Assembly: GCA_951406725.2 (NCBI GenBank)
Contig: OX597819.1
Span: 47,554,001 to 47,618,000, forward strand
Direction: 5' to 3'
Source of the DNA: Octopus vulgaris
Taxonomy: Eukaryota
DNA length: 64,000 nucleotides
In this document: positions 1 through 64,000 of the stretch, piece after piece
Numbering within the stretch: the stretch's first letter is position 1
Layout of the letters: each line of letters starts with the position of its first letter
Notes under the pieces: generated by a model
Seen by the model: only the letters and a program-made list of their open reading frames with translations
What the model was told of the DNA's origin: nothing
The model's database searches: none
Position numbers and translations under genes: made by a program

Positions 1-404
1 AGCTTAGTTTGGAAAGATGGACTTCAACTAAAAGGCTCAAAAATTCACATTGTGAGTACCGAGTACTCAATAACAGAATATACCTAATAATAATGAGAGC
101 CAACAAACAAGTGGTATTGTTTGATACACAGTACTGTGTAATTAAAACAAATAAAAATTTAAAAAGAGGTATATAAAAGACTGATTGAAAAGTTATATGC
201 AACATATATGGGACACTTAGCAATGACAATGCCTTCATAGGAGGCTTATGAGGTATTTAATTAATCCTGATATGAAAGCATAACACTGGAGTTAGAAATT
301 GAAGGAAAATGTGGATAACTGTCACTTCTAATGGAAACAAAGCTTTCTCTACTATTTGAAGATACACTGACTGAAGAGGAAAGAAGAGGACCTGCAGTAA
401 TTGA

Positions 405-680
405 GGTAAAACTTGATTGTGATCAATCAAATATACAAAAAAATGATCAATCAAGATGTACAATATTGAATGTGACCAATCAGATGTACAAAACTCAGAA
501 TGATCAATCAGACATACAAACTGAGCATGGTCAATCAGATACACAAACTAAGCATGATCAATGATCAGTTCAAAGTAAAATATTGAGTGTGATCTGAAGT
601 GTAGGATCAATCTGATGTACAAAACTCCATGTAATCAATCACAAGTGCAAAATTGACTTATAAGATACATTAAGTGCAAA
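405..680. repeat. degenerate ~27-31 bp minisatellite
   Basis: Recurring TGATCAATCAGAT(G/A)CA(C)AAA units; these produce the repetitive ORFs 257..544 and 331..564. Confidence 0.75.
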
Positions 681-1157
681 TGAACTGACAATGTGGTTGA
701 CCCTCAAAGTCACTGCATGGTATATGCTAGCAAGGTAATAACGTTGGTTTGGACATGAAATGCAAAATATCAACAGTAGTCCATGATTGTCTACTTCTCT
801 TATAGTTACTGTCCAAGTAAAAGTTCAGAAGAAACAGTTACAACAGACTGGGTTTCGTAGAAAAGAATAACATTATACGTTTGAGTTACATGGAAAATTG
901 ATAAAAGACATGAAGAAGACATATGTAGATTGAATATAAGGCAATGGGAAGCTTCTAGAAATAGCAACTCAATTTCCTTAGAATTATCTGGTGTCATCTT
1001 AGGACACAGTGGGTAATATACTCTACATACCACTAGATAAATGGGTCAGTCATAGCAAGAATGCCTTTGAGCAGGAGTCTGCATAATCAGGATTGACCGG
1101 AGGCTAAACAACAGTAATAATAGATACAAAAACGAAGTAAAAGTTTACATCATAAGG

Positions 1158-1454
1158 ATTTGGAAACTTTGAGAAATATGAAATAAATCATTTTTAATGG
1201 TAGGGGGAGGAACTCAAAGTAAATAATAGCATGTTAATATTAGGTTAAAAGTCCCTTGGAATAAAAATGGTGAAGACAGTCCATTGGATTCAAACCCACA
1301 GCTTCTGTAAACATGACAGGCATTTTACTATTGTACCAAAGTAATCCCACAACATTCTTCATTCATTTTAGAAGCTTTGTTCTTACTGCAAGAATTATAT
1401 GAATTTTATGTAATAAGAATTTGGTAACTTAGAAATATGAAATAAATCATTTTT
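1158..1454 (-). mobile_element. tRNA-like (Pol III head) unit bounded by 24-bp direct repeats
   Basis: AGAAATATGAAATAAATCATTTTT at 1172 and 1431; minus strand 1276-1342 has A-box-like TGGTACAATAGTA and B-box-like GGTTTGAATCC. Confidence 0.45.
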
Positions 1455-1549
1455 TACATTGGACAACGTAATCCTAGATATATAAAATTTTTGGCACAAT
1501 ACCAAAGGTCTCGATCATTTATCATTGCTACTGTAATACCTCTGTTAGG

Positions 1550-1855
1550 CCTCATGGAGGCAATGGTAAGTGACCAAGACCTTTGGTGATATGCTGTGTT
1601 TGAGAAGACCAGTCAAGCCAAGCAAAATCATAGTCACGGCCAATGCCAGTATCTCATAACTGGAACTTGTGCCAGTGGCATATAAAAAGCACCCATTACA
1701 CCCTCGGAGTGGATGGCATTAGGAAGGGCATCCAGCAGTAGAAACTATGCCAAATCAAGTTTGAACCTGGTGTAGTCCTACAGCTTACCAGTTTCAGTCA
1801 AACCGTTTAATCCATGCCAGCTTGGAAAGCAGACGCTAAATGATGATGATGATAA
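1550..1855 (+). mobile_element. RTE LINE 3' end/UTR (family B)
   Basis: Matches the 3' region of RT-bearing copies at 15757-16765 and 26128-26975; ends in (GAT)n tail. Confidence 0.8.
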
Positions 1856-2460
1856 TGTGAGAGTCTATATACAGTTGTTTGACTTGCCAGAAACAGTAGT
1901 CAAATCTATCTTCTACTGTGACAGCTTTGGAATTGTTTGAAATAGGGCCATCATATGAATGCTTTTACCATGACCAAGGTGCATTAGCAGATTTGAATCT
2001 TGCATTACAAAATAGTAAAACATCAGTTAGATTTGATTTGCAGTGTTCCCACACCTTACTGCTGCAATCTGTACCACACCATGGTACTATTCTCAAGTAG
2101 ATGGACTGAGCCACTGAAAGTTAAATATCTTTGCCATAAACCAATCTCAAAGCCATAATATATGCTGCTGATTCATTGCTGGTAGTCCATCATCCAACTG
2201 ACATGGCCAGCTGTAACTATCTACATAGTAATTCGAGTATGTCATTTAATATATCACACACAAATATGTACAAGCAAAACAAAACAAATGTTATTAAGTT
2301 AAAACAGAACATATGTTTATAATTATTAAGAAATTGAAGAAGTAGCTTTAGACATTAACTTTCCTTTCACTTTCCAAACTGGATACTTTGTACATATTTT
2401 AACAGTATGGGAATCAACCATAAGATAACTACAGGATATTGGAAATCAGTATAGGCACAG

Positions 2461-2591
2461 ATGTACGTCTAACAATTTGTGAGTCTATGTGCAGGAGTAT
2501 TTATATGTTTACACATATGCAGACAGGCTCACGAGTTGTTAATGTACATCTTTATATTGGTATACACACAAATACACACATACATCCACAT
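2461..2591 (+). repeat. ~130-bp local direct duplication of 3626-3756
   Basis: Near-identical sequence ATGTACGTCTAACAATTTG...CATCCACAT; one mismatch seen. Confidence 0.9.
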
Positions 2592-3234
2592 ACTAATACA
2601 TACTATCCCTAAGAAATAATAATACAGCTAATGTAAAAATAGTTTAACAGTAAAATACATTTAAAAACATAATGAAATACATATCAACATAGATGCTTTC
2701 CATGGTTTAATGAAGGCTAACATTGTATATGTGCATGCATGTGCATTTTTCTGTGTGTGTGTGTGTGTGTGTGTGCAAGAAATGGAAAAAAAAAGTGGCA
2801 AGGAAAAGTACTTCAGGGGAAGATTTTATGGCTAAATGACAAACATGTCATATCAAGGAAGGAAATATACAATGTGTGTGCGTGTGCATGCTTGTGTGTG
2901 TGAGTGTATGTGTGTGTGTGTGGAGAAGCAGTAATAAAAGAGATAAGGTATTCAGAATATTTAAGAAGCCCATGAGAACAAGTTAAAGGGTCATCAGTGA
3001 AACAGATGTACATATGTCTGAAATAACATAGGGCATGCTTGCACTGAGTGACTCTGAAACTACAAAAAAAACTTATAAACATATGAAATTTCAAGCTAAC
3101 AAATGAGTCTCTGTACAGTTGTTCAACCTGCTAGAAATTACAGCCAAATCTCCCTCAAATCAAAACCTACTGCTTTCTTTTGAAAAAAGGAAGTACATCT
3201 TGAGAAATGTTGCCTTAGATATATATATATATAC

Positions 3235-3283
<49 letters not shown>

Positions 3284-3624
3284 GTGTGTGTGCGTGTGTG
3301 TGTGTGTATATATATATATGTATATATATAACCCATGCTAGCATGGAAAGTGGACGCTAAACGATGATGATGATATATATATATATATATATAAGGGGTA
3401 TGGTACTGGTTGCTACATCTTAAATCATAGTTCTTGTTCACTCAGGATTAACTTGGGGGTTAAGCATCAACAACATAAAACTTATAGATAGATAGCTATT
3501 TCATGAGTATAGCTTAATACAGAGGGAAAACATTTGGAGGTTGAGGATTATCACTCTCTTCTTGTCTGCTAAACAACATCATGAACGATTCAGTAAGCCA
3601 ACGGCTACCAAGTGCAGCACTTAC

Positions 3625-3817
3625 CATGTACGTCTAACAATTTGTGAGTCTATGTGCAGGAGCATTTATATGTTTACACATATGCAGACAGGCTCACGAG
3701 TTGTTAATGTACATCTTTATATTGGTATACACACAAATACACACATACATCCACATGTGTGCAGGTTTGACCTGAACTTATAAAGCTTTATTACATGCAG
3801 CTTTCCATTGCTTTTAT
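3625..3817 (-). other. candidate spliced exon (non-coding or stop-containing)
   Basis: Minus-strand acceptor tgtctgtctcactgcag| and donor ATG|gtaagt; all three frames contain stops. Confidence 0.35.
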
Positions 3818-4036
3818 CTGCAGTGAGACAGACAAACATAAGTACAGATGTAAAATACTTCAATGGTGAAACATGGTACATAATAGGTGTGCATATAAAA
3901 CACCTTAAATGCAGAAATTCTCAAAAAATAACTTGCTCAACACTTTTGATACTAACTAAACTAAAATCTCTTCTAATTCTCTTGTAAATTTATGGAAGTA
4001 CCTTCTGAGAAGTTAGGTTGCAAATATCCATAACAT

Positions 4037-4259
4037 CAGTATTTCTCGACCATTTTTCATCTATAGACCTCTTTGATTCTACTGGACTCCCACAGCCATT
4101 CAATGTTTAAAAAAAAACCCTATTGTATTTTTAATTAAATATTATTAAGAATTGTATAAAAATAACTATTAAAATATTTTGCTTATGTAGAAATACAATC
4201 AATTTTATTGCACAAAAGTTTTAACAAAATCTTATATGGACCCCTGTTGAGAACTACTG
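4037..4259. mobile_element. hAT-type MITE
   Basis: Imperfect TIRs CAGTATTTCTCGACC / GTTGAGAACTACTG. Confidence 0.6.
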
Positions 4260-4614
4260 CACTACATAATGAAAGAGTAATTAAATCTTGACTAAATTCC
4301 CCCAAATTTAGGTTATTTTTTTGAAATTAATTGAAAAACAGTGCTTTTCATTAGAAATATATGCCTAAAAGAGTTAAAAGTTATGAGAATAAGCTTGAAC
4401 ATTTTTCCCTCAGTATTAATAATAATTTTTTAAAAATTGCAGGTAAACAAATCAAAATATTTCTAATTAACACCAATAGAGCTAATTGCAAAAACTATCA
4501 TTTGTAACCAAAGCAATTTGTAAACATGAGTTTGGAAAGTCTAATGCAATTGTAAAATAACAGAAGAGCAACTGCTTGATAAATTTATTTTATTATATAT
4601 TGTTGTGTTTTTGT

Positions 4615-4830
4615 TGCTGTTAAGCCCTAAGTAGGCACTCAATGAACAGACCTGTATAGTCAAAAGCATTCCAGACATGATCATCTAAACTTTATTTCAG
4701 GCAATGTATTTAAGATTATGTAATCCAATGTGTTCATACATTTTTATTGAAAATGGTATGATATGATTTTAGGGATATTTAGCAGTCATTACTAGCAAAT
4801 GGAACAACCACTTAGAGATTCCCTTATTGA
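4615..4830 (+). repeat. old dispersed repeat (fragments also near 1880, 3130, 12420, 22590, 22970-23165, 37090, 40050, 41700, 43140, 43600)
   Basis: Recurring degenerate motifs tttagccccaggtc..., aggcattccagccatgacc, gatttggctgctatttctagca. Confidence 0.6.
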
Positions 4831-5010
4831 GCTGTAATTAGGTATTCTATACCTGAAGGTGTTGCTATCTTTAATACCTAGTGTATCAATTAATTAATAT
4901 AGTTGTTTAGAAATACCAGAAAGAAAGGCAGAGATTGATAGCAAGTTTTCTAAAGGGCAAAACGAAGATGAGTAGGAGCAGTGCTCCAGCATTTGTTATG
5001 ATTGGGCACC

Positions 5011-5058
<48 letters not shown>

Positions 5059-5159
5059 TCATAATAATAACAATATTAGGGAGTAAATCCAAACTTACAG
5101 GGAAAAATTAGATTTAGGATTAAATCTAATTTTACAGTATAAATATATATATATATATT

Positions 5160-5370
5160 GTGTGTGTATATATATGTGTGTGTGTGTGTGACTTTGTGTC
5201 TGTGTTTGTCCCTCCACCATCACTTGACAACTGATGCTGGTGTGTTTAAATCCCCAAAACTTAGCAGTTCGACAAAGGAGACCAATAGAATAAGTACCAG
5301 GCTTCCAATGAATAAGTCCTGGGCTTGATTTATTTGACTAAAGGCGGTGCTCCAGCATGGCCACAGTCAA
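5160..5370 (+). mobile_element. SINE family A 3' half
   Basis: Matches 3' half of full copies at 7182 and 59649; shares diagnostic variants with the copy at 6320-6535. Confidence 0.85.
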
Positions 5371-5870
5371 ATCAAATCAAACCAAATAAAAATAGATGAA
5401 CATCAATGGAATTTGTATCCTTGTGGGTGGCACATAAGAAAACCATCCGAACGTGACCGTAGCCAGTACCGCATCGACTGGCCTCCGTGCTGTGTGCACG
5501 TAACAAACAACATCCGAGCGTGGCCGTTCGCCAGCCTCGTCTGGTACCTGTGTCGGTGGCACATAAGAAAAACACCATCTGAGCGTGGCCGTCTGCTAGC
5601 CTCGTCTGGCACCTGTGTCGGTGGCACATAAGAACACCATCCGAGCGTGGCCGTCTGCCAGCCTCGTCTGGCACCTGTGTCGGTGGCACATAAAATCACC
5701 CACTACACTCTCAGAGTGGTTGGCGTTAGGAAGGGCATCCAGCTGTAGAAACACTGCCAGATCTGACTGGCCTGGTGCAGCCTTCGAGCTTGCCAGACCT
5801 CAGTTGAACCATCCAACCCATGCTAGCATGGAAAGCGGACGTTAAACGATGATGATGATGATGATGATGA
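5371..5870 (+). mobile_element. RTE LINE 3' UTR (family B) with internal ~62-65 bp tandem repeats
   Basis: GTGGCACATAAG units at 5427, 5556, 5621, 5683, then the conserved ...GGAAGGGCATCCAGCTGTAG...GGACGTTAAACG(ATG)n end. Confidence 0.85.
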
Positions 5871-5897
5871 TTAAATTAGAGATAAAACCACTATTAA

Positions 5898-6117
5898 CCC
5901 TTTCGTTACTGTATTTATTTTGAGATGCTCTGTGTTTCTTTCAATTAATTTAAATATAACAAAGAATTTAGTAAAATAACTTAGTTATCATTAAACTAGT
6001 GTTAGGAACGTAAATTGTGACTAAGGCTTGGTGGAATATTTTAATTCAAAACTTATGAAAACAAGACATTTTACCACAGAGCCAGAGCCGGTTTTGGCCG
6101 GGTTAGTAACAAAAGGG
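5898..6117. mobile_element. piggyBac-type MITE
   Basis: TTAA flanks and TIRs CCCTTTCGTTACT / AGTAACAAAAGGG. Confidence 0.8.
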
Positions 6118-6177
6118 TTAAGCAAATCAAACAGTGAAAAACATAAACCAAAAACATAGATATACATATATATAAAG

Positions 6178-6567
6178 TGCAGGAGTGGGTGGGTGTGTAG
6201 TAAGAAGCTTGCTTCCCAACCACATGGTTTCGGATTCAGTCCCACTGCATGGCACCTCAGGCCGACGAAACCCTTGTGAGTGGATTTGGTAGACGGAAAC
6301 TGAAAGAAGCCCATTGTGTGTGTGTGTGTGTATATATATGTGTGTGTGTGTGACTTTGTGTCTGTGTTTGTCCCCCCCCACCATCACTTGACAACTGATG
6401 CTGGTGTGTTTAAATCCCCAAAACTTAGCAGTTCGACAAAGGAGACCAATAGAATAAGTACCAGGCTTCCAATGAATAAGTCCTGGGCTTGATTTCTTTG
6501 ACTAAAGGCGGTGCTCCAGCATGGCCACAGTCAAATGACTGATGCAAGTGAAAGACTAAAAGTAAAG
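6178..6567 (+). mobile_element. SINE family A (tRNA-derived CORE-type)
   Basis: A/B-box-like head, internal (TG/TA)n, conserved 3' part ending AAGTAAAAGAG-like. Confidence 0.85.
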
Positions 6568-6568
6568 A

Positions 6569-6604
<36 letters not shown>

Positions 6605-6719
6605 TTCTATGTATGAGTAGAGTGTATGTATATATGTATGTGTGTATTCCTATTGAAATGAAGTAAACAGCAAGATATAACAAAGTGCTGCAGACCAAGA
6701 AAATACCAAATATCATCAT

Positions 6720-7150
6720 CGTCATCATCATCATCATCAACTTTTGAACATCTGTTCATTCATGCTGGTAAGGGTTAAACAGAACTTCCATATAGCATAT
6801 TGTAAATCATCACTGTCTTTAGTTATGTTTTCTGTAAGGCCCAGCATCCTGAGATCTAGTTTCATCACTTCCTTTGTTGTCTTCTTCCAAAAAACACCCA
6901 CATCCACATCTGCATGCACCAGCGGTGCAGAGCACTTTTTCTCACCTAGCTCTCTTACCCATTTGCATCACATTAACCTAGCTCTCTCATCAACCACTGC
7001 ATCACATTAATGCAGTTATTTCTATTGCGCACAACAGCTGATGCTTCTCATCTGTCGGGAGTTCAGTCTTTAATGCCAGCAAGTATTACACATACAGTGA
7101 ATCATTCTCACTACATTTTCCTCTAGATTCTAAGACATTCCACATTCACT
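6720..7150 (-). mobile_element. decayed RTE LINE 3' fragment
   Basis: ORF 6737..6919 (KKTTKEVMKLDLRMLGLTE) resembles family B RT C-terminus; (CAT)n tail on plus strand. Confidence 0.55.
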
Positions 7151-7181
7151 TCTACAAAATATTTATACAATTTTACCTATA

Positions 7182-7563
7182 GGCGCCAGAGTGGCTGTGT
7201 GGTAAGTAGCTTGCTTACAAACCACATGGTTCCGGGTTCAGTCCCACTGCGTGGCACCTTGGGCAAGTGTCTTTTACTATAGCCTCGGGCTGACTAAAGC
7301 CTTATGAGTGGATCTGGTAGATGGAAACTGAAAGAAGCCCATCGTATATATGTATATATATGTATATGTATGTGTGTGTATGTGTTTCTGTGTCTGTGTT
7401 CCCCCAACATCCCTTGACAACTGATGGTGGTGTGTTTACGTCCCTGTAACTTAGCGGTTCAGCAAAAGAGACCGATAGAATAAGTACTAGGGTCGATTTG
7501 CTCGACTAAAGGCGGTGCTCCAGCATGGCCGCAGTCAAATGACTGAAACAAGTAAAAGAGTAA
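7182..7563 (+). mobile_element. SINE family A, near full length (resembles Octopus OR-type CORE-SINEs)
   Basis: Head TGGCTGTGTGGTAAG...GGTTCAGTCCC; CORE-like GTGGCACCTTGGGCAAGTGTCTT; many copies in the window. Confidence 0.9.
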
Positions 7564-8864
7564 AGGAGTTCTAAACAAAACATCTCTTTGATCTTTGCCT
7601 TGTTAAGAAAGGTTAACATGGCTTTTGACTTGTAGATTATGCTTCCAGATTAGGAACTTTTTCTGAAAAAATCTTCAGCACATTGAACTTGAAACCATGT
7701 AGTTGTGAAGTAAACTACTTAACTATACAACCATGCTTGCATCCATTTACAGCTGAGTACTCACTGTACCCTTTAGTAATTGGTATGGTTTGAAGGAGTT
7801 TGAAGGCTATTATTTTTACCAGTTTAAGCAGCTACATAGAAGTGGCCTGGTTATGATAATATATCTAGAGTTGAAAGCACAGCAAATGAAAGCATATGCA
7901 GTATCTGGAGTTGATAGAAATTTTCTAAACAACCACCATAAACTGCAAAAGTGTCCTTATTGTGAGTGAAGCTACACACAAGCAAGAAATACGATATGAC
8001 AGTGAAACATGGACACTAAATACAATGTTGTGAAAGAAGAAGAATGAGATGACAAAAGTGTCGGATGTGAAACATTATTCCACAAGAAAGATTGAGTGCA
8101 AGAGAACTGAGAAAGCAAAACTAGGTACTAAGAGATTGGCCAACAAATATAATGAATGGGAGAGCAATTGATACATTAGTATGAACATAAAATGTGAATG
8201 GATGATATATGATAGGCATTTGCAGTGGGGTTACTTCCTTGAGGCATATAATATTGAAAATAAAACTAGGTAAAATTAAAAAGCCCAGTATGAAACTTTC
8301 CAAAAGTTGTAACATACATATATCTATATACATACATATATGTATACTTATAAATACACATACATACATATACTACACACACAGAGTCCAACCCATGCTA
8401 ATATGAAACATGGATGATATATGACGATGATGGTGATCTTACACACACATATACATCTTAATTACTCATTCACAATAATATAGCATATTCAGAGTATATA
8501 ACACAAAAAATACACACATATACATGCACAAAACTATTCCAACTTTCAGTTAGTATTTGAAATTCTTTTATCCAAAACTCTCAGTCTTTTTATTTAAAAA
8601 AAAAACTTCTTAAGAGGAATGTAACATACTGAAAACATTAAAAACAACATAATCATGTTTTCTACCTCCATGAACAAAAATGTTTCAAAGTTTTCTGGAA
8701 AAAAATCTTTATCTGGACCTTTGATAATATTTTCAATATCATTCTTGAACCCACTTAGCCATTTTGTCTGTGCATATATACACACATACTTACAGACACA
8801 GATATTTGCATATATAGACTTCTAGATCAATGAAGTCAGTCTAAAAGCTTCAATAAACAATTAC

Positions 8865-8944
8865 CAGTCTAAACAATTCTGTTCCACAACATCAAGGTTT
8901 TCATCTCAAGAAGAATTGTTCTCTTCCTTATGGTATGACTTATC
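8865..8944 (-). other. candidate exon
   Basis: Acceptor cttgtatttttag|, donor CTG|gtaatt; each frame has a stop (frame 0 DKSYHKEENNSS*DENLDVVEQNCLD). Confidence 0.25.
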
Positions 8945-9264
8945 CTAAAAATACAAGAATATTTCTATAGACGATTTTTTTTAAGGACAACAATTCTAAC
9001 ATTATTGAGTAGCTTCTCACACACATATACACATATATAAATGAATCTGAAAGTGTACACACTCACATTACATGCATACATGTTGCTGTATATGTAACTG
9101 CTCTTTCCCTCTCTTACAATATACATGCAAGTGTGTAGTCTCTCTTTCCCTCTCATATAATATACATACATGTGTTGATGACTGCATGTATACATTGTCC
9201 ACATATAAAGTCTATACTGCCTACTAGATATACATCTTACATATGATTATAGAAACTCAGTTAC

Positions 9265-9349
9265 CACAAGAATAATACAACTCCAGACAGCAACTAAAAA
9301 TAAAAGTTTTGAAAAATCCCTTTCCATTGTTGTCATCATGAAAAATATT
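9265..9349 (-). CDS. candidate internal exon, phase-compatible with exon 21550-21626
   Basis: Acceptor tttttctgctcag|, donor GTG|gtaact; open as (R)IFFMMTTMERDFSKLLFLVAVWSCIILV. Confidence 0.3.
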
Positions 9350-10231
9350 CTGAGCAGAAAAATAATAGGAGAGAATTTCCAAGAATCAAAATGCTTAGAA
9401 GTCAACTTGGCAAAGACCAAATAGTAATGAAGATACAAAAAAAAAAGACAAAAAAAAAAAAGAAAGAAATTAAAAAATTACTGAGAGCTACAATTGCTTG
9501 ATTTATAGGAAGTGACTTAGTATGAACTCAATATTATGAACTCAGTGCAAGGATACAAAAAGTGAAGTGAAATCTCTAACACACTTATTAGAAACGAAGA
9601 CTTCAGAAGTACTTGATCAGTGGTTCTTAACCTGGCCCTCACCCTGTGAGTGCTATAGAGGGAATTGGATGTTTTGAGGGTTGTGGTCTTTGGGGCTTTT
9701 TTCTAAGAAATAATGTTTAAACCAAGTATGAGACATATTCTAAACACACTTTAAAAAATATTTTTGTTAGGATTAGAATATGAGTAGAACACTATGTTAT
9801 TAGTAAGCAGAAAACATGACTAAGAGCCAATGTAACTCAATGTATTTAATCTTCACCCTGTCTTAATTTCCATAAAAATTTCACTGAGGGTTGCTAATTC
9901 ATGCAAATATCTATAAAGTGTCACACACAGAATGGCATAGGCTAGGATAATAAATTATGGATGATAGACCACTGTGCAATAGTAGCTTTGGTATGGTTAA
10001 AATAATCTGCAGATTTGCTTTTTGTTGCAAAACATATGAAAGATGTATTTGTAAAATGTCATTCAATGAAAGGGAGCTCTGTGTTACAAACAGATGAGAA
10101 CTGTTATACTACATGTACAGAATGTGACAGGAGAAGAGGAACTAAGAAATGATGTTTCTGAACAACCCAAATTAACTGATAGATGTAGAAAATAGTTTTT
10201 GTTACCTAGGTTATTTTATTAGTTGTGTGGT

Positions 10232-10552
10232 GAAAGTGCATGGCTTAGTGGTTAGGGTATTCAGCTCACAATCCTAAGGTTGTGTGTTCGATTCCTGGCA
10301 GCACATTGTCCTTGAGCAAGACACTTTATTTTCATGCTATTCCAGTCCACTCAGCTGGCAAAAATGGGTAATACCTGTATTTTAAAGGGCCAGCCATATC
10401 ACATTCTGTGCCACGCTGAATCTCTCTGAGAACCATCTTAAAGATACATGTGTCTGTGGAAAGCTCAGCTACATGCACATTAATTTGACAAGCAGGCTAT
10501 TCTGTTGACCAGATCAACTGGAACTCTTGTCGTCATAACCAATGGAGTGCTG
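10232..10552 (+). mobile_element. SINE family E (tRNA head + CORE-like)
   Basis: TGGCTTAGTGGTTAG A box, GTTCGATTCC B box, TCCTTGAGCAAGACACTT core; partial relative at ~41990-42310. Confidence 0.85.
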
Positions 10553-10779
10553 TTTACTAGTCATGTGGGTGGATGTAATGCAGGAATAGTAGCTAAAGTA
10601 TAAACAGGGTAGAAGTGGTTCAAGGAGTTGTAAACTATGTCATCTATAAAAATGATATATGGTTTATTGATGTGATCTGTGTGCAATCTGTAGTGATGCA
10701 AAGAGTACTGTTTTGTATTCTTTGTTATTTCACAGAGAGAGAGAGATTGGGAAAACAAGCAGGATAGCTTAATAAAATA

Positions 10780-11140
10780 TTCTTTGTACACAAATGCTGT
10801 TTCTAACCAAATGTTGTGCCCAAGAATTCTCAGGTGTGTTCATGCATCAATTTCCTATGTATTCTATATTTGTTGTGATGGTTGAATGCTGTAGAGATAT
10901 TGTAGATAATTCCAGCAAATTTTTCTTCAGTGTGTGTGTGTGTGTTTTATTGTATAATATTTGGTCATAGTGATGTTCTTTGTTGTTACTTGTAGGAATG
11001 GAGATTGTGGATTTGGCAGATGATACAGAGCTGAGAAAAATAATAATTTACCACTGCAGAACCATTCAGTCCAGATTATGAAAAAAGAATGGCTGTGGTA
11101 TGACTGTAAAACAATCATTATACATGATATGTCTAATAAT
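10780..11140 (-). mobile_element. R4/Dong-like LINE C-terminal relic
   Basis: Minus strand shows fragments resembling the terminal LLGT..I.R motif and zinc-knuckle region; heavily decayed. Confidence 0.4.
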
Positions 11141-11239
11141 CTTTGACAATTTCTTTTAGAACCTCACATAACCAACTTAGAAAAAGAAAAGACAAATGTA
11201 TCAAGAAGTATCAATTGTTAATTATGGCAGGAAAGTCTA

Positions 11240-11660
11240 GAAGGAGTAGAACCAGGAAGATGTGGGATGAAATGGTGAGAAAGGATCTTCAGACAGGACA
11301 CTGGGCCTCACAGAGGAGATGACAAGGGACCAAGATTTCTGGCAGTTTGCTGTGCTTGAGAAGACATGTCAAGCTAAGTAAAATCATGGCTTTCCATGCA
11401 TACAGGCATGTCCTCTACATCCCTCTCTCAGCCAATAAACCCTGGCCTTACAGGCTCGTGGGTGTTGGTGCCATGTAAAAGCACTAATACTAGTGCCGTG
11501 TAGAAGTACTCAATATACACTGCAAAGTGGTTGGCATTAGGAAAAGCATCCAACTGTAGAAACCATGCCCAAACAGACAAATTGGAGTCTGGGCAGCTCC
11601 TGTCGAACCTTCCAACCCAAGACAGCATGGAGAACAGACATTAAATGATGATGATGATGA
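11240..11660 (+). mobile_element. RTE family B 3' fragment
   Basis: CCAGGAAGA-TGGGATGA...GGGCCTCACAGAGG and 3' UTR ending (GAT)n. Confidence 0.75.
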
Positions 11661-11739
11661 TTTGTAGTTCGCTTAACAAGACATACTCTCCACAACAGAA
11701 TACTGCATACATACAAGAAATGGTGTATCTGTGGATCTC

Positions 11740-12002
11740 ATTTACTGGTCATTCCTGTCTCAAGTCTTAGGACACATAGAGCTGGTTACCCAAATTCCAT
11801 GGTGTATAAGTTACTGAGATTACAACATTGCCCTTAAATGGAAAACCAGTCCGTTCCAGGGTTACTAGTTTACAGCTGAGTGAACCAGAGCAACACAAAG
11901 TGTTTTATTCAAGAACACAACACACCACCTGGTGTGGGAGTCAAAAATCATGGTCTTGTGATCATGACTGCAACACCCTAATCACCAGGCTATCCACCTT
12001 CA
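11740..12002 (-). mobile_element. decayed tRNA-derived SINE
   Basis: Reverse complement of head (CCCTAATCACCAGGCTA) and core (CAAGAACACAACAC) as in families D/E. Confidence 0.55.
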
Positions 12003-13331
12003 CTCTCATTCACTGGACTAAATCAAATTTGAGAAAATACTGTCAGCCTAATAAGTAGCCTCTCTTTACCACCACTACCACCTCTATCATCACTATCATG
12101 GACCTTCCACTGCCATCGTCAAAAACCTTCTTATCACCAGTCTGCTGAATGTGTACTTTTTCGGACACCATTGTACAAAGCCCTAGCTCCACTAAATAAC
12201 TGATTAGAGCTGACTAAAATATAAGTAATTGTGCATGTAACTCATTTTATCTGATTAACAACTGACTCCTCTAATTTCATGATTGAGCATAATTGGTACT
12301 AGAAACAGCCATAAGCTGCAAAGATAATTGAAAATAAATAAATATACCAAGCTAATATAGGGAACTAACGCAAAAAAAAAAGACTGCACCAAATTCAAAG
12401 GACTAATGGTTGCTCAACATGCTAGAAATAGTAGCCAGATATCTCCCTCACATTACACTTACCATCTTTGAAAGGTACACATTTTAAAATGTGGTCTTGA
12501 GGTCTTTGTGTATAGGAAAAAAATGGAGTGGTCACTGCTGGAAAACATTTGATCATATTTGTCTGCACTTATGTGTGTCCAGTAAGCAAGTGCATAAAGA
12601 TTTTTAATAGATTGATAAAAGGTCAGTGAAGAGTTGTTAGATATGAGAAAACTTATGACTGACACAAACAGTTTACTAAAAGTAGTATGTGGTCTGTGTT
12701 ACTTAAGGTAATTTATAGGAGGAAGTTTAGCTGCTTCACAAAGAAAAGAATGCAAAAAAGTGTATGGACCAAACTGAGCAGACCAATGACCACAGGTGTT
12801 CCAATTGTAATCATCCTATTTTTTTCAGTACAGTGCAAAAGGACCAGGCAATTCAAATGTGTATGTCCTTTTGCAAGATGGCAGGGTGTGATTCAAAGGA
12901 GATTTGGCAATTATTGAAGTCTAAAGAAACTGCAGTAGAATAAGTGAAGTATGAATATAAAAAGTACCAGGAAAGAATATTGGACATTAAAATGGTGATA
13001 ATTACACAGTGATGATTATGATCCTGAAATCAAGAGAGTGAGAAAAGACTTCCTTGAGAAACATAAAGGAAATATATTTACAAATAATTAAGCATTCGTA
13101 GGGCACCTAATTATCAACTGGGATTGATATAATTGACTATTCCATCCTCAAAATTCAGTTCTCTTGTGTCTATCTTGGCTTGGTTTTGTTTCTGTGTTTC
13201 CAGGACCAATCAAGTGCTGGAGTTGACAACTTTTCTCCTCGTAACTTATGGTTTTATGTTTATATGTGTATAAGAGGAAGAAAGAAAGTTACATATAGGT
13301 ATGTGTGCATATACAATATAGTTAACAGCTA

Positions 13332-13519
13332 CGAGGGAGTGCTGAAGAATTCCTGGCTTTAAGGGTATCACAAGGTTCTTTTACAGGGCTTAGAAAAACT
13401 GAAGGACCACTGCAATAAATGTGTGAATCTGAGAGGGAATATGTTGAATAAAATCATAATTAACTGGTCCTCCTGTATTTTCTGTTATGGAAAGCCAGGA
13501 ACTTTTCAGCACCCTCTCA
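13332..13519 (+). mobile_element. non-autonomous mariner deletion derivative
   Basis: TA flanks; TIRs CGAGGGAGTGCTGAAGAATTCCTGGCTTT / AAAGCCAGGAACTTTTCAGCACCCTCTCA; internal transposase tail GLEKLKDHCNKCVNLRG..VE*. Confidence 0.85.
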
Positions 13520-14249
13520 TATGCTTGTGCATGTAAACATGCTAAATAGAAAGTATTTGCATACACATATACATCTGAGCATACACAAATTTGAATATGT
13601 TTTTATGCATCAATTTTTATCTAAGTGTATGTGAGTATGTATATACAATTTCATATATATAAATGCATGTGCTTTTGTGTGTGTGAATGTGTGTTATCTT
13701 CTTTCTAAAGATGTGTGTTATCTTCTTTCTATAAGAAACTAAACTCCATTATTAGAATTTCATTAACAACAATAGTGGAAATAATATGTTGAACTTAAGG
13801 AAAGTCTTGCATATCTTTTACAGTTCAACTTACAGGTTGCATTTACTAAGTGCATGATAGCTGAACACCTTGCTTGCCTGCAAACCCCAACTTTTTGAGA
13901 TTACCCCTTAAATTGTTATCAATCCCTATCTTTCTCCAGAGATAAAGACTGTCAGCTATCATTAATTAGCAAATTCACACAGGCAGTGAATTGACATTGG
14001 TGCTAATTTGGCAGAGTTGTTAGAGCACTGGATGTAATGCCTTGTGGTAATTATTCCAGCTCACTTCATTCTGAGTTCAAATCCTGCTGAGGTCAACTAC
14101 CTTTTGAGATTATTTGAAAAAAAAGTACCAATTTAGAGCACTGGATTGAAAGAATTGTAAGAATATTGGAATAGATGCTTTGCAGTGTTTATTCCAGCCT
14201 CGCATCCTAAATTCAAATTCCATCATGCTATACTTGAAGATAAAATCAG

Positions 14250-15650
14250 TTGCTCAGTGTAATACCACTCCTTGGCTTCATTGGTGCACAGTATTTGGCT
14301 AGGTCTTTGGTTTGATAATACCTTCCTCTCACCAGTCTCAGAAATCAGTGAAGGGTCCCGAGTGCTGCCTTTTTCTTGACTAGAAAACAAAGAAAATTAT
14401 TTGTGGAAACTTCTAGTTGCTATTAGAATGTTGCAAAATTTAATAAAGCCAATTTCCTGAATAGATCAGTGAAGCATCTCAAATGTATCAGTACTAATAC
14501 AGCAAATGCTTTGTGGAATAAAGAGGAAAACTCCAACTGCCATATTTTTTGAAGTCTGATATAATATCCGATGGTCCCTATTGGTTCACAGTATTTTTGT
14601 AGGATACATTTTCCTCAATATCTAGATTTCTATCACTTGTTGTGAGGAAGAGGAGAGATAGAAAGACCACTGATGTAAAGATTTGGGGAGAATATAGGAA
14701 AAAAAATGTTCCTATAGCAACTGAAAAATATAAGTAAACTTTTCTCAACATCGTAATTATTTCCAGCATAGATCTTTAGATCAACAACAAAGAAATCATG
14801 GATTACACTGGTGCCTCATGCTGTTGTGGATCCTGACAAATAACTATTAGTCTTTGTAAAAGAAATGACTGCACCAAAATAAATAGAAGCAGAGACTGTT
14901 TCTTTGTAATTTTCCCTTTGAAAGATTTATAGCATAAAAAAACAGTTCTTTGACATTCAGTTCCATGTGTAAAGATTGTTGACAATGTCTTTTAGTGATC
15001 CTTTCAAGAGCAGTGACTCCATCAACCATAAGTAGGGAATAGAATCAAAAGCTATGCTGTTAAAAGGTTCATTATACTTTTCTTATATTAGATAGCACAG
15101 ATTTAGTTATCAAAGTTGCTGACTATAAACATCCCAAAACTCCTTTCTCTCTACATGCCTGTTCATAAGTCACTACCTTCTTGGACTTGAAATGGTCATG
15201 AAAGAATTAAACAAGCTTGCATAAAATATATATGTAATATTCAGGCAAGTAATGGGTACACAATCTTTTGTCAAGTCAATGTTTTCATTTTTGACTACAA
15301 AATTTATCTGTGCAATGACAAATTTTGCAGATCACCTGGCCTTCATTAGTTCTTTTAAATATATACATCAGTAACTCTTTTAAGAATCTCAACATCTTGT
15401 ACCAGTATCCAACAATTAGATCACTTCTTTGTGCCTAGGCAGCTTTCCCTAACTTTAGCAAATGTTTCACAGTTGAACATTTCACTATTCATGCCAATAC
15501 AGTATTGTTTCTTGAGTGAATCTAGCCATGATGCATTCTGACTGAAATCCTTCTCTTCATTCCAGACCTTAGAGCAAAACTGATTTCAAAACCTTCCTGA
15601 AAAGGGACTCATTTATAAAGATGTTTTACTATATACTCTGGTTTTTAGCT
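14250..15650 (-). mobile_element. R4/Dong-clade non-LTR retrotransposon RT relic
   Basis: Broken minus-strand motifs IVGYWYK, PITCLN, EQ..R.KG..GC, AFDSIP.LWLMESL typical of R4/Dong/NeSL-type RT. Confidence 0.65.
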
Positions 15651-15756
15651 CATGGATTAGAAGAAGACCTATGGTTAATTTGGGCTACTTGAAGTAGCTT
15701 TATTCAGAAATGTGTGTATGCACATGTACATTATATATATATATATATATATAATA

Positions 15757-16761
15757 TCATCATCATCGTTTAACGTCCGTTTTCCATGCTAGCATGGGTT
15801 GGATGGTTCGACCAGTGCCTGGGAAGCCAGGAGGCTGCACCAGGCATCAGTCTGATCTGGCAGTGTTTCTACAGCTGGATGCCCTTCCTAATGCCAACCA
15901 CTCCATGAGTGTAGTGCGTGCTTTTTATGTGCCACCAGCACAAGGGCCAGAGGAGGCTGGCAACGTCCACGATTGGTTGGTGCTTTTACGTGCCACTGGC
16001 AGGGATGCCAGTCAAGGCAGTGCTGGCATCGGCCATGTTTGGACAGTGTTTTTTACCTGCCACTGGCACGGGTATCCATTTGATTTTTATTTTGATGTTG
16101 ATGTACTTGACTCAATAGGTCTCAAGTACAGCAGGTTGCCCTACAATCCAAGGTAACCACAGCAGGCCATCACTTCATTTGTTGGGTCTTCGCAGTCACA
16201 GCATATCTCCAGAGGTCTTGGTCTTTTGTCATTGCCTCTGTGAGGCCCAATGTTCGAAGGTCATGCTTGACCACCTCATCTTATGTCTTCCTGGGTCTAC
16301 CTCTACCCCGGATTCCTTCAACTGTTTGGGAATGGCACTTCTTCACACATCTCTCCTCATCCATCTGTAGTACATAACCATACCAATGCAAACGTCTCTC
16401 CTGCACACCACATCCGATGCTTCTTATGTCCAACTTGTCCAGGGCACTTACACTCTGTCGTGCATGCACACTGACATTACACATCCAGCAGATAATGCTA
16501 TCCTCATTTCTTTCGAGCCTACACACCTCCGCAGTCACAGCCCATGTTTCACTTCCGTGAAGCATGGCAGTTCGCACACATGCATCGTACAATCTACCTT
16601 TCACTCTGAATGAGAGACTCTTTGTCGCCAGTAGGGGAAGGAGCTTTCTAAACTTTGCCCAGGCTATTCATATTCTAGTGGTAACACTCTCTGAGCATCC
16701 ACCCCCACTACTAACATGGTCACCTAGGTAGCGGAAGCTATCAACTACTTCTAGTTTCTTC

Positions 16762-16765
<4 letters not shown>
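15757..16765 (-). mobile_element. 5'-truncated RTE-clade LINE (family B)
   Basis: ORF 16281..16604 KGRLYDACVRTAMLHGSETW...RRLHWYGYV...RGRGRPRKT; 3' UTR and (CAT)n tail. Confidence 0.9.
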
Positions 16766-16789
<24 letters not shown>

Positions 16790-16795
<6 letters not shown>

Positions 16796-17400
16796 AAAGA
16801 AAGAAAATGGAGAAAGATGGATATATGAATAATTTATTTGCATGATATAAAGATATTGAAATTTTGTTTTAAAATAATAATACAAATAAATTATAAGTTG
16901 TAAAGCTTAAAAAGAAAATGGGAGATGTGAAAAAATCTGCATATATGTTTCAGTTCTATTTTGTATGCATCCTTCCAAGAAACAAGTTAACTTTAGTTCT
17001 ATAAGCTCATGATAACCCTGAAGAAGTTCTGCCCCGTATAGTTAAAAATTATACCATTCTTAGCATATAGCCAAATGTTTAGAACTGCATATCAACTAGG
17101 GGCTAGAACTGAAACATATATGTAGGTTTTTTCGCATCTCCCATTTTCTTTTTGAGCTTAACAATTTATAATTTATTTGAATTATTATTTTTTTAAATTT
17201 CAACATCTTTATATCATACAAATAAATTATTCATACATCCATCTTTCTCCATTTTCTTTCTATCAATATTAATATGAATTACTTCAATAATTCTTAACAT
17301 ATCACAGAGACTTTCTCATTGTATAATAGTGATTAACCAGTGGAATGTTTTGAGATTATATAATCCTTAATGTGGATCTAACATCCTCGAATTAACTATC
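16790..17400 (+). mobile_element. Penelope pLTR-like fold-back unit carrying a hammerhead ribozyme
   Basis: ~165-bp inverted arms 16790-16958 / 17104-17269, HHR in the centre, (TA)n flanks. Confidence 0.7.
17014..17128 (+). ncRNA. type I hammerhead ribozyme (extended stem II, palindromic stem III)
   Basis: AACC-CTGAAGA-AGTTCT GCCCC...GGGGC T AGAACT-GAAA-CATATATG-TA-GGTT: stems I and II pair, core boxes intact, GUA cleavage triplet. Confidence 0.8.
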
Positions 17401-18296
17401 TATCTATATATATAGTATGTGTAAATGTGTGGTGTACATATATACATGTCTAAATATGTATTTATATACTTGTAATTGTGTGAGCATGTACGAATGTATA
17501 CATATTGTGCTGGGTTAATCAGGAATACTACAAATGATATATAACTCTGTTCAACCTATTGCATGATCAGATTATTGGTGACTAAACTAGCAACCCACTG
17601 AGCCTGCCTGATGAGGAATGGGATTTTTAGACATCCTGTTTAATGAAAAGCAAAACTTTTCAAAGGGCGGACAAACCCAAGTAAGTCAACAACTATACAG
17701 TTGTGCATGTGTGTGTGTGTGTGTGTGAGAGTGTGAGTGTGCATGCGCGTGCGTGCATGCATACACACAGATGTGAATTTACAAATGCATGTAAATTCTT
17801 ATTTGAAAACTTTGGTGGTTGTGGTTTCTGGTTGCTTATTTTATTATTTTTTAATGTTTTTTTTTTTCAGTTGTTGCCTGTTTAACTGCTTCTAACAGTT
17901 AGAGGGTGGCACTCATGTCACATAATGAGTTGTCAAATAAAATTTGTTGTGTTGGTACATTTTGCATACCCGTCTTTTTTTTTTTTTTCACTCTCCCAGT
18001 GCCGATCAAGATTCAGACATTTTGGAACCACATACAGATGGTGTATCTTTCATTGTGGTGGTTGGGGCATCATACACGCCTGCAGGATATCCTTATTTAT
18101 ATATTTATAAACAGAGCATCTAACAACTGTACAAAGATTTTGAAACCAATACGTTCAATTCTGCCATTTAAGAAACTGATAAGATTCAACCTGCTGGTAC
18201 TGAAGCCTTTGATGAACAATTAATAGTTACATGGCATATAAGCTCACATTTAATTACAATGTATTGAGCCCTTCCTTGTAGAAATAATGTCCTTAA

Positions 18297-18856
18297 CCCT
18301 TTGGTATTCAGATCACTCTGTCAAATGTAATGCTTATTTATTACCTCCGCCTTTGCTAAGGCGGAGGTATTGTTTTCAGTCATGTTTGTTTGTTTGTCCA
18401 TGGACAAGATATCTCAAGAACCGCTGGATGGATTTGAATGAAACTTTCAGGGATGTTTGGCCTCATAACTGGCATGAACTGATTAGATTTTGGGATCGAT
18501 CCAACACTAGACAAGAATTCTGGATTATTTTTCCGTTTTTTTTTTTACTTGACTTTTGAGAGCAGTGGGGTTCATTTTTAGTATTCTCATTTGTGAGAGC
18601 AGTTGAGTTTACTTCAGATATTCTCATTTCAAAAATCATCTCTGGCTAATAGTTGAGAGGATGTTGGTGTTGCCTTGGCGAAGGTTTGCGCTCTCTGGGT
18701 GCTCTTGTTCTCATTGTTTTCAATTAATCATACCTTATCTCTTAGCTTTGAGATTTAGATGATGTGATTGTATATTTTTAGAATGACATTGTAGGGTAGG
18801 TGTGAGAGGCCAGATCCAGTCAGTTTGAACATAAAACAGATTTGAATACTAAAGTG
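18297..18856. mobile_element. piggyBac-type MITE interrupted by a Helentron-associated element
   Basis: TTAA-CCCTTTGGTATTCAGA ... TTTGAATACTAAAGTG-TTAA. Confidence 0.65.
18341..18709 (+). mobile_element. non-autonomous Helentron/DINE-1-like (HINE) element
   Basis: 5' ACCTCCGCC..GGCGGAGGT hairpin, (GTTT)n, GATTTGAATGAAACTT core, 3' subterminal repeat plus GCGCTC/GGGTGC stem-loop; second copy at 31133-31486. Confidence 0.75.
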
Positions 18857-18893
18857 TTAACCACTTGATTATGGCAGCCATACCATCAATCTA

Positions 18894-19230
18894 GAAGGCA
18901 CATGACTCTGTGATTAGAGTGCCAGGCTAGCAATCATAAGGATATGAGTTCAATTCCTAGACCTGGCTGTGCATTGTGTTTCTGAGCAAGACACCTAATT
19001 TCATCTTGCTCCAGCTCATTTAGCTGTAGAAATGAGTTGTGATGTCACTGGTGCCAAGTTGTATCAGCCCTTGCCCTTCCTTCCATTGAACAACATTGGT
19101 GGTGTGGAGAGGAGAGAGTGGTATGCATGGGTGACTGCTGGCCTTCCACAAAAAACCTTGCCGGGACTTGTACTTTGGAGGGGAACTTTCTAGGTACAAT
19201 ACCATGGTCACTTGTGACCGAAGGGGTTTC
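18894..19230 (+). mobile_element. SINE family D
   Basis: Colinear with the copy at 25244-25577; tRNA head plus GAGCAAGACAC core. Confidence 0.8.
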
Positions 19231-19551
19231 TCCTCAATCATCTATCTATATGTATATATACAAAATAACATACCTCACCACCACCATAATTATCTTTTTT
19301 TCCAATTAATCCCACCTATTAAATAATGAAGGATTGCCACATATCTTCTTTATAACAAGACACCTCTGCCTGTCCAGCTCTCATACTTTAGCCTCTCAAA
19401 GCCTGACATAATACCACCTCCCTTTCAGCATGAATCTCACTCAGTTGAGCATCTTTTCTTTGTCTTGCAATTTACTTGGCAACCTTACTACTGCCAGAAA
19501 AACAGAAAGAAAAGAACCCAGAGCACTCTGTAAAGTGACTGGTATAAGGAA

Positions 19552-19782
19552 AGGCGGCGAGCTGGCAGAATCATTAGCACGCAGGTGAAATGCGTAACAG
19601 TATTTCGTCTGCCGATATGCTCTGAGTTCAAATTCCACCGAGGTCGACTTTGCCTTTCATCCTTTCGGGGTCGATTAAATAAGTACTAGTTACGCACTGG
19701 GGTCGATATAATCGACTTAATCCGTTTGTCTGTCCTTGTTTGTCCTCTCTGTGTTTAGCCCCTTGTGGGTAGTAAAGAAATA
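19552..19782 (+). mobile_element. SINE family C with 11-bp TSD
   Basis: GGCGAGCTGGCAGAATC...GAGTTCAAATTCC head; TSD GGTATAAGGAA at 19541 and 19783. Confidence 0.9.
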
Positions 19783-20334
19783 GGTATAAGGAAGGACATC
19801 CAACCATAGATATCATGCTAAAACAGACAGAGCTCAGGGCAGTACTGTGCTTTGTTGGATCATGTCAAACTGTCTAACCTATGCTTGCATGGAAGATAGA
19901 GTTTAAATGATTATATGTCACCATTTTTAAAGAACACTTTTTCATGCTTATATGAAACAGACAAAATGTATTGAGGTAGATTTTCTATGACTGGATGCAT
20001 TTTTTTGTCTGCAATTGTCATTTGTTTCCAAGCAAGATAATATTTCTCCCTGGCTGGACACATTTTCACAAAAGATTAGAAACAAACAACACTGCTTGTA
20101 TGATGGTGAAGCTCATTTACAATTGTTGTGCAATGTCAAGACGAGGGAACACTAACACGCGTACAATAAGCCTCTTTCAGATTTTGAGTACCAAATCTAC
20201 TGGCAGTCAGGTGTTTGTGTATGTATATATATGTAATTAATCATTTTTAATTTTATGAAAATCTTTTTTTAAGATTAATATATCAAGAAATTTTTCTAAA
20301 GAATTTATATACATGTGAGTGTGTATACACATAT

Positions 20335-20625
20335 CAGTCCCACAGCATGACACCTTGAGCGAGCATCATCTACTATAGAGTTAGGCCAAGCAAAGCCTTG
20401 TGAGTGGATTTGGTAGACGGAAACTGGAAAAAGACCGTCGTGTGTGTATATACATGACAACCGGTATTGGTGTGTTTATGTAACCTATCTGTTAGGCAAA
20501 ATTGATCGATAGAATAAATACCAAACTAAAAAAAAAAAAAATGAAGTACTGGGATCGATTCATTCGAATAAAAAATTTTCAAGGTGGTACCCCAGTATGA
20601 CTGAAACAAGTAAAAGATAAAAGAT
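20335..20625 (+). mobile_element. decayed SINE family A
   Basis: GCCTTGTGAGTGGATTTGGTAGACGGAAACT and TGACTGAAACAAGTAAAAGA. Confidence 0.75.
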
Positions 20626-20761
20626 ATAATTACACGCGCACGTGCATACACAAACACACACACACACGTATTTCCTCGTTATTAGTTAACTTATAGTATC
20701 TATTCTAATGTTGATTCTAGTCCCAAGTTTCTGAAGTCTAGTTTATATGTATTGATCGTTT

Positions 20762-20852
20762 GGCAGAGGTAAAGAATACGTACACAACCCGTTTTCGGCG
20801 TAACAAAAACCCTAACCCTAAACACCGGGTGTACATATTCTTTACATTCGCC
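20762..20852. mobile_element. tiny MITE with internal telomeric (CCCTAA) repeats
   Basis: Inverted termini GGCAGAGGTAAAGAATACGTACAC / GTGTACATATTCTTTACATTCGCC; internal AACCCTAACCCTAA. Confidence 0.6.
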
Positions 20853-21549
20853 CATCACTTTTAACCGAGTTTGCGATCCAGTTTCGATTTCTAAATGGAA
20901 CCATTTCACGTCAACACTGCCGAAAATATCCGTTAAAAATATGTCTAAAGCTAAATATAAAGAACAAACAATAAATATAAATAAATAGTTATCCTAATTC
21001 TTTCCTATTACTTTCATTTTTCCTAAAGTGATTGGTGCAATATGATATATAGATGTTTAAAAAGATTTTGAAACATTGTACAACTCTTAAATGTTGCCGA
21101 GCAAAGTTTTTCAATGTCTAAAGTAATCTCTTAACTTTAAAAACAACAACAAAATCCTGAAAATAAGTATTTACAAGTTATTCCTGAAACAAATTACAGA
21201 TTTAAAGAAGGCAAGGCAAAAAAATCAGCAGAAACTCTATTAAACGAATAAACTTTTTGGTGATTCCGTATATACATTAACAGAGAAACTATGGTTATAC
21301 TATTATTTCTTTTGTTTTTTATAACATTAAATTACTGAGTATCACATTGAAATCACATTGACTGAATGAAATTAAAAGTTGTCGTCTGTTGCATTTCTCC
21401 GTATGTCAACTCATTTCATACATATCTATTAAGAGAATGAAAGAAAAATTCAAAAGAAAAAGTGAAGAAAAGACAAAATCTGAAAGAAAGAATGAAATAA
21501 GAAAAAAATTAATGAAATATATTTCTGTTGATTTAATAAATGTGCTTAC

Positions 21550-21626
21550 CTATTATGAGCCTCCGAAAGGTAATCCAACAGAAACAGCAGGCAGACGACC
21601 ACCAAAACAGGGTGGCGAAACGACAT
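21550..21626 (-). CDS. first coding exon of an unidentified secreted or membrane protein (signal peptide)
   Basis: ATG at 21626, MSFRHPVLVVVCLLFLLDYLSEAHN + AG|gtaagc donor (phase 2); n/h/c signal-peptide pattern; lies in the CpG-rich region. Confidence 0.65.
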
Positions 21627-22270
21627 CTCTGCGATGTTGAAGTTGGTATGGTCAAATGTTTGACTGAACAGGACCTGGACTTCTCCCCTCTTCACTTTCG
21701 TTTTGTTTGTTTGTTTGTTATAGTCGCCCCAGTTGTAGTTATTTAGTCTACCGAATATCAACAAGGACGGCGGCGGTCGACCAACCAACCGACCGAACTA
21801 AGAAGACAACTCTAAGCTCCGCCAAATAAACAAGTGAAGCTTTATAAAACACGAGGCAGACAAAAAGGAAGAACTGAGTGGAAGGATTGAAAAATATGAT
21901 TGGATGGATTATCTTCTACCAACTGTTTGCACTACAACTGTCAGATTTTGTTCTCTTCGCCGTGAAAGAAAACAATATGAAATAAATTAAAGTGATGGGA
22001 AGTTGACTTAAATATGCGAGGAGAGAGAAAGAGAGAGAGAGAGAGAGTAGCGCTGATGTTCAGAATTCTATCAGCAGTAACTTTTTATGGCGTGGTGGTG
22101 GTGGCGAGGGTGTACTTGATGTGTGCGTGTGTGTCATTTATTGTTAGTGGTGTAATGTTATTTTTGTGATTGTTACTACTGCTGATGCTGAGCGCGAGGG
22201 TGAGCGAGCGCTGTAAGGGAGTCGAGTTTGCTACCCGGTTTCAATTCTCGGCTGTTGCGACTAAACTTTA
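21627..22270. promoter_or_regulatory. CpG-rich promoter/5'UTR region, possibly bidirectional
   Basis: Locally high CpG content in non-repeat sequence, CCAAT box (ATTGG 21899-21903), (GA)n at ~22020-22048, plus-strand donor-like GAGG|gtgagc at 22199/22200. Confidence 0.55.
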
Positions 22271-23394
22271 CTTATGTATGCGATATACTTGAGAAAGGCT
22301 TGAAAGTCTCACATTCAAATTTCCCTCCTCAGAAATATGGAGTATTTGGAAACTAATTGATGTCTGTAAATGAGAAGGAGCGGGGTGATATTTCTTGTAA
22401 ATGGATGGGGGATGGTTGATGGCGGAGATGTAGATAGTGTTGAAACAGTTACAGTTATGTGGCTCAAGCCAAATCAATTCTGCAGATCTATGACCAAAAG
22501 CATTTCAATTATAACTATCTTATATTTATTTTTAAAGATACAAAAATTCTAGAGTATCCAAAATATTCTTCGCTTAAGATGATGGAGGTTGATTTGGGAG
22601 AGATTTGGTTGCTATTTCTAAAAGACCGCGTGGCAACATTGAGTCTCCCTGGTCAATCTTAGAGGAATGAAAATCAAAACTGACCCTGGAAAAAATGTTA
22701 CTCAGAAAGCAGGGGAGTGAAAGAAATATTGTAAAACATGTAGTTCGATGTTGTAATGCAGCGTTTTCCAAATTTTTGTTAGTCCAACATCTCTTTGATG
22801 ACAGACGAATTAACTAGGAGCCCTATTTAATTGGTAGTGAAAGGCAGGTGAAGTCTAATTTGGATTTTTTTCACATATATTTGTAGCACGCCTTGGAATT
22901 TTAGCTCCCCACGTTGGATATCATTACTGTAGCATTTCAAGCATTTCTTTTAGGTGCTATTATGCTGCTGTTTAGCCCAGGTTAGCTCTGGTCCGACAGA
23001 CCTGTGACCTAAGACATTCTTTTTTTTTTCTTTTGCTTTTTCGGTTACTGTATATCCTAAATTACCCTATTTAATGTGTCTTTCTTATTTGGGAGTTATT
23101 TTAGATAAATTTAGCTTCTATTTCTAGTGGAACATGCAACAACATAAAGGGCTCTCTATTGTTTATAATAACCTAAGATGAAGGGAAACATCGATAAATA
23201 TACTCTGAATTCAAATTCAGCTGAGGTCAAAATAAAATACCAAACAAGTATTGAGTTTGACTTGGTCGATTGTTTTCTCCAAAACTGGTGACTCTCAACC
23301 AATGATAGGGGTCAAAATTTTAATAATGTATATTGGATAGCAGAATTGGTAGAGTGTTAACCAAAATAACTTTTAACATTCCTTTATGCCCCAT

Positions 23395-24308
23395 TATAGC
23401 CTCAGACTGACCAAAGACTTGTGAGTGGATTTGGTAGATGGAAACTGAAAGAAGCCCGTCGTATATATCATCATCATCATCATTGTTTAACGTCCACTTT
23501 CCATGCTAGCATGGGTTGGACGATTTGACTGAGGTCTGGCGAACCAGATGGCTGCACCAGGCTCCAATATGATCTGGTAGAGTTTCTACAGCTGGATGCC
23601 CTTCATAACGCCAACCACTCCGAGAGTGTGGTGGGTGCTTTTACGTGCCACCGGCATGAAGGCCAGTCAGGCGGTACTGGCAACAGCCACGCTCAAATGG
23701 TGCTTTTTATGTGCCACCTGCATAGGAGCCAGTCCAGCAGCACTGGCAACAACCTTGCTCAAATGTTTTTTCATGTGCCACCAGCCAAGTGCCAGTAAGG
23801 CGACGCAGGTAACGATCACGCTCGAAAGGTGCTTTTTACGTGCCACTGGCATGGAAGCCAGTTTGTTGCTCTGGCAATGATCACGCTCAGATGGTGCTCT
23901 TAGCGCTCCACTAACACGGTTGCCAGTCATCGAATTTGATATTGATTTCGATTTCGATTTCACTTGCCTCAACAGGTCTTCGCTAGTAGAGTTTAGTGTG
24001 CAATGAAGGAAAGGTATGCATAAGTGGGCTGGTTAAACCCCTGGCATAGGTCACAAGGTTATGGGCTCATATGTATATACATATGTGTGTGTGTGTGTAT
24101 GTTTGTGTCTGTGTTTGTCCCCCCATCATCGCTTGACAACCGATGCTGATGTGTTTATGATCCTGTAACTTAGCAGTTCGGCAAAAGAGACCAATAGAAT
24201 AAGTACAAGGCTTACAAAGAATAAGTCCTGGGGTTGATTTGCTCGACTAAAGGCGGTGCTCCAGTATGGCCACAGACAAATGACTGAAACAAGTAAAAGA
24301 GTAAAAGA
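23395..24308 (+). mobile_element. SINE family A split by a reverse family B insertion
   Basis: 5' part 23395-23467 and 3' part ~24075-24308 flank the family B copy. Confidence 0.75.
23468..24065 (-). mobile_element. RTE family B 3' UTR with internal tandem repeats
   Basis: (CAT)n tail, GTTTAACGTCCACTTTCCATGCTAGCATGGG, repeated TTTTACGTGCCACC units. Confidence 0.85.
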
Positions 24309-24321
24309 GTATATATATATA

Positions 24322-24556
24322 CAGGGTGGCCCAAAAGTAGGTTTACAGTTATCATGTAGGTACTTTAAATTTCTTTTAAAACATTTTATTACATTCAAAT
24401 TTGTATCTTACAAACTGAGAAGGGAGCTTGACAAAATTAACTAAATTAGCATAGAATAATGGTTTCACATTTTTTTATAATTAAGATCTAAACTGTTAAT
24501 ATATGAATGTGAAAGAGATAGTTGAATGACTGTAAACCTACTTTTGGGCTACCCTG
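24322..24556. mobile_element. Tc1/mariner-type MITE
   Basis: TA flanks; TIRs CAGGGTGGCCCAAAAGTAGGTTTACAGT / ACTGTAAACCTACTTTTGGGCTACCCTG. Confidence 0.9.
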
Positions 24557-25243
24557 TATATATATATATTATATGGAGAGAGAGAGAGAGACATAAAAAT
24601 GACATGGGCTAAACAACTGCTCAGTTTTTATGCTTCAGAAACAATTTACATATTCTTGGTAAAGCCATTTTTTATCAACTTGAACTTTCCTTTCAATGGG
24701 CCCAAAATTTGCTTAATTTTACAGTATAACCTTTCAATTAAATAGAAAGCTTTTAAATTCATTTTGATTTTTATTATATTTCTATTTGGATATTTTCTTG
24801 AAGTTCATTTATAATTTTAATATTACAATTTGTGGCATTTTTAAATGTCTGAAAATTCTTGTTAGGATTTAGAATAGGCTCTACTAAATTTGCTTCATAT
24901 TTGATTACTTAAATTTTCTTCATCAATAAAATTATGAATATTCAAAATTGGATGCTGAAATTCTTTTGTTTGTATTTATTAATTTTTGCTAGTACACCTT
25001 AGCAATGGTAATGAAATCTTGTCCAAACCAATTTAACTGTTTGAAGATGAAAACAAATATATTTTAGATGTCAGTTCTGTAACAAGAGGCTTAAAAACAT
25101 GGGATGGCCAAAGCCCTGGAATACCAGTTAAACAACAGAAAACTTTATATCAATCAGCTCACACAGATCAATATTCCAGTTGTGTACAGTCTTCAACAAG
25201 ATAAAAGCTTAGAATATATATGTGTGTGTGTGTGTGTGTGCAT

Positions 25244-25577
25244 GAAGGCAAATGGCTCAGTGGTTAGAGCGTTGAGCTTATGATTGTGAGGTTGTAAGTT
25301 CGATTCTCGGACCGGACAGTGTGTTGTGTTCTTGAGCAAGACACTTTATTTTACATTGCTCCAGTTCACTCAGCTGTAGAAATGAGTTGTGACGTCACTG
25401 GTGCCAAGCTGTATTGGCCTTTGCCTTTCCTTTGGATATCATCAGTGGCGTGGAGAGGGGAAGCTGGTATGCATGGGCAACTGCTGGTCTTCCATAAACA
25501 ACCTTGTCCGGACTTGTGCCTCGGAGTGTAACTTTGTGGTTGCAATCCCACAGTCATTCATGACCTAAGGGGGTCTC
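25244..25577 (+). mobile_element. SINE family D (tRNA head + CORE-like)
   Basis: TGGCTCAGTGGTTAGAGC A box, GTTCGATTC B box, TTCTTGAGCAAGACACTT core. Confidence 0.9.
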
Positions 25578-25889
25578 AATATATATATATATTAATAGAC
25601 ACATTGTCCATCTGTTATATTTGTTATTCACCTCATTCAAAACCTGCTCCTTGAGTAGATCTAAAGTATGTTAAGGACCGTACATTTAGTACAATAAGCA
25701 TTTCTTGATTAGCTTCAGTACTATTGAAATACCCAGTTGGGTACAGTTAACCTGAACATCTTTCTGCCTGTATTTCGGCACCCACATATGTATTCCTCTA
25801 TTTTGTTGTGTACACATTTTGCCTTTCAACCTGATCTGCTGCCTTACCATTTAAGTGCATGATACACTTGAATCCTGATCTATTATATA

Positions 25890-26114
25890 TTAGAAATAAT
25901 TAATATTCAGTTGGATAAGGTACTTAAATTGATGCACCACACCAGCCTGGTATTATCCGCAAGGCTCAAAGCAAGGTGAATAAAAAGCAAATAAGTAACT
26001 GAAGATGGCGCTGTATTTCAAATTGATGTAATTGCTTGCATTGTTCAATTAAATGGAGCCACCTGAAACGGCCGTAATGCACTAATACCATGACATCCTT
26101 GTTACTTATTTGCT
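25890..26114 (+). mobile_element. Penelope pLTR-like fold-back unit with decayed HHR
   Basis: CTGAAGA (25999) TGGC...GCCA CCT GAAA-CGGCCG-TA (26065-26076); inverted AGCAAATAAGTAAC/GTTACTTATTTGCT; homolog at 31670-31925. Confidence 0.6.
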
Positions 26115-26127
26115 ATATGTGTGTGAA

Positions 26128-26973
26128 CTGCCATGCTTCATGGCAGTGAAACATGGGAGGTGACTGCTGAAGACATGCATAGGCTCAAAAGAAATGAGGC
26201 TAGCATGATCCGCTGGATGCGTAATGTCAGTGTGCACACACGACAGAGTGTAAGCACTCTTAGAGAAGGCGGCGAGCTGGCAGAAACGTAAGCATGCCGG
26301 GCGAAATGCTTAGCAGTATTTCATCTGTCGTTACTCTCTGAGTTCAAATTCCACCGAGGTTGACTTTGGTATGGTCATATACTACAGATGGATGAGGAGA
26401 GATGTGTGAAGAAGTGCCACTCCCAAACAGTGGAAGGAATCCGGGGTAGAGAGAGACCCAGGAAGACATGGGATGAGGTGGTCAAGCATGACCTTTGAAC
26501 ATTGGGCCTCACAGAGGCAATGACAAAAGACTGAGACATCTGGAGATATGCTGTGACTGAGAAGACCTGGCAAATAAAATGAGTTTACTGCTGTAACCTA
26601 CACAAGTGTCGCATAACCAGCCCACTCAAAAGTACCTTGGATCATAGGGTGACATGCTGTGCTTGAGGAGACCTATTGAGTCAAGTACATCAAAACCAAA
26701 ATCAAATGGAAATTGTAGTTATGATCCTTGTGCTAGTGGCACGTAAAAAGCACCAACCGATCGTGGTCGCTGCCAACCCCCTCTGGCCCCTGTACCAGTG
26801 GCATGTAAAAAGCACCCACTACACTCTCAGAGTGGTTGGCATTATGAAGGGCATCAAGCTGTAGAAACACTGCCAAATCAGACTGGAGCCTGGTGCAGCC
26901 TCCTGGCTTCCCAGACCCCAGTCGAACCGTCCAACCCATGCCAGCATGGAAAACGGACGTTAAACGATGATGA

Positions 26974-26975
<2 letters not shown>
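26128..26975 (+). mobile_element. 5'-truncated RTE family B LINE with nested SINE C head (26266-26368)
   Basis: TAMLHGSETW-like start, RGRERPRKTWDEVVK-like end, family B UTR and (GAT)n tail. Confidence 0.9.
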
Positions 26976-27007
<32 letters not shown>

Positions 27008-27039
27008 AGAGAGAGATAATATGTCAAATGTTTTCCTAA

Positions 27040-27380
27040 GTAAACTCCAATTGCAGTTAGGTGGACATGTTCGCATGATAGATCAAAGAGGAGATATAAA
27101 GACATTCTCAGAACAATCTTGAAAAAGTATAACTTAGGATGGTCTACTTCAGAATATCTTGCTCAAGATCATTTTCTGTGGCATAGTGCTGAGTACTCCA
27201 CAGTACAGCACTCAGAATCAGAAATGATCGGAGAAGCTTAAAGAGAGAAGACTTACATGGAAAGTAAGAGTTCCCATCAGGTCCTGCTTCTACAGTTATG
27301 TGCTCCCACTGTAACCATGGAGTTTATGACAAAATTGACCTAATAAGCCACATCAGGAACCACAAAGAATAAAGCTGCTA
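27040..27380 (+). mobile_element. decayed RTE (BovB-like) 3' fragment
   Basis: Resembles the element at 58270-58765 (QL..GHVRM, YKD.L, C..C, LISHIRNH). Confidence 0.45.
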
Positions 27381-27439
27381 ATCTGGTCATTTTCATTGAG
27401 AAGACGTTGGTGTTGCCTTGTTATTATTATTATTATTAT

Positions 27440-27969
27440 TAAGGTGGTGAGCTGGCAGAATTGTTAGTACGGTGGGCAAAATGCTTAAAAGTATTTCATC
27501 TATTCTTACATTCTGAGTTCAGATTCCACTGAGGTTGACTTTGCCTTTCATCCTTTTGGGGTTGATAAAATAAGTACCAGTTGAACTCTGGGATCGATGT
27601 ATTTGACTTACCTCTCCTCCAACACAGCTGGCCTGGTGCCATAACTTGAAATTATTATTATTATTATTATTATTATTCATTTAATGTCCGCTTTCCATGC
27701 TAGCATGGGTTGAACGATTTGACTGACGAACCAGATGGCTGCACCAGGCTCCAGTCTGATCTGGCAGAGTTTCTACAGCTAGATGCCCTTCCTAACGCAA
27801 ACCACTCTGAGAGTGTAGTGGGTGCTTTTACGTGCCACCGGCACAAGGGCCAGTCTGGTGGCACTGGCAACGGCCACGCTCAAATGGTGTTTTTTTACGT
27901 GCCACCTGCACAGGAGTCTGTCCAGCGGCACGGGCAACGACCTCGCTCAAATGTTTTGTTCAGGTGCCA

Positions 27970-28046
<77 letters not shown>

Positions 28047-28511
28047 CATTATTATTATTAAGGCAGCAAGCTGGCAGAATTGTTAGCATGCTGGTCAAAA
28101 TGCTTAGCGGTATTTTGTCTGCTGCTACATTCTCAGTTCAAATACCACTGAAGTTGACTTTGCCTTTCATCCTTTCAGGCTCAATGAAATAAATATCAGT
28201 TGAGCACTGGGTTGATGTGATCAGCTATCTCCCTCCCCTCAAATTCCAGGCCTTGTGCCTTTTCTAGAAAGGATTATTATTGTTACTATTTTTATTAAGG
28301 CAGTAAGCTGACAGAATCGTTAGCATGCTGGGTAAACTGCTTTGCAGCATTTCATCCGTCTTCATGTTTTGAGTTCAAATTCTGCTAAGGTCAATTTTGC
28401 GTTTTATCTTTTCAGGGTCAATAAATTAAGTGCCAGTGAAACACTGGGGGTCGATGTAATCAACAAGTCCCCTCCCCACAAATTTGAGGTCTTCTGCCTC
28501 CAGTAGAAAGG

Positions 28512-28586
<75 letters not shown>

Positions 28587-28905
28587 AACATGGCTAGCTG
28601 GCAGAATTGTTAGCACACCGGGTGAAACGCTTACTGGTATTTCATCTGTTTTCATGTTCTGAGTTCAAATTCCGCCGAAGTCGACTTTGCCTTTCATCCT
28701 TTTGGGGTTGATAAAATAAGTACCGGTTGCATACGGGGGTTGGTGTAATCAACTATCACCCCCTCCACCCCACTTACCCCATCCCCCACTGCAAAAAAAT
28801 TCAGGCCTTGTACCTATAGTAGAAAGGATTATTATTAAAGCTGGTGAGCTGGCAGAATTGCTAGTATGCCAGACTAAATGCTTAAATGCTTAGTAGCATT
28901 TCAGC
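27440..28905 (+). mobile_element. head-to-tail array of ~5 SINE C copies joined by (TTA)n, with a reverse family B copy at 27678-27965
   Basis: Heads at ~27441, 28060, 28297, 28590, 28838, each preceded by ATT repeats; tails ...AGAAAGGATTATTATT. Confidence 0.85.
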
Positions 28906-29129
28906 CATGCCTGTGCCTATGATATTTGAGAGATTCAACTGTTATTTCTTGCAGATCAAGTAACTTCATTGAAACTCCATCTGTTAGAGAAAACCTACAA
29001 TGAAATAGTTTTTTAAACCGCTCCATTTTTATTCTACTTCCTCTTAAATATGAAGGATATATTTCAAAACTGTAATTGTGATTGTGATAAAAGCATTTTG
29101 AGATTAAAAAAAGTAAATAACATTAATAA

Positions 29130-29545
29130 TTGCTGTAAGAATAACCAGGAAAGAATGCACCTCCTAATTGAAGTACCAATCCTAATATATGATAATGTGT
29201 TTTTCATAGAGACAGAGAAATTATCCTAATATAAAGATCTAGAAATAGATATAACTTGGATGTGTGTTGAGGGTGATGAAAGCAGAAACAATCTCAATAA
29301 TAATTGTTACTTTGGGAATGAAGACAAATGCATAACCAAAACTACAAGACTTAGGAATATGGGTAACATATGAAAAGTAGCACCAACAGGTATTACACAA
29401 ATATTGCATAGAGTACTTTCAATACCATAGAAACAAAAAAACCAAAACAAACGAAAAAACTATATATCTAAGGCATACAGAACTGAGCTTAGCAGAACTA
29501 TGCAATAAAAGAAAGGCTACTGAATTATAATAATAATAATAATTT
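29130..29545 (+). mobile_element. R4/Dong-like LINE 3' end (restriction-like endonuclease relic)
   Basis: C.L.IEVPI..YDNV...ETEKLS*YKDLEI...KAETI.III.TLG motif, followed by (TAA)n. Confidence 0.7.
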
Positions 29546-30695
29546 TTTCTACAATAGATACAAAGCCTAAACTTTAGTGGGATGTGGGTAAGTTGATTTC
29601 ATTGACCCCAAAACTTGACTGGTACTTATTTTATCAACCCACAAAAAGATAATGACAAAGTCGACCTCATTGGAATTTGAACTCAAAATGTAAAGCTAGA
29701 AGAAATTCCACCAAGCATTTTGTCTGGCATGCTAATGATTCTGCCAGCTGGCCAGTTTTATTATTATAGTAATCTTTTCTACTCTAGGCAGAAGTCTTGA
29801 AATTTTGAGAGAGGAGGCTTGTTGATTACATCAATCCACAGTGCTCAATAGGTTTTTATTTCATTAACCCTTAAAGGGTGAAAGGTAATGTTGAGCTTGG
29901 CAGAATTTGAACTCAGAACATAAAACCAGAAGAAATGCCACTAGGCATTTTGTCTAACATGCTAATGATTCTGCCATCTTGACACATCATCATCATCATC
30001 ATCATCATTTAACATCCATTTTCCATACCAGCATGGGTTGAATGATTTGACAGGAGCCAAACAGTTGAAGGGCTGTTTAGGCTCCTTGTCTGATATGGCA
30101 TGGTTTCTATGGCTGGATGCCCTTCCTAACACCAACAACTTTACAGTGTGTACTGGGTGCTTTTACACAGCATCAGCATGGGTGCTTTTTATGTGCCACC
30201 AACACCTATGAGCCTGCAAGATTAGGGATGCTCAACTGGAGAGAATTGTAGTTTCAAATTTTGGCACAAGGCCAGTTATGGGCGGGGGGTAAGTCAATTA
30301 TATCAACCCCAGCATTCAACTGGCACTTATTTTATTGACCTTGAAAGGTTGAAAGGCAAAGTTGACCTCAAAAGAATTTTGAACTCTGAACATAAAGATG
30401 AGCGAAATACTGCTAAGCATTTTATGTAGCATGTTAATGATTTTGCCAGCTTGCCACCTTTATAAGAATAATAATAATAATCCTTTCTACTATAGGCACA
30501 AGGTCTGAAATTTGGGGGAGGAGACTAGTTGATTACATTGACCCCAATGTTTCAATGGTACTTAATTTATTGACCCCAAAAGGATGAAAGGCAAAGTCAA
30601 CCTTGGTGGATTTTGAATTCAGAACATAACAATAGATGAAATGCTCACTAAGCATTTTGCTTGGTGTGCTAACGATTCAGCCAGCTCACCACTTT
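29545..30695 (-). mobile_element. array of ~4 reverse SINE C copies plus a family B relic (29985-30240)
   Basis: Repeated GAATTTGAACTCAGAA...GCTAATGATTCTGCCAGCT reverse heads separated by (AAT)n. Confidence 0.8.
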
Positions 30696-30819
30696 AATAA
30701 TAATAATAATAATAATAATAACAACAACAACAACATCAACGACGACGATGACGACGACGACGACGACGATGATGATGATGGTGATGATGGTGATGATGAT
30801 GATAATAATGATAATAATG

Positions 30820-30855
<36 letters not shown>
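30695..30855. repeat. compound trinucleotide microsatellite (AAT/AAC/GAC/GAT)
   Basis: Direct reading. Confidence 0.95.
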
Positions 30856-30889
30856 GATATGTATGCAATCCTCCTAAGTATGAAATAAC

Positions 30890-31075
30890 CCAGCTATGAA
30901 AAAATGAAGAAGGTGAAGATAGTGCCAATTATTGTTGGTTCCATGGGGACAATATGAGAAGTGTCAAGTGGAGTATAAAGGAAATCAGAATAGAATACCC
31001 AGTAGATCTGTTACAAAAAGTTTGTCTCCTTGGCACGGCCAGAATAATCAGGAAAGTATTAGATAGTTGAAAAGA
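30890..31075 (+). mobile_element. R4/Dong-like LINE C-terminus
   Basis: MKKVKIVPIIVGSMGT ... IRIEYPVDLLQKVCLLGTARIIRKVLDS*; zinc-knuckle relic CRLCSDK..SVWYIVNECTK at ~31520-31620. Confidence 0.75.
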
Positions 31076-31132
31076 ACTAATAGCATAGGCATGCAAGATT
31101 CCAGGAGTTACAGCAAAACCTAAAATAAAAAG

Positions 31133-31486
31133 AACAAGAGCACTCAGAGAGCACAAACCTTCACCAAGGCAACACCAATGTTCTCTCAATGATTAACCAG
31201 AGAATATCTGAAATAAACTCGACTGCTCTCACAAACAAGAATATTAAAAATGAACCCGACCACTCTCAAAAATTAAGTAAAAAAAACAGAAAAATAACCC
31301 AGAATTCTTGTCTGGTACTGGATCGATCCCAAAATCTAGTCAGTTTGTGCCAGTCATGAGGCCAAACATCCCTGAAAGTTTCATCCAAATCCATCCGGCG
31401 GTTCTTGAGATATCTTGTCCATGGACAAACAAACAAACAAACACAACTGAAAACAATACCTCTGCCTTTGCTAAGACGAAGGTAAT
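31133..31486 (-). mobile_element. HINE/DINE-1-like element (reverse copy of 18341-18709)
   Basis: Reverse-complement match; ORF 31266..31499 mirrors ORF 18287..18559. Confidence 0.8.
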
Positions 31487-31621
31487 AAATAATAAGCACT
31501 TAGAGCAAGTTACACTTAATGCAGAATTGACAACAAATCAAAAGGTGATCAGTGCAGATTGTGTAGTGATAAAGGTGTAAGCGTCTGGTATATTGTGAAT
31601 GAGTGCACAAAGTCTGGCCAA

Positions 31622-31669
<48 letters not shown>

Positions 31670-31670
<1 letters not shown>

Positions 31671-31925
31671 AGAAATAATTAAGATTCAGTTGAATTAGGT
31701 ATTTAAGTTGAGGCACCAAGTCAGTCCGGTATTATCTGCACAGCTTGAAGTAAGGTGAATAAAAAGCAAATAAGTAACAAGGATGTCAAGGTATTAGTGC
31801 ATTACAGCTGTTTCAGGCAGTGTATTTCAAATTGATGTAATGCCTGCATCGTTTGCTTAAATGGAGCCACCTGAAACGGCCGCAATGCACTAATATCTCA
31901 ACATCCTTGTTACTTATTTACTTTA
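31670..31925 (+). mobile_element. Penelope pLTR-like fold-back unit (same family as 25890-26114)
   Basis: Inverted arms 31765-31817 / 31870-31922; HHR 3' half GAAA-CGGCCG-CA; (TA)n flanks. Confidence 0.65.
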
Positions 31926-31937
31926 TATATATATATA

Positions 31938-32336
31938 CTAGCAGTGTCACCCGGCGTTGCTCAGGTTTGTAAGGGAAATAACTATATAAGCATTTTTAGA
32001 GATGTAAAGTATAATAGCCATCTCAATATGGCTAACCACAAAGGGGGGGGGTGTTACTGTAGCTTTTTACGTTCTGAGATTTAATAATAAATTTTTAGAG
32101 AGTTACTTCCCTTGTATATGCCAAAAATGCATTAAAAATGGGAAAAATTGATGGTAAATTTTTTTTTAAAATCGTAGACTCATCGTAGACGCGTGCTAAT
32201 ACCCAGAAGGGCTCGATATGAATCACGACTATAAGATACCCAGTTTTGGTTAAACTGCACTGCAAAATGTGCGAGTAGTTAGGAATCTAAATCGTAGGAG
32301 ACAGACAGCACACAACCTCACTTTTATATATAAAGA
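31938..32336 (-). mobile_element. non-autonomous Helitron
   Basis: Minus strand starts TC and ends with CCTGAGCAACGCCGGG hairpin then CTAG; inserted between A and T. Confidence 0.8.
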
Positions 32337-33419
32337 TATATATTTATAGGAAGATATGATAATATCACAACAATGATTCATTGAGAGCTGTGCAACAAGT
32401 ATGGGTTGGATAGAGTAAGACAATGGAGACAGTACAAAGGTGGAATACACAGGAAAACAACATGCAAGACACAACAAGGGGTTTACATCATGTATGGATG
32501 ATACACAGATATTGTATTTTAGTGTTTGAAATGTATCCATCAAAGATATAGGAAAAGAGAAATAAAACTTTAATGAAATGACAACGTTAAAATGATTATA
32601 TTGTTAACTGCCACACCATCACCAGAAAATGAAATGAATAATTATCATAATACTGCTGCTGCTGCTGCTGATGATGATGATGACGATGACAACGACGATG
32701 ATGGCGATAATGATGGTGGTGATGGTGATGATGACGATGATTAGAATAGTAATGAATTTTTTCATTATATTAAAGGGAGTTGTTTATTAAATTAAACTTT
32801 CAATTTTATTGTCAGTGCTACTTTATTTTTATACATTTAAAAATAAAATAATTTCATAAGAATGTTTTATATTTTTTACCATTTTCTATATTTTCTCTTA
32901 AAAATTTTTTTTCATTATTATTGTTTCATACTATTCATTATATTTTCTTCTAAAATACTGATCATCTCCCAATCCTAACTTCTATGTTGAACTGTTTTTA
33001 GCAATTTGATAAACAAACAAATGTATTATAATTAATAAAATTAAAGTATTACCTTTGATTGCTTTCTTTTCATTTAGCCACACCTATCTTTATTGCTTTT
33101 CTTTTACCTATTTCTTTATATATTTTTCCATAATTTCTTTTGGTATTATTTTTTATAATTCTTTTCTTAATTTTCTTCAATCTTATCTATAACAATTCAT
33201 ATGCACACCACAAAAATATATATAAGTATGTGTGTGTGTGTGTGTGTATGTGTGTACTAATATGTATTTGAATAAAATAGTTTGAATGAAGAATTATATG
33301 CTGTTACAGTAGATAAAAATTTGATAAGATTAAAACAAGGCAAAATGAGACACAAAGTGAACTACAAATACGAAGACAGAACAACAGTTGAAGTTTTACC
33401 TTGTATTTTGATATTCTGG

Positions 33420-33740
33420 ACATGTGAAGAAATGTGAGATGAAATAAATTATTGCTCAGATATGTAAAAGAGGGTAGTGGCTTGAACTGACTGATGTTGT
33501 TATAATAATCATTCTGCTTCATATAGTTCTTTTCTGTTGACACCAGCTTGTTAATAAGATTGGTCTCCTTGATTTGAAGGTTACCTATATTATATTTAGT
33601 GGTCTTGATGGATACTGTAAAGTCCTGGATCTGGCACTTCTGCAAGTGTTTATGGATTGAAGTATTTGTTGAGGACAGGGAATAGACCAGAAGTCGGTCA
33701 GGTTGTTGGGGTGGAAGTAGGAAGGAGCAGTATGTGCCAG
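33420..33740 (-). mobile_element. possible Penelope GIY-YIG C-terminal relic
   Basis: ORF 33304..33762 segment SIHKHLQKC..DFTVSI...LQIKETNLINKL resembles PLE endonuclease tails. Confidence 0.35.
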
Positions 33741-34802
33741 TATAGTGGGTGAGCAGATGCACTTATATAGTCTTGCATGCATGTGTATATTGATGCGAGT
33801 GCATGCATCTGTATATGTGCACATGCATGTCTGCACACACACACACACATGGATGAACATACACACATGGATGAACATACACACATGCACACACACACAC
33901 ATGCACATGCACACACATGCATATGCACACATGCACACACATACAAACACACACATGCGAAGTCATTCAGATGTACATATGTATATTTGTTTGCATACGA
34001 GTGATTTTTTTAAATTTCCCACAAGGGGACAACATAGATAAGGGACAATGCAATCTGATTGGGATCAGATGGACAGATGGATATAACATAAAGATGACAT
34101 TAAAAATTCACAAAAATATAAATAAATCGAATGGTAGGACAGACCAGAAAACATTACGGATGGAGTGGGAAGGCGGGTTCAATTTGGACCCCACGAGCCC
34201 TGCCACACCACTGATACCTGAGATACGTCCTGCGTTGCATTCATGAGGTTACATTCACTTGCAACATCCATGCTACATTCTTCCATCGATTTTCAAACAT
34301 TTTCACAGTCAGGCATTTTCTTTCCAGCCCTATCTTACTTTTATGGTGAAAAGTGAAATAATACATACACATGCATACGAGTGTGTATGCACACACACAT
34401 GCAGGTGCACATGTGCATTTACATTCATGTGTACACAAGTGTACATGTGTAAAACAAGTGTTGGGTATTGGTAAGTGTTGGGGGTTAGTATGTGTTAGGG
34501 GTTGGTAAACATTGGGAATTAGGAAATGGCGATCCAGCTCATGGAATTGGTTGGTAGCAGTAACCTTGGTGCAGGCAGTGCAAAGTAGCAGCTGGTGCTA
34601 AGGTGATATATCCGGGTTGTGAGCGGTCAGAGGTCTGAAATTTGCCAGAACGGCATATTTCTGGTGACAGCAATATGATAAATCATACCTCTTGTTGATG
34701 GATACTGTGCGTTATTGGAGGATATTTCATGGAGGCAGAGATGGCAGTTGGGGGCACTGGGTGAATGTAGTGGTGCTCTGTATATATATATATGTATATA
34801 TC

Positions 34803-34849
<47 letters not shown>

Positions 34850-34850
<1 letters not shown>

Positions 34851-35149
34851 GAGGCACATGGCCTAGTGTTTAGAGCAGCGGACTTGCGCTTGAAGGATCG
34901 CAGGTTCAAATCTCAGACCGGGTGAAGTGTATGTTTATGAGCGAAACACCTAAACTCGAACATGGCTCTGGCAGAAGATAATGGCAAACTTCTGCTGACT
35001 CATTCGCCACAACTTTCTCTCACTTTTTCCTCTTGCATCTTGCAGCTCACCTGCAACGGACCAGCGTCCCGTCCAGGTGGAGAACATATATACCAAGGAA
35101 ACCGGAAACTTATGAGCCAGGCATGGCTCATGTAGGAACAAACAACAAC

Positions 35150-35150
<1 letters not shown>
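34850..35150 (+). mobile_element. SINE family F (tRNA head + Meta-domain-like 3' region)
   Basis: TGGCCTAGTG/GGTTCAAATC boxes; CCTGCAACGGACCAGCGTCCCGTCCAGG...GGAAACCGG...GAGCC...TGGCTC; (AAC)n tail. Confidence 0.75.
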
Positions 35151-35180
<30 letters not shown>

Positions 35181-35215
35181 ATATATACATATGTGATATA
35201 TATATAAATATATAT

Positions 35216-35283
<68 letters not shown>

Positions 35284-35291
35284 ATATATGT

Positions 35292-35559
35292 CACCTTACT
35301 GGCACCTGTGCCGGTGGCATGTGTAAAAGACTCGAGCGAGGTCGTTGCCAGTACCGCCTGACTGGCCCCGTGCCGGTGGCATGTAAAATGCACCCACTAC
35401 ACTCTCGGAGTGGTTGGTGTTAGGAAGGGCATCAAGCTGTAGAAACTCTGCCAGATCAAGATTGAAGCCTGGTGCAGCCATCTGGTTCGCCAGCCCTCAG
35501 TCATTCATCCAATCCATGCTAGCATGGAAAGCAGACGTTAAACGATGATGATGATGATG

Positions 35560-35560
<1 letters not shown>
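35292..35560 (+). mobile_element. RTE family B 3' UTR
   Basis: Conserved UTR and (GAT)n tail. Confidence 0.85.
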
Positions 35561-35590
<30 letters not shown>

Positions 35591-35844
35591 TATAAACATA
35601 CATATACACAAATATTTTCACATAGGCTGATGTGCATAGATATGCATAAAATGTTTTCCTTCAAACCAATTCCCTTTAATTCTTTAATAAACATTCTTTT
35701 AGACTACATTAACGAAGACTGCATTTGAAATTCTTTTCTACTAATCATTTTGCTTCATTTGCTCTGCTACTGCACCAGATGTTTCTGTCACTGGTGCAAT
35801 CCTTAACTCTTTCAAGAACACTACTAGCAGCAAGTATGCTTATA

Positions 35845-36315
<471 letters not shown>

Positions 36316-37819
36316 GTACAGTTATTGGTAATGTACAACACATGCGCCCATGGAGATAGCACTCAGGTGGAGATAACAGGAAATGACGATGAAAGTAAAA
36401 TAGCCTCAATTTATGCACTTCCATGCTTTTGAATATTACTCATCTCTCAGCCAAAGCCTTCTAAAATCTATCTACTTTAGAAGACCGTACATGGATTTTA
36501 TGCAGAATGATGCAGGCATGGGTGTGTGTGGTTAAAAAGACTCCTTCCCAATCATGTTGTAGTGTGTTCGGTCTCACATCATGGCTTCCTGGGCAAGCGT
36601 TTTCTACTAAAACCCTGGGTCAAACTAAGCTTTGTGAGTATATATGGTAGATAGAAACTTAAAGAAACCTGTCATGTGTGTGTGTCTATGTGTGTGTATT
36701 TGTCTATATGTGTGTGGTGTGTGTATTTGTATACACACACATACATGCATACATACATGCATACATACATGCACACATGCTCACACACATGCACATATAT
36801 ACATACTTATCTGTATGTGTCTGTGTTGGTGTTTGTCTGTGAATGTATATGGAGCAATGGCAAATATATTGCTCTGTAATGTTTTAATCTTCCATTTTTA
36901 CTCTATATTCTAATGACACACTGCTGACCAGAAGAACTAATAAATTGAATTTTGGTACCATTTCCTATGTTGGGTGCAAATTCAATTTTTGAGAAATCAT
37001 CTGCAGTCATTTTTTTAACAAGGGGCCTTCAATATTTATGTAGCTTGAGGCTTCGCCTTCTTTTTTAAAACAGTAGTATATGATCTGATAGAGATTTGAC
37101 TACTATTTCCAGCAGATTGTGTAAGCACTTAGAAGCCCCTAAGTTAGCTTGTGAGTGTTGGTCATTTAATTTATGCTAATCAAAAACAAGAAACATCAAT
37201 AATTATTGTATATTTGAGAAGGGTCGTTTTGCCAAAATGGTTTTTGAGGATCTTTTTGTCCTTCTATATTCTGATTACAAATTTTTCCAAAGCCAACATT
37301 GATTTTTAACCCCGTGAGGCTAATAAAATAAGTACCAGGCACATATAAACAATTCTATCCCCTTCTATCTAGAGATATGTGATCTTGCACCAAGGTTGGA
37401 TATTAATAATACAGAGAATCTGGTTATATTGACTATGTACTGTATTTCATATGAAATCATTTATAAAGTTACTTTGTTTAAAACAAAATTTGTTGAGGTT
37501 ACAGATGATCTGAACTTGGAAAAGTCTTATAGATTTTTATTTCAGATAGTAGCAATTAAAAGATTAAATCTTCACTAAAAATTTTCCTCTCTAATTAAAA
37601 AAAAAATGATATATGAAAAACAATTTTTAAATCTTTCTTTTATTGTTTGAATCTGAGAAATAAAAATTGTATTTCTGCCATTCCATTCTTATTTCTGCTG
37701 ATTTTAAATGTAATGTCAGTTTTACATTTTATTTAATTTTCTGTAAGACATTTAAACAATTTCTAATTTATACACTCATTGCATTTAAACAAATATCACT
37801 GTCCTCATTGTCTTCATGC

Positions 37820-37959
37820 TTTCTTTCCTCTTCTTCTTCCCCCTCCTCCTCCTCTTCCACCTCCATCTCCACTCCACCTCCTCCTCCTCTTCCACCTTCA
37901 TCTCCACTCCACCTCCTCCTCCTCCTCTTGCTTCATATTATCATTCTTATCATCACTAG

Positions 37960-37990
<31 letters not shown>

Positions 37991-38300
37991 TCCACCTCCA
38001 CCACCACCATCATTTTAACTCCCATTAACACCACCATAATCATAGATATCACCACCATCACTACCATCATCATTGCCCACCATCTCCTCCTCCTCCTCAT
38101 TATCTTCATTACTGTCATCACCTCCCCTCAAACCACCACCACCACCACCACCACCAGCATCACAACTAATACTACAACCACTTAACCATTACCACCAAAA
38201 TAACTGCTTTCATCACATCACTTACAACATTGTCATCACTACTACCACTGTTATAGTTTTCCTGCTCCTCTTCCCCTTCCAAAGCATCATCATCTCACTT
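37820..38300. repeat. low-complexity CCT/ACT/ACC/CAT trinucleotide region
   Basis: Direct reading. Confidence 0.9.
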
Positions 38301-38605
38301 TCAGATGATGGCAATCATCATGAATAATGGAATAATTGGTCCTGATATTGACTTTTTAGTTAATATAACAGAAAAGCGAACTGGCCAAGTAAATTGTGGT
38401 ACAGCTTTACTACAAGTCCACACATATTGAGCGCAAATCCATTGTATTTTGTCATGCAATTGGACAATAAACTTAACTGTGCACAAAGATGAACTAAGAA
38501 AAGTAACTGAGAGTGACCAGTAGCATGCATATAAATAACATAGACAAATATAAGTATATTAAAAACCGTACAACCAAAAAGCAATTGAGGCCATTAACAA
38601 CTGGT

Positions 38606-38652
38606 AATTGTACTGATGATGCCTACTGAAGCAGAAATATGTGCCCACAACT
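38606..38652 (+). ncRNA. decayed minimal type I hammerhead ribozyme
   Basis: TTGTA-CTGATGA-TGC ctactgaa GCA-GAAA-TATGTG-CC-CACAA; core boxes and stem II present, cleavage triplet and stems I/III mutated. Confidence 0.5.
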
Positions 38653-38941
38653 GTCTTCTTATCTTTAAATAATAATCTTGTCCTTTTCCTTAATGGCATA
38701 CCAACTTTGGAAAATTCTTGATTTTTGAGGTCATCTCACCTTTTCTTATGGAACTGGTCGCAATTGCCATTTCGTAATCAGGACACATCCTCTATTGGCA
38801 GAGGTACTTTTAATAAATCAAGAATTTATGTTGTATGGTATTTGATATACCTGTATTTGCATTAATTGTATGTACATTGGTTCACCTGACTATTAAGATT
38901 TGATATGAGATTATCTAGGAGCATTATCTCTAATAAATATT

Positions 38942-39332
38942 AGGAGTGGCTGTGTGGTAAGTAGCTTGCTTACGAACTACATGGTTCTGGGTACAGTCTT
39001 CTACTATAACCTCAGGTCGACCAAAGCCTTGTGAGTGGATTTGGTAGACGGAAATTGAAAGAAGCCTGTCGTATATATGTATAAAAATGTATATATGTAT
39101 GTGTGTGTGTATATGTTTGTGTGTCTGTGTTTGTCCCCCCAACATCGCTTGACAACCGATGCTGGTGTGTTTATGTCCCCGTAACATAGCGGTTCGGAAA
39201 AAGAGACCGATAGAATAAGTACTAGGCTTCCAAAGAATAAGTCCTGGGGTCGATTTGCTTGACTAAAGGCGGTGCTCCAGCATGGCCACAGTCAAATGAC
39301 TGAAACAAGTAAAAGAGTAAAAGAGTAAAAGA
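38942..39332 (+). mobile_element. SINE family A
   Basis: Colinear with the 7182 copy, small internal deletion. Confidence 0.9.
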
Positions 39333-39416
39333 AATATAGTCATAGAAGGCAATTACTCAGTACCTATCCAGGTCAACTCAGACTTGAGAGATTTATGTGA
39401 CTAATGTTCAGGTTAA

Positions 39417-39626
39417 CCTTTTGTTACCATATTTCTGTTTTCGTTAGTTTTTATACATGATTAAGTATTTTGAAAAATAACTTTGTCATTGTTAAGCTGG
39501 TGTATGGAACTTAACATGTTCCATGCATGAAGTTTTGATGGAAGATTTTAATTTAAATCACTTTGAAATAGAAAGCTTACATTACAAAACCAGGAATAGT
39601 CTTTGGTGGATTGGTTTCAAAAATGT
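39417..39626. mobile_element. decayed piggyBac-type MITE
   Basis: TTAA-CCTTTTGTTACC ... GGTTTCAAAAATG-TTAA; similar to 5898-6117. Confidence 0.55.
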
Positions 39627-39649
39627 TAAACATCTGTAGATTAGGGCTG

Positions 39650-40050
39650 TTAGAACAAAAACATGAGTAGCAAGAAAATTCCAGAGGGTCATAGTTCTGG
39701 GGAGGAAGAATTGGGAAAGAGTTTAGTGAGATGGCTGGGGGTTGAGACATAATGAACACATTAGGAAGAGAAAGATGAGCAGGCTTGGGGAGGGGAATGC
39801 ATGTAGATAGCCCTTTTAAGGAACTGGAGGTCAATGTAGTAGTTATTGTAGAAGAAGCAGAAAGAAAAATAACAGCATAGCTGTGTGCTAGTTTTTGAAA
39901 CATTTTGATGAATGAATCTATGACAATCAAATAATTGGCCTTCTTTTAGATTCACCTAGGATGCTTATGCATGTAAGATCAGCATTGTTCCAAATGTAAG
40001 AGCAATACTGCACTGTGTGTCTTATTTCAGCCATAACCAGCCTGAGTTTT
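39650..40050 (-). mobile_element. CR1/L2-like LINE C-terminal relic
   Basis: Minus-strand IRHTVQYCSYIWNNA resembles the IRP.LEYCS.IW motif. Confidence 0.45.
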
Positions 40051-40689
40051 GTTGTTTTTGTTTAGTCTTTTGGTGGGGTTTTGTCTATCTAGGAGTACAT
40101 TTGGTAAATGTATCCTTCATTGTTGCTTTTTTAAGATAGTAGAACATGATTTGAGGAAATTGATAGATCAGAGTTGAAGTATTTTCTGACCCCAAACAAG
40201 AAAGCCAATCTTTGTGATGCAGTTTTAGCTATGTTTATGTATGTAGGGTCACCAAGAAAGACCATAAAATATTGTGTGGCTTCACATTTGTGGAAGTCTC
40301 GAGAGCTTTTGACTTAGGTGTGTTATTCATAACTCCACTGCATGGTCCAGGCCTTGTTATGGTATGGTGGTTTATGAGCCTTGATGACCCTGAGAGCTAT
40401 GTCAGCAGAGAACAAACTCCTGTTAGGGTTTCCCATGCTGGACAAGTCAAAGGACAGAAGCCATTCTAATATGAACAACCTCTTCCCAGAGATAATAATG
40501 GATTTACATAGGGACAACACCTATATCTAGAAAAAAAAACAATGTTACAGAAGCCTCAATGCCAACACAATACCAGTGAGATCTGGGAGAGAAGGGCCTT
40601 CCTGCAGGGAAAGACAGCCCAGAGTCAAGAAGAGAGAAAAGTCATCAATGACCTATGCTCCATAAGGGATAAAGGGCTTCAGTAGTTAG

Positions 40690-41080
40690 TAAAAGTTATT
40701 CAAAATTAGGGGGTGTGAGATACAATTCTGTTTCTTTGATATGTAAAGTAATTGGTCCTTATTGCAAGATGCTCACAAGATCACTATTCATATATTCAGA
40801 ATCTGTCTGACAAGAGGGGTTTAGATTGGGTGTGAATGGGGGTTGTATTGGGAAGATTAAAGGGAATTGAAATCTATCTGATATTACCTGTATAAGAGCA
40901 TCTGTTGTTGGAAAAGACAATAAGCAGGATATTAATGTACAGAATAAAGAGTGTGAGAGAAATTACTGAACCCATAGGCACACCTGATGGGGTTTTATTC
41001 AGAGACTGATCCTTCATTTACAAAATGTTTTAAAGGTAGAATAAATTATTGGCTTCTAAGTGTATCTTGGAGACATTTAC
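40690..41080 (-). mobile_element. decayed Penelope-like RT/endonuclease relic
   Basis: Minus-strand GVPMGS.IS (PLE RT motif) and a KETE...LN-like tail. Confidence 0.45.
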
Positions 41081-41224
41081 ATTGTTTTGTGAGCATATTT
41101 GATTTATGTATGTAGATGTATATTTAGCAATATGTATGTCTATCTGTCTGTCAGACTGTTTGTCCATTCATCCTTTTGTCCATCTGTTTGTCTATCTATC
41201 TGCCTGTCCATCCATATATATATA

Positions 41225-41342
<118 letters not shown>

Positions 41343-41384
41343 TACAGATATATGCTCGTGTATGTGTGTGTGTGTATAAAGGCA

Positions 41385-41662
41385 AAAACATGACTGATAA
41401 GAAGTTCGTTTCCCAACCCGTCGTATATATGTATATAAATGTATATATGTATGTGTGTGTATATGTTTATGTGTCTGTGTTTGTCCCCCCAACATCGTTT
41501 GACAACTGATGTTGGTGTGCTTACGCCCCGTAACTTAGCAGTTCGGCAAAAGAGATCGATAGAATAAGTAGTAGGCTTACAAAGAATAAGTCCTGGGGTC
41601 GACTTGCTTGACTAAAGGCAGTGCTCCAGCATAGCCACAGTCAAATGACTGAAACTAGTAAA
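41385..41662 (+). mobile_element. SINE family A, internally deleted
   Basis: 3' half matches family A. Confidence 0.85.
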
Positions 41663-42494
41663 AAAAAATTTTTTTTTAACTTTCACTATATCTTAGAAAA
41701 TAGGGATACATTGGAATGCTGTAGCCCTGAAAATATTACAAAAGACATTGTGGTCTTTCTTTGAATTCTTTTCATATGTTGGCTCAACAGGGCTGATCTG
41801 GGGCTTAGCAGAAACAAGAATACTTGCTATTTGATTCATAACCTACCACTTTAGAAATACTTTTTCCAGAGACTCAATACAATATTTATGATTCAAACTA
41901 TATTCCTATTGAGTTGAGTCCTTGATTATGAACAACTCTTATTTGTATCAGTTTATTAAAATGCTTCTATTCATACTTCATTGCAACAGACAAAGTTAAG
42001 TGATTCAGAAGTTCTCTTTGCATTCACAAGGTTCTGGGTTTGATCCTACATTGTGTCTTCTGCCAGAACTTTGGGCTGACCCAAGCCTAGGGGAGACAGA
42101 AACTTATGTGGAGGGCCTATTGGATAGACTGACCTGTAATTCAAAAGGCCAACCTTATCATGCACTGAATTACATTGATTCTGCTTGTAGATTAATACAT
42201 TTAGTGCACAAGTGTCAGTGGAATATCCAGCCATTCATATAGTCAATCAATGAACAAGCAATCAAGTTGATGGAACAACTGGAAGGCTCATCGTCAAAAC
42301 CAATGAAATATCTATTTATTCCAGGTTCACAGTTGAGTGTTTTAACAATAGGAAGGGTTTATCCATCTGTAAAAGTAATTGCTCCAATAAAAAGCCATCC
42401 CACCCATAGAAACTTGAAAGTAAATAAGTAAATGATGTAAAGTTGTAAACAGAAAAACAGATGAAACAAAAAAAAAACAAAAAAAAACAACCCA

Positions 42495-42800
<306 letters not shown>

Positions 42801-44089
42801 AGACATATTTGCAGTAACACGCAACACAGCATTTCCTACAATCTGCAGATATGCAGATATTAAAAAGAAGAAAAAAAATGTCATTTTATAAGGTTACTTC
42901 TGTGAAATTTTAACACTTCAAGCAATGTTTGATCAATCCAATTTCTTTTGAGGATATATGGTTTCTCATTCACAGCTTAAATTAGCTTTCATCCTTGAAA
43001 TTGAGGCGGATTTTAAAAAATATCAATTTCACAAGATTAAATTTTACATTTTATTCTTGTATGTTTTAGCTGACCTTGCATGAATTGAAAGAAGGAAAAA
43101 AAAATGCATGTTATTGTGTAGATGCAAATTAAAGTTGTTGTTGTTATTTAACCCCTGGTCAATCCTGAATGAGTAGGCTAAAATTAAAAGTATTCCAGCC
43201 GTGACCATCCCAATTTTTAGGGGAATATAGGACTACGTTATTCAATGTGCCTTTACCTTATGTCCCCCACCCTTTTTTTTTTGCCATTCTATTCTGGTGG
43301 ACCCCCATAGCCAATTGATGTTTAAAAACTAATTTTATAAACACTTCTTTCAAAATTCCTATTTTGCTATTCACACATTAGCTTGTGTAGATTGAACTAT
43401 GCAAAACATTAGAGAAAGAAACCTAACTGTTTCTTGCATCAAATACATTTAAATCAAAATTTCCATGGACTCTTAAACTGCTACTATGGATCCCTAATTC
43501 ACTATTTTGCTTGAATGAACTCAAAGAAATGGATCCCCTACACAGAGGTCATATAGATTTTAGTTAAGAACCATAACTTTAGGGTGCGAGTTGAAGAAGA
43601 TTTGACTGCAGTTTCTAGCATCTCGAATAGCCACGTTGAGGCTTCCTTGTTGGATTGGCAACTACAATAAGGCTCCATCATTGACTTGGTGACTATACAG
43701 GGGTTACCCCATTGGCCAGGCAACCTTGTAGATAAAAATAAAATTAAATAGCTGCACATATAAAAGATAGAAGTCACAATAATATGATGTAAACAACATA
43801 CAAAAGATACTTTAGTCCTCATTCAACTTATTTCAGTCAACTTCATGAAAATAGACACCATTCTTACTCCAACTTTGAGTGATTAATGTTATGTAGAGCA
43901 TTGTGCTAAAGTCTGAATCTGCTTCTTGTTCTATTTTATAAATCCACCCATATTAAAGTGTTCATATTTAAATAGGAATAATCTACAATCAAAATTTTAT
44001 ATAAGAAACTTATGTCATGTTATATTCAAAAACAAGACTAAATTATTTTTATAATCAATTTAAAATCTTAGTGTTTCATTACAAATATA

Positions 44090-44504
44090 GAGCGCTGGAT
44101 TAACCATTAACCAAAATAAGCACATGTTTAGGACATGAAAGGAACAGAAGTACTACAGAAATGATAAATGGTTTGCACAAAATACTTTAAACTTGCTAAA
44201 ACAATATTCAGGATGCCCTATCTCTACTACGTTTTGAAGCAGATGTGTTATGTAATATTAATTTTAAGGATTTGATCAAAGACTTTACAATTAAAAAAGG
44301 GAAGAAAACTTTTCAAATATAAATAAAGTGGAAGGATGCAAAAATAAACATTATTTTCCATCTTACTGTTTAGTTTTGTTTCATATTGAAGAAATAGAAT
44401 TTCATTTTATGGTTTAACATGGTTTATATTTTGAATTACATATATATGGGGAAACTGAAATTTTTTTAGTGCTTAGGGCCTGTATGTGTCTTAATCTGGC
44501 CCTG
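44090..44504 (+). mobile_element. hAT (Tip100-like) deletion derivative
   Basis: Perfect 8-bp TSD CAAATATA at 44082 and 44505; TIR-like ends; transposase tail LLRFEADVLCNINFKDLIKDFTIKKG. Confidence 0.85.
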
Positions 44505-45109
44505 CAAATATAGTATTGAAAAGATTAAAATTTAAGCAGCTTTTATACTATTTTTAGTTTTTGCCTCATAAAGTAGTATAATATATTTCACTGAGAAGGT
44601 CTAATATGATCAAAACTTGTCTATTGCTTTGACCAGTTGGCTATCAAGACTAGATCCATTCCTATCTGTATTGTCTGTCATCTAGCATGAGTTGTCTTTC
44701 TTGTTTGTCTTGGTTTTACACATCTTTTCTGGTAGCCTTTGTCTATTAACTGTTTGGTTTATATGATTTTATTGAAGCTTTTCAACTCATTATATTATGT
44801 GAGATACAGTTGTATTTGCATCTGAATATTTTATCTGTACAACCCTTTTTGGTTTTGCGGGGATGGAAATCGTCATCATCATCGTCGTCATCGTCATCGT
44901 CATTGTCATCATCATCACCGTCATCATCATCTTCCTCATTTTAACATCCACTTTTTTATGCTTGCATGGGTCAGATGGAATTTATCAAAGCAGATTTTCT
45001 ATGGCCAGATTGGAAATGTATAAAACTGTTTGTATGACAATATTTAGAGACAAGGAGACACAAACACACCTACGCTCACATATGGAAACACACACACACA
45101 CACACATAT

Positions 45110-45262
45110 ACTCACACACATGATAACCCTTTTTCAGTCTCTGTCTACCGAATCTACTCACAAGGCTATAGCAGAAGACACTTGCCCAAGGTGCCACCCA
45201 GCAGGACTGAACCTGAAACCATATGGCTGGGAAGCAAACTTCTTACCATGCAGCCCCACCTG
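45110..45262 (-). mobile_element. SINE family A 5' part (other reverse fragments at ~47890-48085, 55030-55165, 56580-56700)
   Basis: GAAGACACTTGCCCAAGGTGCCAC...GGACTGAACC. Confidence 0.8.
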
Positions 45263-45628
45263 GTAACTCATAGAAATTATTGTAGCACTTTGTGTTGTGA
45301 GAGTTTGAATGGAAAATTTGAATTAGATGGGAATTCAAAATAAATTACTTTCTAAACACAAAGGAATGAAAAGGGTTTAGTGTAGGGGACACAAGGCGAC
45401 AGGATGAGAAAAGTCTGGTGTCTTGAGTGCATTTAAATGAAAGCTGTATAATGCTGGATTTGAATGAAAATGGTAATTGTGGTTTTAAATGAAGATGGCA
45501 ATGGTGGTTTTAAATGAAGGTTATATGATCGTGAATTTAAATAAACAGATGTGTATATGTATATATATGTTTATATATGTATGTGTATATATATATATGT
45601 ATATACACATACATACATACACACACAT

Positions 45629-45705
<77 letters not shown>

Positions 45706-45707
<2 letters not shown>

Positions 45708-47429
45708 TAAATACCCAGAAGAGATCCCAGGATGTATCAACCACAGATTCATAATTGCAGCACTCCAATTTATCCTACTGAATAACTATTTCATGTTCGA
45801 TACAGTTTAATATCGACAAAAATATGGAATTGCAATGGGAACCAGAGATGCTCCAGTGATTGCAAACCCTGTAATGGGCTACCTAGAATTTAAAATATAC
45901 CAACCATCACTACAAAAATATGGCACCTTATTTCATTGCTATTTAAAGGAGAACTGGAAGAGGTATTTGGACAATTGCTTTATACTTTGGAAAGATAGCA
46001 TGGACAAACTCCTTGATTTCAAAATGTTGCTTAACAATATTAATAGCAACATTCAATTCACCATGGAGCACAGCAGTAAACAACTCCCTTTTCTTGACAT
46101 CCAAATTAGAATAGTCAACACCTACATCGAAACAGACATCTTCTATAAACGTACAGATTTTAAAAAATACCTATTATTCAACTCATGGCACGCCAAACAC
46201 ATAAAAATTAATATACCTTATAATCTAGCGAGAAGAATCTGTACCATAGTTTTAGACACCTATACTCGTGAATGAAGAATCCTTGAACTCAGATCAATAC
46301 TAATCAATAGACATTACCCAATACTATTAATGAATAATGGTATTAAACAAGCAAAGGAAATAGATACACTAACATTAAGGGAATTCAACCGAAATACTAC
46401 ACTAGACTTAAAAATACCCCCATACATCTCCTCACATAACTCTAGAAACAATGAAGCCTTCAACATTATCGTCCAAAACCTACCCATCCTCACAGAAGAT
46501 AAAACAAAATTATCAAAAGCAAAATGCAACCTAAATCATTGAAGAAAATATTAACCAGTGCAAAACTATATCCATTAACAACAGAACCAAAAGTGGAAAA
46601 ATGTGGTCGACCTAACTGTGGCACATGCCCCCACCTTTTGGAGGGTTCAGAGTTCCACTTTAAACAAGATGAAATATTTAAGATTAAATCAAATTTCACC
46701 TGTGCCTCGGAAAACCTAATCCATGCCATTACATGCTTAGGGTGTGGTAATCATTATTTTGGCCAAACAGGAATATCACTCCGTTGAAGAACCACTCTCC
46801 ACAAAGAACAAATCTGCCACCCACAATACAGACAGATACAGCTCAGTGAACACATAGAAAGGTGTGCTACGAACTTTAATCCTAATTTCCTAATTTCCCC
46901 CTTCTATCAATGTTTACAGAACACTTATACATACAGCAAAGAATGAATAAAGAATCAACTTTCATCAATAAATATCTTCCACAACTCAATATGAACACAT
47001 AACATTATACAGAACACTACTAACCTTTCAATTAATACCACTAACTCCTATACGTCCCATACACCATTCACATTACAGATTTATATCTGCCCTAATTGCA
47101 CTGAATCCAGAACTACTTACCTCTCTTACACATAATCTTTTTACTCAGGGACCAGTCGACCCGAGAGCGTTTGGTAATTGGCGCGCATTTAAAGCAGTGA
47201 ACAGACATTTTATGAAACCGGTATGCCTTTGGATCTCTTTAACAATTCACAATAATGACTTTTATTACTTTTATCCCTACCTCAGTTCATCTAATTGTAT
47301 ATATCTATCATTACTTTTCATAAAAAGCCTTTACGTTTTTGATTTCCAATGTGCATTTTCACTTTTTTCTTCTTACTTTCCCGTTACATTTCCACGTGTA
47401 TTTTCTATTTTCTTTTTGTAAAATATGTC

Positions 47430-47432
<3 letters not shown>
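45706..47432 (+). mobile_element. 5'-truncated Penelope-like element (Neptune-like) with disrupted RT + GIY-YIG ORF and 3' pLTR
   Basis: GIAMGTRDAP, WKRYLDNCF (YxDD mutated), IQFTMEH..QLPFLDI, IFYKRTD, Cys motif CGRPNCGTC, NLIHAITCLGCGNHYFGQTG; stops and frameshifts; microsatellite flanks. Confidence 0.9.
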
Positions 47433-47476
<44 letters not shown>

Positions 47477-47538
47477 GGATCATTTGTAGAAATACATAAA
47501 CCTGTAGAAGAAGCACACTCTAAGATGTAGAGCGGTTA

Positions 47539-47790
47539 ATATTATACTGGGGTAGGCCAGTTTATGGGTTTACCCTGAGTTTCTCTCTCATAAGGGGTTT
47601 ATCTGAAGATACGCTATAAGGCTAAACCCCTTATGAGTGAGAAAACCAGGGTAACCCCATAAACCAGTCTACCGCACTATAATATATATATATATTAAAC
47701 ATGGGGAAGGACGGTTTATGGGATTACCTTAGGTTTCCTGTCCATAAAGGGTTTAGCTCTATGGCGTATTGTCACACCCCAAAACCTGTT
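47539..47790. repeat. ~62-bp-arm palindrome with CTGAAGA in the loop, plus a third diverged arm copy
   Basis: Arms 47539-47601 / 47623-47685; related sequence at 47700-47770; (TA)n flanks. Confidence 0.75.
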
Positions 47791-47819
47791 GGCTCAAGAC
47801 TTCTTAAAAATATGGAAGA

Positions 47820-47868
<49 letters not shown>

Positions 47869-48304
47869 TACACGCACACACACACATATGCGATGGGCTG
47901 CTTTCAGTTTCTAAATCCATTCACAGACTACTACCAAATCCATTTACGGTCTACCAAATTCTTTCACAGGGCTTTGGTCAGCCCAGAGCTGTAGTGAAAG
48001 ACACTTGCCCAAGGTACCATATAGTGGACTGAACCTGGAACCAAGTGGTTGGGAAGCAAAGTTTTTACCAGACAACCACATCTGCACCTAGCATGCAATC
48101 TTTTAATTACATTTATGATTTTGCTGATTTAAGCCAGTACTTTGTCAAATTTAATGACTTGGTGTATGTTAATTTCAGGTCAGTAACTTTTTGTTGATTT
48201 AGTTGGAATCAAGGATAACTTGGTAGCAAGCACCATGCTTTGGTTAATTATTTTAGGTGCCCTTCCAGCCTTGACTTAACAAAACAGTTAAGATGTGACA
48301 GCTG

Positions 48305-48354
<50 letters not shown>

Positions 48355-48499
48355 TTATTCAATTCTGTGAGTTCTTGTGCCAGAGCAGACTATTCTACTT
48401 CATGCTGTATCTACCAAAGAGCAGAACTGTGTAGATCCATCACTTCCATGTGGTAAGGTTCCAATTCATGCAATTCAGCAAACACTCTTTCAGCTTGAA

Positions 48500-48810
<311 letters not shown>

Positions 48811-49312
48811 TTAAGATGTGACAGCTGGAGAGAGGGGGAGGGAGAGGGAGAGAGCGTGAGTGAGAGAGAGGGAGAGAGAGACAGACAGACAGAAGCAGAG
48901 AGCACTGCACCAGCACTTGGTTTATAGTTGTCTTTATTTACATTGAAAGGTTGAAAGTCAAATTTGACCTTGGCAAGATTTAAACAGCTGGAACAAATAT
49001 TGTAATATATTTTATCTGACATTAAGGGCTCTGCCAGTCAATCACTTTTGATTTAATTAATGGCCATCCTCATTTAATATCTGTTTAACATGGTGGCATG
49101 GTTTCAATGGCTGGATGCCTGTCCTGACACCAAACACTTTACAGAGTTTACTGGGTGCATTTTATGTGACACCAGCACCAGTGCTTTTTATGCAGTATCA
49201 GTACTTGTGGGTTTGCCAAGTAGCTTGTAAGACAAAGACCTTTTGGCTGAGAAAGGGACTGGAATCAAGAGAAGTGGCCGTGTGTCAGGTGAGAGGTTGG
49301 AGTAAGATAGAG

Positions 49313-50921
49313 CAGTGTTTCTCAACCATTTTACCTTTGTGTAACCCTTAAAATAAATTGCATGTTTCATAGAACCCCTGCATGAAAAAAAAAATTATAT
49401 ACCATATCTCCCTCATATATTTTCATTGTAGTTCACATGGTAAATATCATATATATACAAGGTGCGTAAGATATTTGAGGACAGATTAATGTTTATAAAA
49501 AAAAACCAGATATATAATAACAGATAATAATTTTATTTAGCAAAAAATGCTACGAGGATAAAAATAACTCTTCTTTTCCATAATGTTATTCAATAAATCC
49601 ATCTTCAGCTTCAACAACTGCTTCTATGAGATGAAAATCATCTACATGCTCAAATCAAGTGGTCCTGGTTAATTTTGGACATTTACTCTAACTATGGCAG
49701 CTTTCAAAGAACTTTTGGTGCTATGAGCATGTTCATTGACATGTGTGTGTGTGTATTTAACAATGCTCCACATGTGATAGTCCAATGGATTGAGATCTAG
49801 GGGATTAGGAAGCCAAATGTTAGGGGTTATGTCATCACGAAAATTTTCAGCTATCCTTTCCTGTGTTACTAGAGCCATGTGTGATAGTGCAAAGTCTTAC
49901 TGAAACACATAAGGCCTTCCATTACACGCATTGTCTATTCAGGGCTTAACAATTGTTTCCAGGACCTCAATGTAGGTGATAGAGTTAACTCTAAGGCCTT
50001 GTGGTTAGAAGTAGGGAGGCATCACATGTCCTTCATTGCTGACAACGCGTAAAACCATGACAGTTGCAGGAAATTGTGTATGCATAACACTTGTAACTTC
50101 AGAAGGATCTGCACATAACCATCTGTCATTTCTTCTGTTAACTTTTTGATCTTAGTCAAAGTTTTTCTCATTTGAGAAAAACCATATTAAATCTTCTACT
50201 GGATTTTTCAGTTTGTTTAAGCACCTTTTAAATCTGATGCAGTGATTTTCTTTTGCTTTTTCCAACAAATTGACCTTTCCTCATCATACAAGACTTATAT
50301 CTGATGTCTTTGTGGATAACATTTCTGACTATTCCTTTTGACATATGGAGATCTTTTGCAATTGACCTCATGGGATTTCTGGGATTGTAATCAATGGTCT
50401 GTTGGACTTGCTGGATAAATTCAGATGTTCTGATGATTTCAGAGTATTTAGAATGCTTTTTATGCTTTGATACTGGTGATATGTTTCCATCTTCAGTCTC
50501 TAACTCCTTACAGACCTTGTAGACAAAAGATCTAGCAACTTTTAAAAATCGTGATATTTCTAAATCACTATGCAAAACCTTTATAACCACAATAACAGCA
50601 TGCTTCTTCATTTCTTGGGTAAGCTGAGGGTCTGCCATTATTATTTTCTTAAAACAAAGATTATACAGAGTTAGGAAAAAATGCAGCAATGACCCAAAAA
50701 AGGCATGTCCTCAAATACCTTATGCACCCTGTCTATATGGTTGCTATCTTTTTGGTAAAATAATAGGTTATCTAGGATGATGTCTATATTACAATATTAC
50801 AATAACCAATATGTTGTGCATATATAATAATATTACGATCATGAAATTAGCATTAACTTATCTCAATCTTTCTCACGGAAACCCTAGGAACCTTTTGCAG
50901 AACTCTGGTTGAGAAACACTG
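49313..50921. mobile_element. hAT-type MITE hosting a nested maT transposon
   Basis: TIRs CAGTGTTTCTCAACC / GGTTGAGAAACACTG; imperfect 8-bp TSD AGATAGAG/TGATAAAG. Confidence 0.8.
49458..50731 (-). mobile_element. maT/DD37D-like Tc1-mariner transposon, full length, pseudogenised
   Basis: TIRs CAAGGTGCGTAAGATATTTGAGGACA / TGTCCTCAAATACCTTATGCACCCTG; HTH ORF 50228..50689; FPATVMV, EGHVMPP, YVFQ.D, WLPNPLDLNPLDY motifs. Confidence 0.85.
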
Positions 50922-51231
50922 TGATAAAGGGACAGGGATAGTTGTCTTATTACAGGAAATACTTGTCAAGGAAGGAGAGGGAGGTGGATATTGAATGTTT
51001 AGATCTCAGGAAATAAATATTTACCATGCTAGGAGTAATTTCTAAAGTGTCATCCTTCAGTTACCTTCTCTATTAGAATGAAAGATTGATTTATGGCTTG
51101 GTAAGTAGCTGATTGACTTACATTGTCTATCTTTTGTGGCTACCTGAAGTTTATTGTTTTTTGAGTAAGCTAGCTTATACCTTGGGGAGCTTTTGAATTT
51201 AACCATGCAAACTAACAAGATTGTATACACA

Positions 51232-51379
51232 TGACTGTGTGGCAAGGGGTCAGCTTCTCAAACCCATGGTTCCAGATTCAGTCTCATTCTATGATACCTT
51301 GGGCAAGGGTCTTCTACTGAAGCCTCAGGCCAACCAAAATCTTGTCAGTGGATTTGTAGTCAGAAATTGAGAGAAGCCT

Positions 51380-51444
<65 letters not shown>

Positions 51445-51612
51445 TATCTGTCTGTCTGTCCCTCACTATCACTTGACAACTGGTGTTGGTGTGTTTATAT
51501 CCCCATAACTTAGTGGTTCAGCAGAAGAGACTGATAGAATGAGTACCAAGCTTAAAAAGAAGTATTGGGGTGCCCTAGCATGGCTGCAATCTAATGACTG
51601 AAACAAGTAAAA
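51232..51612 (+). mobile_element. decayed SINE family A
   Basis: Head, core and 3' end recognisable. Confidence 0.8.
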
Positions 51613-51674
51613 GTATATTGCAGCTGTGTATTGTGGTGAACTGTCAACCCCACTACTTTGTTACAGATAGATAT

Positions 51675-52082
51675 TGGTTTCAAATTTTGGCATAAGGCCA
51701 GCAATTTTGAGGGAGAGGGTGAGTTGATTACATTGACCCCAGTCCCCCAAAAGGATGAAAGGTAAAGCTAATCTCAGTAGAATTTGAACTCAGAATATAA
51801 AACTGTATGAAATACTGCTAAGCATTTTGTCCAATGGGCTAATGATTCTACCAGCTCTCTGCCTTATAAATAATCCTTTTTGGTATAGGTATGAAATTTG
51901 TGGGGAGTGGGCTATTCGATTACATTGACCCCAGTGCTTAACTGGTACTAATTTTATCGACCCTGAAATGATGAAAGATAAATCTGACCTCAGCGGAACT
52001 TGAAACCAGAATGTAAATACAGATAAAATGATGCTAAGCATTTTACCTAGAATGGTAATGATTCTCTCAGCTCACAGCCTTA
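51675..52082 (-). mobile_element. two tandem reverse SINE C copies
   Basis: Two GAA(T/C)TTGAA.C.CAGAA...GCTAAGCATTTT...AATGATTCT units. Confidence 0.75.
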
Positions 52083-52284
52083 ATTCTCTTTCTAATGTTG
52101 GCTGTCCACTCTGCAGAGTGGTTGGTGTTAGGAAGGGCATCCAGCTATAATGACCCTGCCAAAATAGACACAGCAGTCTGGTGCAGGCTCCTGCTTGGCC
52201 AACTCCTATCAAACCATCCAACCCATGCCAACATGGAAGGAGGACAATGATGATGATACACACACACACACACATGCATGTATG

Positions 52285-52345
<61 letters not shown>

Positions 52346-52352
52346 GTATATA

Positions 52353-52927
52353 TATTTTACTAAGCCCTTTTATATATTGTAATAATTTGAATTCGCCTTA
52401 AATGGTCCCTTTGCATACTGAACACTTGGTGAAATTGATTAATAATTAATTAATTTTACCCTCAATTGTTGAAATTATAATTAATCTCCCTCTAATTAAT
52501 GCTTCGGATTTTACCGAAATAAGCAGAGTGTTTGCTGATTTTAACCCACGCTGGTGGAAAGGGGAGAACAGAAATTCTTCACTTGCATGTTTGAGTTTGT
52601 TGGCACTGTTAGTTACGAGCAGATCTTCGAAAGCGATGAGAAGCCGAAAGAGTATGCTCTCACTTTCAGTGTTTTCAAATCCAAACCAAGGAGTTTCTGA
52701 GCTGATGATAGAAATGTCGTGTTGACTAATCTTGAAACGTACGTTCTCAAATAACCTTTGCATTTGATTTTTTGATGTCTGTACCCCCAAACTTTCGTGA
52801 GTTGAGTTGAGCAAGCACTATATGAGAGAGATTTTCTTTAAGTATTAGAAATGGTTTTTAAAAAAGTTTTTTAGCTGCTATTTCTAATGAGTTCAGTATG
52901 CGGCAAAGTAATTTATTTTACTAAGCC

Positions 52928-52938
<11 letters not shown>
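52353..52938 (+). mobile_element. terminally redundant 561-bp non-coding unit with a hammerhead ribozyme (retrozyme/solo-pLTR-like)
   Basis: 25-bp direct repeat TATTTTACTAAGCCCTTTTATATAT at 52353 and 52914; (TA)n on both sides; CpG retained. Confidence 0.7.
52698..52749 (+). ncRNA. type I hammerhead ribozyme
   Basis: TGAG-CTGATGA-[tAGA..GTCG tgt TGAC..TCTt]-GAAA-CGTACG-TT-CTCA; stem I TGAG/CTCA, palindromic stem III, GUU triplet, imperfect stem II. Confidence 0.7.
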
Positions 52939-52966
<28 letters not shown>

Positions 52967-53014
52967 AATAGGCTTCTTTCAGTTTCCATCTACCAAATCC
53001 TCTCACAAGGCTTT

Positions 53015-53397
53015 GTGGGCATGGGTTGGACAGTTTGACCAAGGCTGGTAAGCTGAGGGGCTGCACCACACTCTAGTCTGATTTGGTATGGTTTCTACGG
53101 CTGGATGCCTTTCCTAATGCCAACCACTCCAAGAGTATAATGGATGGTAGTTACGCAACACCAGCATTCACCACATTGCCTCTGTGAGACCCACTACTCA
53201 AAAAGTGCTTTTTACGTGGTACAAGTGCCAGTTACGTAACACCGACATTGACCACAGCTATGATTTTACTTGGCTAGACAGGTCTTCTCAAGCATGGCAT
53301 ATTGCCAAAGGTCTCAGTCACTAGTCATTGCTTCTGTGAGGCCCAACGTTTGAAGATGCTTCACCACCTTGTCCCATGTCTTCTTGGGTCTCCCACT
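53015..53397 (-). mobile_element. RTE family B 3' fragment
   Basis: GRPKKTWDKVVKHLQTLGLTEAMT (ORF 53314..53520) and family B UTR. Confidence 0.8.
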
Positions 53398-53419
53398 TAC
53401 ACACACACACACACGTATA

Positions 53420-55001
53420 TCTATAATATATAGATCCTGTTTTGTCTGTGTGTGTGTGTATGTGTGTAAAAGATTATAATGGCTATATTTTTCTATTGAT
53501 TTTCTCCAAACTTGGAACATACATTACTTATGTTCCAGGGATAGTTTTAGACTCTTAAAATTTTTCACATAATAAGTAATAGGTCCCCTGGGAGCAGAAA
53601 ATACCCATTCCTGGGTTACGTGGAGAAGGGAGGTAACTCTTTGTGATGTAACTTTCAGAAATTGATTGTTTCCCTTACATCCATTGGTCAAAAAATTACC
53701 ACAATTGGCCTCAAAAAACAGCACTGTAAGTAAAATTAATGAACAGCTGCTGCAGTATGGACCTGGAAGTCCTCACATCTATAAATCAATTGATACAATC
53801 TTAGATTCAGAAGAAGTGGTAAGCTATCCAACAGAATTTCTCAATTCATTGGAGCCTCCAGGTCTACCTCCCCACAGACTGGAACTGAAAGTGGGAACTC
53901 CAGTAATGTTATTGAGGAGTTTGGATCCATTAATACTCTGCAATGGGACATGCCTGATGGTAAGGAATATGATGCCACATGGTATTGAAACCACCATTCT
54001 CTCAGAAAGGAGAGGATATTTTCCTACCCAGAATTTTTCTCATTCCATTGGGAGCAGAAATTCCTTTTCATTCAGAAGAGTGCAATTTCCTAATTGTATC
54101 AGCTTTGCAATGCCTATCAATAGATCCCAAAGTCAAACACTGTCTGTGGTGGAACTTCATTTGGAAGAGTTATGCTTCTCACATAAGTGATTAAATGTTG
54201 ACTGCTCTAGTGTGGGAAGCAAAAAAAAATCTATTTGCATTTGTTCTACAAGGGAAAACAAAGAATATTATTTACCAAGAGGTTTTGTAGGAATTACTAC
54301 TTCCTACAATGCACTCCAGTATCCATTGCTCTTTGTGAATGATGAAGATGGATACCATCTCAGAGTAATACCAACAAATCTGAAGACTGCATAAATAAAG
54401 CAGTTTCCTGCATGGCCTTCAATATCAAAGCATATTCTCCAACTACTCCCACCAACCATGTAGTAAGCCATTATGCCTTATTTTTTCAAGTAATTCATTA
54501 CTACATATTCTCGTGTGACTGCATAGACTCAGTTTATGTTTCTTATTCTACAGCCGCACCAACAATCCGAAGTCAACCCCTTGCCTTCTGCAACATTTCA
54601 ACTGTTCATGTCCCTATTGCAGCCCCTTTCCATAGTGCACCCATTTACATATAATATCTCCATTAAACCTACATTTATTCAACTGTCAATCATACAATGG
54701 GTCATGTTAGATGCAGCGCTGTCTGCTGCAAAGGAGAGTATATCCACTGACAGCTTTTCAGTGCATTCCAAAATCACATACACTCCGCCCCCAATTTTCG
54801 ATGACAGGTTAGGGCCTGGAATCCTCCAATCGACACATGACATGTTGCTAAGTCGAATTAGCCCATCATTTACTCCATAAATGTTTTGTCATCAATGCTG
54901 CACTTTCCATATCACATGTTTCAATATAACTGTAATAAATATACAATATATTTACAAACTATGTCATTTTAATCCCAAGCAATGCTGGGTATCTCTGCTA
55001 G
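53420..55001 (+). mobile_element. internally deleted Helitron with PIF1-like helicase fragment
   Basis: 5' TC, 3' hairpin CCCAAGCAATGCTGGG and CTAG; ORF 53666..54190 YPTEFLNSLEPPGLPPHRLELKVGTPVMLLRSL..LCNGT...RVQFP..FAMPINRSQSQTL. Confidence 0.9.
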
Positions 55002-56148
55002 TATATATATATATATATATATGTAAATGTACGATAGGCTTCTTCCACTTTCCATCTGACACACCCGCTCATAAAGCTTTGTTTGGTCTGGGGCCAAGGT
55101 GACATGCAGTGGAACTGAACCCAAAACCACATAGTTGGGAAACAAGCTTCTCAACCACAAAGCCATGTCTCAAAATAGTAAACATATACACAAAAAAAAA
55201 ATATTATTTTAAAAAGCATGAAATTAATATGAATAGCATTTTTAATAGAAGTTAAGATTGATTAGTAAAGCTTCTCCTTCTCACTTTTGTTATTATTATT
55301 ATTATTGCTATTATTTTTATTTTCCCAAAATTTAGATCCTGACAGTTATAGTTATAGCTAAGATGATAGTTAATACTTTAATTAATATTCTAAATTAAAA
55401 AACAAAACATTAATTATCAATTCTCTAAAAAGAGAATTTCAATATCAATATTTATTTTGTCTCTTTTTATTTTTAATTTCGTTGCTGTTGATGTTGTTGA
55501 TATTTCTTAATTAATAAATGAATAACGACTTAATTTAACAGTTATGTGTATTTTCATTTATTCTCCATTGATTTATTTATTTATATGCTTTATTTTGTTT
55601 TTGTTTTTTTTCTTAATTTTTTTAAAAATCAATGTTTCCTTTATAGTATTTTTCTCTTTTCTCAAAGAAAGCATATATATTATCAGACATATATTATTAA
55701 AGCATATATATTATGCATTCTATTTTCTTCATCTCCTTCACATGCACACTTATTTTGCTTTCTATAACCCTGTTTCTACCTCTCAGCACTTACCACTGTC
55801 ACACCTACAATTACCACCCACCAAACATTAAAATCTATTCATCAAAATATTCATCACCAACAGTAACTCCTCCTCTTCACTAACACACACTACACACACA
55901 CACACACGCGTGCATGTGCACACACACACGTGCATGTGCACACACACACGTGCATGTGCACACACACATGCAAACATACATACACACACACAAACACTCG
56001 TACACAAACACTCACACACAAACAAATACAGTTGCTACCAAGGAGAGAATCATGATTATATTGATGCTGGTTTTAATGACTATATGCATATATGTGCATG
56101 AGCATATGTATGTGTGTGTGCATATGTGTGTATGTGTTTGTGTGTGTT

Positions 56149-56204
<56 letters not shown>

Positions 56205-56704
56205 TGTGTGCATATGCGTGTGTGGGCATGTGTGCATGTGTGTGTGTGTGTGTGTGTGATCATCATCATCAACATTTAATGTCCATGTTCCACAACTTGC
56301 CTAAAGATGCTGTGTGGCTACAGGTGAAATGAAACTCAGAGTAGCAAGAGGCTGAGTCAACCAAAATACAATATCATTCATTTCTACCATGATATTGAGT
56401 ACTTTTTTCTGACAGTTAATACTGAACATGTTTATGTGTGTGTGTATTCATCTGTGTATTTAGCATCCATTTTTCTATGCTTGCATAAGGTGGACAGGAA
56501 GTTATTTAAAGCAAGATACACTTCCTGTCCCCAACATTTATCTGTTTTTCAAATTAAGAATTTATATGGATATGATGAGCATCTTTCAGTTTCCTTCTAC
56601 CAAATCCATTGACAAGGCTTTGGCCTGCTTGAGACTATAGTAGAAGACACTTACCCAAAATGACACACAGCGGGACTAAAGCACATGGCTATGCCTATGC
56701 CTAT

Positions 56705-57070
56705 ATCATCATCATCATCATCATCATCGTCATCGTTTAACGTCCACTTTCAATGCTGGCATGGGTTGGACGGTTTGACTGGGGACTGGTGAGCCAGATG
56801 GCTGCTCTAGGCTCCAATCTGATCTAGCAGAGTTTTTACAGCTGGATGCCCTTCCTAATGCCAACCACTCCGAGAGTGTAGTGGGTGCTTTTACGTGCCA
56901 CCGGCACGAGGGCCAGTCATGCTCAAATGGTGTTTTTATATGTCACCTGCACTGGAGCCAGTCGAGTAGCACTGGCAATGCCCTTGCTCAAATGTTGTTT
57001 TTCACATACCCCCAGCACAAGTACCAGTAAGGCAATGCTGGTAACGATCACACTCGAATGGTGCTTTTCT
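56705..57070 (-). mobile_element. RTE family B 3' UTR
   Basis: (CAT)n tail plus conserved UTR with internal repeats. Confidence 0.85.
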
Positions 57071-57074
57071 GTGG

Positions 57075-58258
57075 GACAAGCCCATGGTAGTTTAGGCTTC
57101 TGCCACTTCATGAGACACTCAGGCATCAGTCTGCCAATCGGCATCCTTGAGGGGTGTCATACCACCATTCGGTGTGCCTTTGTTTTGCAGTGCTTCTCCT
57201 GTGTTCATTGATTTCTGTGATGGCTGAAACAATGGAACAGTGTGCTTCTGTGAAATTCTGTTTGCCTGCTGGGGAAAAGAGCAACTGAAATAATTGTCAT
57301 GCTTCAAACAGCTTATAAGGATGTTGCCATGAGCAAAACACAAGTTTACAAGTGGTCCCTTGTCACTTGAAGACCAACTTCATTCAAGGTGACTGTTGAC
57401 TTCCCAAACAAATGAAAACATCCTGAAAATTCGTAAACTGATCTTGGAGGACCATTGCTGGAGCAATTGATGAACTTGTTGATATGACTGGTGTGTCCTG
57501 TGCCAATGAATTTTGAGTGAAGAATTGCAAATGGAATGCGTGTTGTGAATTGAAAGAACAGCTGGAAGATAATCCGGACCCTTTTTGAAAGTCATCAGTG
57601 GTGACAAAAGCTGCTGCTACAATTATGATCAGGAAATGAAGCAACGATCAAGTTAATGGAAGCATTCAATGTCACCAAGCCCCAACAAAGTGTGTCAAGT
57701 GAATCCCAATATCAAGACAATGCTGGTTTGTTTCATCAATGCAAAAGGAATTGTCCACACAGAATTTGCTCCTCCTGTTCAAACTGCTAACCAAAACATT
57801 TTATTTGGCAGTTCTAAAGTGTTTGTGAAACACAGTAAGACGAAAACACCCCAGTCTGTGCAAAGTGGAGAGTGGTGGTTTCATCATGACAATGTGCCTG
57901 TGCACACTACCTTGGGTGTGAGACAGTTTTTTACCAAAAATAGCACGACCCCATTTACCCATCCTCCCTATTCACTTGATCTTGCTCCCTGCGACTTATT
58001 TTTGCCCCCCCACATTAATAAAAGTCCTTAAAGGAAAGCATGTTGCAAATGTGGAAGAGGTGAAGAAAAAAAGTGATGGGGGCATTAAAAGGCATCACTT
58101 CACAAGATTTCCAGGACTGCTTCAAACAGTAGAAAACGTGTCTGGACCAATGCATTGCTTCAAATGAAGAATATTTTGAAGGTGATAAAATGTAAAGATG
58201 TAAAGCAAAGTGAATAAAATAATATTGCAAATTTCTGGTTTCTTTGGGTATTATCTCA
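57075..58258 (+). mobile_element. mariner (DD34D) transposon, pseudogenised transposase ~57220-58195
   Basis: MAETMEQCASVKFC, MLQTAYKDVAMSKTQVYKW, HHDNVPVH, HPPYSLDLAPCDLFL, EYFEGDK*; right TIR-like end followed by TA. Confidence 0.85.
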
Positions 58259-58269
58259 TAAATATATAT

Positions 58270-58765
58270 ACATATATATATATACATACATGATGGCCAT
58301 CCACTCGTGACCGAGGAAGACCATTATTGACCTTCAGGAACATTGCATGCTCTAGGACTAACTTATATTTTGCATTTGTGGCTCCGTTGGTGGCTAATGA
58401 GCCCTGCTCTTGATAAGCATAAATGACTGCAAACATTGCAGACCAAGCTTTCCCCATTCACTACACCAGCTATGTGCTTTCGCACAGCATGCTTAAGCTC
58501 TTCATGCTGAATACGTGCTCTCTCAAAAGTGTTGGTCCCCTCCTTAACCTGCCTCCTCCATTTGTGGCAATGACAGGCATTGTTCTCCCAGTTAGTCTCC
58601 TGCATATCACAGGCCTTTAATGAGGACTTGACACAGTCCTTAAATCGCAGCTTTGGTTTCTGCTGGGGATCTCTTTCCATTCACAAGTTCTCCATATAGC
58701 ATCTGCTTAGAGATCTTGCTATCCTTCATTCTAATAAGGTGTCCAGTCCAACGTAACTGGTGCTT
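58270..58765 (-). mobile_element. RTE (BovB-like) LINE 3' end
   Basis: QLRWTGHLIRMKDSKISKQMLYGEL, KPKLRFKDCVK, C-x2-C...SRAGLISHQRSH. Confidence 0.85.
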
Positions 58766-58963
58766 GTGCAGTTATACACGAGAATACATACATAAAACAA
58801 AACATACAAATCTGCACATATACATACATACATACATACATACATACATACATACAAATAAAAATGCCCTGTTGTTGATGTTGAAATTCCAATGAAGGAG
58901 CCTTGGATCTAAGTTAGAAACCAACTATCTCTATTTGCAAAAATCTTGAAATAAAACTGAATA

Positions 58964-58994
<31 letters not shown>

Positions 58995-59097
58995 TTATAT
59001 ATATACACATATATATATATATATGCATGTATACACAAACATAAATATATATACACATACACATGCACACACATATATATTATAAATGTGTGTGTGT

Positions 59098-59136
<39 letters not shown>

Positions 59137-59475
59137 GTGTGACTATTTTGGTGTCTTTGCATGAAAGCAATGTGTAAAAAATGGAGAAGTTTGTTGGCAT
59201 TCCCTGTCAACGAAAATTGTCCTCAAGTTCTACATTTTTGAAGACAAGTGGAATAACAAAAATTCCTTACTTGAAAAATAGGTGATGATTGATAACAAAA
59301 GAGTTATTTGGCAGCAAAACAATACTTCAGTAACATGCATTCATTCACCCCATGCTAACATGGAAAAATGGATATAAAACACACACACACATGATGTAAA
59401 ACAAATATATATGATTTTAAGGATGATAGTGTGATGATGATGATGATGATATATATATATATATATATATATATA

Positions 59476-59645
59476 CTACACTCACGGAGTGGTTGGCGTT
59501 AGGAAGGGCATCCAGCCGTAGAAACACTGCCAGATTTGACTGGGCCTGATGAAGCCTTCTGGCTTCACAGACCCCAGTAGAACCGTCCAACCCATGCTAG
59601 CATGGAAAACGGACGCTAAACGATGATGATGATGATGATGATGAT
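59476..59645 (+). mobile_element. RTE family B 3' tip
   Basis: Conserved UTR end plus (GAT)n. Confidence 0.85.
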
Positions 59646-59648
59646 ATA

Positions 59649-60056
59649 GGCGCAGGAGTGGCTGTGTGGTAAGTAGCTTGCTAACCAACCACATGGTTCC
59701 GGGTTCAGTCCCACTGCGTGGCATCTTGGGCAAGTGTCTTCTGCTATAGCCCCGGGCCGACCAATGCCTTGTGAGTGGATTTGGTAGACGGAAACTGAAA
59801 GAAGCCAGTCGTATATATGTATATATATATATATGTGTGTGTATGTGTTTGTTTGTCTGTGTTTGTCCCCCTAGCATTGCTTGACAACTGATGCTGGTGT
59901 GTTTACATCCCCATCACTTAGCAGTTCGACAAAAGAGAACGATAGAATAAGTACTGGGCTTACAAAGAATAAGTCCTGGGGTCAATTTGCTTGACTAAAG
60001 GCGGTGCTCCAGCATGGCCACAGTCAAAGGACTGAAACAAGTAAAAGAGTAAAGAG
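59649..60056 (+). mobile_element. SINE family A, full length
   Basis: GGCGCAGGAGTGGCTGTGTGGTAAG head through AAGTAAAAGAG tail. Confidence 0.9.
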
Positions 60057-60060
60057 TATA

Positions 60061-60105
<45 letters not shown>

Positions 60106-60119
60106 CCTCTTCCTCCTCC

Positions 60120-60600
60120 TCCCCATCATTTAATTCTGTTTTCCATGCTGGTATGGGTTGGATAGTTTGACAGGAGCTGGTAATCTGCAATGCCCCAGGC
60201 ATCTGTACTGGCATAGTTTCTATTGTTGGATGACCTTCCTAATGCCCACCGTTTTACTCAGTGTACTGAAAGCTTTCTATGTGATGCCAGCATGGATGCT
60301 CTTTACGTGGTGCTTTTTTATGTGGCACTGACATGGATGTTCTTTATACGACACTGGCACAGGTATTTCTTACATGATGCTGGCAGCTAGCATCATCATC
60401 ATCACCACCATCATCATCATCATCATCATCACCACCATTTAACATCCACTCTTGATGCTGGCATAGGTTAGATAGTTTGACTGGAGCCGATGAGCAAGAA
60501 AGCTGCACCAAATTCCAGTCTTATTTGGCATGGTTTCTACAGCTGGATGCCCTTCCTAACACCAACCACTCCAGGAGTGTAATGGGTGCTTTTACATGCA
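60120..60600 (-). mobile_element. two decayed family B 3' ends
   Basis: Two (CAT)n-TTTAA..TCC..TTTCCATGCTGG units. Confidence 0.7.
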
Positions 60601-60685
60601 TGGATTATAGAACTGCGTGTGGATTGTGTAACCACACATGGATTATGTAACAGCACATGAACTGTGCAACCACATGTGGATTATC
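60599..60685. repeat. ~19-bp minisatellite
   Basis: CATGGATTATGTAACCACA-like units, about 4.5 copies. Confidence 0.7.
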
Positions 60686-60737
60686 GATGATTTTTTTCCT
60701 CCTTTCTTCTTTTCCTTTTGAACTTACCTGCTTTTCC

Positions 60738-60774
60738 TGTTTCTAAAGAAGAGCTATGTTCGAAATGTAAAACA
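60738..60774 (+). ncRNA. decayed minimal hammerhead ribozyme
   Basis: TGTTT-CTAAAGAA-GAGC tat GTTC-GAAA-TG-TA-AAACA; stems I and II pair, core G mutated to A. Confidence 0.5.
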
Positions 60775-61188
60775 ACTACTCTTTTTCTTCTCTGAGTATC
60801 ATATTAATACTTTGCCTGCCCTCACATTTGTTTCTTTGTTTTCTTTTTACCCTGTTCTTTTCTCTGTTTTTTTAATCATTTATATAGTTAATAAAAAAAC
60901 ATATTTCAGAAAGAAGCACACTCTAAAGAATAGAGCAGTAATTGTTACCACAAAATTTTATATCTTGGACATAGAATTACCCAAGGTTTCACATCGACAA
61001 AGCCAAAGCCTTGTGGACAGCTCGTTAGACTCTATATAAAGACAAAAATTTTAATTTCTATGTCGCAGACGTGAGAAAACGCTTAGAAATCAAGAAATAC
61101 ATCTTAACAAAAGAACATTAATGAGGACAGGTTATCTCCCCTGAAGCAGAAGAAAAAAAACAATCCTTGTAGATGTGCAGTGGTTATA

Positions 61189-61551
61189 TCTATTATATAA
61201 AATCCGTTCTATCTGTTTGTGTGTGTGCCTTCTAGGATCTCGGGTATCCTCCATCCGATTGCGCTCAAATTTGAGATGTAGATACCGACAGTATCAGGGC
61301 ATGTATAAGTCTTGAAAAAATTACAAAAATCGATTCCAGGTGAGAATGTAATCGATAAAGCCGTGGGAACGTGCATTTGTATGTGCAAGTATTTCAGCTG
61401 TTGTGATCGATACTACACGTATGTGAGAAAAATGCACTGTGTCTCAAATTTATGTTAAATCAGTGTTTCAGACAAGTTGTTTTGAGAAAATTTGATTTAA
61501 ATGTTTGACAACTCAGCACCATCCATTGGACGAGGGGGTGGGATTTTACTC

Positions 61552-61552
<1 letters not shown>
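61189..61552 (+). mobile_element. non-autonomous Helitron-like element
   Basis: 5' TCTATTATATAAAA, (GT)n, CCGATTGCGCTCAAATTTG core, 3' CACC..GGTG hairpin and CTCG(T) end before (TA)n. Confidence 0.6.
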
Positions 61553-61596
<44 letters not shown>

Positions 61597-61744
61597 TATA
61601 AAAAAATGGAGAGGATCAAGAGGTGGTATTCATCTACTTTTAGACATATTATGTCTATTTATTTATTAAAAAAAAAACGATTATAACAATATACATACAC
61701 GTAGAACATATTATGCTTTACATATATAAAAAATACCAGTAATT

Positions 61745-62912
61745 ATCATTGAAGAAAATAGGTGTCTTCCCGAACAGATTTTTAATGTAAACAAAACTGG
61801 ATTGTATTGGAAAAAATTGCCAGACTGTTCATTCATTTGCAAGGAGGAGAAAACTATTCCAAGCTACAAGGTCTCAAAAAAACGTGTGGCCATTATGTTG
61901 GGAGGTAATTGTGCAGGAGATTTGAAGTTAAAGCCATTGCTTGTGTGTCATGCACACAACCCCCCATGCCCTGAAGATCATACCCAAGGCATCGCTTCCT
62001 GTTATATGGATGACTAATTCAAAAGCATGGGTTACTGTTGTTGTTTTTGAAGATTGGTTCTTCAATCATTTCATCCCAGCAGCAGAAAAGTACTTGTAAA
62101 GAGATGGGGATTCCTTTTAAGGTTTTATTTATCTCAGATAATGCTCCTGGCTGCCTGCAAAACATCATAGATTGTGACCCCAACATTACCATCATATACC
62201 TCCCTCTGAACTCCATGTCTCTTCTGCAGCCAATGGACCAAGGAATAATTGCTATCTTCAAGCGTTACTATATGAAGCTTATGCTGTGGCAAGCAATAGC
62301 TGTAACTGATCTTGATGAGTCCCGCATACTTCATGACTTTTAGAAGAGGTGTGATATCTACAAGGCTGTTCAGAACATAGCAGTGTACAGAGTATGGCTA
62401 TGAATAGTATATGGGAGAAGCTATGCTTGCAATTCATGAATGATTTTAAGGAGTTTGATAATGTTGCCATCAACAAAATGTTGGTTACTACAAGCAAAGA
62501 ACTGGAAATGGATTTGGAGGAGGAAGATTTCACAGATTTATTTGAAAAAGACAAGTAGACCCTGACGAATGAGGATTTGATAGAGCTTCATGAGTAGCAT
62601 AATGAAGAAGATGAGGAAGTCGAACCTGAGCCATGTCCCTTTACCATTAAGAAAATGCAGCAAGCATTTGCATATATCGAAAAAGGTCTTTCTATGTTCA
62701 AGGATAGATCTTTCTATGATCCAAATGCTCAACACTTCCCCAAGATTATGGGAGCTTGTCATGAAGATTTTGCTCCTTATAATGTAATCTTTGAGGAAAA
62801 GAAGACAGTTCAAGGAACTTTCAACCGGTTTTTTAAGAGAATCGAACAACAAGAACAGCCAGAGTCAGCTGTTGCTGTTAACAATTCACAGCCATCTACA
62901 TCTACAATGTAA
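61745..62912 (+). mobile_element. Tigger/pogo transposase relic
   Basis: QIFNVNKTGLYWKKLP, KKRVAIMLGGNCAGDLKLKPLLV, DNAPG, LPLNSMSLLQPMDQGII; frameshifted. Confidence 0.9.
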
Positions 62913-63299
62913 ACCACCAAATTGTATGTACATATTGGTAAATTTAAAATAATTTAGTTTTTTTTTACTATTGCAAAATAATAATGATTACTGAATTTGT
63001 TTTTTAAGCTTATTGCAAACCACATTCATAAATAAAGTGTCTACGATGTATGGTAAGCACCGTCAAATTGTATTCGTAAATTTAGATTACTTTTTTTTTT
63101 ACTGTACTGTATTAAAAAATAAAAATTATTTGTTTGTAAGCTTAAGATAGGTTTTTATTAACCAGGTGTAATTGAAAATGCAATCATAAATAAAGTATAG
63201 AACTGGGAATGGTTATTATCAGTTTAACCTAGAGACAAGTAAATCCAACTAAAGCCATGTCTCCTGGAACCAATTAACAACGTAGGGTGAGGTATGCCT

Positions 63300-63830
<531 letters not shown>

Positions 63831-64000
63831 TAAAAGGTAAACACAAATGGCGTTGAAAATTTACGACAGCTGTTTCATTAGCCATTTCTGGCGTCTTACA
63901 AGTTGATGTGCCTTGATTGTTATGAATCCTTGTAACAAAATCACACACACTCACACACACACATGCACGCACAAAGAGATAGATATATATTAATACATAT

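Follow-up and report, generated by a model that had tools for sequence, protein, structure and literature searches.

Retrozymes and Penelope-Like Elements

The non-LTR retrozymes of metazoans are low-GC tandem non-coding units, each with one type I hammerhead ribozyme (HHR), a short palindromic helix III and a strongly self-paired fold, and they coexist with Penelope-like elements (PLEs) (PMC7229834; 10.64898/2026.07.22.740005). Monomers span 150–450 bp in one description (PMC7229834) and 51–972 bp in the other (10.64898/2026.07.22.740005). Palindromic helices III favour HHR dimers (PMC4209133), and an axolotl ribozyme with a U.U mismatch, HHR_Amex2, is active, its cleavage being weak in the monomer and stronger in the dimer (PMC7229834). 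Mobilisation of animal retrozymes by PLEs through circular RNAs is a hypothesis drawn from co-occurrence and from the likeness of the units to the pLTRs of PLEs (PMC7229834, PMC8557442).

EN+ PLEs, for their part, target microsatellites and leave an inverted 5'-truncated arm, two 3' end sites and a 30–40-nt tail that is often found at one end only, with an HHR upstream of the start sites (PMC8557442, PMC11167929). Two internal start sites, extension of both DNA strands and a predicted enzyme dimer have been described; in vitro, no start-site difference between the strands was observed, so that study does not show two different sites paired on one RNA (PMC11167929). How the inverted, one-tailed insertion arises is a standing question (PMC7229834, PMC8557442).

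The Octopus vulgaris family described here is of a kind already known; its long tail, its strict end rule and a chimera with 28S rRNA are new. It brings insertion-level evidence to the question above, namely a near-absolute pairing of two different 3' ends, one haplotype per insertion and a chimera at the scissile bond that is present in both arms. In its two-armed insertions and its 28S-fused copy, traces of the cutting, joining and copying of these elements are likely preserved. In openly accessible main texts, no cephalopod retrozyme, PLE twin priming or such chimera was found; the supplements of PMC7229834 and 10.64898/2026.07.22.740005 may list related elements.

A Young Non-coding Family in the Octopus Genome

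The copy from which the analysis started lies in a stretch of 64,000 nt (contig OX597819.1, positions 47,554,001 to 47,618,000), hereafter the window. Its features, in window coordinates, are as follows.

52281..52352, no strand: (TA)n target, left part
52353..52938, + strand: whole insertion, a single arm made of the monomer plus 25 nt, with its 3' end at site A
52353..52913, + strand: 561-nt monomer (positions 1–561; position 1 is window 52353)
52353..52377, + strand: 25-mer, first copy, an internal part of each monomer
52376..52388, + strand: site A zone (positions 24–36), putative first internal start of the reverse transcriptase (RT), unpaired in the predicted fold
52479..52483, + strand: site B (positions 127–131), putative second internal RT start
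52617..52668, + strand: tip of a hairpin that resembles a hammerhead only superficially; variable, with frequent deletions
52698..52749, + strand: type I hammerhead with palindromic helix III, predicted cut at 52745/52746 (positions 393|394)
52834..52913, + strand: 5' half of a ~200-nt structured module, which continues across the junction into 52353–52483
52914..52938, + strand: 25-mer, second copy, ending at site A and followed by (TA)n
52939..52964, no strand: (TA)n target, right part, next to a very high-copy SINE-like repeat

Much of what the earlier note had proposed for this copy stands. The 25-bp repeat at its two ends is perfect (52353–52377 and 52914–52938, offset 561), (TA)n flanks the unit on both sides, and the copy is just over one unit long (one unit plus 25 nt, or 1.04 units). 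It is an A arm of 586 nt truncated at its 5' end inside an AT-rich patch, with no visible stub of a second, B-ended arm beside it, and copying of 586 nt from A would account for the 25-nt redundancy. The unit has a GC content of 34%, contains no credible ORF, as had been stated (the longest stop-to-stop frame is 123 aa), and retains CpG, also as stated, with an O/E of 0.78 against 0.32 for the window, a level reached by 4% of 586-nt windows; the high ratio is attributed to the youth of the copy, whose monomer is 97–99% identical to the best-scoring copies. According to structure prediction, the + strand of the monomer folds with a z-score of -6.95, reached by 0 of 100 shuffles, and as a circle it scores -155.8, versus -126.5 for the minus strand.

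The 25-mer is partly TA-like and could have been taken for a target-site duplication (TSD) around an unrelated insertion, or for a chance repeat within the microsatellite. It is present, however, at every internal monomer junction, and is therefore not a TSD; moreover, the exact A end of the window copy recurs at 125 genomic places. The TSD reading, which retains practically no probability, was thus ruled out, and the repeat is derived from the element, as the earlier note had it.

The search of the genome (2.8 Gb, 227 contigs) returned 1291 candidate places for the unit, 40 of which were scored and gave 182 matches, the full-length ones at 97–99% identity. Counting of exact patterns yielded at least 1409 ends of the B type and, for the 3' half of the ribozyme, 1571 occurrences; the control patterns had 0 hits. 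In total, 140 loci were mapped: the 40 best-scoring, 47 chosen by their ribozyme along contig C1 (49 loci when two from the best-scoring set are included), 13 chosen by their B end and 40 taken from the 125 places that share the A end of the window copy. Monomers form head-to-tail arrays of up to 12 units per arm, in keeping with the tandem multimers that had been anticipated, and arms exceeding one turn run into the previous monomer.

The unit hence belongs to a young non-coding family and is a non-LTR retrozyme, in agreement with the resemblance first noted: it combines an HHR in each unit, tandem organisation, non-coding sequence with a GC content below 50% and a predicted self-paired fold. 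Its 561-nt monomer lies above the range of PMC7229834 and inside that of 10.64898/2026.07.22.740005; it is also longer than the invertebrate circles described (about 170–400 nt). The RT and GIY-YIG ORF between pLTRs that characterises autonomous EN+ PLEs was not found at the 140 loci. No run on record as RNA was listed for the unit. Assembled contigs from four runs, guessed to be RNA, cover the unit and one spans the monomer junction, although contigs do not distinguish a transcript from genomic DNA, or a circle from an array. In run X12, one contig has its first base at 52746; since its overlap with adjacent contigs is about one word long, it was taken for an assembly branch point and discarded.

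A Conserved Type I Hammerhead Motif

The type I HHR with a palindrome that had been proposed at 52698–52749 is confirmed as a fold. It has a helix I of 4 bp, a complete core, a U.U mismatch at the base of helix II and an 8-nt palindromic helix III whose self-duplex is predicted at -9.8 kcal/mol. In the numbering commonly used for hammerhead cores, the predicted cut falls after 52745. An Rfam search of the unit returned no hammerhead at the gathering score or at E<=10, nor any other relevant family, and the ribozyme call thus rests on anatomy, conservation and junction evidence. The U.U mismatch is shared with the axolotl HHR_Amex2 (PMC7229834).

Across 87 loci selected independently of the ribozyme, 660 locus-level core calls contained 0 variants; variation is absent from all 11 core positions, compared with 171 of the 330 interior ones (p~7e-4). 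Core invariance also holds over 136 loci, while positions N7, 10.1, 11.1 and N17 vary across loci. The ribozyme core is under strong constraint.

Several subfamilies differ at these variable positions. L075, L223 and L336 carry A or G at 10.1, and some carry A at N17; the most numerous subfamily has the U.U mismatch and U17, and a weaker-looking ribozyme may have expanded most. More diverged subfamilies (L316, L317, L305–L313, L322–L335) share the same ribozyme 3' half, and in two of these loci helix I differs and the 5' part of the core is changed, which suggests a third family.

A second HHR-like remnant, placed by the earlier note at ~52617–52659, did not hold up. This segment is the tip of a long predicted hairpin and lacks a full core; none of its 10 core-like positions is invariant, and deletions of 16–17 nt recurrently cross it (23 locus entries among the 140 loci, some possibly counted twice). 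Matched visually to the main core as a possible partner of type II or type III, it was likewise rejected.

Two Fixed 3' Ends and Inverted Arms

Among the mapped loci, 5' ends are scattered along the monomer, whereas 3' ends fall at site A (24–36) or site B (127–135), ~100 nt apart. Free permutation of the ends was ruled out, since 3' ends are fixed; the earlier note had proposed to look for circularly permuted start points. Of the 49 ribozyme-selected loci, 33 are simple two-armed insertions and 12 have a single arm; 3 are complex and 1 is a fragment. In two-armed loci, the arms are inverted with their 3' ends outward, and this structure with fixed 3' ends makes the insertions PLE-like rather than freely permuted.

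Over the four samples (score, ribozyme, B, A), 83 of 85 unique simple two-armed loci combine one A end with one B end, and none combines A with A or B with B; the two exceptions, L074 and L232, have one off-site end each. Of 10 apparent single A arms from the A-selected set, 5 have a stub of a B arm, about 10–15 nt long. The segment from A to B constitutes a ~100-nt 'tail', and the A+B rule is the Penelope 'tail at one end' signature, here together with an inverted 5'-truncated arm and a microsatellite target, as in EN+ PLE insertions; the ends of the arms adjoin (TA)n. In comparison with EN+ PLEs, the octopus unit has no ORF and a tail of about 100 nt instead of 30–40, and its one-end rule is near absolute where theirs applies 'often' (PMC8557442, PMC11167929). 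Insertions that are mostly dispersed, two-armed and inverted, in (TA)n and with two fixed 3' ends do not appear in the consulted parts of the retrozyme descriptions (PMC7229834; 10.64898/2026.07.22.740005).

A Module Shared With a Sister Family, and Resident PLEs

A sister family (L167–L221; 1759 candidates) has a ~592-nt monomer, its own palindromic hammerhead and no ORF that could be found in the monomer; it is older, with copies about 92–96% identical. After removal of 9 overlapping loci, its 46 loci comprised 17 A+B, 0 A+A and 0 B+B, as well as 6 two-armed loci with an unclassified end. The ~200-nt module surrounding sites A and B, at ~70% identity, is all that the two families have in common. 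In 11 sequences from both families, the module shows 94% pairing and 3 compensatory pairs among 42, one of its six helices being unsupported; it is likely the element recognised by the enzyme.

A candidate source of that enzyme is a young, intact PLE of 4.7 kb in the same genome (L151–L161, e.g., L154:744-5960), with a 781-aa RT-GIY-YIG ORF and an overlapping 479-aa ORF upstream. Its zinc-finger motif presumably makes it Neptune-like. This PLE also targets (TA)n and has two 3' end sites 40 nt apart, and both of its two-armed copies (2/2) carry one end of each site; since an autonomous PLE obeys it too, the end rule does not of itself need a circle. The pLTR of this PLE contains a conserved hammerhead-like motif with a palindromic helix III, in which C3-G8 is apparently replaced by U3-A8. 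Between this PLE and the module no sequence likeness could be detected, and the PLE proteins gave no exact match in the collection searched. Neither the monomer nor the module profile matched any of 36 PLE loci obtained from 150 scored among 6136 GIY-YIG candidates; a single match, L138, was rejected as a partner PLE, being a sister retrozyme beside a PLE fragment. The window itself holds, at 45706–46922, a PLE ORF fragment with 54–58% identity to the protein of the young PLE.

Junctions at the Predicted Cleavage Site

At L253, a blind pick from the A-selected set, the A arm and the B arm both begin at position 394, and the identical nucleotide of a GC-rich sequence precedes both arms, without microhomology. 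This GC-rich sequence matches a tandem array of ~18 kb period at 98–99% and is sense 28S rRNA, close to nt 924 in the LSU match. With random breakage, this base would be hit roughly once in 561 cases. The junction indicates that an RNA 5' end coincides with the scissile bond predicted for the hammerhead, establishes the + strand as the RNA strand, and shows that the same junction was copied into both arms; L253 likely preserves the trace of both a cleavage in vivo and a double priming of a single RNA. No other foreign-RNA junction was identified in the 140 loci. An rDNA array of ~18.4-kb period is found at G000:C20:23957571-24073281, besides many dispersed 28S fragments.

Ligation would be the simplest reading of L253, by analogy with the U6/L1 chimeras formed via RtcB (PMC6789731), and an RT template jump could have given the junction instead. 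In L253 as in U6/L1, a cellular RNA lies 5' of a retroelement RNA with a presumed 5'-OH and is then retroposed; in contrast to U6/L1, it is the hammerhead of the element itself that would supply the 5'-OH here, a fragment of 28S rRNA is the partner, and both inverted arms contain a copy of the junction, which is known from one locus (PMC6789731).

Genome-wide, a pattern search for non-native bases preceding 394 produced 16 hits, which belong to 14 loci. Of these loci, 10 have arm ends there (a few being ambiguous owing to microhomology), 3 have deletions ending at the cut (1, 2 and 16 nt) and 1 is a point mutant. A control site gave 60 hits, 50 of which were inspected and revealed 4 junction events and 0 such deletions; the excess of junctions at the cut is thus modest. 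Run-off at the cut was not seen as a general feature: 2 of 154 arm ends lie within 3 nt of it, against 1.9 expected, and 1 of 56 in a further sample.

Template and Mechanism of Insertion

Within a locus, arms differ from one another by 0.5%, against 5.4% between loci, and within-locus divergence was the lower in 53 of 53 loci; likewise, 98 full monomers differ on average by 1.8 within and 11.4 between loci. The two arms very likely derive from one and the same RNA. The inner ends lie no more than 5 nt apart at 10 of 61 loci (p=3e-7) and at 3 of 23 in a further sample, a coincidence that could come from fold-back.

That the element is mobilised by a PLE and carries a functional hammerhead can be held with high confidence. 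The fuller explanation that we favour, and consider probable, is that of a non-LTR retrozyme whose RNA self-cleaves, circularises and is copied into (TA)n by a borrowed, twin-priming Penelope-type enzyme. Arrays would be transcribed on the + strand, and the hammerhead would cut at 393|394, as genomic fossils suggest, probably as a dimer through its palindromic helix III; what may be, by analogy, an RtcB-type ligase would link the 5'-OH end to an end bearing a cyclic phosphate, usually that of the same molecule, giving a 561-nt circle. A putative PLE RT-endonuclease dimer would then bind the ~200-nt module and cut both (TA)n strands, with site A as the starting point for extension of one DNA end and site B for that of the second, in line with the observed end pattern. 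Each RT would run a variable distance, often beyond one turn, before the cDNAs are joined head to head, and an arm that was lost or remained tiny would leave a single arm, as in the window copy.

The element, enzyme and twin priming might be the same and the template linear, made of uncleaved or partly cleaved read-through multimers, or of a cleaved monomer with end-to-end RT jumps, with DNA-level duplication lengthening the arrays. Insertion of an Anolis PLE in vitro was unaffected by HHR mutants (PMC11167929), and 8 of 9 Xenopus retrozyme dimers showed no cleavage (10.64898/2026.07.22.740005), both of which would suit such a template. So would the variants that recur periodically in some long arrays (period 4 in L049, period 2 in L062, also in L047 and L067), which hold 21 multi-copy partial variants; periodic variants do not come from a single monomer circle, and they fit oligomeric templates or later block duplications in these arrays. 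Two further loci point the same way: the arms of L336 differ at several sites, representing a different haplotype, and part of this locus is duplicated together with its own flank, while L284, although its start is at the cut, extends across an intact ribozyme. On the other hand, variants matched by register between arms are almost lacking. Of the rare variants at positions covered at least 3 times, 22 are common to all turns of both arms, 54 occur singly and are missing from their register mate, and 1, which lies in a homopolymer, is register-matched, a pattern that favours a monomer bottleneck such as a circle. The 291 crossings of the cut in 140 loci, none with a deletion, and the rarity of run-off there also count against a linear template. 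The strong constraint on the ribozyme core and a predicted fold that pairs sequence from either side of the cut likewise speak against a linear template, which we hold to be unlikely; that the usual template is a circle seems reasonably probable. L090 also shows a periodic variant pattern, and such patterns fit dimer-to-tetramer templates or block duplication.

Since all insertion features are PLE-like (PMC8557442) and Xenopus retrozymes resemble pLTRs (10.64898/2026.07.22.740005), the unit could also be the truncated pLTR end of an autonomous PLE, with tandems that are partial repeats and not a self-propagating non-coding family, and a rare ORF-bearing master might exist among more than 1400 loci, 140 of which were sampled. 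However, no arm enters an ORF or other shared non-monomer sequence at the 140 loci, where arms longer than one turn repeat the monomer up to 12 times, 26 of 30 single arms checked adjoin (TA)n at their 5' end, the 36 PLE loci gave no match, and the sister family has a monomer of its own without an ORF. This origin is accordingly most improbable, and we retain, as the probable reading, the PLE-mobilised retrozyme copied from a circle.

A wider proposal, put forward tentatively and with somewhat less than an even chance of being right, is that a dimeric Penelope enzyme acting on one circular RNA at two fixed sites 100 nt apart, with both target ends rolled round the circle simultaneously, explains all inverted one-tailed PLE insertions, the 28S-fused copy being a trapped ligation intermediate that reveals germ-line cleavage by the hammerhead and ligation by the host; the family would then record a complete retrozyme cycle. 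As a test system the family is compact: its RNA measures 561 nt, its start sites are mapped, its target is defined, and the genome also encodes an intact enzyme that is a candidate partner. At L270, position ~8 directly adjoins 393/394, a structure such as closure of a broken monomer into a mini-circle of ~176 nt would leave.
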